48,339 nt of DNA from Longimicrobiales bacterium (GCA_039912685.1 JBDSPG010000145.1:1-48339), one strand, 5' to 3'; positions 1 to 48,339 are shown, counted from the stretch's first letter. The notes: generated by a model not told the origin, from the sequence alone. A program made the numbers and translations.

Positions 1-173
1 GACATCTCGAGGGTGACCCGGTCGCCCACCAGTACACGGATCTTGAACTTCGACATCTTGCCTGCTGCGTACGCCAGTACGGTGTGACCATTCTCGAGTA
101 GAACGCGGAAATTGCGGTCCGGAAGTACATCCGTGACCACGCCCTCCATCTCGATTCCTTCCTGCTTCGCCAT
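1..173 (-). CDS. infA: Translation initiation factor IF-1 (3' end runs off the window)
   Basis: Not in the ORF track. Reverse strand from ATG 173 reads [57 protein letters not shown], a typical IF-1 sequence. Confidence 0.96.
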
Positions 174-409
174 GAGCTCGCTTTGTCTGGGGCTGATTTT
201 TGGGGCTTTGTAACTGTCAAAGATAATGGGGGGGGCTCGTGGTGGCTACGGCGCTCGCAGGGAGGGGGTTAGCGCTAGCCCTCAGGGCTGGGGTTGGAGG
301 CATGGAGGGGTGCGGACACTGTGCGGCCGCCACCCTGTCGATCACCACTTATTGTGACGCAACACGGGCGCATTTGGTTGCATCGCGCGGAGACGATACT
401 TTGCCGCGG

Positions 410-1591
410 ATGAACACTTCTGCGTCCGTCTTCGATCCCGCGCCGCGTTTTCCTCGCGGCTTCTCCTGCGCGAGCAGACTGGTCGGCCTCAAGAAGGAAG
501 GTCGTGACCTGTCATTGTTCGTATGCGACGTCACGGCTGCCGCGGCGGCCGTATTCACGCGCAACCAGTTTCCCGGTGCACCGGTTGTGCTTGGTCGCGA
601 GACCATGCGAGGAGGCGTGTTGCGCGCGATCGTCGTCAACAGCAAAGTGTCGAACGTTGCAACCGGTGAGGCGGGTGTTGCGAATGCGCGGCGCATGGCT
701 GCTGCAGCCGCTGCGGAGGTCGGCTGCGCAGAGACGGAAGTCCTCGTCAGCTCGACTGGCGTGATCGGTGTGCCGCTGCCGATCGAAAAGATCGAAGCTG
801 GAATTGCTGGTATGACGAGCGAACTACAGACCGATCCATTCGTCGGCGCGCAGGGCATCATGACGACGGATACATACGCGAAGGCGCTGTCAATGTCCGT
901 CGGTGAGGCTACGCTGACCATCGTCGCCAAGGGTGCGGGCATGATCGAGCCGAACATGGCGACCATGCTCGTCTACATCTTCACGGATGCGCAGTTCGAG
1001 GCATCAGAGCTCGACACGATGCTGCGTGCAGCAGTGCATGTGTCGTTCAACATGCTCTCGGTCGACACCGACACCAGTACGTCAGATACTTGTGTGATCA
1101 TGGCGAACGGCATGGCGGGCGACGCCGAGCGTTCGGAGTTTGAGGCGGCACTGCGCGACGGCTGCATCCGCATGACAGAACTGCTGGCGCGTGATGGCGA
1201 GGGCGCAACGAAACTGCTGCGTTGCAGCGTTCACGGCGCCGGCACCGAGGCGGATGCGCGGCGCGTGGCCAAGTCGATCATCAACTCGCCGCTGGTCAAG
1301 ACCATGGCGCACGGCGCGGACCCGAATGTAGGCCGTTTGCTGATGGCGATCGGGAAGTGCTTTGATGTGCAGCTGAATCCAGGCGCGACGCGCTGCAGTA
1401 TCAATGGCGTTGTCGTTGTCGATCGCGGAGAGCGTGCGGACTTCGACGAGCCCGCGTTGAGGCTGGAATTGCGCGGCGATCCGATCGACATCGTGATCGA
1501 GCTGGGCGTCGGCGATGCTGGCGCGATCGCCTACGGCTGTGACCTGACAGCGGGATACATCGAGGAGAATGCGTCGTACTATTCGTCGTAG
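410..1591 (+). CDS. argJ: Glutamate N-acetyltransferase / ornithine acetyltransferase ArgJ
   Basis: Motifs VFTRN, STGVIG, IMTTDT, KGAGMIEPNMATML (autocleavage region), DTDTSTSD, DGEGATK, GCDLT..YIEENASY. ATG 410 preferred over the track start at 239. Confidence 0.95.
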   Translation: MNTSASVFDPAPRFPRGFSCASRLVGLKKEGRDLSLFVCDVTAAAAAVFTRNQFPGAPVVLGRETMRGGVLRAIVVNSKVSNVATGEAGVANARRMAAAAAAEVGCAETEVLVSSTGVIGVPLPIEKIEAGIAGMTSELQTDPFVGAQGIMTTDTYAKALSMSVGEATLTIVAKGAGMIEPNMATMLVYIFTDAQFEASELDTMLRAAVHVSFNMLSVDTDTSTSDTCVIMANGMAGDAERSEFEAALRDGCIRMTELLARDGEGATKLLRCSVHGAGTEADARRVAKSIINSPLVKTMAHGADPNVGRLLMAIGKCFDVQLNPGATRCSINGVVVVDRGERADFDEPALRLELRGDPIDIVIELGVGDAGAIAYGCDLTAGYIEENASYYSS

Positions 1592-1820
1592 CGCGTCGCG
1601 TTACTCCTTGCCTCGAATTGAAGCAAACCCGCCAAGACAAGGCCTCTGTAAGGAAATCCGCCACAAGCGTGTAATCCAACCGCTTCCAAAGTAAAGCAAG
1701 CCGCCGACAGTGCGCCGACGCGGGCGCAAATAACATATGTACATGCGTAAATCTTCTAAACACGGATTACGACTACTGCCGGTGTGCGCACGCTTTCGCA
1801 ACGACAACAGGAGACTGGTC

Positions 1821-2894
1821 ATGACAGCCAAAACAAAACGCTCCGTGTGGATTACCCTGCTGGCGTCCGCCGCTGCGCTGGGAACCATTGCAGCCTTCAG
1901 GGCCAGGCCGAGCAACAGCGATGACGCGAACCCGGTCCGCGAGCTGGCAGCGATCCGCGGTGAGGAAACGGCGATTCTAACGTCGGCCCCGGCAGTACCA
2001 GCGCCCATCACGCGGGATTATGCAACGAAAGTCGTCGTAAATATCGACGTGGTCGAGAAGACCATGCAACTCGCAGACGGCGTCCAATACAACTACTGGA
2101 CATTTGGTGGCAGCGTTCCGGGGCAGTTTATCCGCGTGCGGGAGGGCGACCTGGTGGAACTGCACCTCAAGAACGACGGCAGCTCGATGATGCCTCATAA
2201 CATCGACCTGCACGCAGTCACAGGGCCAGGTGGTGGTGCCAAGGTGACCCTGACAATGCCCGGGAAGGAGACCGTTTTCACATTCCGCGCTCTGAACCCG
2301 GGTCTCTTCGTTTATCACTGCGCTACGGCGCCCGTACCGGTACACATGGCGAACGGCATGTACGGGATGATTCTGGTACAGCCGAAGGAAGCGCTACCGG
2401 CGGTCGACCATGAGTACTACGTGATGCAGAGTGAGTTCTATACAACGGGCGCGCACGGCGAAAAGGGCATGCAGCAGTTCGACATGCAGAAAGGCATCAA
2501 CGAGAGGCCGGAATACGTGGTATTCAACGGCGCCGAGGGTGCGCTCCTTGGAGACCGTGCGTTAAAGGCGAACGCGGGCGAGACTGTGCGTCTATACGTA
2601 GGAAATGCGGGGCCGAATCTGTTGTCATCCTTCCACGTCATCGGCGAGGTGTTTGACAATGTATACCAGGAGGCAGGTACCGTCCCGACGCAGCACAACG
2701 TTCAGACCACACTGATCCCGGCCGGCGGCGCTGCCATTGTGGACTTCCGAACCGAGGTGCCCGGGGATTACGTCCTCGTCGATCACTCCATTTTCCGCGC
2801 ATTCACGAAGGGCGCAATCGGTATGCTGCGCGTCGACGGCAAGCCGAACGTGGCCGTGTACAACCAGATCAGCAAAGCAGTGGGCGGCGATTGA
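1821..2894 (+). CDS. nirK: Copper-containing nitrite reductase (AniA-like), N-terminal signal/anchor
   Basis: [41 protein letters not shown] and LVDHS carry the type 1/type 2 Cu ligands. SD-like AGGAGA precedes ATG 1821. Confidence 0.95.
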
Positions 2895-2925
2895 ACACGC
2901 AATGAGAAGCACCACAGGAGCCCCG

Positions 2926-3063
2926 ATGACACGGAACGGTTATACCCTGACCCTGGCGCTCATACTTGCAACGTGCGGTGCCGGCAGGACGCCGAGAGGC
3001 TCCGTGGTGCGAGTACCGGCCGGCACTTATCTACCGCTGTTTGCAAAAAGCGACGCGTCCTGA
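2926..3063 (+). pseudogene. Truncated N-terminal remnant of a NirV-like / FGE-sulfatase family protein (45 aa)
   Basis: AGGAG SD at 2916-2920, signal-like N-terminus, then VVRVPAGTYLPLF, which resembles the first motif of FGE-family domains. Stop follows after six more residues. Lies directly after nirK. Confidence 0.55.
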
Positions 3064-3093
3064 GGCTGAACACCGCGAGAATCGGCTCGGCCA

Positions 3094-3855
3094 TCAGCAG
3101 CAGCTGAAGATCCGCACGAACCGCCGTTTCACCTGACTCCACGCCACGGTATACGTCGCTTCGCCGCCTGCGTAATAAGTGAACGTAGGCATGGCCTTCA
3201 GCTCCGTCGCGAGGGAATCAATGCTCGCGTTGGACACCGGGACCTTTTCCATCTCCGCGAACATCGGACCAGTCAGCTGCTGCGCTGCATTCAGTCCGTA
3301 CTTTCCACGCACTGCAGCTTCCTTCAGATCGTACCGAATCGCGTCTCGGTCGATACCGCCGGGAAGAGCTTTCTGCATGCGAGCCGGTGGTCCGCCAGTG
3401 GAGAACGCACTGTCGGACAGGAGGTGACGCAAGTTCGCGATGATCTTCGCATCGGCGGCGGAGTCGGACATCGTAGAGCGATACTCGTAGATGAAATACA
3501 GCTGTGTGCTGAAACGATGGTGGAAGAGCGTGTCGGCATTCCCGCCCAGGATCACCAGGTCGATCCGGGCGGAATCCGTGCGCGGACCGGCCGCGTGCAC
3601 GACGACCGTTTCGGGTTGTCCGTCGCCCGTAAGATCGACTGCCTTGCGTGCATCATAGACGCGAAAGGCACCGACCTTGGAGAAGCTGTCCGGAACCACC
3701 GTGATTGGCACGCCGGCAGCCTGGCCCGGCGAATCAGCGGGCGCGGTGGTCAGGATCTCCGTAGTCGTCTGCGTGTCCTCGCCAGTATCGACTGCGCAGC
3801 CTGCGACTATGATGGTGGTGGCAACTGCAATGAATTTTGATGCGACGGTATTCAT
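3094..3855 (-). CDS. Hypothetical lipoprotein
   Basis: Lipobox IVAGC; 253 aa; ends RIFSCC. Confidence 0.75.
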   Translation of the reverse strand: MNTVASKFIAVATTIIVAGCAVDTGEDTQTTTEILTTAPADSPGQAAGVPITVVPDSFSKVGAFRVYDARKAVDLTGDGQPETVVVHAAGPRTDSARIDLVILGGNADTLFHHRFSTQLYFIYEYRSTMSDSAADAKIIANLRHLLSDSAFSTGGPPARMQKALPGGIDRDAIRYDLKEAAVRGKYGLNAAQQLTGPMFAEMEKVPVSNASIDSLATELKAMPTFTYYAGGEATYTVAWSQVKRRFVRIFSCC

Positions 3856-4101
3856 GCGCGTCCCAGTTCCTTGTTCTTCGATTTTCGGCCAGTCCTCGGC
3901 AAGTCAGGCGGGCGCGATCGGCAAGTAGCTTGCCGCCTGTACATGGCTCCGCCCGATCGGCTCCCCTAAGGGCTCCCGGATCGTACACCACATTGCGTCC
4001 CACGGCCCTAAGGCACGGTACTTGAAGGAGATAGCCCGACCTGGCCGCGCGAAACCGCATCCCCCGCGCAGCCAGAATCCTGCATTTTGGAGGTATTTGG
4101 A

Positions 4102-4746
4102 ATGAAATCAATTCAATCAATGGTAGCGGTCACCCTGTTCGCGGCAGTCGCGGCGGGTTGCGGTGATACCAGTGGCCCGGGCACGGGCGATGTGCGCGTC
4201 TATATGAACAAGGCGTCGGTTACCAGTGCGCAGACTTCGGGTTACAGCATGGCGGCACTGATGCTCGGAACGATTCCGATCACAGCGGTGGATTCGATCA
4301 ACGTCGTACTGACATCCATCGAGGCCGTGAATGTGAGCGACTCGTCGGGCGGTGTGTCGATCTCGCTACAAGGTGCGGGCACCACATCACTGAATCTCAT
4401 GAGGCTCGCGCTTTCCGATTCAACACTGCTTGCTCGCGGTACTCTGCCGGCCGGAACCTACAACAACATCCGTCTGCGTTTCAGCAGTGCATCGATCCGT
4501 CTCAACCAGCAGGTTACAGTGGGGCAAGCGGTGTATCCGGCGGGCACGTATGACCTGACCGTTCCGAGCGGACTGAGCTCGGGGATCAAGGTGCAGGGCG
4601 CGTCCTTCACGATCGCGAATGACGCATCCACTTCGGTCACTTTGACGTTCGACCCCACGACAACGGTTGGAACAATTGTAGCGACGGGCTCGAACAAATT
4701 GATGATGAGCCCTGTCCTTCACGTCAGGACCCACGTCGGCGACTGA
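4102..4746 (+). CDS. DUF4382-like lipoprotein
   Basis: GGAGG SD, lipobox AAGC, LPAGTYNNIRL, LTVPSG..SGIK, VTLTFD and MSPV patterns typical of DUF4382. Confidence 0.8.
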   Translation: MKSIQSMVAVTLFAAVAAGCGDTSGPGTGDVRVYMNKASVTSAQTSGYSMAALMLGTIPITAVDSINVVLTSIEAVNVSDSSGGVSISLQGAGTTSLNLMRLALSDSTLLARGTLPAGTYNNIRLRFSSASIRLNQQVTVGQAVYPAGTYDLTVPSGLSSGIKVQGASFTIANDASTSVTLTFDPTTTVGTIVATGSNKLMMSPVLHVRTHVGD

Positions 4747-4773
4747 GAATTTTCCGAATCCGACGGCGGACTG

Positions 4774-4812
4774 GCGGGGACGACCACAGTGGTCGTCCCC
4801 GCTTCTTTTTTT
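4774..4812 (+). terminator. Intrinsic terminator
   Basis: GCGGGGACGACCAC...GTGGTCGTCCCCGC inverted repeat followed by TTCTTTTTTT. Confidence 0.9.
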
Positions 4813-4827
4813 CGGCTTGTTTCGAGG

Positions 4828-4856
4828 TTGTTAAGGGGCCCGGAAACGGTTAGACT
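4828..4856 (+). promoter_or_regulatory. Sigma70-type promoter of the DEAD-box helicase
   Basis: TTGTTA (4828-4833), 17-bp spacer, TAGACT (4851-4856), just after a terminator. Confidence 0.55.
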
Positions 4857-4861
4857 GTAGG

Positions 4862-5009
4862 CTGTCAGAGGTTGGCGGCCCGAAGAGGCGTGGCCGACCT
4901 CGTTGATTATTCGCCGGTCGAGAGATCGGCGGCACCGGCCGGGAGCCGGTGCAAACGCCCGCGGTGGTCGCGGGCACGCTGGCGGGGGAGGTCCCCGCTT
5001 CTCGACAAG
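4862..5009 (+). ncRNA. Candidate structured cis-regulatory 5' leader (five tandem hairpins)
   Basis: Stems at 4868-4901, 4912-4931 (GAGA tetraloop), 4932-4952, 4957-4975 and 4981-4999, between the predicted promoter and the SD. Confidence 0.5.
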
Positions 5010-5012
5010 TGA

Positions 5013-6272
5013 ATGGAGTCAGTTGTGACGTTCGAAGAACTCGTCTCCGCGGAGCCGCTACGGCGCGCCATCGCGGAACAGGGGTGGGCAACGCCCACGC
5101 CAATCCAAATGAAAGCAATACCGGCAGCACGTGACGGCAAGGATGTCGTCGGCATCGCGCAGACCGGTACGGGCAAGACGGGCGCATTCCTGCTGCCGTC
5201 TCTCGAGAAGCAACTCGATCTCGACGGTCTGCATACGCTCGTACTCTGTCCGACACGCGAGCTCGCAGAGCAGGTGGCTGAAGATGCGCGCGCGATCCTG
5301 AAGCACACGGAGCTGTGGGTGGGCCTGGTTGTGGGCGGCATGCCGATGCGCCCGCAAATTCGTGATCTCAAGGCGGGCTTCGATGTACTCGTTGCAACGC
5401 CGGGCCGTCTTCTCGATCACATCGAGCGCGGCAATGTGAAGCTAAACCAGGTGAAGACACTGATCCTGGATGAAGCGGACCGTATGCTCGACATGGGGTT
5501 CCGTCCGCAGATCGACGCGATCCTGGCGCAGATCCCCGCGAAGCGTCAGAACATGCTGTTCAGTGCGACCATGCCGAACGGCGTGCACGCAATGGCGCTG
5601 CGCATCATGAATGATCCGCTATGGGTGGAAGCTGCACCGCAGTCAACCGTCGCGGACCGTGTGGATCAGAAGGTCTATTCAGTTCGCTCCGAGAAGAAGC
5701 CGGGCCTGCTGATCGAGCTGCTGCAGGCGACGAACTGGGAGCAGGTGCTCGTGTTCTGTGCGACGAAGGTCGGCGCAGACGGCCTGATCTCACGACTCGA
5801 GAAGGCGAAGATCAGCTGTGCGGTGATGCACGGCGACAAGGACATGAAGCAGCGTCGGGGCGCACTGGCGGATTTCGCTGCGGGCAAGGTACGTGTGCTG
5901 GTTGCGACAGATGTCGCACAGCGCGGACTGGACATCGACGGCATCTCGCACGTCGTCAATTACGATGTACCGCGTCAGCCCGAAGACTACGTGCACCGCA
6001 TCGGCCGTACGGCACGCGCAGGCGCATCGGGCACGGCGGTCACGTTCATGGGCGCGGGCGAGCTTGCACTCGTGAAAGACATCGAGCGTGTTCTAGGCCA
6101 GCGCCTCGAGCGGCTGTCCATTCCGGAATACGATTTCGAAGGTTCGATTTCTGCGGCGCCAGCGCCGGAGAAGATTGCACCCGCCACGAAGCGCAGTGGT
6201 GGCCGCATGGGTTCGCGTTCCGCTGCCTCGCTCACGCCGGAACAGCTCCGGGAGTTGCTTAAGGTCGGGTAG
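5013..6272 (+). CDS. DEAD-box ATP-dependent RNA helicase (RhlE-like)
   Basis: Q motif TPIQ, AQTGTGKT, PTRELA, TPGRL, DEAD, SAT, HGD, RGLDI, YVHRIGRTARAG. GTG 5025 (GGAG at 5015-5018) may be the true start. Confidence 0.96.
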   Translation: MESVVTFEELVSAEPLRRAIAEQGWATPTPIQMKAIPAARDGKDVVGIAQTGTGKTGAFLLPSLEKQLDLDGLHTLVLCPTRELAEQVAEDARAILKHTELWVGLVVGGMPMRPQIRDLKAGFDVLVATPGRLLDHIERGNVKLNQVKTLILDEADRMLDMGFRPQIDAILAQIPAKRQNMLFSATMPNGVHAMALRIMNDPLWVEAAPQSTVADRVDQKVYSVRSEKKPGLLIELLQATNWEQVLVFCATKVGADGLISRLEKAKISCAVMHGDKDMKQRRGALADFAAGKVRVLVATDVAQRGLDIDGISHVVNYDVPRQPEDYVHRIGRTARAGASGTAVTFMGAGELALVKDIERVLGQRLERLSIPEYDFEGSISAAPAPEKIAPATKRSGGRMGSRSAASLTPEQLRELLKVG

Positions 6273-6298
6273 TTTCTTCGAGCACTCTATTGGAGTGT

Positions 6299-6342
6299 AA
6301 AAAAAGAGGCGACGGGCATTTCCTGCCCGTCGCCTCTCTGTT
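6299..6342. terminator. Intrinsic terminator between convergent genes, probably bidirectional
   Basis: AGAGGCGACGGGCA-tttcc-TGCCCGTCGCCTCT with an A-run on the left (U-tract on the - strand). Confidence 0.85.
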
Positions 6343-6359
6343 ATTCGGAAGCGTACAGG

Positions 6360-6983
6360 TTACGGATGAGGACCGCGCGCCGGGCCCATGGCGTGGGCGC
6401 CTTCGACGATCGCCATCGCACCGAGTAGTGCTGCAGCGTTGTTGCCGGCGGCAGCGGCTGCCTTTGCATCGGCGAGCTTCTGCGTCATGGCGGCTGCGAG
6501 TGCCTGGATCCGTGCGACATCGTGTCCGGCAGCGGCCGCGCGGGTTGCCATCTCGTTGATCGCGGCAACGCGGTTCGTAGCCAGCTCGAGAGAGCGGGTC
6601 ACGGGTTCGGTTCCGAGCGTGTTCACCACGAGGGTGGCCTCGGCGAGGCGGAGCGCGTTCATCGCGGCGCGGGCGGCCGTGCTGTCATGTGCCGTACGGG
6701 CGGCATGTGCTGCCTCGATCAGCGGCTTGAGCTGTGCGGCCGCGGCGCGGGCCGCTTCCTCACCGCTGTCGTGGCGGATCTTGCCGAGTGCGGCGTGGAC
6801 GAGTCGGCCGAGGACGGCCGGCTGCGGGCCGCCGTCCTGGAACACCATCCCTCCGCCGGCGATCGCCGTCTGGATCGCGAAGCTCGTGCTTTCGGTCGGG
6901 GTGGTGTTCGTCGTTGGCGACTGTTCGCATGCCACGAGCAGTCCGAGGACGGCGACGGCGGCCAGTGATTTCCGGAAATCCAT
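6360..6983 (-). CDS. Hypothetical Ala-rich helical lipoprotein
   Basis: AGGAG SD, lipobox LVAC, followed by a terminator. Confidence 0.75.
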   Translation of the reverse strand: MDFRKSLAAVAVLGLLVACEQSPTTNTTPTESTSFAIQTAIAGGGMVFQDGGPQPAVLGRLVHAALGKIRHDSGEEAARAAAAQLKPLIEAAHAARTAHDSTAARAAMNALRLAEATLVVNTLGTEPVTRSLELATNRVAAINEMATRAAAAGHDVARIQALAAAMTQKLADAKAAAAAGNNAAALLGAMAIVEGAHAMGPARGPHP

Positions 6984-7024
6984 TTTGAAACTCCTACAGC
7001 AGGTCCGTGAGTCGTTATGCGGAT

Positions 7025-7053
7025 TGGACGCGAGGCGCGGTCGAGACGTTAAA
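7025..7053 (-). promoter_or_regulatory. Candidate ECF sigma promoter
   Basis: On the - strand: TTTAAC-N17-CGTCCA, about 40 nt upstream of the lipoprotein ATG; fits the AAC/CGT ECF pattern. Confidence 0.4.
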
Positions 7054-7103
7054 AGCCCTCGGCGGGCCCCAGGGTCGATCCAGGAGTCCGGCGCCGGACG
7101 CGC

Positions 7104-8813
7104 CTATGCGTCCGGCTTCGCAACGGGCTTCCTGTCACTGGTCCAAATGCTGTACAGGAGCGCCACGCCTCCGCCGACGGCGGCCAGGAAGAGGATCATG
7201 GCGACGCCCGGGTAGCCCAGGATGTTCCAGGTGCTGGGGACCCGGACCAGGAGCGCAGCGCCGAGGATAAGCGCGGCCAGGATCAGACCCATGGTGATGC
7301 GGTTCGCGATCTTCTGCATTCCGGCGATCAGCTCGGTCTCGTCGATGGCATCGACGTGCAGGGACAGCTCGTTGTCGGCCACGCGGTCGAGCACCTTGTT
7401 GAGACGCGCCGGCAGACGCTGCATGAAGTCATTCATCTCGAGCAGCGTCGAGAGCGCATTCATCGGCGAGGCCTGGTGCAGCATGCGCTTGCGCATGATG
7501 CTGACGGCGTTCTCGCGGATGGACTCGTTCACATCGAAGTGCGGTGCCAGTGTCTTCGCGACGCGGTCGATGTTGAGCATGGTCTTGCCGAGCATCGTGA
7601 GCTCAGGCGGAAGGCGGACGCCGTTCTCGCCGGAGATGCGCGTGAGCTCGAGAATGATGCGACCGATGTCGGTCTGCCCCACTGTTGCGTGCTGATGCGC
7701 TGCGATGAGCTGCGCGATTTCACGACCGTACGTGTCCTGATCGAATCCCGGTCGCAGCTCGCCCATCGACATCGAGATGTCCGCGGCCGCATCGCCTTTC
7801 CCCTCGGCAATCGCGAGCATCAGCTTGAGCAGATGTTCGCGCATCTTCGCGGACAGGTAGCCGACCATGCCGAGATCGATCAGTGCGATACGGTCGTCGT
7901 CTGTAAGAAAAACGTTCCCGGGATGCGGGTCCGCGTGGAACACGCCGTCCACGAGGATCTGCTTGAAGTATGCGGCAATGAGATCGCGGCCGAGCGCTTC
8001 ACCATCGAGCTCCGTGCGGCGCAGTGGCGACATGTTCGTCACCTTCACACCGGGCACGAACTCCATCGTGAGAACAACAGCCGTGCTGTAGTCCGTAATG
8101 GGCGCAGGAACAACGATGAGTGGGAACTCGCGCAGGTTCTCGCGGAACACGCGCAGGTTCGTGGCTTCCTGTGTGTAATCCAGCTCGCGCAGAACAGAGC
8201 GGCGGAACTGGTCGAGCATGAGCGCGAATGTAAACTGCCTGCCTTTTTCGGTATGCTCGTCGAGGAACGTGGCTACATCCCCGAGTGCCTCGAGATCGTC
8301 CAGCATCTTCTGCTGAATCCCCGGACGCTGGATCTTCACGGCAACGCGACGTCCATCGCGGAGTCGCGCGCGGTGCACCTGTCCGAGTGACGCGGCTGCA
8401 ATCGGCTCGACCTCGAAATCACTGAACAGCTTCGACATGCGCGCACCGAGCTCGCGCTCGATGATCTCCTCGACTTCAGCGTAGGGGAACGGCGGGAGAT
8501 CATCCTGCAGGTGCTCGAGCGCGTCCATGTAGATGGGCGGCAGGATGTCGGCGCGAGTGGAGAGCAGCTGTCCAAGCTTTATGTAGGTCGGACCGAGCCG
8601 CTCGAGATCCGCAGCCAGGTCTGACGCCTCTGCCTGTGCCTGCTGTTGCGCCGGTTTCGCCACGCCGTCGACCGGCTTATCGGGCTCCGCCGGTCCCGCG
8701 AGCGATTCTTCAAGGCCGGCCCGTTTCACGAGATCGGAGCGGCCGTACTTCATCAGGAGCTGCGCGAGCTCGCGATAGTGCCCGATATGCTTGGTCTTGA
8801 GCGAGAATCCCAT
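7104..8813 (-). CDS. AarF/ABC1/UbiB family atypical kinase with C-terminal TM helices
   Basis: LGPTYIKLGQLLSTRADILP, AAASLGQVH, VAVKIQRPG, FHADPHPGN, IDLGMVG. Start ATG 8813. Confidence 0.93.
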   Translation of the reverse strand: MGFSLKTKHIGHYRELAQLLMKYGRSDLVKRAGLEESLAGPAEPDKPVDGVAKPAQQQAQAEASDLAADLERLGPTYIKLGQLLSTRADILPPIYMDALEHLQDDLPPFPYAEVEEIIERELGARMSKLFSDFEVEPIAAASLGQVHRARLRDGRRVAVKIQRPGIQQKMLDDLEALGDVATFLDEHTEKGRQFTFALMLDQFRRSVLRELDYTQEATNLRVFRENLREFPLIVVPAPITDYSTAVVLTMEFVPGVKVTNMSPLRRTELDGEALGRDLIAAYFKQILVDGVFHADPHPGNVFLTDDDRIALIDLGMVGYLSAKMREHLLKLMLAIAEGKGDAAADISMSMGELRPGFDQDTYGREIAQLIAAHQHATVGQTDIGRIILELTRISGENGVRLPPELTMLGKTMLNIDRVAKTLAPHFDVNESIRENAVSIMRKRMLHQASPMNALSTLLEMNDFMQRLPARLNKVLDRVADNELSLHVDAIDETELIAGMQKIANRITMGLILAALILGAALLVRVPSTWNILGYPGVAMILFLAAVGGGVALLYSIWTSDRKPVAKPDA

Positions 8814-8848
8814 CCGTGCCTCGGTGTCGTGGTTCGGCGGCGCACAAT

Positions 8849-8864
8849 TGCAAACCCGGGGCCG
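8849..8864 (-). promoter_or_regulatory. Candidate sigma54 (-24/-12) promoter of the kinase gene
   Basis: On the - strand: CGGCCCCGGGTTTGCA = GG-N10-GC with TTGCA, about 35 nt upstream of the ATG. Confidence 0.4.
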
Positions 8865-9114
8865 CGGCCGCGGCTGCCTGTGTACGGTTCCGCACCGCGC
8901 AAGGAGTAGCCGTGGTGCGCAATTCGTGATCAACCGGAGGGACGCCGGAAACGCCAGCATGCCGTCGCATTAAACAAAAACCACACGGCCACAACGGTTT
9001 GTATGCGACGGGGGCCCCGCGAATGCAGCGGCTTCCGGGTTGCACTATGGATTCGCGGCCGCGCGGAGGACCGCGGGTACGGACCGGCAGAACCGACACG
9101 ACCCAGGTGTAAAC

Positions 9115-9726
9115 ATGACGTTCGATCGCACTTACTCGGACCCCGCCAGTGGCAGCGGTATCGACCTCGACATCGTCCTGCCGTCCATGCAGCGCCGTGC
9201 CGAGCAGGCCCTGCTGCCGGACGAACGGGCGAGAATCATCAACCTCGCCGGCGACCTCTGTTTCGATGCGGGTGCACGGGAGCGCGCGCTCGAATATTAC
9301 GACGTCGCGATCGACACGTACCTCTCGGTCGGTCTGTATGCAGCGGCTGTTGCGGTGTGTCAGAAGATCGTGCGTCTCACACCCGAAGTGATTCGTGCGC
9401 GGTGCACGCTCGCGTGGCTGGCGATTGCGCGCGGGATGTTGAACGAGGCGCGCGACCGGATCCACGAGTATGCGGATGCAGCGGCTAAGATGCAGGACTC
9501 GCGTCTCGCGTGGGGCCACCTGCGCATGATGGCGGAAGTGTGTGAGAGTCAGGAAGTATTGCAGAGCGTTGCGGACGCGCTGCTTCAGCTGGGGGATGTG
9601 CGTGGCGCGGACAGTGTGTATGGTGCGGCATTTGGCGGAGACTTGCCCGCCCGCAAGCTGCCGCAGGATCCACAGAGCCGATGGAGCGTGGTGCTGGAAC
9701 GCATCATGACCGCACATCCGAACTGA
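9115..9726 (+). CDS. Hypothetical TPR-like helical protein (paralog 1)
   Basis: All-helical pattern AGDLCFDAG..ERALEYYDVAID; similar to the next ORF. Confidence 0.75.
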   Translation: MTFDRTYSDPASGSGIDLDIVLPSMQRRAEQALLPDERARIINLAGDLCFDAGARERALEYYDVAIDTYLSVGLYAAAVAVCQKIVRLTPEVIRARCTLAWLAIARGMLNEARDRIHEYADAAAKMQDSRLAWGHLRMMAEVCESQEVLQSVADALLQLGDVRGADSVYGAAFGGDLPARKLPQDPQSRWSVVLERIMTAHPN

Positions 9727-9745
9727 CCTGCTGCCGGAACCCGGT

Positions 9746-10255
9746 TTGCTGCTGCAGCAGGCAGAAGTCCTGCGCGCCACTGGCGACACGTTCCGCGCGG
9801 CCGGTGATGTTTCGCGCGCGCTGCTGTTCTATGACGCAGCGATCGATCTGTATCTGCGCTCGAATCAACCGGTGTCTGCGAGTGTGGTGTGTGAACAGGT
9901 CGTGCTGCTCGCGCCGAACGGAGTGCGTGCGCGTTGCACCCTTGCCTGGATCGCGGTATTGCTTGCGCGGCAGGAGATCGTGCTGAGGCGCATTGCCGAG
10001 TATGCGGAGACCGCGGAGATCGCCGGCCAGGGCGATAGAGCGTGCCGTCAGCTTCGCTGCATGGCTGAGGAAAGCGACGAGCCGGCTGTCCTCGAAGTCA
10101 TTGCGGACGCACTGCTGCATTTGGGCGATGAACCGTCCTCGAATCGAGTCTACGCACGGATCTATGACCGCCAGCGCCCCGCCCGAGTGTATGACACAAC
10201 TGCGGATCACGCGCGCGTCGTTGCTGCCCGCCTCACCATGGCCATTTCGACCTGA
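9746..10255 (+). CDS. Hypothetical TPR-like helical protein (paralog 2; start uncertain)
   Basis: Shares RARCTLAW, LR.MAE, VL...ADALL.LGD and VY with paralog 1. Only TTG 9746 or CTG 9728/9731 are available as starts. Confidence 0.65.
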   Translation: MLLQQAEVLRATGDTFRAAGDVSRALLFYDAAIDLYLRSNQPVSASVVCEQVVLLAPNGVRARCTLAWIAVLLARQEIVLRRIAEYAETAEIAGQGDRACRQLRCMAEESDEPAVLEVIADALLHLGDEPSSNRVYARIYDRQRPARVYDTTADHARVVAARLTMAIST

Positions 10256-10328
10256 ACCTCCCCGCTGTGCAAGCCTTTCCACCCCGGTCGTCCTCCTGGT
10301 CAACAATGGCCAATCACGGAGGGTGGAC

Positions 10329-12596
10329 ATGCGGTGGATCAGGATGGCAGTACCCGGAATAATTGCACTCGCTGCTGTGGCATCACTGCCCGCCATACCG
10401 GTGCATGCACAGGGCTGGATCGAAGCGAATGGTGTGGTGCGGGAGCGGACCAGCGTATCGGTGCGCGTGCGCAATCAGATCGCAACAGTCGAAGTGGAGG
10501 AATGGTTCCGCAATCGCGGCGGCAATCTCGGCGAAGGGGATTACCTGTATCCGTTGCCTACGGGTGCGGTGTTTACAAGCTACTCGCTGTTCCAGGGCGA
10601 CAAGGAGATGCGCGGCGAAGTCCTGGATGCGAACGAGGCGCGCCGCATCTATGAGGACATCGTACGTCGCAAGAAGGATCCTGCACTGATCGAGCTGGTC
10701 GGGCATGGCCTCGTGCGTGCTCGAGTGTTTCCGATCGGTGCGGGTGAGACGCGGCGTGTCGTACTGCGCTACACGCAACCACTGTCACGCGCAGGCGATG
10801 CACTCGAGTTCCGCTATCCTGCCAATCGCGCGGCCGGGAATGCTCCGGTCAACTTCACCCTGACAGCTGAGAACGCCGGCACGTTCCGCGACGCAGTGTC
10901 ACCGACGCATGAAGTGAGCGTGCGGCGCGAGCGCGGCCAGATGGTTGTGCGTCCGACATCAACGATGCAGAGCGACTTCGCACTGCTGCTGCCGCTGTCG
11001 GAGAATGCGGTCGGCATCACGATGAGCACGCAGGGTGGCAGCTCATCCGACGACGGCTACTTCATGCTGCGTCTATCACCAGGTGCTGCTTCAGCGGCTT
11101 CACGCGTCGCGCGCGATGTGACCGTTGTTGTCGATGTATCCGGTTCGATGAGAGGCGAGAAGCTCGAGCAGGCGAAGAGCGCGCTGCGCCAGTCGCTCGG
11201 TACACTCGGCACCGATGACCGCTTCCGTCTGATCAAGTTCAGCAGTGCGAGTGATGCATGGCGTGACGACTGGGCGCAGGCGTCATCGGCCGAAATCCGT
11301 GCGGCGGGCCGGTGGGTGGACAATCTGCGCGCGGATGGCGGGACCAACATTGGTGATGCACTCCGCGATGCATTCAATACTACGTCATCAACGACGCGCC
11401 TTTCGGTGGTCGTGTTCATGACGGATGGTGTACCGTCGGTGGGCGAACAGAATCCGGAGCGGCTCGCGATGATCGCGGAGCGTGATGCAGGACGCACGCG
11501 CGTGTTCGCGTTCGGCGTCGGACAGGATGTAAATACATACCTGCTCGATCGCCTCGGAGCGTCCGGCCGCGGCAGTGCGCAGTACGTGCAGCCGGGTGAG
11601 AGCGTCGAGACTGCCCTGGGCACGCTGGCTACGAAGATCCAGTACCCCGTGCTTACCGATCTCATCATGAATGCGACGGGGGTAACGCTGCGTGAAGTGT
11701 ATCCTGGCACGCTGCCGGACCTGTTTGCGGGCGAGGATCTCGTTGTGTTCGGACGATACCGAGGTGCATCGGGCCGCGGCTCGAATGGCGTCATCATGAT
11801 CAACGGCCGCAGGTCCGGTCGTGTCGAGCGTTACTCGACGCGTGTGTCATTCGCTGGCCGCAACAACGGCAACGACTACATCGAGAAGCTGTGGGCCTCG
11901 CGCAAACTCGGTGAACTGACGCGCCGTGTGCGACTGGAGGGTCAGAACAGCGAGCTGATCGAAGAGATCCGCGCGACTGCGTTGCGCTACGGCCTGCTCA
12001 GCGAGTACACGTCATACTTCGTTGCGGAGCCGGGTGCGGCCGACCTGGCCTCTCTGACTGTAAGGGGGAGCCGGAACCCGCTGGTGCCGCGCGACCAGGT
12101 CAGCAGCCGTTCTGTTGCTCAGGGAAATGTGGCGGCCGCGCCGCCGCCGGCTACGACCGGTGCGTCTGCGGTTGCATCAGCGGAGTCGGACAGGCTGCGC
12201 CGCGAGGCGACAACGGTCGATCAGCTCGCGAAGGTTGAGAAGGCCGCTCTGCAGTTTGCGGATGCGGGTGGGGCAGGTGCTGGCGGTGGTGCTGGCTCGA
12301 CGCGCAAGGTCGTTGCCGGGCGCACGTTTGCACTGCGCGCCGGTATCTGGGAGAGCGTCCAGGAAGCTTCCGTCGGTGCAGCACCACGGGTGGTCGATGT
12401 GGTGGCGTACAGCGATGCCTACTTCGCAGTACTGCGCGCGTTGCCGGAGCTGGTGCCGTATACTGCGCTGGGCAATGTATCGGTCGCCGGCCGCCAGGTC
12501 ACGATCCGCCTGCTCGACAAGGGTGTATCCACGCTCAGTGACGCAGAGATCGTGAAGATCACGCAGCAATTCAGAGGCCCGACCACGAAACCGTGA
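10329..12596 (+). CDS. Exported VIT (vault inter-alpha-trypsin) + von Willebrand A domain protein
   Basis: GGAGGG SD, signal peptide ending VHAQ, VIT motifs (EGDYLYPLP, EARRIYEDIVR..KDPALIE, RVFPI), MIDAS DVSGSM, GGTN, FMTDG. Confidence 0.9.
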   Translation: MRWIRMAVPGIIALAAVASLPAIPVHAQGWIEANGVVRERTSVSVRVRNQIATVEVEEWFRNRGGNLGEGDYLYPLPTGAVFTSYSLFQGDKEMRGEVLDANEARRIYEDIVRRKKDPALIELVGHGLVRARVFPIGAGETRRVVLRYTQPLSRAGDALEFRYPANRAAGNAPVNFTLTAENAGTFRDAVSPTHEVSVRRERGQMVVRPTSTMQSDFALLLPLSENAVGITMSTQGGSSSDDGYFMLRLSPGAASAASRVARDVTVVVDVSGSMRGEKLEQAKSALRQSLGTLGTDDRFRLIKFSSASDAWRDDWAQASSAEIRAAGRWVDNLRADGGTNIGDALRDAFNTTSSTTRLSVVVFMTDGVPSVGEQNPERLAMIAERDAGRTRVFAFGVGQDVNTYLLDRLGASGRGSAQYVQPGESVETALGTLATKIQYPVLTDLIMNATGVTLREVYPGTLPDLFAGEDLVVFGRYRGASGRGSNGVIMINGRRSGRVERYSTRVSFAGRNNGNDYIEKLWASRKLGELTRRVRLEGQNSELIEEIRATALRYGLLSEYTSYFVAEPGAADLASLTVRGSRNPLVPRDQVSSRSVAQGNVAAAPPPATTGASAVASAESDRLRREATTVDQLAKVEKAALQFADAGGAGAGGGAGSTRKVVAGRTFALRAGIWESVQEASVGAAPRVVDVVAYSDAYFAVLRALPELVPYTALGNVSVAGRQVTIRLLDKGVSTLSDAEIVKITQQFRGPTTKP

Positions 12597-13129
12597 ACGA
12601 ACCGTATCCAGTGCCCGCACCGATCGACTGGTCGAAGCTGTACGCTGAGACGTTTGACGATCTCGCCCGCTATCTGCACCGCAAGGTGTGGGATGGCGAG
12701 CGCGCGCACGAGCTTGCACAGGAGGTTTTTGTGCGGGCACTGGGACACGGTGGAGAGATGCCACCGGAACGGCCGCGGGCGTGGCTGTTCACGATCGCCG
12801 CAAACCTCGCGCGGGATGAATCGAAGATGGTGTTGCGTCGACGGAAGCACCTTGCGCTGATCCAGGGCGGTGCGGCAACAAGCACCGAGATGGACCCGCT
12901 CGAGCGCATGGAGCGCGAGGCGAAAGAAGCAGCGGCGCGGCGCGCGCTCGAAGAGCTGAATGAGCGTGATCGTGAAGTGCTGTTGTTGTGGGATGCCGGA
13001 TTGAACTATCAGGAGATCGCGGAGCAGGCGGGTCTCGCCGTCGGCGCCATCGGTACCACGCTATCGCGTGCGAGGCGTCGCCTGGTTGAAGCACATACCG
13101 CGCTGGAGGCACGAAATGCAGCACATTGA
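12593..13129 (+). CDS. ECF-family RNA polymerase sigma factor
   Basis: AHELAQEVFVRA, RAWLFTIAANLARD (region 2); LNERDREVLLL, YQEIA, GTTLSRARRRL (region 4). GTGA overlap with the vWA gene. Confidence 0.93.
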   Translation: MNEPYPVPAPIDWSKLYAETFDDLARYLHRKVWDGERAHELAQEVFVRALGHGGEMPPERPRAWLFTIAANLARDESKMVLRRRKHLALIQGGAATSTEMDPLERMEREAKEAAARRALEELNERDREVLLLWDAGLNYQEIAEQAGLAVGAIGTTLSRARRRLVEAHTALEARNAAH

Positions 13130-14309
13130 TGAAGCCATGTTGCACGAGTATCTCGATCGCAGCGGCGAGACGGATACAGCGCTGGACGCGGTGGAGACGC
13201 ATCTCGCCTCGTGCGGCGCGTGTCGCGCGAAGCTCGATGAGGCGATTGCACTGCGTGCGGCGGCGGGTGATATCCTGCGGGCTGCGTCCCCGGTGACGCG
13301 CGTGATGCCGCCGTTCGCGGAGATCGCAGCGCGCAGTGGGGCAGATAGTTCGGCGCGTGTAGCGCCGTTAATGGTCAAGAAGCGTAGCCGCACGCGTGAC
13401 CTGGCGTGGGCCGCGACCGTTGTGCTCGCACTGGGCGCGGGCTGGATCGCGAAATCGATGTATGGTTCGGATGTGGCAGTTGAGGTTGCAGCGACACCGA
13501 AGCAGAATGCGGCTGATGCTGCAGTACCGCCGGCGACACAGCCTGCGGTCGCGGAGACTGCGCCTGCCGAGGCGGCGGGGAATGCGGCTCCGCCGTCTGC
13601 ATCGCAGGACGTGCGCACGCGGTTGGAGGCTGTGTCCCCGCCGATGGTGGCAAGTGCGCCACTCCCTGTAGCTCCGCCTGTCACCGCGCCGGCCGCTTTT
13701 GCGCAAACATCGATACGGGGCTCGCGGGAGGATGCGAACGCAAAGGCAAGCGACCTGGGCACACTGGTCGTTACAGGCGATCGCAACCCGCTGGTGCCGC
13801 GTGATCAGGTGAGCCGCCGAAGCATCGTGACGGGCGAGATAGCCGCTGCATCTGCCGATGATTCGTACGCTGTACGTCAGCTGCTCCGCGATGCGGACTG
13901 GCAGAGTGTATCGGCGGACTCGGCCGCGCGGGCAGCGGGTGGCGTCATCGTTCGCGCGCGCGGTCTACGCGTGCTCGACTACGCAGTTGCGGCAGAGGTC
14001 GTCGGCAAACGTGTGCGTGTGCGACAGATCACGCAGCAGGGTGACACAGTGATGACTGTACAGCTGTCACGCGCTCCAATGGCAGTGATTGGATATGCGC
14101 CGTCGGGCGGTACGACCGCGACGAATCAACTGGCCGAAGGCAGGCGCCTGCCGCTCTACGGAACGCTGGAACGCGCCGAAGCCAGTGGCTGGCATTTTCA
14201 GTCGGTGCGGTGGTGGGACGACAGGCTCGTTGTATTTGCAGGGAAGACCCGGGCATCGATCATTGAAAGAGAACTGGAGCAGTCGGGGCCAGGCGGAACC
14301 CGGCCGTAA
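13116..14309 (+). CDS. Zinc-finger (zf-HC2) transmembrane anti-sigma factor
   Basis: LHEYLD...VETHLASCGAC (HxxxCxxC), TM segment LAWAATVVLALGAGW, Pro/Ala-rich linker; overlaps the sigma gene end. Confidence 0.85.
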   Translation: MQHIDEAMLHEYLDRSGETDTALDAVETHLASCGACRAKLDEAIALRAAAGDILRAASPVTRVMPPFAEIAARSGADSSARVAPLMVKKRSRTRDLAWAATVVLALGAGWIAKSMYGSDVAVEVAATPKQNAADAAVPPATQPAVAETAPAEAAGNAAPPSASQDVRTRLEAVSPPMVASAPLPVAPPVTAPAAFAQTSIRGSREDANAKASDLGTLVVTGDRNPLVPRDQVSRRSIVTGEIAAASADDSYAVRQLLRDADWQSVSADSAARAAGGVIVRARGLRVLDYAVAAEVVGKRVRVRQITQQGDTVMTVQLSRAPMAVIGYAPSGGTTATNQLAEGRRLPLYGTLERAEASGWHFQSVRWWDDRLVVFAGKTRASIIERELEQSGPGGTRP

Positions 14310-14336
14310 CGCAGCGCAACTGGCGTTACAGGCTAT

Positions 14337-16430
14337 TTATTCCGTGGCATCCTTCGGCTTCAAGTACGTCTCGAGCCAACCGAGCATGGTATCCCACCAC
14401 ACCATCGCATTCGCCGGTTTCAGGACCCAGTGCCCCTCATCGGGGAAATACAGCAGCCGCGATGGGAGGCCGCGACGGCGCATGGTTGTGAATGCCGCGA
14501 GTCCCTGCTCCAGCGGCACGCGATAATCGAGGCCACCGTGCACAACGAGCAGCGGCGTCGACATGTTCTTCGCGTTTGCAGCAGGATTCCACTTTTCGTA
14601 ACCGGCCGGATTCTCCCACGGCGTTCCGCCATATTCCCACTCGGGGAACCACAGCTCTTCCGTGGCGCCATACATCGAGCGAGTATCGTAGATCCCGTCG
14701 TGTGTGATGAGCGCGTCGAAGCGATCTGTATGACCGTTGATCCAGTTGATCATGTACCCGCCGTATGACGCACCTGCGGCACCGAGCCGGTTCTTGTCCA
14801 TGAACGGATTGACAGCGAGCGCGTGATCGAGGCCGTTCATTATGTCCGTGTACACCTTGCCACCCCAGTCACCACTGATCTCGTCCGTGAACTTCTGGCC
14901 GTATCCGGTACTGCCTCGCGGATTCACGAGTACGGCGACGTACCCCGGTGCAGTGAACATGTTAGGGTTCCAGCGATAGCTCCACGAATTGCCCCAGGCA
15001 CCCTGCGGGCCGCCGTGAATCAGCAGTACGACGGGATACTTGCGGGTCGCATCGAAGTTTGGTGGCTTGACGATGAATCCCTGAACGCGCTGTCCTTCCG
15101 CGCCCTCGAACCAGAAGGGTTCGGCCGGCTGCAAAGCGAGTTGCCCAAGAAGCGCGTCATTCGCGTGTGTGAGCTGACGCAGAATTTTCCCCTGCGCATC
15201 CATCGCATACAAATCGACAGGGTGTGCAGCGGATTGCCGGGCTACCACGATTGTCTTGCCGTCGGCGCCGATCGCAACAGCGTTGTTGTAGCCGTCGACC
15301 GAGAGGGGCGTGATTGCACCGGTCGCCACCGTAATGCGATGCAGTGTGTGGTTGAGTCGTTCCGGTGCGAGAAACCAGATCGACTTCGAGTCGGCGGACC
15401 ACTGGAAGAAGTCGGGCGAAAGATCGAGCTGTTCGGTAAGCGTCCGAACCTGCCCGGTCTTGCGATCGTACAGTGAGATGCGCGCGCGATCCGATTCGAA
15501 TCCTGGCCGCACCATTGCGAGATATGCGATGTAGCGACCGTCCGGCGAGTAGTGCGGCGCAACATCGTTCGCACGCGATTCCGTGAGACGCTTCGCCTCC
15601 CCGCCATTCGTCGGCGCGAGCCATACGTCGTTGCCCGTGCCGACCATGGTCTGCGCATCGGTGTTACGAACAAACGCGATCTCGGAATTGTCAGGGCTGA
15701 TATCGTAGTCGAGGAACCCCCCGAGTGCGATCGGCGGCGCGTCATATGCACCCGGCGTCACGTCCGTGGATTTCTGTGTCGCTATGTCGAGCACGAACAC
15801 ATGCGAGCGGAGTCCGTCTTCCCACTCATCCCAATGCCGGTAGCCCACCTCGTCGTAAATCTTTGCTTCCGATTTCGACGTCGCAAGCTTATCCAGCCTC
15901 GAAGCGAGCTCATCGCCCGCGGGTTTGACACCGCTCGTGAACAGGACCTTCGTTCCATCCCGCGACCAGACCAGCGGACCGGATACGCCGCCGTCGAGTG
16001 CCGTGAGCTTGCGCGCATCACCGCCGCCTGCGGGCATCACCCACACCTGAGGTCCGGCTTCGCGCGAGGAAACGAAGGCGAGAAGCTTCCCGTCGGGGGA
16101 CCATGCCGGTGAATTACTGGAGCCCGTCGCACTCCGCGTCCGCTGGGTCGGCTCACCGCCCGTAGCGGGCACGGCCCAGATATCGGTCTTCGACTTGTAT
16201 GTTGTCAGGTCGTACCTTGTTTGCGTGTACGCGACGGTTTTACTGTCCGGGCTGAGGGCAGGGTCTCCGACTCGTGTGAGGGACCACAGGTCCCTCGACG
16301 TCATGGCGCGCTTCGCGGCCTGTCCGCCGGCGACCGGGGAGCCGAGAGGCGTCTGGGCGGTGGCGCCGCCGACCACAGTCGCGGTGAGGAAGAGGGCGGC
16401 CACAAGGCGGCCACGGGTGTGTCTGCTCAT
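14337..16430 (-). CDS. S9 family (prolyl oligopeptidase / acylaminoacyl peptidase-like) exported peptidase
   Basis: Signal peptide, PD40 propeller repeats, IHGGPQ, GASYGG nucleophile motif, DYRVP, DEGHW. Confidence 0.93.
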   Translation of the reverse strand: MSRHTRGRLVAALFLTATVVGGATAQTPLGSPVAGGQAAKRAMTSRDLWSLTRVGDPALSPDSKTVAYTQTRYDLTTYKSKTDIWAVPATGGEPTQRTRSATGSSNSPAWSPDGKLLAFVSSREAGPQVWVMPAGGGDARKLTALDGGVSGPLVWSRDGTKVLFTSGVKPAGDELASRLDKLATSKSEAKIYDEVGYRHWDEWEDGLRSHVFVLDIATQKSTDVTPGAYDAPPIALGGFLDYDISPDNSEIAFVRNTDAQTMVGTGNDVWLAPTNGGEAKRLTESRANDVAPHYSPDGRYIAYLAMVRPGFESDRARISLYDRKTGQVRTLTEQLDLSPDFFQWSADSKSIWFLAPERLNHTLHRITVATGAITPLSVDGYNNAVAIGADGKTIVVARQSAAHPVDLYAMDAQGKILRQLTHANDALLGQLALQPAEPFWFEGAEGQRVQGFIVKPPNFDATRKYPVVLLIHGGPQGAWGNSWSYRWNPNMFTAPGYVAVLVNPRGSTGYGQKFTDEISGDWGGKVYTDIMNGLDHALAVNPFMDKNRLGAAGASYGGYMINWINGHTDRFDALITHDGIYDTRSMYGATEELWFPEWEYGGTPWENPAGYEKWNPAANAKNMSTPLLVVHGGLDYRVPLEQGLAAFTTMRRRGLPSRLLYFPDEGHWVLKPANAMVWWDTMLGWLETYLKPKDATE

Positions 16431-16551
16431 TCGATACCCCTGCTGATTGTGTGGATCCACGATGATGGGGGGGCGAGCGTCCGCCGGGCAAGGCGCGGGA
16501 TGGGGGCGAGTGACAGCCTGCCATGGCGTGGAACGTGCCAAGAGGGTCCTC

Positions 16552-17268
16552 ATGTATGACCTGACTCGGCTGTCCCTCTCCGCAATGACGGACTGCAGTA
16601 CTCATCTACGTCGTCTTGGCCAGCGCGCTTCGTCGATGGAGGAAGTGGCGGGGGAAGTCGCGCGCTTTCTTTACGACAATATCGGAGTGGGTGACCAGCG
16701 AGCGTGCGCGCTTGCAAGAGTCTACAAGACGCATCCCCTGGGTCAGCTTCCCGAAGAACTTCAGGATTTCGCGCGGAGTGGGGCCGGCACCGTAGGACTG
16801 CATCAGCTCACGAAATGCCTGACGCTGCTAGCGACCGTGGGTGATGAGGCGGCGTGGAACGACAGACGAAGCTCGCGCTTGCATCAGGCGATTCCGTTGC
16901 CGAGTCCCCAGACAGTTGAGCAGGCGCCAATGGTGGCTCAACTCATGAGACAGCTCGGGCTCGACATAGCCCAGGTACTATCGCCCGACCCGGCTCTGCT
17001 GATCGACATGTCGCAGACCACATTCAATGTGTTCCATGTACAACACGCACTAGGCAGTCCCTTCATTCCCGCACAGGATTTCGTAACGACACATGGGATT
17101 GCATCGGTTCTCGGCTTCGGCGGCGTTTTCCCGACGGGGGACCTCTTCTGTGTCATCCTGTTTTCGCGCGCCGCGATTCCGCCCACAACGGCCGAGTTGT
17201 TCAAGCCTCTGGCGCTCGCGGTCAAAGTCGCGCTGGTTCCGTTTGCGGGCGAGCAGGTCTTCGCGTGA
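16552..17268 (+). CDS. Hypothetical cytoplasmic protein, possible sensor partner of the downstream kinase
   Basis: ATG 16552, 238 aa with globular composition; GTGA overlap with the kinase start. Confidence 0.75.
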   Translation: MYDLTRLSLSAMTDCSTHLRRLGQRASSMEEVAGEVARFLYDNIGVGDQRACALARVYKTHPLGQLPEELQDFARSGAGTVGLHQLTKCLTLLATVGDEAAWNDRRSSRLHQAIPLPSPQTVEQAPMVAQLMRQLGLDIAQVLSPDPALLIDMSQTTFNVFHVQHALGSPFIPAQDFVTTHGIASVLGFGGVFPTGDLFCVILFSRAAIPPTTAELFKPLALAVKVALVPFAGEQVFA

Positions 17269-18167
17269 CGGCAACATCCTCCGGGTCAACGATTGTTGCG
17301 AGTGACCCGGTGCTGGATGCGAGTGCGCGTCGCATCAATCGGCTGGAGTCACAGGTTGCCGCGTTGGAGCAGCTGCTCGATGTAACGGAGCGGACTGTCA
17401 CCGAGCAGTCCGACCGGCTCGAGGTCGCGCGTGAGGAAGCGGAGCAGGCGAACCAGGCGAAGGCAGATTTCCTTGCAACGATGTCACACGAGCTGCGCAC
17501 GCCACTCAACGCGATGATCGGCTATACGGATCTGTGGATCATGGGCTTGCCGGAGAAGCTGACCGCTTCAATGACCACACAGGTTGAGCGGGTACGCTTG
17601 AGCGCAAAACATCTGCTTCAGCTTATTGAGGAGATCCTCACGTTCTCCCGTATCGAGGCTGCACAAGAGACCGTGGAACCCATTGACACATCGGTAGCCG
17701 AGCTGGTACAGGCTGCGGCTGCGGTGGCCGAGCCACTCGCCCTAGCCAAGGGTTTGCACTTCACTGTCAATCTTCCCAAGCAGAACATCGGGATGTTCAC
17801 AGATGCGCGGAAATGCCGTCAAACCCTCATCAACCTGCTTACGAATGCCGTAAAATTCACTGCGCGCGGCACCGTCCACCTGGAGGTGGAAGTGATCGAC
17901 AGCACGATGGTGGCGGTTGTAACCGATACGGGCGAGGGAATCAGTGAAGAGAATCTTGCTCAGATCTTTGAGCCGTTTTTTCAGGCGACTCATACCAATA
18001 TCGACCGGCCCGGCGGAACGGGTCTTGGCCTGCCCGTGAGCCGCAGGCTTGCGGCAATGCTCGGTGGCGATTTGACGGTGACGAGCGCTCTCGGCTCGGG
18101 CAGCGCGTTTACGCTCCGGCTGCCGCTGAGGGCGCCGACGGTCACTCCCACGGAAGCCTCCGTGTAA
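17265..18167 (+). CDS. Cytoplasmic histidine kinase (HisKA + HATPase), no sensor domain
   Basis: FLATMSHELRTPLN H-box, NLLTNAVKFT, DTGEGI, FEPF, GGTGLGL. Confidence 0.93.
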   Translation: MTATSSGSTIVASDPVLDASARRINRLESQVAALEQLLDVTERTVTEQSDRLEVAREEAEQANQAKADFLATMSHELRTPLNAMIGYTDLWIMGLPEKLTASMTTQVERVRLSAKHLLQLIEEILTFSRIEAAQETVEPIDTSVAELVQAAAAVAEPLALAKGLHFTVNLPKQNIGMFTDARKCRQTLINLLTNAVKFTARGTVHLEVEVIDSTMVAVVTDTGEGISEENLAQIFEPFFQATHTNIDRPGGTGLGLPVSRRLAAMLGGDLTVTSALGSGSAFTLRLPLRAPTVTPTEASV

Positions 18168-18271
18168 CGCGCAGACAAAACTCGCGCGGGTTGCTGCATC
18201 GTTTTCAAGCGCTGGCGGTGTGATATATTGGTGGGACGGGACCGAACCGTCATTGCAACCACAGGGCCGCC

Positions 18272-19534
18272 ATGCTTGCTCGACCGATGTCCATTGCCAT
18301 CCTGCTCGCGGGGTTGGCTTCACCCGCCATTGCTCAGGCACCCGCGCCGTCAGCAACGCCGATCAACGTGTTCCTCGATTGTCAGTCGCGCGGCTGCGAC
18401 TCTGACCATTTCCGGACGGAAATCCCGTTCGTCAACTGGGTGCGGGACCGCACAGTCGGCGATGTACACCTTCTCATCACATCGCAGGAGACGGGGAGTG
18501 GCGGTGCTGCTTATGTACTCGCGTTCTTCGGTCTGCGTTCGTTTGAAGAGGATACGTTGCAGCTCACGATGTCGACGCCGCAGACTGCGACATCAGCGGA
18601 GCGGCGCGATGCGTTGACCAACAGAATTGCACAGGGACTTCTGCGTTACGCGATTCACACGACGGCCGCGGAGCGCGTCACGGTGCGACTGCCGAATGCG
18701 GACGACAATGAAGGCGCAACGGGCTTGCTTGCGGGAGTGAAGGATCCGTGGAACCACTGGGTGTTTTCGCTGGGTGGCGATGTCAGCGCTGACGGGGAGC
18801 AGCAGCAGGCGAGTCAGTCTTTCCATGGCAATGTGAAGGCATCCCGCGTGACGGAAGCGTGGAAGTTCGAGGTGGGTGCGTCTGGATCGTACAGGGAGAA
18901 TCGTTACGACCTCGAAGAGAGCGAGTTGACCGTGGTCCGGCGCGACTACAGCTCGCGCGCCGGAGCGGCGAAGGCGCTCGCGGCGCAGTGGTCCGCCGGC
19001 GCTCTGATCGAGGCGGGTACATCGACATTCCGTAATCAGGACCTTCACGTTCGCCTGTCGCCCGCTTTGGAGTACAGCTTCTACCCTTACAGCGAGTTCT
19101 CCCGGCGGCGCATCACGCTTCAGTATTCGGTGGGCTTCAATCATTTTGACTACACAGAGATCACGCTCTTCGACAAGACCGAGGAGCGCGTGGTCGATGA
19201 AAAGCTCGAACTCGGAATGAAGTACCAGCAGCCATGGGGCGAAGCCGGTCTCGACATCAGCGGATCCCACTATTTCCACGACCTGAGCCGCTACGAGCTA
19301 GGCGTCGAGGCAGGTCTTGACGTCCGCATCTTCAAGGGTCTCGAGGCGGAGGTGAAAGCCGAGTATTCCCGCGTCCACAACCAGCTCTACATTCAGAAGG
19401 GTGATGCGAGCGACGAAGACGTACTGACGGAGCGGCTGGCACTGGCCACCGGCTACCAGTACGACTTCAGCGTCGGCTTGCGGTACACGTTCGGGTCCAT
19501 CTTCAATAACGTGGTCAATCGCCGGTTCGACTGA
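18272..19534 (+). CDS. Hypothetical outer-membrane beta-barrel protein
   Basis: Signal peptide ending AIAQ, N-terminal FLDC...CD domain, amphipathic beta strands to GLRYTFGS. Start may be 18287. Confidence 0.75.
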   Translation: MLARPMSIAILLAGLASPAIAQAPAPSATPINVFLDCQSRGCDSDHFRTEIPFVNWVRDRTVGDVHLLITSQETGSGGAAYVLAFFGLRSFEEDTLQLTMSTPQTATSAERRDALTNRIAQGLLRYAIHTTAAERVTVRLPNADDNEGATGLLAGVKDPWNHWVFSLGGDVSADGEQQQASQSFHGNVKASRVTEAWKFEVGASGSYRENRYDLEESELTVVRRDYSSRAGAAKALAAQWSAGALIEAGTSTFRNQDLHVRLSPALEYSFYPYSEFSRRRITLQYSVGFNHFDYTEITLFDKTEERVVDEKLELGMKYQQPWGEAGLDISGSHYFHDLSRYELGVEAGLDVRIFKGLEAEVKAEYSRVHNQLYIQKGDASDEDVLTERLALATGYQYDFSVGLRYTFGSIFNNVVNRRFD

Positions 19535-19627
19535 AGGGTCGCCAGGGGTTGACCGCGGCAGGGACTGGGTGAACGTTGCATGACGCGCAGTCCAGACCGA
19601 TCAATGGAAAGTCCCGGAGGAGGGATC

Positions 19628-20017
19628 ATGAAGTCCTTGATGAAGGTGTTGGCAGTGGTAGCGGCCACGGCAGCGGGGAGTGCGACCGGTTGCGCCACTG
19701 CGAGCGGCCCGAAGACGTGCTCGCTGGTTGGCTGCGAGGCAGGCCTCGCCATCGAGGTGCGCGGTGACCGCGGCGGCGATGTCACTGTGAAGGTGACCGC
19801 GGCTGACGGTCAAACCAAGTCGTTCGAATGCGACGCGGACGTATCCGGCTGCAGCACGTTCATTCCCGACTTCATGCCGGAGAATGTGACTGTCACGGTG
19901 ACGAAGAAGGAGGGCAACTTCGTCAAGTCATACGCCGTGGCCTACAACAACGTGCATCCGAATGGCGACGACTGTCCGCCGGTGTGCAGGCAGGGACACA
20001 TCGACGTATTGCTCTAG
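19628..20017 (+). CDS. Small Cys-rich lipoprotein
   Basis: GGAGGAGG SD, lipobox ATGC, six further Cys (TCSLVGC, EC...GC, DCPPVC). Confidence 0.75.
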   Translation: MKSLMKVLAVVAATAAGSATGCATASGPKTCSLVGCEAGLAIEVRGDRGGDVTVKVTAADGQTKSFECDADVSGCSTFIPDFMPENVTVTVTKKEGNFVKSYAVAYNNVHPNGDDCPPVCRQGHIDVLL

Positions 20018-20061
20018 GCGCGCTCGTTCAGTCCATCCACCACCAACCAACCAGGACCCCC

Positions 20062-23000
20062 ATGCGCCATTCCGCACCCTCGACTTTCCAAACCATCGCT
20101 CTCGCAACGATCGTCGCCTTTGCAACGGCATTACCGTGTGCATCCCAGTCGAAAGCCGATTCGACTAAAACGAACAAGAATCTTCCGCTGGAAGTGGCGA
20201 GAACGATTCATTTGTCGACGGACGAGGGGTCGTGGATGTCGCTGGACGTGAGTCCGGATGGACGCACGATCGTGTTCGATCTGATGGGCGATTTGTTCAC
20301 GGTGCCGATCACGGGAGGAACGGCGACGCAGCTGACGAAGGGGATGGCGTTCGATGGTCAGCCGCGGTACAGCCCAGACGGCAGCAAGGTGGTGTTCGTA
20401 TCCGACCGGAGCGGTGGCGACAATCTGTGGACGCTGGATATCGCGAAGGGTGACACGACGCAGATCACGAAAGGGAACGGCAACGCATGGATGTCACCGG
20501 ACTGGACGCCGGACGGCAAGTACCTGGTGGCGTCAAAGGGCGAAACGAGGCTCGGGACCGTGCGGCTGTGGATGGGTCACATCGCGGGCGGTGGCGGCAC
20601 GCAGATCCACAAGACGCCGGTATCGCTGAAGACGAACGGCGCCGCGGTGTCGCCGGATGGCCGCTATATCTGGTATGCGCGTCGCAACAACAGCTGGGAC
20701 TACAACGCAGAAATGCCGCAGTACCAGCTCGGCGTATATGATCGCGAGACCGGGCAGGACTTCGAGCGCACCGCACGGTATGGGTCCGCATTCCGTCCGA
20801 CGTTGTCGCCCGACGGCAAATGGCTCGTGTACGGATCGCGTGACGAGGACAAGACGGGTCTGCGCATTCGCGATCTCGCATCGGGTGATGAGAAGTGGCT
20901 CGCATATCCGATCCAGCGTGATGACCAGGAATCCATCGGTGATCGCGATGTTCTTCCAGGAATGTCGTTCACGCCGGACTCGAAGGAGGTGGTGGCATCA
21001 TACGGCGGCAAGCTTTGGCGCATCCCGATCGACCGCAGTGCGTCGATTCCGGTGCCGTTCCATGTCGAGGCGGACATGCTGCTTGGGCCGAAGGTCGAGT
21101 TTTCCTATCGGGTCGATGACGGCCGCGAGTTCAACATCAGGCAGATCCGCGACGCTGTGCCTTCGCCTGACGGCAGGCAGCTGGCATTCGTCGCACTCGA
21201 TCGTCTGTATGTAATGGACTACCCCGCAGGAGCGCCCCGCCGTATCACGACGAACAATGTCACGGAAGCAATGCCGTCGTGGTCACCGGACGGTCAGTGG
21301 CTCGCGTATGTCACATGGACGATCGACGGCGGCAGCATCTACAAGGTGCGCGCGGCAGGTCGGTCGGCCCCGGTCAAGCTGACTAATACGATCGCGACTT
21401 ATCAGGAGCCGGTCTGGTCGCCAGCAGGTGATCGCATTGTTGCCGTGCGCGGCTCCGCACAGGCTTTCCGCGAGTCGACCGGCACAATTGCGCCCGGCGT
21501 TGCGACCGACCTGATCTGGATTCCATCGGCCGGCGGTGCTGCCACCATGGTCGCGCCGATGGACGGCCGCGACTATCCGCATTTCACGACCGACGCGAAA
21601 CGCATTTTCATGTATTCGTTCACGAAGGGTCTCGTTTCGATCCGCTGGGACGGATCTGATGAAAAGGCCCACGTGAAGATCGTCGGCACAACCCGACCGG
21701 GCGCAACCGCGCCGAGCACGCCGGACTTTATCATGATGGCACCGGCGGGTGATCGCGCACTCGCGCTGCTCAACAGCGAGCTGTACGTCGCAACCGTACC
21801 GTACGTGGGTGGTGCAGTTCAATCCATTTCGGTGGCGAGTCCCGAGAACGCAGCATTCCCCGCGAGAAAGTTGACTGTCATTGGCGGCCAGTTCCCCGCA
21901 TGGGAGAAAGATGGGAAGAAGGTCCACTGGTCGATCGGCAATGCGCACTTCGTGTACGATCTCGACCGCGCGCAGATGTTCGACGACTCCGTGAAAGCCG
22001 TGACGGATGCGAAGGCCAAACGCGATGCCTTCCTTTCAGGCGACACGGCTGCAGCGAGAGCGGACAGCGTTACGCGCGCCGACAGCGTGGCGAGGATGGA
22101 CAGCACTGCGAAGGCGTTGGCCGCGAAGGCGGACTCCGTGAAGAAGAAGAAGTACGAGCCGGCAGAGCACCGCATCCTGGTCAAAGCAGCGCGTGACATT
22201 CCAACCGGGACGGCTGTTTTGCGAGGCGCGCGGGTCATCACAATGAAGGGCGACGAAGTCATCGAGAACGCCGACATCATTGTGAAAGACAATCGCATCC
22301 AGGCGGTCGGAGCGAGGGGCAGTGTCACTGTCCCCGCAGATGCGCAGGTGATCGATGTGACGGGCAAAACAATCACGCCCGGGTTTGTGGATACACACGC
22401 GCACATGTGGCCCGACTGGGGGCTCCACAAGGAACAGGCGTGGATGTACCTCACGAACCTCGCATACGGGATAACGACGACGCGCGATCCGCAGACGGCC
22501 ACGACGGATGTGCTCACATACAGTGACCTGGTTGATCACGGAGAGATCCTCGGTCCCCGCGTGTACTCAACGGGGCCTGGCGTGTTCGGCGATTACGTCG
22601 AGGATCCGATCACCGACCTCGAGGCAGCGCGCAACATCCTGAAACGCTACAGCGAGTACTACGACACGAAGACGATCAAGATGTACATGGCGGGGAACCG
22701 TCAGCAGCGCCAGTGGATCATTACTGCGGCGAAAGAACAGAAGCTCATGCCCACGACCGAGGGCGGGCTCATGTTCAAGTACAACCTGACGATGGCGCTG
22801 GATGGATATCCCGGTCAGGAGCACGCCATTCCGGTCTATCCGTTCTACAGTGACGTCACACAGCTGTTCGCCAAGAGCGGCATTACATATACACCAACGC
22901 TGATCGTGTCGTACGGCGGCCCGTTCTCCGAGAATTACTGGTTCGAGCATGAGAACGTGCACGGCGACGCCAAACTGTCACATTTCACTCCGCACGCGGA

Positions 23001-23475
23001 ACTGGACTCCAAGGCGCGCCGTCGCAAAGACGGCTGGTTCATGGATGACGAGTATGTATTCCAGGAGCATGCAGCCGGACTGAAGTCGATTGTCGAGGCG
23101 GGCGGCAGGATCGGTGTAGGCGGCCATGGTGAGCTGCAGGGCATGGGCTACCATTGGGAGATATGGATGGTACAATCCGGTGGTATGCGACCGCTCGACG
23201 CGTTGCGGGCAGCGACCATCATGGGTGCTCAGGGCATCGGCCTCGGCGATGACCTCGGTTCTATCGAGCCGGGCAAGCTCGCGGATCTCGTGATCCTGGA
23301 TGCGAATCCGCTCGAGAACATCAAGAACACGAACACCATCCGGTGGGTAATGAAGAACGGTCGTCTCTATGAGGGCGACACGCTGAACGAGACATACCCG
23401 CGTCAGAAGAAGCTCGATCTTGGCGACTGGATTGTTGCAGACCCGGCATCACAGGTGAAGGCGGGAATCAAATAG
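20062..23475 (+). CDS. Amidohydrolase family protein with N-terminal TolB-like (PD40) beta-propellers
   Basis: Signal peptide, repeated SPDG blades, PGFVDTHAH metal motif, GSIEPGKLADLVILDANPL. Confidence 0.92.
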   Translation: MRHSAPSTFQTIALATIVAFATALPCASQSKADSTKTNKNLPLEVARTIHLSTDEGSWMSLDVSPDGRTIVFDLMGDLFTVPITGGTATQLTKGMAFDGQPRYSPDGSKVVFVSDRSGGDNLWTLDIAKGDTTQITKGNGNAWMSPDWTPDGKYLVASKGETRLGTVRLWMGHIAGGGGTQIHKTPVSLKTNGAAVSPDGRYIWYARRNNSWDYNAEMPQYQLGVYDRETGQDFERTARYGSAFRPTLSPDGKWLVYGSRDEDKTGLRIRDLASGDEKWLAYPIQRDDQESIGDRDVLPGMSFTPDSKEVVASYGGKLWRIPIDRSASIPVPFHVEADMLLGPKVEFSYRVDDGREFNIRQIRDAVPSPDGRQLAFVALDRLYVMDYPAGAPRRITTNNVTEAMPSWSPDGQWLAYVTWTIDGGSIYKVRAAGRSAPVKLTNTIATYQEPVWSPAGDRIVAVRGSAQAFRESTGTIAPGVATDLIWIPSAGGAATMVAPMDGRDYPHFTTDAKRIFMYSFTKGLVSIRWDGSDEKAHVKIVGTTRPGATAPSTPDFIMMAPAGDRALALLNSELYVATVPYVGGAVQSISVASPENAAFPARKLTVIGGQFPAWEKDGKKVHWSIGNAHFVYDLDRAQMFDDSVKAVTDAKAKRDAFLSGDTAAARADSVTRADSVARMDSTAKALAAKADSVKKKKYEPAEHRILVKAARDIPTGTAVLRGARVITMKGDEVIENADIIVKDNRIQAVGARGSVTVPADAQVIDVTGKTITPGFVDTHAHMWPDWGLHKEQAWMYLTNLAYGITTTRDPQTATTDVLTYSDLVDHGEILGPRVYSTGPGVFGDYVEDPITDLEAARNILKRYSEYYDTKTIKMYMAGNRQQRQWIITAAKEQKLMPTTEGGLMFKYNLTMALDGYPGQEHAIPVYPFYSDVTQLFAKSGITYTPTLIVSYGGPFSENYWFEHENVHGDAKLSHFTPHAELDSKARRRKDGWFMDDEYVFQEHAAGLKSIVEAGGRIGVGGHGELQGMGYHWEIWMVQSGGMRPLDALRAATIMGAQGIGLGDDLGSIEPGKLADLVILDANPLENIKNTNTIRWVMKNGRLYEGDTLNETYPRQKKLDLGDWIVADPASQVKAGIK

Positions 23476-23480
23476 GACAG

Positions 23481-24308
23481 TTACGCGCCGCCGCTCATGA
23501 CTCTCTCGAGGGTATCCTTGCGGGTACGGCTGAGCGGCAGGCGCGTGCCATTCTTCAACACCACGACATGCCGGTTCGCATAGTCTAGACGCAGCTCCTT
23601 AACACGATCGACATTGACAATCGCGGTCCTGTGGATGCGAACGAAGCGAACCGGATCCAGCTGATCTTCCAGCGCGCTCATGCTCTCACGAATGAGATGC
23701 GTCGCGTCGCCGACATGCAGACGTGAGTAGTAATCCGCCGACTCGATCCAGTCGATTCCTTCCACCGGCTGGAAGAATACACGCCCACTCTCCTTAACCA
23801 TCACGCGGCTCAGGAACGCGCCCGGGCGGTGCTCGCTGTCGCCACCCGCGGTCGACGGATCAGGTGTCGCTACACCCGCGCGCTGCTCGTAAGCCTGGAG
23901 CAGTGAAGACAGTCGCAGTGCAAGTGTCTCGTCACGGCCGCGGCTCAGATGCTCACGCGCACGATCGATCACTGCGAAAAATCGTTCGTCATCAAACGGC
24001 TTCATGATATAGTCGAGCGCCTGCACCTCGAATGCGCGGACGGCAAAGCTGTCATATGCGGTGATGAAAATGACGGCGCCGTACTCCTCCGCGTCGAGAG
24101 CATTGAGCACCTCGAACCCGTTCATTTCCGGCATCTGGATGTCGAGCAGCAGAAGGTCCGGCTTCAATCTGCGGATGGTATCGACAGCCTCAGACCCGTT
24201 TGTCGCTTCTCCGACTACGACAATATCCGCGACCTGGCTGAGCAGGCGCCGGACACCGGCGCGCGCTAGCGGTTCGTCATCAACGACGACCGCACGAATG
24301 TCAGCCAC
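23481..24308 (-). CDS. LytTR-family response regulator
   Basis: VVDDEPLAR, LDIQMP, FITAYD, DYIMKP receiver; FVRIHRTAIVN and LSR LytTR domain. Confidence 0.95.
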   Translation of the reverse strand: MADIRAVVVDDEPLARAGVRRLLSQVADIVVVGEATNGSEAVDTIRRLKPDLLLLDIQMPEMNGFEVLNALDAEEYGAVIFITAYDSFAVRAFEVQALDYIMKPFDDERFFAVIDRAREHLSRGRDETLALRLSSLLQAYEQRAGVATPDPSTAGGDSEHRPGAFLSRVMVKESGRVFFQPVEGIDWIESADYYSRLHVGDATHLIRESMSALEDQLDPVRFVRIHRTAIVNVDRVKELRLDYANRHVVVLKNGTRLPLSRTRKDTLERVMSGGA

Positions 24309-25509
24309 GCTCGGTCGTCACGGGCGTTTCGTGGTACGGGATGCGCAGCGTCACGAGCGTGCCCTGCACAGGCGCATTGCGGATGTCGATGGAACCGGCG
24401 CCGCCATAGAGATGCTGAAGCCGGGCGACGGTATTGCGTAGACCGATCCCGGTCAGGTCATCCATTGAGAACCCGGGCGCCAGGCCGGGTCCATCATCGC
24501 GAACGGAGACCAATAGACTGCCGTTCTCCCGTGCGACACGAAGCTCGATTTCGCCCGCCGCAGCGCGACTCGAGATGCCGTGACGAATCGCATTCTCGAT
24601 GATCGGCTGGAGCACGAGGTTCGGTACGAACGCGTCGCGCGTGCCCTCCTCCACTACTATCTCGACACGCAACCGATCCTGAAACCGAAGCTGCTCGATC
24701 TCGAGATACCGGCCAAGGAAGTCCAGTTCCTCGCGAATCGGCACTTCCTGGTCGCCTTCATCCTCGAGCAGATGACGGAGCAGGTCGCTGAGCCGCGCGA
24801 GCATGCGCACCGAAGTCTGCGTCTCACCCTCGCGCACGAGCATCGCGATGGTGTTGAGTGTGTTGAAGAGGAAGTGAGGCTGCAGCTGCATGCGCAGCGC
24901 ACCGAGCTGTGCATCCTTCAGCTGTGACTGCAGTTCGACTGCAATCAGTTCGCGCTCGCGCAGACGACGATAGAAGTCCGTTGCGTACCCGATCGAGGCC
25001 AGCGTGCCGTAGATGGCGAGGCCGAACGGAACGAAGATGATCATGCTGCGAAGCAGATGTGGCAGCGAGAAAGCGTCGGGTGCGCCCGGCGGCGGTCCGA
25101 ACATCAGAATGATCGTCCAGAATACGCCGAAGAAGTAACCGCCGATGACACCCATCCACGCGTGGAGCAGCAGCTGCGGGAACCGCGGCCTGCCATCGAA
25201 CGGAATGTGCCGGCTGACTGAAAGAATGAGCGGGGTGACGACCGCCCAGTAATACCAGGGCGCGCCGAGCTGCAGGAATGCACCGAAAACGGACCGAGCC
25301 ACAGGATTTTCGGGCTCGAGCATGAGCAGCGCAGTGAAGCCGACTGCGGGGATGCTCCAGAGCGCGAAGGCCATAATCCACACGCGCCGAATCCTCATTG
25401 GGCTCCGGACGCGGGTCAATCGAGGGTCAGCAGAGCCGGCCACCGCCGCATCGCCGCCTGCCCGGCTGCTCCCCCCGACGATCGGTCCAGGTTTCCGTGA
25501 ATCCATCAT
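24301..25509 (-). CDS. LytS/YehU-type membrane sensor histidine kinase
   Basis: N-terminal TM helices, QLQPHFLFNTLN, LQPIIENAIRHG, DDGPG, GIGLRN. Start uncertain (25509 or 25398). Confidence 0.92.
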   Translation of the reverse strand: MMDSRKPGPIVGGSSRAGGDAAVAGSADPRLTRVRSPMRIRRVWIMAFALWSIPAVGFTALLMLEPENPVARSVFGAFLQLGAPWYYWAVVTPLILSVSRHIPFDGRPRFPQLLLHAWMGVIGGYFFGVFWTIILMFGPPPGAPDAFSLPHLLRSMIIFVPFGLAIYGTLASIGYATDFYRRLRERELIAVELQSQLKDAQLGALRMQLQPHFLFNTLNTIAMLVREGETQTSVRMLARLSDLLRHLLEDEGDQEVPIREELDFLGRYLEIEQLRFQDRLRVEIVVEEGTRDAFVPNLVLQPIIENAIRHGISSRAAAGEIELRVARENGSLLVSVRDDGPGLAPGFSMDDLTGIGLRNTVARLQHLYGGAGSIDIRNAPVQGTLVTLRIPYHETPVTTERG

Positions 25510-25649
25510 ATCGCTAATGTCGCATGGTGCTGGCCGCGCGGGAACCGCATTGCAGCCGGGTGGACGGGTCCTGCTGGGAACCGGCGCCCGTTGCCGGGAA
25601 CGGCGGGCGACCCCTGCGAACCACAGTAATGGAGGCGAAGTGTACACAA

Positions 25650-26861
25650 ATGGCTATGAGCGGTGCTCACCGGCGTCACACTCGTCATGAAACGCACCGG
25701 AAGTTGACCGCGGAAGCGCTGCAATGCTTTGCAATCGCGGCACCGGGTCTCGAGCGGCTGGTGGCCGCCGAGCTCGGCGCGCTCGGATGTACACCAACAA
25801 TCACGCAGGGCGGCGTCGAATTCACCGGTAACGCGCGCCTTATCTACGAAGCGAATCTGCGACTGCGCGTTGCGAGTCGCATACTGGTGCGCATCGCTTC
25901 ATTTCGGGCGCGCACGTTCCACGAACTGGAACGGCACGCGCAGAAAATACCATGGCGGGATTATCTCGCGCGGAACGGTGTCATCGCGCTGCGCGTAACA
26001 GCGCGCAAGTCGAAACTGTATCACGAAGGCGCAATCGCTGAGCGACTGATGACTGCGATCGAGAAGACGGTTGGCCCAGTGCAGCCGCGCAATGCGCTAC
26101 CGGATGATGAAGACGCAATGCTGGATGATGCCCAGATGTTCGTGGTCCGGTTTGTTCGCGATGAATGTGTAGTCAGTGTCGACTCATCCGGTGCTCTGCT
26201 GCATCGGCGCGGATATCGACAGGCCGTTGCGAAGGCACCGTTGCGTGAGACACTCGCTGCTGCCATGTTGCTCGGTTCAGACTGGGATGCCTCTGCACCG
26301 CTCGTCGATCCAATGTGCGGTTCAGGAACAATCGCAATCGAGGCTGCCTTGATCGCGCGACGCATCGCCCCTGGCATCGCAAATCTGGCGCTGGAGCCGC
26401 GCGCGTATGCGTTTCAAGGATGGCCTGGCTTCGACGCGCGCACCTGGTCCACTGTCGTCGAAAATGCGCGCGCGGATGTGCGGCCCAATGCAGGTGTGGT
26501 GATCCACGGATCCGATCGGGACGCCGGCGCGATTACGGCGGCTCACGCCAACGCCTCGCGGGCGGGCGTAACAGATGACGTAGTATTCGAAAAACTTTCC
26601 CTGTCGGCGGCGAACATACCGGCCCCTGCCGCATGGCTGGTGACCAATCCGCCGTATGGTGTGCGCGTGGGGTCCGGCGATCAACGCGATCTGTACGCCG
26701 CCGTTGGCCGTGTCGCGAAGGAAATGCTGACCACGGGCCGCGTCGTGCTCCTGACGCCCGAGCCGCTCGCCTCGCGCCAGACGGGTCTGCCGCTCGAGAC
26801 GTTGTTCGAAACCCGCAATGGCGGGATCACGGTCCGGCTGCTCGCAACGCCGGAGTTGTGA
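25650..26861 (+). CDS. THUMP-domain class I SAM-dependent RNA methyltransferase (RlmL-like)
   Basis: APGLE, ANLRLRVASRIL, LHRRGYR..APLRETLAA, DPMCGSGTI, NPPYG. Start uncertain. Confidence 0.9.
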   Translation: MAMSGAHRRHTRHETHRKLTAEALQCFAIAAPGLERLVAAELGALGCTPTITQGGVEFTGNARLIYEANLRLRVASRILVRIASFRARTFHELERHAQKIPWRDYLARNGVIALRVTARKSKLYHEGAIAERLMTAIEKTVGPVQPRNALPDDEDAMLDDAQMFVVRFVRDECVVSVDSSGALLHRRGYRQAVAKAPLRETLAAAMLLGSDWDASAPLVDPMCGSGTIAIEAALIARRIAPGIANLALEPRAYAFQGWPGFDARTWSTVVENARADVRPNAGVVIHGSDRDAGAITAAHANASRAGVTDDVVFEKLSLSAANIPAPAAWLVTNPPYGVRVGSGDQRDLYAAVGRVAKEMLTTGRVVLLTPEPLASRQTGLPLETLFETRNGGITVRLLATPEL

Positions 26862-26916
26862 ACGACCCCGCAGGCCGATTATCTTCGAGTGTCAGTCCAT
26901 GTCAAAGGAGATTTTT

Positions 26917-27510
26917 ATGCGACGTCTGATGTACGGCGCCGTCACCGTTCTCGCGCTGGCCGGCAGTCTGCCGTCCGCAGCGCGAGCACAAACGGCGGCG
27001 CAACCACTGCCTGCGGATCACCCGCCTCTTGCGCTCGGTGCAGTTGCACCCGACTTCGAGTTACCCGGTGCGACACGCTACGGCACACTGTCGAAGCCGG
27101 TGAAGCTCAGCGATTACAAGGGTGAGATTGTAGTACTCGCGTTTTTCTTCAAGGCGCGGACAAAGGGCTGAACCGTCCAAATGCACGCGTACCGTGAACA
27201 GTACGCGCAGATTTTCAATGATGGCAGGGGCGTGGTCGTGATCGGCATCAGTGCTGATCCGGTGGAGGCGCTCGCATCATGGATGCATGACGATGACTTC
27301 CAGTACCTGATGGCGAGCGACAAGGACCTGAAGGTTGCCACGCAGTACGGCGCCCTCTCGGGAAGGGGTGGCACCAATCGCAACCTGTTTGTCGTCGGGC
27401 CGGACGGGAAGATCGCATATCGTGCGACACCGTTCCGCGAAATCGATCCGACATCATACACGGAGCTCGGTGCTCTTATAAAGAGGCTGCTGCCGCCGGA
27501 CGAACAGTAG
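26917..27510 (+). CDS. Exported peroxiredoxin-like (AhpC/TSA, BCP-type) selenoprotein, Sec at codon 85
   Basis: Track ORFs 26818-27171 and 27181-27510 are in one frame, separated by a single TGA (27169-27171) in FFKART-K-G-U-T, the position of the peroxidatic Cys (TxGCT). AAGGAG SD, signal peptide, APDFELP, GISAD, RNLFVVGPDGKI. Confidence 0.88.
27182..27209 (+). promoter_or_regulatory. Putative bacterial SECIS element
   Basis: CGCGTAC-(CGTGAACA)-GTACGCG hairpin. Loop begins after 21 nt following the UGA and has GU at loop positions 2-3. Confidence 0.7.
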
Positions 27511-27555
27511 AATCGAAGTGCGCAGCGGCCGCGAGAACAAAAATGCGTTTGTTTG

Positions 27556-28059
27556 TTACTTTGCCGCCATGGCGCGGGCGAGGGCGGCATCGAACTTCTG
27601 GTCTTCGCCGGTGCCCGTGTAGACGACGCGGCCTTTCTTATCGAGGATGACGACGTAGGATGTGGATGGTGCCATGAACGCGCGGGTGGCGCGGCCGTCG
27701 ACATCCCAGAGGACGCGGCCGGGCATGGGGTGCTTGGCCATGTGACGCTTGATGCTGCGCGGTGTCTCGTTGACCGCGACCGCGACAACGAGCACATCTG
27801 CCTTCCCCCTGTATTTCTTTGCCGCAGCCTCGAGCTTCGGCGCCAGCGCCTGACAGATCGGGCACCACGTCGCCCAGAACTCCAGCAGCACCGGCTTCTT
27901 GCCGACGTATTGCGCAAGATCGACCGGCTTCCCGTCGAGATCCTCGATCCGAACCGGCTTGGCGACCGTACCGACCGGGAGTCCCACGTCCTGCGCATGC
28001 GTTGCAGCGGCGGGCAGAAGGATGAACGAGAGTGCGAGCGTTGCAACGATGCGTTTCAT
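27556..28059 (-). CDS. TlpA/ResA-family thiol-disulfide oxidoreductase
   Basis: Signal peptide ending THAQ, DLDGKPVDL, LLEFWATWCPIC, ILDKKGRV. Confidence 0.92.
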   Translation of the reverse strand: MKRIVATLALSFILLPAAATHAQDVGLPVGTVAKPVRIEDLDGKPVDLAQYVGKKPVLLEFWATWCPICQALAPKLEAAAKKYRGKADVLVVAVAVNETPRSIKRHMAKHPMPGRVLWDVDGRATRAFMAPSTSYVVILDKKGRVVYTGTGEDQKFDAALARAMAAK

Positions 28060-28076
28060 GGATTCAGCCACTTTCT

Positions 28077-28796
28077 TCACAGTACCATTCCTGCCTGAAT
28101 GAAGTAGTACTCCGCAGCGCCGATCAGGATCACGCCGGCAATTCGTTTCACCCATATCATCCAGGCACCGGAATGCGGCAGGCGGGCCAGCGTTCCGCTG
28201 AACAGGCCGACCATAATGAGAAGCGTGGTCATGCCGATGGAGAATACGAGCAGATAGACAAATCCGAGGGCCGCGTTGCGGGTCTGGGCGACGAAGGTCA
28301 GTACGGCGGCAAAAGCCGGTGCGCCGCAAGGCGCCGCGACAATGCCGGACGTCGCGCCGAGCAGGAATACGGCAGGATAGCTGCCGGCGCCGAGGCCCGC
28401 GGCCCAGCTGGTGAGCCGCTGCGGCGCGCGCAACGGCAGGGCATCGAACATGGCGAGCCCGAAAATCAGCAGGAGGTTACCGGTGATAATGCGCGCCCAT
28501 GGGTTGGCCGATACGGTGCCGAACAGGTTCCCGCTCAGGCCGGCCAGCAAGCCCAAGGTCGCATAGACCAGTGCCAGACCGAGTACGTATGTGAGGGTCA
28601 GCGTGATGGTCCGCAGGCGACTCGGCGTGCGGTCGGCGCTCCCGGCCAGGATCCCCGCCGTGATCGGAATCATCGGGTAGATGCAGGGGGTCAGGCTCGT
28701 CAGAACCCCGGCTCCGAAGAGCGAGACTACAGCCAGCAGCGGGTGATTCTGCAGGGTGTCGGCGAGGCCGGAGGCGAGGAGCCCGAACATTTCCAT
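28077..28796 (-). CDS. ccdA: CcdA/DsbD-type membrane electron transporter
   Basis: GVLTSLTPCIYPMIP and AAPCGAP Pro-Cys motifs; about 6 TM helices. Confidence 0.9.
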   Translation of the reverse strand: MEMFGLLASGLADTLQNHPLLAVVSLFGAGVLTSLTPCIYPMIPITAGILAGSADRTPSRLRTITLTLTYVLGLALVYATLGLLAGLSGNLFGTVSANPWARIITGNLLLIFGLAMFDALPLRAPQRLTSWAAGLGAGSYPAVFLLGATSGIVAAPCGAPAFAAVLTFVAQTRNAALGFVYLLVFSIGMTTLLIMVGLFSGTLARLPHSGAWMIWVKRIAGVILIGAAEYYFIQAGMVL

Positions 28797-28908
28797 GGCG
28801 GGAATTGTAACGTCAGATGGCTCGGTACGCTCAGAGCCGGGATGTTAGATTTATTGAACCGGCCGGACCGGACCGGTTTAGTCCAAGACCTGAATAGGAT
28901 ATCTGCAT

Positions 28909-29430
28909 ATGCGACGCCTGATGAGCTTCCTGTCGATCACCACCCTCCTGTTCGTAGCCGTGCGTTGTTCGGGCGGCGACGCGGTGCACGATGATGAAGC
29001 GGTCACGCGCGTCGCATCCGCCCAGCCGCCTGCCGCCGACGGCGCGACCGCGTCGGCGACGGCCGACACCATCGAAGTCTGGAAGGACCCGAATTGTGGC
29101 TGCTGCAAGAGTTGGGTCGAACACATGCGCAAGCACGGGTTCACTGTGATCGCGCATGACACATCCGACCTGACGCCCGTGAAGCAGAAGCGAGGCGTCG
29201 GTGCCGACCTCGCGTCATGCCACACCGGCGTGATCCACGGTTACACCATCGAAGGTCACGTCCCCGCCGATCTCGTGCGGAAGATGATCGATGAGAAGCC
29301 GGCCATCGCCGGACTCGCCGTACCTGGAATGCCGATGGGATCACCCGGCATGGAGGGCGGCACACCGATGAAGTACGATGTAATCGCATTCACCGCAGAC
29401 GGAGGCCGGAAGGTCTATGCGAGCCGCTGA
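28909..29430 (+). CDS. DUF411 metal-binding protein (CopG-like)
   Basis: KDPNCGCC..W..H, LASCHT, IEGHVPA, GLAVPGMPMGSPGME. Confidence 0.92.
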   Translation: MRRLMSFLSITTLLFVAVRCSGGDAVHDDEAVTRVASAQPPAADGATASATADTIEVWKDPNCGCCKSWVEHMRKHGFTVIAHDTSDLTPVKQKRGVGADLASCHTGVIHGYTIEGHVPADLVRKMIDEKPAIAGLAVPGMPMGSPGMEGGTPMKYDVIAFTADGGRKVYASR

Positions 29431-29434
29431 TTTC

Positions 29435-29986
29435 ATGCAACGGGCGTTGCTGAGTCTCATGGTTGTCGTGCTGCCGGTTGTGTCAGGCTGTGCGACCGTG
29501 ACGGAACCGGTGGAAGCGCAACACGCGATTCTCGAGATAGAGTATGCCAACTTCGCGTGGGTGCCGACGTGGAAGGGCTTCGTCATCGACTCGACAGGCG
29601 CGATCTACTCGTATGACCTCGGCGGCAAACAGTGGACGGTAAAGGATCCGAATCATCCGACGACCGCGGAGCTGCAGGCCAAATACGCGACCGGCAGAGC
29701 CCTCGTTCGCACGCTGGCGGCGAATGAAACGCAGAGTCTGTTTACGCTATTGCGCTCTGCCGCGCATGGAACAGTGAGCGATCCGGTGAATCGTTGTGCC
29801 GATGCCGGCGTGCTGTCATACAGCGGGTACGAAGGTCTCGATACGCCAACAACGAACAAGATTGTCCTTCGCACGGAGGGCGACATGATTCGGGAAAACA
29901 AGTCGCAGGCCGCACGCGAGCTGGCGACGAAGTTGGCGGGCCTCGGACTGCTGATCCCGATCTCAGGCTGTCAGCCGGGCAATTGA
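29435..29986 (+). CDS. Hypothetical lipoprotein
   Basis: Lipobox VSGC; starts 4 nt after the DUF411 stop. Confidence 0.72.
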   Translation: MQRALLSLMVVVLPVVSGCATVTEPVEAQHAILEIEYANFAWVPTWKGFVIDSTGAIYSYDLGGKQWTVKDPNHPTTAELQAKYATGRALVRTLAANETQSLFTLLRSAAHGTVSDPVNRCADAGVLSYSGYEGLDTPTTNKIVLRTEGDMIRENKSQAARELATKLAGLGLLIPISGCQPGN

Positions 29987-30047
29987 TCGCCGCGCGCATG
30001 GAAACGCGGCTTGAAGCGTGGACTCAAGCGCGTCGCGGTCGACGTAT

Positions 30048-30716
30048 CTAACCGTTCAACAGAGCGAGGATCCGTCTCTCGAGCCGGCCGCGCCTCTCTT
30101 CGGCAGCACCGATTCCTGCAAGCTCAGCCACGGGCCCGGTGAATACGTATCGGCCCGCTCGCAACACAAGGATCCAACTGCATACGTCGAGCAGCTCGGA
30201 GGCCGACTGCGATGCAACGACTACCGCACCGCTTCGCGCTCGTCCTGCTGAAGCGAGAATCTCCGACAGACCGATGCGGCGGCGGAAGTCCAGCGGCGCG
30301 AATGGCTCATCCAGACAGGTCACACGTGCGTCCAGGCCCAGTGCTAGCGCGGTCGACAATGCCTGTGTCTGGCCGACCGACAGCGTTCCAGGTGCCGGCG
30401 CTTCCAGCTCATCGAGTTGCAGCCCCGGGAAACGTTCACGCAGGGTATGCAGATCCAGGCCGAACAGGCGCGCAATCTGTGCAGCGTTCAACCACGCCGG
30501 AAAGTCAGGACGCTGCGGTGAATAACCAATCACTTCCGCGGGCTCTGGTCCACCGGCGAGCACGCCGGCCTGATGCATCATCAGCGTCGTTTTGCCAGCA
30601 CCATTGATACCCACCAGGCCCGTGACGCCTTCACCCGGAATTTCCACCATACCTTCGTGCAGCACGGCGGTGCGCCCGCGCAGAATGGTGTCGTGCTCGA
30701 TGCGAATGGTGCTCAC
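30048..30716 (-). CDS. ABC transporter ATP-binding protein (compact, divergent)
   Basis: Walker A GINGAGKTT, signature LSVGQ, Walker B CLDEPF; H-switch appears to be ASQ. GTGA overlap with the permease. Confidence 0.85.
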   Translation of the reverse strand: MSTIRIEHDTILRGRTAVLHEGMVEIPGEGVTGLVGINGAGKTTLMMHQAGVLAGGPEPAEVIGYSPQRPDFPAWLNAAQIARLFGLDLHTLRERFPGLQLDELEAPAPGTLSVGQTQALSTALALGLDARVTCLDEPFAPLDFRRRIGLSEILASAGRARSGAVVVASQSASELLDVCSWILVLRAGRYVFTGPVAELAGIGAAEERRGRLERRILALLNG

Positions 30717-31456
30717 GCCCGCCTCCCAATCCGCGATCCCGCCGCGAACAACGCGATCACAAACATCAGTCCCGTGTAGAGCAGCACCTGCGAAATGTGC
30801 TGCAGCGTGAAGGCGAGATACAGTCGAGGCGGCAGATACCCGAGCACGTCCACCAGTAACGTCGGCGGCGTTCCGGTGTCACTGGCTGCGCTGGCCGCGT
30901 TAAACGCAAGAGCAACCCACGGCGCAGCAATCATGAGTGCAGCGATACGACTCGCACTGCGTCCCCGAATGACACATGCGATGGCAGTCCCGAACGCTGA
31001 CGACGAGACGAGCATCAGCAGTGTAAGCGGCACGGCTCTGACGCCGGCGCGGATAACACCGGCATCATGCGTGAAAGCCGTGCGTGCGCCGAGAAACGTG
31101 ACTGCCCCGGCGCAGAACAGGAGGAATGCACCGGCCGCAATGCACAGCGGCACCACGACAACGTAAAGAGATTTCGCGGCACCACCGGCGGTGAGCTGCA
31201 GCATCCAGTCGCTGGAGGCGTCGGCATTCACGCGTTCGATCGCGCGGAACGGTGCGTGCAGCGCGAGCATGATCGCGAGTGTGCGGTCGAAGCGAACGAT
31301 GATCGCCTCCATGCCGTGGTTCGCATGCATCGTGGAAGCGAGCCATGCAGCGGCCATACCGGCGAAGGCGCTGATGGCCGCAACGCGTATGAACGAGGCA
31401 TTGTAAGCATCGCGTAACGCAAACGCGCGCATGGTGTCACGCACACGCGCCTGCAT
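30713..31456 (-). CDS. Putative ABC-2-type permease (about 6 TM)
   Basis: Hydrophobic 247 aa; ATG 31456 overlaps the upstream stop (TGATG) and its own stop overlaps the ATPase start. Confidence 0.72.
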   Translation of the reverse strand: MQARVRDTMRAFALRDAYNASFIRVAAISAFAGMAAAWLASTMHANHGMEAIIVRFDRTLAIMLALHAPFRAIERVNADASSDWMLQLTAGGAAKSLYVVVVPLCIAAGAFLLFCAGAVTFLGARTAFTHDAGVIRAGVRAVPLTLLMLVSSSAFGTAIACVIRGRSASRIAALMIAAPWVALAFNAASAASDTGTPPTLLVDVLGYLPPRLYLAFTLQHISQVLLYTGLMFVIALFAAGSRIGRRA

Positions 31457-32553
31457 CACTGCGTCCGCACGAACGTGGAGATACGTGCTGCCGGCACGAA
31501 CATCATCTTCGCAACCGTATCCTGCTGTATCCACAGACACCCGGCGGCTCTGCACCCGATCAATCCTTCTACAGGCGCTATGGCCAGGTCGGCTTCGGAC
31601 CCCGCGACACGGAACGCGACGCTGTCGTTGTTCACCGGCCGCAGGAGCAGCGAGACACCATCGATCGATATGCGGTCAACGTAAACGGGAAGGCGATCCG
31701 GTAGCGTGAGTGCTGCGGCAATCCACGGCCGCGCAGCAGCCACGGCCTTCGCCTTGGCGACCAGATGCTCGTCCGGCACGAATGCGTAACGCGAGCTGCC
31801 GAGTCCACACACCGACGTCGACTGCGGCGGTTCGTTGCGAACATTGATTCGGTACGTGCAGTCGCTCGTGCCGCCGCCGAACGTGCCGCCGCCCGTGCTG
31901 GTGGTGAAAAACGATGACGCGCCGAAGACGGAGCCCGTTTTACCGTCCATTGTGTATAGGACGTCACGCACGATTGAAATTCCGGCATTGCCGGCAATGT
32001 GGAACAGCTCGGCAAAGACGGTATCGCCGCGCACACACCGTCCGCTCATCAGAATTGCACCATCAACAGCAGCGACCTGCGGTGCGGCCATCGTGCATGG
32101 GAGCTCAGGTGTAAGGCTTCGGACATAGGAACCGGCGGCATCGAAGAAGTGCAGTCGGTTCTGATCCGCAATGATGATCGTGCGCGGCGAGTCGGTCACG
32201 GCAATGCCGCTCGGCTGAAGCAACTCGCCCGGACCGCCGCCGCGTTTGCCGAAACCACCCGAAACCTTCCAACGGTCATCGGTATTGTGCAGGAAAACGA
32301 CGCGCGGCGCGGCCATGTCCAGCAGATACATGTCCGCACCGACGACGTCGAAGTCGCGACCCAGGAGGATGCCCTCAACGATCGTACCGTCAAAAGGAAT
32401 ACGAGGGACTGCGGAATCCGGATGGTAGTCGCGAATAAGCCGGGGTGCTGAAGCCCGGCCCATCCATCGACTCGCGCCCATCCCTGCGACACCGAGCAGT
32501 ACGACACTCAGTGCGATCCCGCGCACGATACGGTCGGTATTGCGAGCACGCAT
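31456..32553 (-). CDS. Membrane-anchored/exported six-bladed beta-propeller (NHL-like) protein
   Basis: N-terminal hydrophobic segment, FGKRGGGPGELLQPSGIAV, IIIADQ, RLHFFDAAGSYVRS blades. ATG 32553 lies 5 nt after the peptide A stop. Confidence 0.8.
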   Translation of the reverse strand: MRARNTDRIVRGIALSVVLLGVAGMGASRWMGRASAPRLIRDYHPDSAVPRIPFDGTIVEGILLGRDFDVVGADMYLLDMAAPRVVFLHNTDDRWKVSGGFGKRGGGPGELLQPSGIAVTDSPRTIIIADQNRLHFFDAAGSYVRSLTPELPCTMAAPQVAAVDGAILMSGRCVRGDTVFAELFHIAGNAGISIVRDVLYTMDGKTGSVFGASSFFTTSTGGGTFGGGTSDCTYRINVRNEPPQSTSVCGLGSSRYAFVPDEHLVAKAKAVAAARPWIAAALTLPDRLPVYVDRISIDGVSLLLRPVNNDSVAFRVAGSEADLAIAPVEGLIGCRAAGCLWIQQDTVAKMMFVPAARISTFVRTQ

Positions 32554-32558
32554 CGCGT

Positions 32559-32771
32559 CTACCGTTGACACGAGTGCATGTTGAACTGGAACGCATAGTC
32601 GCACAGCAAGCGCTCCCAGAACGTGTCCGACGTCACGAGGCAGCTGTTGTAGATGCGGTACGCTGCGTCCTCGCATGGGGTGGTGCCCGTTTCCGCAGCG
32701 AACGCCGTCGCCGTCAGCGCTGCGACGAAGAGCGCGGCGGCGGTGAGCGGGCGTAATGTTCGGCTCGACAT
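32559..32771 (-). CDS. Secreted four-Cys peptide A (70 aa)
   Basis: AGGAG SD 6 nt before the ATG; signal peptide ending AFA; mature part C-x10-C-x12-C-x10-C; paralogous to peptide B. Confidence 0.85.
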   Translation of the reverse strand: MSSRTLRPLTAAALFVAALTATAFAAETGTTPCEDAAYRIYNSCLVTSDTFWERLLCDYAFQFNMHSCQR

Positions 32772-32856
32772 AACCATCTCCTGTTGGAATGGCGGCAGCC
32801 TTTTCCCAACATGAACACGAGGCCTGTCTTTCCGGAATAGTGATTTGCGCCAACCC

Positions 32857-32903
32857 CGCGGCAGCCTTGCCGGAGGGGACTCACCCACAGGGAGGCTGCC
32901 GCG
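32857..32903. repeat. Inverted repeat between the two peptide genes
   Basis: CGCGGCAGCCT ... AGGCTGCCGCG, 11-bp arms. Confidence 0.55.
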
Positions 32904-32945
32904 TTAAGCCCTGCACGCGAGCACACCCCCCGGCGATGGCCGGCG

Positions 32946-32967
32946 GCCCGGTTTCCGGTTACCGGGC
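32946..32967 (-). terminator. Hairpin 3' of peptide B (terminator or mRNA stabiliser)
   Basis: GCCCGGT-N8-ACCGGGC about 11 nt after the stop; no U-tract. Confidence 0.35.
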
Positions 32968-32978
32968 TTACGAACGAC

Positions 32979-33263
32979 TTAGGTTCCGGTCTTTATGCGC
33001 TTGTAGTACACAGCGCCGCACCAGACGACGTCGGCCTCGAAGACGATGTCACAGATCTTCCTCTCCCACGAGAAGTCTGACTTCATGAGACAGCTGTTGT
33101 AATCCCTCCATCCCGTGTTGGTGCACTCGAGGAACTCTGTCCCGGCACCCTCCACCTCGGCCGTCTCGCGCGCTACGGCGTTCGACGCCATGGGCAGGAG
33201 CATGAACACCGGCAGTACCGCGACCCGCGCAACCCTCGCCCAGACCTTCTGCTTTCCGAACAT
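32979..33263 (-). CDS. Secreted four-Cys peptide B (94 aa)
   Basis: AAGGAGGA SD; signal peptide ending AVA; C-x10-C-x12-C-x10-C with YNSCL..SD..WER..CD..F shared with peptide A. Confidence 0.85.
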   Translation of the reverse strand: MFGKQKVWARVARVAVLPVFMLLPMASNAVARETAEVEGAGTEFLECTNTGWRDYNSCLMKSDFSWERKICDIVFEADVVWCGAVYYKRIKTGT

Positions 33264-33417
33264 CCTGTCCTCCTTGTGAAGTATTGCGGCAGCAATCTCA
33301 AAGATGCGGTTACGGTGGGGCAGAGACATGGCGGAATCGGACAATGCCGTGCATGCCCGTTCCAGTCGTTTGGGGGTATCTGTTTTTACGAAGTTCATCC
33401 GCGGGAAAAGGAGCAGG

Positions 33418-35847
33418 CTATTCCTCCCTCAGCGCCTGAACGGGGTCCAAACGAGCGGCGCGCAGAGCGGGAAGCAGTGTGGCCAGCAACGCTAAGCCAA
33501 CCAATACAACGGCGGCGCCCGCGAACGAAACCGGATCAGTCGCCTCGACTTGATAGAGCTGTGTCGTCATGAGTCGTGTGAGGCCGACGGCACCGAGGAG
33601 ACCAGCAATGAGGCCGACACCGGCGATGCGGAAGCCCTGCATCATGACGATGGCGAGCACATCTCGTCGCGCTGCGCCGAGGGCCATGCGGACACCGAGC
33701 TCCTGCGTACGTTGCGTGACAGAGTGAGCGACGACGCCGTAGATGCCGAGTGCGGACAGCAACAGTGCAAGGCCGGCAAACAGGCCGAGCAGTGTGGTGG
33801 AGAGACGGCGCGGTCCGACGGACTGCGCAATGAGATTCGCCATTGTTTCGATGCGCGCGATGGGCTGTTGGGGATCAACGCGCAGCACGGCCTGCCGAAC
33901 GCTCTGCACTACGGACATCGGGTCGCCGAGGGTGCGGATGCCGAGCGTCATGTTGCCGGCGCCGGCCTGGCGGTAGGGGAAGTATACCTGCACGCGATGA
34001 TCGGCATCGAGACCTTCCTGTGCGGAATGGCCGACCACGCCAACCACATGAATCCAACGGGTCGTGTCGGTCACGTTGTCGTCGAATGTGATGCGTTTGC
34101 CAACCGGATCCGCGCCGGGCCAGAACCGTTTCACCATTTCTTCGTCCACTACAGCGACCTGCTGGCCATCCTGCCTGTCGCCGGAATTGAAGAAACGGCC
34201 GGCCACCATCGGGATGCCCATCGCTTCCGCGTAGCCTTCGTTGACGATGCGAATGTCACCCCACGGTCCCTGCTGATTCTCCCTGGGCGTGAATCCCTCG
34301 ACGGTGAAGCTGCCTGTTGACCAGCCGCCGGAAAACGGCATCACGGTCACGGCCGCCACGCCGGTTACACCGGGAACGGTGGCTATACTGGCAATTGCGC
34401 GATCGAAAAACTGGATCTGCGTCGTGTCGGATGGATATTTCGAGTTCGGCAGCGAGAGATTGACGGTCAACAGGTTATCCGGGTTGAAGCCCGGATTGAC
34501 GGACGAGAGCCGCTCGAAGCTTCGGATTAACAGTCCGGCACCGGTAAGCAGTGTGATAGCGAGCGCGAGCTCGGCAACAACGAAGATGCGGCGCAGACGG
34601 TGTCCCGACCGGTCTGCAATCGCACCACGGCCACCTTCCCGCAGCGTGTCATTCACATTTGCACGCGTGCTCTGGAGCGCGGGGGCAAGACCGAACAGGA
34701 AACCCGTGAATACGGAAACGAATAGCGTGAAAAGCATGACGCCGCCATCGATCGTGACGGTGTCGAGCACTGCGAGCTGGGGCGGCGCGGTAGCGACGAG
34801 CGCTTTGACGCCGAGCACGGCGACACCGAGACCGGCCACGCCGCCGACAACGCCGAGCAGCACGCTCTCGGTGAGAAGCTGACGTATAAGCTGCCAGCGT
34901 TTCGCGCCGAGCGCGAGACGAACCGACACTTCCTTGAGTCGTCCGGCTGCACGGGCGAGCAGCAGATTCGCAACGTTGGCGCATGCGATAAGCAGCACAA
35001 AGCCAACCGAACCGAGCAGAATCAGCAACGGGGTACGGATGTCACCGGTCGCTTTTTCTGCGAGTGGGGTGACACCGAGCGTCCAATCCGGCGGGAAATT
35101 ATCCGGGTTGTCCTTCTTGAGTCGCTCCGCGAACTGCGTCATCTCGATCCGTGCCGCCTCGATAGTCACGCCCGGCTTGAGGCGTGCAGTGAGTGACAGA
35201 AACTCGTTGGTGTAGCCACCCGTCAGCTGCGCTTCGGTCAGTGCGACTGGTGTCCAGATCTCGGTATCGCGATTGAAAAAGCTGCGGAACGTCGGCGGCA
35301 TCACTCCTACGATCTGATGCGGTTCGCCGTTCAGCGAGATGGTAGTACCGACAATGTTGGGATTCGAGCCGAAGCGGCGCTTCCACAGCGCGTCACTCAG
35401 CACGACCACTCTGTTGTTGCCGGGCTTGTCCTCTTCGGGCAGGAAGCCGCGTCCGCGGGCGGGTTGCGCACTATACGTCGCGAAGTAGTCCGCGGAGACG
35501 CGTGCACCGTTGAGTCGCTCCGGTTCACCGATCCCGGTGAGGTTGACGCCCCATCCGGTCTGCACGGCAACCCTGCTGAAACCGCGCGTCAGTGTGCGAT
35601 AATCATTGAATCCGCGCGCGGAGACAGGTGCTTTCAGATCGATCGACGGATAGATGTGCTCGATCGTAACGAGCTGCGTCGAATTCTCATATGGCAGCGG
35701 CCGCAACAACAGTGCATTCACGACACTGAAGATGGCGGTGTTCGCACCGATCCCGAGGGCGAGCGTCACGATTACGAGCGCGGAGAATCCGGGAGTACGG
35801 AGGAGGCGACGAACGCCGTAGCGGAAATCCTGGAGCAAGCCTTCCAT
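33418..35847 (-). CDS. ADOP-type duplicated MacB/FtsX ABC permease
   Basis: QDFRYGVRRL.RTPGF, LALGIGANTAIFSVVN, LLIACANVANLLLAR, RTQELGVRMALGA, PALRAARLDPVQALREE. Confidence 0.95.
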   Translation of the reverse strand: MEGLLQDFRYGVRRLLRTPGFSALVIVTLALGIGANTAIFSVVNALLLRPLPYENSTQLVTIEHIYPSIDLKAPVSARGFNDYRTLTRGFSRVAVQTGWGVNLTGIGEPERLNGARVSADYFATYSAQPARGRGFLPEEDKPGNNRVVVLSDALWKRRFGSNPNIVGTTISLNGEPHQIVGVMPPTFRSFFNRDTEIWTPVALTEAQLTGGYTNEFLSLTARLKPGVTIEAARIEMTQFAERLKKDNPDNFPPDWTLGVTPLAEKATGDIRTPLLILLGSVGFVLLIACANVANLLLARAAGRLKEVSVRLALGAKRWQLIRQLLTESVLLGVVGGVAGLGVAVLGVKALVATAPPQLAVLDTVTIDGGVMLFTLFVSVFTGFLFGLAPALQSTRANVNDTLREGGRGAIADRSGHRLRRIFVVAELALAITLLTGAGLLIRSFERLSSVNPGFNPDNLLTVNLSLPNSKYPSDTTQIQFFDRAIASIATVPGVTGVAAVTVMPFSGGWSTGSFTVEGFTPRENQQGPWGDIRIVNEGYAEAMGIPMVAGRFFNSGDRQDGQQVAVVDEEMVKRFWPGADPVGKRITFDDNVTDTTRWIHVVGVVGHSAQEGLDADHRVQVYFPYRQAGAGNMTLGIRTLGDPMSVVQSVRQAVLRVDPQQPIARIETMANLIAQSVGPRRLSTTLLGLFAGLALLLSALGIYGVVAHSVTQRTQELGVRMALGAARRDVLAIVMMQGFRIAGVGLIAGLLGAVGLTRLMTTQLYQVEATDPVSFAGAAVVLVGLALLATLLPALRAARLDPVQALREE

Positions 35848-35883
35848 GGGACCTCTCGTGAGGTGGTAATGCGCAATACAGGT

Positions 35884-35914
35884 TGGACAGCGCCAACCCG
35901 CAGAGGGTTGGCGC
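35884..35914 (-). promoter_or_regulatory. Candidate ECF-type promoter overlapped by a 10-bp inverted repeat
   Basis: On the - strand: GCCAAC-N17-TGTCCA; dyad GCGCCAACCC-gcaga-GGGTTGGCGC at 35890-35914. Confidence 0.35.
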
Positions 35915-36023
35915 CCCCGTCCCTACTCGATCTGGTCGGGACGGAACAGGGGCGAATTCCGGGGGATTGGGCTAGATTGGGGGTGTTGGGAGCAACGAGA
36001 GACCTGAACGACTGGAACTGGCA

Positions 36024-36752
36024 ATGAAGAAGATGATTCTCGCGACGGCGGTCGCCCTGTTCACGGTGGGTGGCGCAGCGCATGCGCAGACGCCGTCGGG
36101 CCGCGACGTTATGCTGCGCGCACTGAAGATGTCGGGCTCCGACACGGTGCTTGCAAAGCACAAGTCGGTGACAATGACGGGAACGCTATCGCTTCCGGCG
36201 CAGGGTGTAGCGGCGCCGATTGTGAACGTTCGTTCGTCAGACAACGCATTCCACATCACGGTGGATGTGGAAGGCTACGGCGTGATCGAGCAGGGTTATG
36301 CGGAAGGCACGGCGTATTCGATTCAGCCGCAGACCGGTGCAGTGATCCTGACGGGACTGCAGGCGGCGCAGACGAAGCGCCAGGCGGTGTGGCGGGAAAC
36401 GCCGGAGGACTATCTGTCGCTCTCGAACGAGGGCCAGGAGAAGTACAACGGCAAGGATGCGTACAAGCTTAAGCTGGTCTCAAAGGACAGCGTCACGGTC
36501 ACGCGGTATTACGATGTCGAGTCAGGCCTGCCGATGGCGATGGTCAGCACGCAGCAGACTGGCGATGGACCGATCGAGATCGTGAGTCTGATAAGCGAGT
36601 ACAAGAATTTCGACGGGATGATGCTGGCGACGAAGCAGGTTCAGAACATAGCGGGCAACGAGCAGATCATCACGATCGACAAGGTCGAGTTCGACGTTGC
36701 ACCGGCGAGCGCGTTGGAGTTGCCGGCCGCGATCAAGGCATTGAAGAAGTAG
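36024..36752 (+). CDS. Exported hypothetical protein (possible LolA-like fold)
   Basis: Signal peptide ending AHAQ; YNGKDAYKL, RYYDVESGL, SEYKNFDG beta-rich pattern. Confidence 0.75.
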   Translation: MKKMILATAVALFTVGGAAHAQTPSGRDVMLRALKMSGSDTVLAKHKSVTMTGTLSLPAQGVAAPIVNVRSSDNAFHITVDVEGYGVIEQGYAEGTAYSIQPQTGAVILTGLQAAQTKRQAVWRETPEDYLSLSNEGQEKYNGKDAYKLKLVSKDSVTVTRYYDVESGLPMAMVSTQQTGDGPIEIVSLISEYKNFDGMMLATKQVQNIAGNEQIITIDKVEFDVAPASALELPAAIKALKK

Positions 36753-36753
36753 G

Positions 36754-39576
36754 CTATCTGCCGCCTGCGGGGCGCTGCCGTACGCGTTCGACTTCGTTGA
36801 GGAGTACGGGCGTGCCGGCGATGTCCTCGTAGGCGGCATCGAGCCAGCGTCGCGCGTCATCCTTCTGTCCCGCCCGGGCGAGAAGTGTGGCGAGGAAGAG
36901 TCGGTCAGTGACGTTGGAATGCGTCCAGGCCCACCCGATCATGAGCGGTTTTCGAGGCGGCAGCCAGGTGCGTTGCAGCTCGCGTAATGCGCCCGCGCTG
37001 TCACCCTTCTGTGCGAGCAGATGCGCGCGCAACGACCCCGCAAGACTCTGCTGAAACACTCCGAGATTTGTGGCGGCCGTATCGGCTGCGAGCTGGTTGG
37101 CGAAGCGCAGCGCATTGCTGTCACGCGCTGCGATCGCGAGCAGACCGAGTTGGTATGTACGTCGCGCTCTCGCGAAGTGCTGCGGGTCCGCGGCGGCTGT
37201 GGTTTTGGGTGACGCGGCCGGTGGATGTTCGAGCAGCGCGCGCTGCGCGTCACGAATGTCCTCTGCAGTGGCACCGAGGAACGGCATCGTCACCAGGTTC
37301 GCAAATACCTGCGCGGCGATGACAGGGTCGAGTGCGGCGAGCATCGTGATCTGCCGTTTCGCCTCGGCCCATTTGCCCTGTCCAGCGCACACGTGAATCA
37401 GCGTTTGCAGCGCGATGGTTCGTTCTCCGCGGGGTCGTCCGGCACTTGTTGCGATGCGCGCCAGCCGCTCCGCCGTCGGCAGGTCGCCAGAATAAACCGC
37501 AACGCGCTCGGCATCGGAAACGATCTTGTAGCCATCGCGATGAAAGGTGAGTCGCGATATAACGCTGTCGATACCGGCAGCGTTCCGGCTTGCGGATGCA
37601 CGCAGTGCTCGGATTTCGACTGTGCGGTCGTGCGCAGGATCGATGCGCGTGGCGTGGCCGAGCAGGGAGTCGAGCAACGGCACGTTGCGGTTGAGGGCCG
37701 CCACACGCGCGAGATGCATCAACGCACCGATATGCGATGGATCGAGCGCAATGACGCGGCGGAATGAGGCTTCGGAGTCGCGCATCGAACGGCCCATCCA
37801 AGGCCCTGCGTGAAACAGCACCTCGCCACGCTCGAACCATGCTTCGACGTCGGTCGGCCGCGCGGTGGTCAGCTCACCATAGATTTCGTTCGCGCGGCGC
37901 GCATCGCCGAACCAGTACTCCCAGCGTGCAGTGACGAGATCTGACGCCGCGCGGGGGAGTCGGTCACGATGTCGCATGGCTGCCTGTGCGGATGCCTCGG
38001 CGATCTCTGCCTTGCCCGCCCAGTCTGCTGCACTGCTGAGCCGGTAGTACGCGAGACCGAATGTCGAGTCCTTTGCAACCGCATCCTGGAATGCAGTCAC
38101 TGCGTTCTCGTACTCACCTGCACGGAACAGCTGTTCGCCGCGCAAATACTGCTGCACTGCGGGATAGGATGACGTCGTGAGTGCGGCGAGCGATCCGAGC
38201 TGTGTCGATGGGCCGGTCAACAGGCCCGCAACGAGTTCGCGCGCGAGATCGTCGATCGCAGGGAAGAGATCGGCTTCCGATGCCGCGACACGATCGGATC
38301 GCGCGAGCACAGCGCCGCCCGCGTCATACAGTGTGGCCGTGATCTGCAACGCCTCACCGCCCTGAACGACCGTTCCAGTAATGAAGTGCTGTGCGCCGAA
38401 CCGGCGTGCGAGGACACGCGCGACCTCGAGATCACTGCTCGTCGAGCGGCGCGGCAAGTTCTCGAGCATCGCCTTGGGATCAACGACACGCAGACCCGGC
38501 GCGCCATCGAGCTTCGCCACCAGCAGGTCCACCATGCCCTCGCGCAGGTATGCGATACGATCGCTGCCTCGCACGGAGAACGGCGTAATGACGATCTGCG
38601 CAACCGTGTCTTTCGACGGCGAATTCGTGTGCAGGCCGAAGCGCGCGGCGATTGCCGCGAGGATGATGAGCAGTGCCGCGACCGGCAGCGCTCTACGCCA
38701 GAAACGGTTTCGTCGCGGCCCGGTTGCCCGTGCGGGGACCGGTGATGCGTCGTACGTTTCGAGCGCCTGCATTACCGTTTCCGAATTAGGCGTGGCGCTC
38801 TCGCTCGTGCTCAACGTTGCGAGCCGGCTGCGCAGCAGTTGCACCTTCCGCCGAAGCGTATTCGTCGGCTCGAGGTTGAGCGCTTCCGATGTGCGCAGCA
38901 CGAAACGATCGGCCTCGGACAGCGCGGGGACACCGTGGCCCTCGAGCTCCATCGCCTCCATCAGGCCGAAAAGCAGTGTCTCATCGTACGGAGAGGCGGA
39001 CAATGCGCGGCGGTAGTATATGGCGGCTTCCGCATTGTCACCGCTGTCGAGTGCATCCGCGGCAACCGCCGTCAGCACCTTGATGGCCAACCCGCGCAGC
39101 TTGGTCCGCTCGGCATCGAGCCAGTCATCAAACGCTGGAACACCGCTCACATGAAATGACGAAAGCAGGTCGCCGCGATAGAGCCGGACGGCGGCGGCAT
39201 GGTCGCGGCGGCTAACGGCCGCACGAAATTCGTGTGCGTCCACCGACAACCGGTCCGGATCAAGACGCACATCATCTGCGCCCCGCGTCTGGATCAGCTC
39301 GGGTCCGAGAGTCCGGCGGAGAGTGTAGAGGGCATCGCGCAGACCGGCGCGAGCGCGTTCCTGATCGCTTTCGGGCCAGAAGATGGCGAGCATACGATCG
39401 CGCCGGACGTATGCGCCCGGAGCGGCAAGTGCCAGGTAAGCGAGTACGGCGAAGCGCTTCGGCTGGGTGAGGATCGTACGTGCGTGGCCGTCGTCCCCGT
39501 CCAGTTCGACGGGGCCGAGCAGCCGTAACAGGATTGGACCCTGGGATTCAGCGGTCAAAAAAAGCAACTCGCGCAA
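36754..39576 (-). CDS. Membrane-spanning SARP/BTAD transcriptional regulator with extracytoplasmic TolB-N-like and TPR regions
   Basis: LRLLGPVEL, QPKRFAVLAYL, FWPESD, LY.LRR.LG, LYRGDLL, FDDWLDAER (wHTH + BTAD); TM ALPVAALLIILAAIAA; TPR helices. Start uncertain. Confidence 0.88.
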   Translation of the reverse strand: MRELLFLTAESQGPILLRLLGPVELDGDDGHARTILTQPKRFAVLAYLALAAPGAYVRRDRMLAIFWPESDQERARAGLRDALYTLRRTLGPELIQTRGADDVRLDPDRLSVDAHEFRAAVSRRDHAAAVRLYRGDLLSSFHVSGVPAFDDWLDAERTKLRGLAIKVLTAVAADALDSGDNAEAAIYYRRALSASPYDETLLFGLMEAMELEGHGVPALSEADRFVLRTSEALNLEPTNTLRRKVQLLRSRLATLSTSESATPNSETVMQALETYDASPVPARATGPRRNRFWRRALPVAALLIILAAIAARFGLHTNSPSKDTVAQIVITPFSVRGSDRIAYLREGMVDLLVAKLDGAPGLRVVDPKAMLENLPRRSTSSDLEVARVLARRFGAQHFITGTVVQGGEALQITATLYDAGGAVLARSDRVAASEADLFPAIDDLARELVAGLLTGPSTQLGSLAALTTSSYPAVQQYLRGEQLFRAGEYENAVTAFQDAVAKDSTFGLAYYRLSSAADWAGKAEIAEASAQAAMRHRDRLPRAASDLVTARWEYWFGDARRANEIYGELTTARPTDVEAWFERGEVLFHAGPWMGRSMRDSEASFRRVIALDPSHIGALMHLARVAALNRNVPLLDSLLGHATRIDPAHDRTVEIRALRASASRNAAGIDSVISRLTFHRDGYKIVSDAERVAVYSGDLPTAERLARIATSAGRPRGERTIALQTLIHVCAGQGKWAEAKRQITMLAALDPVIAAQVFANLVTMPFLGATAEDIRDAQRALLEHPPAASPKTTAAADPQHFARARRTYQLGLLAIAARDSNALRFANQLAADTAATNLGVFQQSLAGSLRAHLLAQKGDSAGALRELQRTWLPPRKPLMIGWAWTHSNVTDRLFLATLLARAGQKDDARRWLDAAYEDIAGTPVLLNEVERVRQRPAGGR

Positions 39577-39673
39577 GGGAACGATGCCAGACGATGGGCT
39601 TGCGACGGCAGATGATTATCAGTACAAGTCAAGATAATGGCGGATCAGATTCGCACAACATCTGGAGGCAGTA

Positions 39674-42600
39674 ATGAAGGTCGTCGCATTCCGTCCGTTC
39701 GTCGGTATCCTCGCACTAGCGGCCACGTTCGCCGCGTGCGAAACGAAATCACCGACCGACGATCCAGGCACCGAGCAGGGCACGCTCGCCCTCGCCGTCG
39801 GGGTCACAACGGTTACCCTCGAGCAGGGCGGTACCGCTACAATCCCGGTGACGATCACCCGCGGTGGAGGTTTCACCGGGTCGGTCACCGTGAACGTGGA
39901 AGGAGTGCCTGCAGGAGTCAGCAGCTCAGAGGTGACAATTGCCGCCGGTGCAACCACGGGCACTGCGACGCTGACAGCCAATGCCACGGCAACCCCCGGC
40001 GCTGCAAACCTCACGGTCCGGGCGCATGGTACGAACGTGCCGGACGCCACGAAGCCAGTTGCCCTGAATACGACAGTGCGCGGCACGTACACACTCGCGG
40101 CAACTCCGGCCACGCTCAGCGTAGCGGCGGGCGGTACGGTACGCACGGATATCAGCGCGGTACGCGTGAACAACTTCGGTGGCGGGGTCGCGGTGACGGC
40201 GACGGCGCCAGCCGGACTGACGGCAACCCTGCTGCCCGGCGTGATCGGGCCGACCCTCCCGAGCGCCGGCCTCGACATCGCAGTGGCAGGCACTGTCGCG
40301 CCGGGAACCTACAACGTAACCGTCCAGGGTGTAACGGCCGGGCTGGCCAATCAGACGGTCACTGTGGTGGTGACGGTAACGGCACCCGGCTCTTTCACGA
40401 TGACGGCAAATCCCGCAACGCTGAATATCGCGCAGGGCGCACAGGCCACGAGCACAATCACGATTGCACGCACGGGAAGCTTCACGGCGCCGGTAGCGTT
40501 GACGGCAAATGCGACGGCGGCAATGACCGTTTCGTTCAATCCCGCCTCGGTCACAGGAACGACGTCGGTGGTCAGCATCACGGTGTCAGCCGGTCTGGCA
40601 CCGGGCACATACCCGGTCGTCGTGAACGGCAACGCGACGGGTGTCGCACAGCAGAGCACAACGATTTCGGTGACAGTGCCGACAGCGGCACCGACACCAG
40701 CGCTGTCACTTGCGGTGTTGCCATCACCGATCGCGGTGGTTGCCGGTGCAAGCGGTAATGCCACACTGAACATCTCGCGTCTCGGTGGATTCACGGGTGC
40801 AGTGTCCGTGACGGCGGATGCAGCGCCGGCAGGACTGACAGTTGGAATCAATCCGACATCGGTGGCGACAGGCGCGTCAACGGCTGCGATTTCGGTGTCA
40901 GCTCTCGGCTCGGTTGCTGCGGGCACGTATAACATCACTCTGCGAGCGAATGGTACCGGGGTCGCGGAGGCGGTGGTCACGGTTCCGGTTACGGTGAGCG
41001 CGGCGCCGGGCACACTCGGCATCGCGGTGGCGCCGACCGCGGTATCGGTGGCCGCGGGTGCGAGTGCGAACACCACGCTGACGGCAACGCGCGGCGGATC
41101 CTTCACGGGTGCGGTGGCGCTGACTGCGGATGCGGCACCTGCAGGAATCACGGTGGCGTTCACACCCGCATCGATTGCGGGAGGATCTGCGACATCGACC
41201 ATCGCCATCAGCGCCGCTTCGTCAGTTGCGCCTGGTACGTACAACGTCACGGTCCGTGCGAACGGCACGGGTGTGACAGAGCAGTCGGTTGTCATTCCGG
41301 TCACAGTTACTGCGGCCGGCGGATTCACAATGGCGATTGCTCCGACGTCGCTCTCGGTTGCAGCGGGCGCGTCGGGTGCAACGACGCTGACGCTCACGCG
41401 GACAAATGGATTCACCGGAACAGTCAACCTGACGGCAACAGCGCCGGCGGGTGTGACGGTGACGTTCACACCGTCCGCGGTGACGGCGTTGACTTCAACG
41501 GTGAGTGTAGCTGTTGCGGGTGGTACGGCAGCCGGCTTGCAGAACGTGACGATCAGGGCGAATGCGACGGGATTGGCTGAGCAGACGGTTGCGCTGCCCG
41601 TGACGATCACGGCGGGTCAGGTTACGTCAGGTAACGTGACGTTCAACTTCTGCGGCAGCAGTGGAATTCCGCTGTTTGTTGCAGCCAAGAATGGTGGCGG
41701 GCCCTGGCAACCTGTGGGGGCCGCAGGCAACGGAAGCTACTCGTTCCAGATCGATGCGCTCGGAAGCATCTCGTACGTTGTGCCCGTCACAGGTGGTGGT
41801 TTCCGCACTGAAGTGTTTTCCGGCACCACGGCCGACTTGCAGCGCCAAGGTGCAGGACTTTGTGCGCAGCTCACCGGCGCGGGCAAGGTCGTTAACGGGA
41901 CAGTCACAGGAATCAATGCCGATGGGACCCACGTCGTCATGGCGGGCCTGGGCAAGGCCCAGGGGACTGTTGTCGGCAGCAACGTGACATTCAATGATGT
42001 GGACAACGGTACGGTCGACCTGATCGCAGGACGCACCGCCGTCGGATTCGACCTGGGTACATTCCTGCCCACCGCGACAACGGACAAGATGGTGCTGCGA
42101 CGTAATCTGAACCCGGCTGCAGGCTCGACGCTGCCGGTAATCGACATGTCGACCGGGTTCACTCCGGCCCAGGCGACTGCCACGCTTACGAATCTCGGGG
42201 CCGGTCCGTCCGACTTTACCACGGGCGCCTACCTGTATTCGACAGCTAACGGCTCCTACGGCGCGTATGGAATAACTTCGAGTGGTCCATCGACGACGCG
42301 CCCATGGTATGGCGTTCCGGCGGCCCAGCAGGTGGCAGGGGACCTCCATGTTGTCACCTTCGCAGCCTCCGGCCAATCGGATGCGACCAACTCGCGCGTA
42401 GTAACGGTGGTCTCTACGATCGTGAAGGCGTTGACGTTCGCGTTCGGTCCGTTGCTCAATGCTCCAACAGTCTCAGTAGTTGGAACGGCTCCCTATGTCC
42501 GGCTACGCGCCGTGCTTGCGATCCAGGCGCAGTATGGCAATCAGTTCATTGCTTCGTACCAACAGCAGGGCGCAACGCCGCGCACCGTGAATGTGAGCGC

Positions 42601-42811
42601 AACATCGGGGTTCACGGGGAGTGCTACGGCAACGCTCGAGATTCCTGACCTCTCAGGCGTGGCCGGCTGGAACAACACCTGGGGCTTGGTCGCAGGCGTT
42701 TCAACTCCATGGTCAGTGTCCGCGACGGGTTACTCGAATGGAACACCGACGACCTTCGTCGATGGTAACATTTACATGTCTGCATCAAAGACCGGCACAA
42801 TCACTCCGTAA
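39674..42811 (+). CDS. Large surface lipoprotein with six tandem Ig-like repeats of about 100 aa
   Basis: GGAGG SD, lipobox FAAC, repeats of TR.GGFTG.V...PAG.TV...GTYNVTVRA.GTG; Thr/Ala/Gly/Val-rich; distinct C-terminal domain from GNVTFNFC. Confidence 0.88.
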   Translation: MKVVAFRPFVGILALAATFAACETKSPTDDPGTEQGTLALAVGVTTVTLEQGGTATIPVTITRGGGFTGSVTVNVEGVPAGVSSSEVTIAAGATTGTATLTANATATPGAANLTVRAHGTNVPDATKPVALNTTVRGTYTLAATPATLSVAAGGTVRTDISAVRVNNFGGGVAVTATAPAGLTATLLPGVIGPTLPSAGLDIAVAGTVAPGTYNVTVQGVTAGLANQTVTVVVTVTAPGSFTMTANPATLNIAQGAQATSTITIARTGSFTAPVALTANATAAMTVSFNPASVTGTTSVVSITVSAGLAPGTYPVVVNGNATGVAQQSTTISVTVPTAAPTPALSLAVLPSPIAVVAGASGNATLNISRLGGFTGAVSVTADAAPAGLTVGINPTSVATGASTAAISVSALGSVAAGTYNITLRANGTGVAEAVVTVPVTVSAAPGTLGIAVAPTAVSVAAGASANTTLTATRGGSFTGAVALTADAAPAGITVAFTPASIAGGSATSTIAISAASSVAPGTYNVTVRANGTGVTEQSVVIPVTVTAAGGFTMAIAPTSLSVAAGASGATTLTLTRTNGFTGTVNLTATAPAGVTVTFTPSAVTALTSTVSVAVAGGTAAGLQNVTIRANATGLAEQTVALPVTITAGQVTSGNVTFNFCGSSGIPLFVAAKNGGGPWQPVGAAGNGSYSFQIDALGSISYVVPVTGGGFRTEVFSGTTADLQRQGAGLCAQLTGAGKVVNGTVTGINADGTHVVMAGLGKAQGTVVGSNVTFNDVDNGTVDLIAGRTAVGFDLGTFLPTATTDKMVLRRNLNPAAGSTLPVIDMSTGFTPAQATATLTNLGAGPSDFTTGAYLYSTANGSYGAYGITSSGPSTTRPWYGVPAAQQVAGDLHVVTFAASGQSDATNSRVVTVVSTIVKALTFAFGPLLNAPTVSVVGTAPYVRLRAVLAIQAQYGNQFIASYQQQGATPRTVNVSATSGFTGSATATLEIPDLSGVAGWNNTWGLVAGVSTPWSVSATGYSNGTPTTFVDGNIYMSASKTGTITP

Positions 42812-42832
42812 TACCGCCCTCCGTGGTTAGTG

Positions 42833-42875
42833 AAAAATGGCCGGCGCCCTTCAGGGGCGCCGGCCATTTCTCTTT
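42833..42875. terminator. Bidirectional intrinsic terminator
   Basis: AAATGGCCGGCGCCC-ttcag-GGGCGCCGGCCATTT flanked by A-rich and T-rich tracts, between convergent genes. Confidence 0.88.
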
Positions 42876-42904
42876 CCGCACATCGCTCGTGCTGGTGCGA
42901 ATGG

Positions 42905-44122
42905 CTACAGCGCCTGCACCGCCCTCGACATCACCGCCTTATGCGCAGCAATCCCCGCGATCGTCGACTTCATCGCATCCTCGGCCGTCGCAACCACCGG
43001 CAAATTCTCATCGATACTCTTGATGTAATCCGCGAGCGCGTAATACAAAGGCGGATGCTCGAGACCGATGCCTTCCTTCAACAGCCCCTGCGCGGCGAGC
43101 TGCGTAGCGTCGGCGAGGAGAACGATACCTTCGTCGGCGCCGAACTGCTGGCGTGACGCATACACTTCCCAGCCCTGCGTGGCGGCATCGGCTTCCTTGA
43201 AGTACCACGCGTGCGTGACTGCTGACTTCACGGCGGAGTTGGTGCCATACGCGATCTGGTGTTCACCACCATACGAGTTGGCGAGTGTCGCGGAGAAGTC
43301 GAATGCGACCTCGTCGACCCACTCCATAGTGAACTGCACGGTATCCGGCAGCTTGCGACCGTCGTTCCACAGGCGCGTGATGCCGCGGCCGGTGACGCGC
43401 GCGGGCTCGGAGCTGCGGACATAGCGCATGAAGTCGATGGCATGCGTGCCATGTTCGCCGGCGAGGCCGATGGAGACGTCGGGATTGAGGCGCCAGTTGA
43501 TGTCGGCGTCGGTTGCACCGGCGGGAACGGGAAAACGGCCGCTGGTCTTGTGATGATGCTGCGCGTACATGAGAACAATGTCGCGCACGGAGTCGGAGCG
43601 GATGAGGCTGCGCACGCGCTTGTTGAGCGGGTTGGAGCGCGCGATGAGGCCGGCCTGGAAGACACGACCAGCATTCGTGGCAGCCGCAGCGGCAATCGCG
43701 CGCGCATCGTCGGGCGTGTGCGCGATAGGCGCCTCACAATAGATGTGCTTCTTCGCCGCCACGGCATCCCGAACGATCTGCGTGTGCAGGTGCGTCGGCG
43801 TCGCAATCAGGACTGCCTCGATGTCGGTGCGCTTCCCGAAGATGTCGCGGTAGTCGGCGAACCCCTCGGCGCCGGCCGCGCGATCCTGCCCGGCCTTTAC
43901 GCGCGTCGGCAGAACGTCGCAAACAGCTGCAACTTCGACAGACCCGAGCTTCATGATCTGCTCGATGATGTCGCGGCCCTGCGCACCAACGCCGATGACC
44001 GCAACCTTGCGCAGGCGCTCGCCAATGATCGGTGCGCTGAACACGTACTCGGGAAACAGCGCGATGGCAGCCATGGAGCCGGCGGTCTGCGCAATGAAGG
44101 TACGACGGTCGGTGTCAGTCAT
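42905..44122 (-). CDS. Tat-exported Gfo/Idh/MocA oxidoreductase (variant EAP motif)
   Basis: DRRTFI Tat motif, VIGVGAQG, IATPTHLH; YCEAPIA in place of EKP. Confidence 0.88.
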   Translation of the reverse strand: MTDTDRRTFIAQTAGSMAAIALFPEYVFSAPIIGERLRKVAVIGVGAQGRDIIEQIMKLGSVEVAAVCDVLPTRVKAGQDRAAGAEGFADYRDIFGKRTDIEAVLIATPTHLHTQIVRDAVAAKKHIYCEAPIAHTPDDARAIAAAAATNAGRVFQAGLIARSNPLNKRVRSLIRSDSVRDIVLMYAQHHHKTSGRFPVPAGATDADINWRLNPDVSIGLAGEHGTHAIDFMRYVRSSEPARVTGRGITRLWNDGRKLPDTVQFTMEWVDEVAFDFSATLANSYGGEHQIAYGTNSAVKSAVTHAWYFKEADAATQGWEVYASRQQFGADEGIVLLADATQLAAQGLLKEGIGLEHPPLYYALADYIKSIDENLPVVATAEDAMKSTIAGIAAHKAVMSRAVQAL

Positions 44123-44891
44123 ATGCCTCTATGATGGTCTGCCATTCTGAATCCATGCGTGCGGGTCGAGCGCCGAGCACCGCAACTGCTGTCGACCATG
44201 CATCGCCCAGCCGCGCGGATGGGCCGGTGACTGCGGCGATGCGCGGTCCCTTGATGAACGCGCCAGTCGAAGGGTCGACGATGTGTTCGCGCATAGCGCC
44301 GCTCGATACCGACAGCGTCTCGTCCGACAGAGTAACGGTGGTCCCCGACGGTGCGAGTGCTATGGTCCAGCCCTGGGGAGAACCAGCAGGCGATCCAACC
44401 GCGGCAACACTGCTGGTTCCGCCATGCACGAGGGCGCGGGTAACTCCGTGCTCGCGCAGGATAGCCGCCGCGCGATCCACTGCATGACCCTTCGCGATGC
44501 CGCCGAGGTCGATCGAGATGCCGTCGCATCCGAACGAAACGGTGCGCGCATTCTCATCGAGGATCACACGGTCCATTCCGCTTCCGCGCGTCACGTCGAA
44601 CGCGCCATCCGATAAACGCCACACCGCCTGCGCATCCTGCAGCAAGGAGAAAGTATCAACATCGAGCCTGACCGGCGCCGATAACGCCGTGCGATTGATG
44701 TGTGAGACCAGCGAATCCTTGGCAAAAAACGAAAGCTGCCGGTGCAGCCGCTCGATCTCCGCGATCGCAGCCTCACCGACAGCCCTCCAATGCACATCGT
44801 GCTGCGACTCAGCCGCAGCCGTTTCAATGACGATCTCGAACCGCGTCCCCATGGCCGCGGTTGCGAAGCGCAGATCAGATCTCGCGCACAC
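44115..44891 (-). CDS. apbE: FAD:protein FMN transferase (compact, no signal peptide)
   Basis: AMGT, GAFDVT, IDLGGIAKGHAVD, HIVDPSTG, DAWSTA. Start uncertain (GTG 44891 or ATG 44852). Confidence 0.88.
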   Translation of the reverse strand: MCARSDLRFATAAMGTRFEIVIETAAAESQHDVHWRAVGEAAIAEIERLHRQLSFFAKDSLVSHINRTALSAPVRLDVDTFSLLQDAQAVWRLSDGAFDVTRGSGMDRVILDENARTVSFGCDGISIDLGGIAKGHAVDRAAAILREHGVTRALVHGGTSSVAAVGSPAGSPQGWTIALAPSGTTVTLSDETLSVSSGAMREHIVDPSTGAFIKGPRIAAVTGPSARLGDAWSTAVAVLGARPARMDSEWQTIIEAYD

Positions 44892-46176
44892 GCATCGTGG
44901 CCGGATCGAAGCTGTACGCATTGCCAGTCCACATCGAGCGCGTCGCGAGATCAACGATGACCATGATCTTCGTGCCGAGCTCGATGGTCGATGCTGGCTG
45001 CGTCCGATTGCGAATGCCGTCGAGCCATTCCATACGCAGCGTGTCCTGCGGATCCCCGGTGTCGGGCGCAGTGAATTCCTTCGGCTCGACTTCTTCCGTG
45101 AACGCCTGCTCCGGCCGCACCGTCATCTTCTTGCTGGTGAGATACAGGTTCGCCTTGTGTCCGCGCACCAGCGTCTCGAGGCCGAGCTCGTTACATGTCG
45201 AGCCGGCGACGACCATCGTGTGTTCCTTCTCGAACTGCGCGTTGATGTTGACCTGATCGTGGTTCTCCATCGTCTTGTCGATATAGTGGCCACCGGACGC
45301 GACAACGCGCGTGGGCCAGCCGACATCGAGCGCCATCACGAGCGGCGTCATGTAATGAACGAGCAGGTCGCCAATGATGCCGGTCGAGAAATCCTTGTAG
45401 CGGCGCCAGCGTCCGAAGATCTCCGCGTTGTACGGAATCCTCTTCGAATCGCCGAGCCACATTTTCCAGTCGAGGTTTTCGCCGGGCTTCCAGGCAGGAT
45501 CGAGTTTATAGAGCCACTCCCCGGCCTTCGAGTTGCGGCAGTAACTGGTCTGGCTGAAGATCGGCTTGCCGATGCCGTCCGCGGCAATGACTTTCTTCGC
45601 CTCGAGATACGTGGCGTATGTAGTGAACTGCGTGCCGACGACGGCAATGCGGTCGGGATTGCGGCGCCAGACTTCGCGCAAATGCATTCCCTGCTTGAGC
45701 CGCAGTGTCATCGGCTTCTCCATATACACATCTTTGCCAGCGAGCATCGCCTCTTCCGCCATCCGGCCATGCCAGTGTTCGGGCGATGCGATCAGCACGC
45801 CGTGGATCGTCGGATCGGCAATGACCTGACGATAGTCCGTGTACTGCTTGAACTCCGCGTTCGGCGTGATCTTCTTGATCGCCTCGGCTGCAGCAGTGAG
45901 GCGCGGCACACACACATCGCTGATGGCAACAATCTGCACATCCGCCTTGCCAGCCTGCGCAAAACGCGAGAACGCGCGGCAGTGTTCTGTTCCCATACCG
46001 CCCGTACCGATGACGGCGATTCGCACAGGATCCGCATCGCGCGGTGGCTTCACTCCGCGGGTTACCGGGATGGTGGACTCATCCGCACTTACATCCTCGT
46101 ATGCCATGGATGTGAGTGCGCTTGCGCTTGCGGCGAGGACTGCGCTCTTCTTGATGAAACTGCGACGGTCACTCAT
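44875..46176 (-). CDS. Tat-exported Gfo/Idh/MocA oxidoreductase
   Basis: DRRSFIK Tat motif, IGTGGMG, ASPEHWH, YMEKPM, DLLVH. Confidence 0.92.
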   Translation of the reverse strand: MSDRRSFIKKSAVLAASASALTSMAYEDVSADESTIPVTRGVKPPRDADPVRIAVIGTGGMGTEHCRAFSRFAQAGKADVQIVAISDVCVPRLTAAAEAIKKITPNAEFKQYTDYRQVIADPTIHGVLIASPEHWHGRMAEEAMLAGKDVYMEKPMTLRLKQGMHLREVWRRNPDRIAVVGTQFTTYATYLEAKKVIAADGIGKPIFSQTSYCRNSKAGEWLYKLDPAWKPGENLDWKMWLGDSKRIPYNAEIFGRWRRYKDFSTGIIGDLLVHYMTPLVMALDVGWPTRVVASGGHYIDKTMENHDQVNINAQFEKEHTMVVAGSTCNELGLETLVRGHKANLYLTSKKMTVRPEQAFTEEVEPKEFTAPDTGDPQDTLRMEWLDGIRNRTQPASTIELGTKIMVIVDLATRSMWTGNAYSFDPATMRVREI

Positions 46177-46178
46177 GG

Positions 46179-47132
46179 TCAGCTCAGCTCCTGACGCACA
46201 CGCTTCAGGAGCGTAAGCGTACGTGCAATTCCTTCGCGCTCCGGCAGGCGATCGCCCTCATACTCGATTCCAACCCACGAGTGAAAGTTGGAGTCCGTAA
46301 CGATCTTCATCAGCCGGTGATAGTCCTTCGTTGTTTCCTCACCCGTCGTGTCGTCGAAGTCATGGGACTTCGCGCTGACTGCTTTGGCAAAGGGCATCAG
46401 CTCGGTGACGCCAACGTACTTATCGTACGATTCGCCGTTGCCGAGGTTGAAGTTGCCGAAGTCGGGAAGTGTGCCGCAGCGAGGATGATTGACCATGCGC
46501 ATGACGCCGGACAGCCACTTGCCGTTGGATGACAGACCGCCGTGATTCTCGACGATCACATTGATTCCGGCTCCTTCGCCTAGCACACTCAGGCGATGCA
46601 GGCCATCCGCCGCCAGTTTCTGCTGCTCTTCGAAGCTGCCCGCACTCGCGGCGTTCACGCGAATCGTAATACAACCGAGCTCATGCGCAGCATGCAGCCA
46701 CTTCCGATGGTTCTCCACCGCCTGCAGCCGCGCCTTCTCGTCCGGATCGCCGAGACGGCCTTCGCCGTCACACATGATCAGATGCTGCACCACGCCGTAG
46801 TCCTTCGCACGTTTGTTCATCTCGGCGAGGTACGCGGCGTCCATGGCGCGGGTCTTGAAAAATGAGTTCACGTACTCGATTGCATCGATGTCGTAGACCT
46901 CGCGTGCAATGCGCGCAAAGTCGAGGTGATCGCTCGTCTTCGCATTGAGCTCGCGATGCAGCGACCATTGGGCGAGTGAAATTCGGTAGGGCATGCCTCT
47001 CATGCCGGCCCTGGGGTCGGCGGCGCCGGCTGCAGCAGTGGAAGCACAGCCGCTGAGGCCGAGGACGGATGCGCCGGCGAACGCACCGCCGGCGATCGCA
47101 ACAAAGTCCCTGCGGGTGAACGAATCACGCAT
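46179..47132 (-). CDS. Tat-exported sugar phosphate isomerase/epimerase (xylose-isomerase-like TIM barrel)
   Basis: TRRDFV Tat motif, [32 protein letters not shown]. Confidence 0.9.
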
Positions 47133-47218
47133 GTGGCGCTCCGGCTTGAATGGAGAAGGGGGCCGACGCGTATATTATGGAGGATCGCAGGCGGTGGACA
47201 ACCAGGGAAGGGTTTTTC

Positions 47219-48049
47219 GTGAAAGCAGTCAGGCCGAGGGTCGGTGTTTGCTCATGGTCGCTGAGGCCTGACTCTGCGCGTGACCTGGCCGGGAAACTCC
47301 AGGACACAGGCTTGTCTGGAGTCCAGTTGGCGCTCGATCCGCTACGGACCGGCGCGATGCCGGCCGAAGACGTAACCGCCGCCTTCGAGCCCCGCGGAAT
47401 ACACATTCTTTCCGGTATGATGGCGATGGACGGCGAGGATTATTCGACTCTCGAGTCGATCCGAAGTACGGGTGGCATTGTGCCGGATGAAACGTGGGAA
47501 GCAAACCTCGGCGCTGCTGCGGAGAACGCGAAGCTCGCCCGCGAACTGGGGCTCACGCTCGTCACGTTCCACGCCGGCTTCGTGCCGCACGAGGCCGGCG
47601 CCGAACGCTCGAAGCTGATCGGCCGCCTGGGCGATCTCGCGGATGCGTTCGGCGAGCAGGGTGTCGATGTCGCACTCGAGACGGGTCAGGAATCCGCAAC
47701 CACACTTGGACAGCTGCTGGAAGAGCTGAATGATCGACGCATCGGCGTGAATTTCGATCCGGCGAACATGATCCTGTATGGCATGGGTGATCCGATCGCG
47801 GCGGTTCGGGCGCTGTCTCCGTACATCCGCCAGGTCCACATCAAGGATGCGATTGCGACGACAGTGCCGGGTACGTGGGGCAGTGAAGTACCAGCCGGCA
47901 CAGGCGACGTACCCTGGCCCGACTTCTTCCGCACGCTCCATCAATGTGATGTACGATGCGACTTCCTGATCGAGCGCGAAGCGGGTGAATCGCGTGTCGA
48001 TGACGTCCGCATCGCCGGCGAGCTCGTCGAGAGATTCGCCGGTACATGA
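47219..48049 (+). CDS. Sugar phosphate isomerase/epimerase family protein
   Basis: GVCSWSL, LETGQE, NFDPANM, VHIKDA, G.GDV, IERE. Start GTG 47219 or ATG 47177. Confidence 0.9.
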   Translation: MKAVRPRVGVCSWSLRPDSARDLAGKLQDTGLSGVQLALDPLRTGAMPAEDVTAAFEPRGIHILSGMMAMDGEDYSTLESIRSTGGIVPDETWEANLGAAAENAKLARELGLTLVTFHAGFVPHEAGAERSKLIGRLGDLADAFGEQGVDVALETGQESATTLGQLLEELNDRRIGVNFDPANMILYGMGDPIAAVRALSPYIRQVHIKDAIATTVPGTWGSEVPAGTGDVPWPDFFRTLHQCDVRCDFLIEREAGESRVDDVRIAGELVERFAGT

Positions 48050-48339
48050 CACTCGGCATCGGCATCATCGGGTACGGCTTCATGGGTCGTACCCACGCGC
48101 AGTCCTGGATCGAGGCGCGTACCATGGGCATCGATTGCGAACTGCGTGCAATCAGCGCGCGCCGCCAGGACATTGCCACCAGCGGGGCGGGAAATCTTTC
48201 CACCGGGGCGGACGTCCTTCAACTGCCGGCGTACGTCGCGATTCATCAGGATGCCGAAAGCGTGCTCAACGATGATGCCATCCACATCGTCAGCATCTGC
48301 ACGCCGACGGACACGCACGTCGAACTTGCGTGTGCTGCA
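48046..48339 (+). CDS. Gfo/Idh/MocA oxidoreductase (runs off the window)
   Basis: Not in the ORF track. ATGA overlap; MTLGIGIIGYGFMGRTHA...HIVSICTPTDTHVELA. Confidence 0.88.
   Translation, partial: MTLGIGIIGYGFMGRTHAQSWIEARTMGIDCELRAISARRQDIATSGAGNLSTGADVLQLPAYVAIHQDAESVLNDDAIHIVSICTPTDTHVELACAA

Follow-up and report, generated by a model that had tools for sequence, protein, structure and literature searches.

A transporter-type TonB-box region shared by a VIT-vWA protein and an anti-sigma factor suggests a possible link between an ECF sigma module and TonB in a Longimicrobiales bacterium

Introduction

Why would a vWA protein and an anti-sigma factor of one operon carry nearly the same 33-aa peptide? 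The question is raised by a window of 48,339 nucleotides (the whole stretch of DNA analysed) from a Longimicrobiales bacterium, whose preliminary description, made from the sequence alone, called the peptide TonB-box-like and proposed a signalling module around it, in which the vWA protein might act as decoy or co-sensor and which could report TonB occupancy or proton-motive force. A TonB box is the short docking sequence by which outer-membrane transporters grip the TonB motor, and its presence in two proteins of a sigma factor operon would bear on how the sigma factor is switched.

Operon genes and protein architecture

The operon encodes a VIT-vWA protein, an ECF sigma factor and an anti-sigma factor (Table 1). 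Its neighbours include an ABC1 kinase and an S9 peptidase, and no transporter gene adjoins it among the neighbour genes examined. The vWA protein (database copy P0007, 755 aa) starts with a signal-peptide-like N-terminus (MRWIRMAVPGIIALAAVASLPAIPVHAQG) and carries the MIDAS motif (DxSxS) as DVSGS at residue 269. Its assignment to the VIT-vWA proteins follows from PF08487 (68.9 bits) and PF13768 (73.2 bits), and on the 867-aa frame Pfam places VIT at 152-260 and VWA at 375-530. As well, equivalog membership in TIGR03788 (sortase target), the nearest NCBIfam model, was rejected, its score of 279.9 bits falling short of the 551.65 cut-off. For the vWA C-terminal domain, the Pfam search gave no family.

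The anti-sigma factor (database copy P0006, 397 aa) runs from a zf-HC2-like N-terminus through a single transmembrane segment (residues 96-114 of 397) and an Ala/Pro linker to the motif, which is followed by a C-terminal domain. The zf-HC2 match is weak (E 6.5e-4; 20.2 bits, under the Pfam cut-off of 22.2), and the orthologue in genome G437 reaches 23.3 bits. The sequence holds HLASCGAC, with the H-x3-C-x2-C arrangement, and the N-terminal part is homologous to anti-sigma genes located after the sigma gene across the family. With sigma domains above cut-offs and one transmembrane segment, the two genes form an ECF sigma/zf-HC2 anti-sigma pair. Since the motif is located at residue 213, it is periplasmic, provided that the zinc finger is cytoplasmic. 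An alignment of 18 sequences gives the C-terminal domain the pattern W...LGG...GL.V...VRV.QRL..G..LEL.Q ... LP.D.L..LL. No Pfam family was found in any of these 18 orthologues, no PDB sequence matched, and hhalign indicated no likeness to TonB_C. The ESM Atlas returned DUF4367-, LolA- and MucB_RseB-like folds (scores 0.84-0.87, TM 0.5-0.65), which are leads only.

Table 1. Features of the operon, with positions counted from the first letter of the window
Feature	Position	Strand	Remarks
Possible promoter piece	10268..10284	+	TGCAAGCCTTTCCACCC; common to the motif-bearing TonB-dependent transporter (TBDT) gene; lead only
VIT-vWA protein gene	10329..12596	+	755 aa from ATG; open frame begins 9993; Pfam VIT and VWA_3/VWA
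vWA copy of the TBDT-derived segment	12042..12140	+	DLASLTVRGSRNPLVPRDQVSSRSVAQGNVAAA; degenerate TonB box DLASLTVRG, then linker RNPLVPRDQVSSRS
Conserved C-terminal domain of the vWA tail	12300..12593	+	~100 aa; alignable in 12 family orthologues and across the class
ECF sigma factor gene	12593..13129	+	Pfam Sigma70_r2, Sigma70_r4_2; NCBIfam sigma70-ECF superfamily above cut-off
Anti-sigma factor gene	13116..14309	+	397 aa; weak zf-HC2 match, hydrophobic segment, N-terminal homology across the family
Anti-sigma copy of the segment	13752..13850	+	DLGTLVVTGDRNPLVPRDQVSRRSIVTGEIAAA; TonB box DLGTLVVTG, linker RNPLVPRDQVSRRS, first plug-strand-like stretch IVTGE
C-terminal periplasmic domain of the anti-sigma factor	13851..14306	+	Conserved within the family; alignment of 18 sequences

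The shared segment

The two copies agree at 22/33 residues and 63/99 nt, as the preliminary description had counted for the residues, with 12 codons differing synonymously and 11 non-synonymously. The 11-aa core RNPLVPRDQVS is identical; 29/33 of its nucleotides are the same, and the four differing codons are all synonymous. BLASTP of the whole vWA protein against the whole anti-sigma factor found the shared segment at E = 5e-9 and every other segment at E >= 0.98, and therefore the two proteins are otherwise unrelated. Both copies lie within Ala/Pro-rich stretches, again as described. These flanks, the signal-peptide-like N-terminus of the vWA protein and the one transmembrane segment of the anti-sigma factor fit an unstructured periplasmic stretch, in which a TonB box would be accessible. 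The anti-sigma DLGTLVVTG is of the TonB box type (D/E)-x-(L/I/V)-V-V-T-(A/G), and the vWA DLASLTVRG is degenerate, with R replacing T in LTVRG.

Over 33 codons, dN/dS was 0.30/1.56 between the vWA and anti-sigma copies, 0.30/0.91 between the anti-sigma copy and the TBDT described below, and 0.54/0.92 between the vWA copy and this TBDT. The identical core shows 3-5 codon differences per pair, against 6.75 expected under a random draw from the genome's codon usage. Purifying selection on the motif peptide, previously proposed from the synonymous changes, is thus supported.

A third copy in a transporter and the origin of the motif

The search that had been suggested for RNPLVPRDQV in the bacterium's own genome (3.1 Mb, 82% complete) was run in six frames with up to 3 substitutions and gave four matches: two are the operon copies, the third is exact and lies in a TBDT, and the fourth, with 3 substitutions, is of no interest. 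This transporter, the C5 TBDT, carries ELEALVITGDRNPLVPRDQVSSRSIVTGETIDKLP between its CarboxypepD_reg domain (CarbopepD_reg_2, 61-148) and Plug (158-254). The motif is therefore a TonB box together with the box-to-plug linker, which bears out its first reading as a TonB-box region. Compared with this genuine transporter box just before Plug, the anti-sigma copy agrees at 24/33 aa and the vWA copy at 18/33 aa. On the C5 TBDT, the alignments to the NCBIfam BtuB and CirA models begin at residue 141-142 (model position 26-28), which is the start of ELEALVITG; BtuB's own Ton box lies at about that place. The box regions of the remaining 12 Plug-domain matches of the genome differ from the motif, and the C5 TBDT gene is located on a separate contig from the operon with unrelated neighbours.

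NPLVPRDQV had been likened to the junction from box to plug in TonB-dependent receptors of Gemmatimonadota, and it is exactly that: of 400 genomes searched in the phylum, 5 others have the exact 9-mer in orthologous TBDTs, and it is invariant across 8 orthologous TBDTs from three families. A profile built from TBDTs only matched 28 of all 73 family genomes searched. Outside the genus, 24 of the 25 matched genomes have matches solely in full-length or contig-truncated TBDT frames, and the 25th has a single weak chance match. Against this profile the anti-sigma copy scored 51.5 and 57.9 bits and the vWA copy 44.8 and 48.3 bits in two runs, the higher values with a 32-column profile. Among the same 73 genomes, the vWA and anti-sigma copies of the long motif are confined to this genus.

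The copies vary in extent and preservation. Two relatives, G444 and P0011, retain extra plug sequence beyond the window's copy (...PRDQVASRSVVSGQTIERL and ...DRNPLIPRDQVSSKSIVAGETIDKLP, respectively), which fits a DNA copy of a transporter gene and not convergence. The vWA protein of G444 keeps the post-box linker LIPRDQVASRS, with the box strand gone. In the sister species G423 the vWA core is deleted and the anti-sigma copy has decayed to VITADRTALIGRDQAAAKSDVTG (10.4 bits), and P0008 and P0009, the closest database representatives, are without the long motif. The vWA site of the motif is a hypervariable linker among family orthologues. Judged from these comparisons, the C5 TBDT is the donor of both copies, because the motif is conserved in TBDTs of three families and is elsewhere found in this genus only, in hypervariable linkers and partly decayed in sisters.

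The possible promoter piece is also common to the operon and this TBDT gene. TGCA-N3-6-TTCCACCC has 4 occurrences in the genome, two of which lie 45-60 nt upstream of start codons, those of the vWA gene and the C5 TBDT gene, and both of these are kept in G423. TTCCACCC alone is not enriched in the genome (96 observed vs 122 expected).

Short TonB boxes in orthologous operons

Co-occurrence of the motif in orthologous vWA/anti-sigma pairs, an expectation of the preliminary description, failed for the 33-aa motif outside the genus and held in another form: a short canonical TonB box, LxLxE(V/I)VVTG, is present in both the vWA and the anti-sigma orthologues of six further genera, which argues against a meaningless one-off. 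Among the 19 family operons with both proteins usable, the box is present in both proteins in 7, in neither in 12 and in one only in none, as scored by a regular expression written after the matches were seen and, for the window's own pair, by a separate pattern. A TonB-box-like strand is the best or top segment common to the vWA tail and the anti-sigma factor in 7/19 operons. For instance, both proteins have ALQLQELVVTGQ in G438 and LRLDEVVVTG in G437, and the G448 pair reads LALEKVVVTG and LALEEVVVTG. A second profile, built solely from 19 TBDT boxes, scored up to 15 bits in positive operons and at most 1.4 bits in all 12 negatives, against a background of 5 stretches with at least 8 bits in the long frames of this genome (1.58 million residues). 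Compared with those long frames the box is ~200-fold enriched (6 and 7 strict matches vs 0.024 and 0.034 expected).

On a tree of the sigma factor and the vWA tail, the double-positive state occurs at 6 separate places. Five of these have a sister without the full box in both proteins (G423 keeps a decayed anti-sigma copy alone), and the sister at the sixth, G428, has its anti-sigma sequence cut off. The DNA pattern for LxLxExVVTG gave 12 matches in 5 double-box genomes, of which 5 belong to the operon and 7 to TBDTs, where they lie precisely between the NTE and the Plug; the reversed control gave 0. The two short boxes of G438 agree at 36/39 nt, according to a by-eye count from the alignment, and have rare codons in common. 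The 33-aa motif thus appears to be this genus's form of a feature that recurs elsewhere in the family, in several genera.

In other families of the class, 27/32 operons are boxless, 2 (same genus) have both boxes, 3 have the vWA box only and 0 the anti-sigma box only, and the coupling of the two boxes is looser than within the family. Since most operons are boxless (12/19 in the family as well as these 27/32), the module works without a box. In family f4, three genera agree in the tail position of the vWA box (74-80); among database representatives of the vWA tail, 7/150 have a tail box. Moreover, G402 has a paralogous sigma/anti-sigma pair whose anti-sigma factor ends in TonB_C, and a tonB-like gene lies upstream. 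The anti-sigma clade is therefore also tied to Ton-type strand pairing with the polarity reversed.

Comparison with known systems

As in FecA-FecR-FecI, FoxA and HasR/HasS, the ECF sigma factor here would be held by a single-pass anti-sigma factor with a periplasmic part. In the Fec model, as passages of PMC12036975 present it, TonB force exerted via FecA's box removes the C-terminal domain of FecR and starts a cleavage cascade, so that the signal to the periplasmic part depends on the TonB box and the Ton motor; here such dependence is proposed from sequence. The FecARI type has the box on the transporter, which signals via its STN domain to a FecR-type anti-sigma factor, whereas here the box is on a zf-HC2-type anti-sigma factor itself and on a co-encoded soluble VIT-vWA protein. 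Pfam at E <= 1e-5 found no STN domain on the C5 TBDT, only CarboxypepD_reg, CarbopepD_reg_2 and Plug, and with no transporter gene adjoining the operon, a FecARI-type transporter was rejected. So was a FecR-type anti-sigma factor (FecR/DUF4880 N-terminus, FecR C-terminal domain), as only the weak zf-HC2 match and a family-less C-terminal domain are present.

The short boxes have the same sequence as those of NTE-type (SusC/Oar-like) transporters: LRLDEVVVTG of G437 compares with the experimentally validated box 82-DEVVVTG-88 of Bt1763, located after a CarboxypepD_reg-like NTE (passages of PMC7782687). Unlike these transporters, the carriers here are not outer-membrane barrels, and neither Plug nor barrel follows the box. 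Non-transporter proteins with a TonB box are exemplified by the bacteriocins colicin B and pyocin S2, whose own functional boxes bind TonB directly, as described in passages of PMC5692591. However, those boxes are N-terminal on toxins imported from competing cells, and here they are internal or in the C-terminal tail of the cell's own regulatory proteins. An ECF sigma factor associated with a vWA-containing partner recalls ECF289 of the ECF classification 2.0, where von Willebrand domains (with DUF3520) are fused to the anti-sigma factor, unlike the separate VIT-vWA protein here; the passages of PMC7826278 on that group do not mention a TonB box. In our literature search, no anti-sigma factor came to light that carries a TonB box of its own.

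Possible roles of the shared box

The reading to which we incline, without great assurance, is that of an ECF sigma module coupled to TonB through docking sites on the vWA protein and the anti-sigma factor, the motif here having been copied from the C5 TBDT. The TonB box and box-to-plug linker have entered the periplasmic linkers of a secreted VIT-vWA protein and a membrane-anchored anti-sigma factor, where each box could expose a strand for the C-terminal domain of TonB or a TonB paralogue, to be bound by beta-augmentation as in transporters. The sequence comparisons establish what the motif is and where it came from, the purifying selection on it, its recurrence and its joint presence in the two proteins; TonB binding and the steps downstream of it we infer. 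The sigma switch would be linked to the Ton motor with no need for the signalling domain of a transporter, in one of two ways: TonB may pull on the anti-sigma and vWA proteins until their C-terminal domains separate or unfold and anti-sigma proteolysis begins, or the transporter, the vWA protein and the anti-sigma factor may be three competitors for the same TonB. As TonB and the anti-sigma factor are both anchored in the inner membrane, a simple pulling geometry would require a third anchor. The patchiness of the long motif within its genus, the boxless majority of operons, the looser coupling outside the family, the few vWA tails with a box among database representatives and the degenerate box of the vWA protein here also speak against this reading.

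A different partner is unlikely in our estimate, although several observations would suit it. The strand would then dock on a multi-TonB_C protein, the LolA/DUF4367-like C-terminal domain of the anti-sigma factor, a periplasmic protease or the vWA C-terminal domain (as a reciprocal handshake or an autoinhibitory pseudo-ligand), with the transporter's exposed box competing as the signal. The vWA protein of G444 lost the box strand yet kept the linker, and the TBDT-invariant part is NPLVPRDQV, not the strand. At variable positions the operon's two boxes are closer to each other than to the TBDT boxes of the same genome, as in G438, where both proteins share their box vs ALSLGEIVVTGT in the TBDT. 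The family is rich in 600-950 aa frames that contain 2-4 TonB_C stretches, and the anti-sigma C-terminal domain leads to LolA/DUF4367/RseB-like folds. However, these fold matches are mere leads, the domain has no likeness to TonB_C, and the short boxes cannot be told apart from the TonB boxes of TBDTs, for which the TonB C-terminal domain is, to our knowledge, the sole established partner.

We regard as quite improbable that a ~100-nt transporter piece, copied by gene conversion or illegitimate recombination into two tolerant linkers, is now a decaying neutral relic and that the short boxes are chance or neutral copies. The hypervariable Ala/Pro linkers, the decay states varying among sister species and the G438 boxes with rare codons in common, which fit a recent DNA copy, would agree with it, as would searches with the two motif regions, which among 5.8 billion proteins matched the window's own only. 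On the other hand, dS is near saturation with low dN, the 11-aa core stays identical despite its codon differences, the both-or-neither state holds in 19/19 operons of the family, the tree showing 6 separate origins, and both the enrichment over long frames and the constant tail position in f4 speak against neutrality. By analogy with pyocin S2 and colicin B, which bind TonB directly through their own box (passages of PMC5692591), the vWA protein could instead be a cargo or ligand whose tail threads a C5-type transporter for the TonB pull, with the anti-sigma box as a secondary mimic sensing the traffic. The class sample, with the vWA box alone in 3 operons and the reverse never, and the nearest NCBIfam models of the VIT-vWA part, cell-surface sorted proteins all under cut-offs, lean that way. 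Nevertheless, this is very improbable to us: there was no sign of a secretion route or of linkage to a transporter, with the C5 TBDT gene on another contig; the box is in the C-terminal tail, unlike the N-terminal boxes of bacteriocins; and in other genera the short boxes correspond to SusC-type boxes in general, not to one transporter.

The preferred reading, coupling to TonB, suggests from the boxes on both proteins a gene switch wired directly to the TonB motor. Its boldest form, transporter-free mechanical signalling, is doubtful, though we rate it above these alternatives. TonB would grip both boxes, and a pull driven by the proton-motive force would part the C-terminal domains or unfold that of the anti-sigma factor, leading to regulated proteolysis and release of the ECF sigma factor. 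In this genus, where both boxes would have been replaced by the extended box region of one transporter, the transporter, the sensor and the anti-sigma factor would compete for one TonB, and the switch might also read transporter load.

Shared Motif of the vWA Protein and the Anti-Sigma Factor

The operon encodes a VIT-vWA protein (755 aa, with a signal-peptide-like N-terminus and a DxSxS motif), an ECF sigma factor and an anti-sigma factor that has a single membrane segment and, at its N-terminus, a weak likeness to zf-HC2; since the sigma gene overlaps both neighbours by a few bases, the three genes form one operon. The two motif stretches translate as the preliminary description had it and are identical at 22 of 33 residues, 12 of their 23 differing codons being synonymous. 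The 11-residue core RNPLVPRDQVS is likewise confirmed as identical, with all four differing codons synonymous. Both proteins had been called otherwise unrelated, which agrees with a whole-protein BLASTP that aligned the motif segment alone (E = 5e-9; next 0.98). A search of the motif regions against 5.8 billion proteins, with harsh E-values and length limits, missed decayed copies and returned the window's own proteins alone; the decayed copies were recovered by alignment.

The VIT-vWA part is nearest to the NCBIfam models TIGR03788, TIGR04477, MSEP-CTERM and PEP-CTERM, all far under cut-offs, which are models of sortase/exosortase-sorted cell-surface proteins. Where such proteins have a C-terminal sorting signal, this lineage has a linker-box-domain tail instead. 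As well, an S9 prolyl-oligopeptidase with PD40 repeats is encoded convergently with the anti-sigma gene end, and a 1222-aa PD40 and amidohydrolase protein farther along; both are periplasmic peptidase-like.

Positions of the operon, motif copies, upstream elements and related frames
Feature	Sequence	Position	Strand
VIT-vWA gene	window	10329-12596	+
VIT-vWA part	window	9993-12596	+
ECF sigma gene	window	12593-13129	+
Anti-sigma gene	window	13116-14309	+
Motif copy, vWA	window	12042-12140	+
Motif copy, anti-sigma	window	13752-13850	+
S9 prolyl-oligopeptidase	window	14337-16601	-
PD40 and amidohydrolase protein	window	19807-23475	+
TGCA-N3-6-TTCCACCC	window	10268-10284	
TGCA-N3-6-TTCCACCC	G000:C5	10846-10862	
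TGCA-N3-6-TTCCACCC	G000:C295	near 685	-
TGCA-N3-6-TTCCACCC	G000:C361	near 43610	
Transporter-flanking frame, 304 aa	G000:C5	14249-15160	+
Transporter-flanking frame, 786 aa	G000:C5	8221-10581	-
Paralogous operon L027	G402:C104	18456-21394	
Frames of L027	L027	54-995, 999-1544, 1420-2268	+
Multi-TonB_C protein, 719-aa frame	G423:C43	2601-3803	
Multi-TonB_C protein, 698-aa frame	G180:C25	29125-30213	

Transporter Copy and Origin of the Motif

A six-frame scan of the whole assembly (3.1 Mb, 415 contigs, 82% complete) revealed the core a third time, as an exact copy in a 1139-aa open frame of contig C5. This frame possesses CarboxypepD_reg (61-148), Plug (158-254) and a long barrel part, and thus encodes a TonB-dependent transporter. 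Its motif, ELEALVITGDRNPLVPRDQVSSRSIVTGETIDKLP, is placed exactly between the N-terminal extension (NTE) and Plug, the position of the TonB box in NTE-type transporters, which bears out the suggestion that NPLVPRDQV resembles a box-to-plug junction of such receptors. The NCBIfam BtuB and CirA models align from residue 141-142 of the transporter and from model positions 26-28, which we take to be the place of the BtuB Ton box. In the NTE-type transporter Bt1763, the TonB box DEVVVTG comes after the N-terminal extension, and cells in which the box is deleted no longer grow on levan (PMC7782687). The C5 copy shares 24 of 33 residues with the anti-sigma copy and 18 of 33 with that of the vWA protein, and the box regions of the remaining 12 Plug matches in the genome differ from it. 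The transporter gene is flanked by a 786-aa frame and by one of 304 aa that is truncated at the contig end, and neither matched a Pfam family at an E-value of 1e-5 or better; a transporter-associated lipoprotein could be encoded by the downstream frame.

Across 400 further genomes from the phylum, a degenerate DNA pattern for NPLVPRDQV matched once in each of five, always in an orthologous transporter, as its attribution to such receptors would predict. Moreover, a 32-column profile built from transporter copies only and run on 73 family genomes matched in 28; outside the window's genus, the matches were confined to full-length or contig-truncated transporter frames in 24 of 25 genomes, the 25th (G460) giving a single weak chance match. 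Within vWA/anti-sigma operons the long motif is confined to the window's genus, where it exists in several states: the G444 vWA protein retains GGRLIPRDQVASRSVVSGQTIERL with the box strand absent, the G423 vWA protein has the core deleted, and the G423 anti-sigma motif has decayed to VITADRTALIGRDQAAAKSDVTG. A 283-aa metagenomic representative (P0011), 55% identical to the vWA tail, carries PVSLRGDRNPLIPRDQVSSKSIVAGETIDKLP, a transporter-like stretch longer than the window's vWA copy that extends to GETIDKLP, i.e., into the ETIDKLP of Plug. In orthologous vWA proteins, a hypervariable linker occupies the site of the vWA copy. Because profile matches elsewhere are confined to transporters and the states of the motif to one genus, the transporter is the donor, a piece of whose gene was copied into the vWA and anti-sigma genes before the genus radiated.

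The element TGCA-N3-6-TTCCACCC has only four occurrences in the genome. Two precede the start codons of the vWA and C5 transporter genes by 45-60 nt, both conserved in G423, and the one on C295 lies ~70 nt upstream of an unannotated, unrelated gene. As a possible shared promoter element, it faintly hints at common regulation of the vWA protein and the transporter. A search for a sigma-type promoter common to the operon and the transporter gene gave only this short element, which is a lead.

Short TonB-Box-like Strands in Other Operons

The operon itself is widespread: of the 38 loci examined in the family, 23 have a vWA tail next to a sigma/anti-sigma pair, and elsewhere in the class a sigma gene adjoins the vWA tail at 33 of 34 loci. 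When the vWA tail and the periplasmic portion of the anti-sigma factor were compared within each family operon, the best common segment in several other genera was a TonB-box-like strand. The question whether orthologous pairs share the motif is thereby answered in two ways: the long motif does not extend beyond the window's genus, and short boxes are present in the operons of other genera.

TonB-box-like segments common to the vWA tail and the anti-sigma factor in operons of related genomes
Genome	vWA tail	Anti-sigma factor
G438	ALQLQELVVTGQ	ALQLQELVVTGQ
G437	LRLDEVVVTG	LRLDEVVVTG
G448	LALEKVVVTG	LALEEVVVTG
G380	ISLSEIVVTG	LSLDEIVVTA
G409	VSLESITVSG	VALEEVVVEG
G443	VALESMVVTG	VQLNAIVVTG

In these box-bearing operons, the likeness is limited to the 10-13 box residues, and the box position is variable in both proteins, that of the G448 anti-sigma factor being within a C-terminal-domain loop. 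Among the 19 family operons with both proteins usable, window included, a box is found in both proteins in seven, in neither in 12 and in one only in none (nominal Fisher p 2e-5, relatedness ignored and the box definition drawn up after matches had been seen). A second profile, built from 19 transporter boxes alone, set the two classes apart, with positives of up to 15 bits and all 12 negatives at or below 1.4 bits; two positives are weak, the G409 vWA protein (-1.1 bits) and the window's vWA protein, which it missed. Across the long frames of the window's genome, 1.58 million residues in all, no more than five stretches scored 8 bits or higher. In the five double-box genomes searched, the LxLxExVVTG DNA pattern matched 12 times (reversed control, 0), of which five were in the operon and seven in transporter frames, each precisely between the CarbopepD_reg_2 and Plug domains.

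On the sigma and vWA-tail tree, the double-box state is present in six separate places, at five of which neither protein of the sister has a full box; in G423, sister of the window's genome, the decayed anti-sigma copy alone remains, and in G428, sister at the sixth place, the anti-sigma factor is cut off. Judging from these comparisons, the boxes of the two proteins appear to be gained and lost together. Outside the family, 32 operons (five anti-sigma frames assigned by position alone) comprise two with both boxes (one genus), three with the vWA box only, none with the anti-sigma box only and 27 with neither. Among 150 vWA-tail representatives from the database, 7 have a tail box. Some of the tallies take in genomes G412, G413, G416, G440 and G057, flagged unpublished, on which no claim rests.

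The conserved (T/S)G..AV...E anchor of vWA tails was considered as an ancestral box site and rejected, as a hydrophobic strand directly precedes it in only 3 of 69 anchored tails. PRDQ is not a general feature of vWA tails (5 of 205 sequences). In three vWA tails of the family-f4 type (L119, P0016 and P0039), PRDQ stands directly before the AG..AV anchor with a TonB box farther downstream, which may be an echo of the transporter linker, or chance.

Proposed Working and Alternatives

TonB boxes are known from outer-membrane transporters and from bacteriocins hijacking them. To our knowledge, TonB-dependent gene regulation proceeds solely via a transporter's signalling domain, and the TonB C-terminal domain is the sole established partner of such a strand. 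Given the box sequence and this sole partner, the operon, in which two proteins of a single sigma switch have candidate TonB boxes in periplasmic linkers, where they are predicted to be exposed, is most likely an ECF sigma module coupled to the Ton motor, one that would need no transporter signalling domain. Either TonB would pull, or three carriers (transporter, vWA protein and anti-sigma factor) would compete for it; as TonB and the anti-sigma factor are both inner-membrane proteins, pulling would need another anchor. In the window's genus, the extended box region of one transporter has seemingly taken the place of the generic box, which suggests that the module competes with that transporter or reads it out. 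A parallel in function would be the Fec model, in which force from TonB removes the C-terminal domain of FecR and cleavage then starts (PMC12036975).

Several observations speak against Ton coupling: most operons are boxless, sister species have the long motif in decayed form, the coupling is looser outside the family, and the box definition is post hoc. As for the partner, the genome carries tonB beside exbB (C302), three more TonB_C proteins (contigs C126, C76 and C57) and one TolA. Complex prediction paired the C-terminal domain of the C302 TonB (26-row alignment A3) with the motif segment of the anti-sigma factor (10-row alignment A4) and gave 0.31, 0.32 and 0.29 at a mark of 0.32, with controls at 0.00, 0.01 and 0.00, which weighs neither way on binding. 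That a different protein binds the strand is unlikely. The motif copies are old (pairwise dS 0.9-1.6), and their dN of 0.30-0.54, an estimate from a short segment and with wide error, denotes purifying selection in this lineage, which upholds the suggested selection on the peptide; in the identical core, 3-5 codons differ per pair versus 6.75 expected under random codon choice. That the motif is a neutral relic is somewhat less probable still. Least probable is that the vWA protein is transporter cargo.

The anti-sigma C-terminal domain showed no likeness to TonB_C in profile comparison, and nothing credible was obtained for it from a PDB sequence search and Pfam. A paralogous operon of genome G402, L027, contains a tonB-like gene (TonB_C 237-312), an ECF sigma gene and a 283-aa anti-sigma homologue with TonB_C as its C-terminal domain (207-281). 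This sigma/anti-sigma pair is the same wiring reversed; its anti-sigma factor could itself grip TonB boxes, with a polarity opposite to that of the window's operon. Long family frames with at least three consecutive TonB_C-like stretches are common, and such proteins are possible alternative partners of TonB boxes.

A full-text literature search returned no paper with an anti-sigma factor bearing its own TonB box, and the portions of the literature found place TonB boxes in transporters and bacteriocins only. The parts of PMC7826278 on vWA-linked anti-sigma factors describe fusions only and leave the box unmentioned, and its supplementary text may cover this gene context. The operon would thus be a variant of TonB-dependent signalling not described before in the literature found. 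If the anti-sigma factor and a co-encoded sensor carry TonB boxes of their own, an inner-membrane regulatory protein is open to direct action by the Ton motor, which, if true, would be a simpler, so far undescribed coupling of envelope energy or transporter traffic to transcription. Moreover, the repeated, coupled gain of boxes in two unrelated proteins of one operon shows the spread of a docking motif of 10-30 residues between genes.
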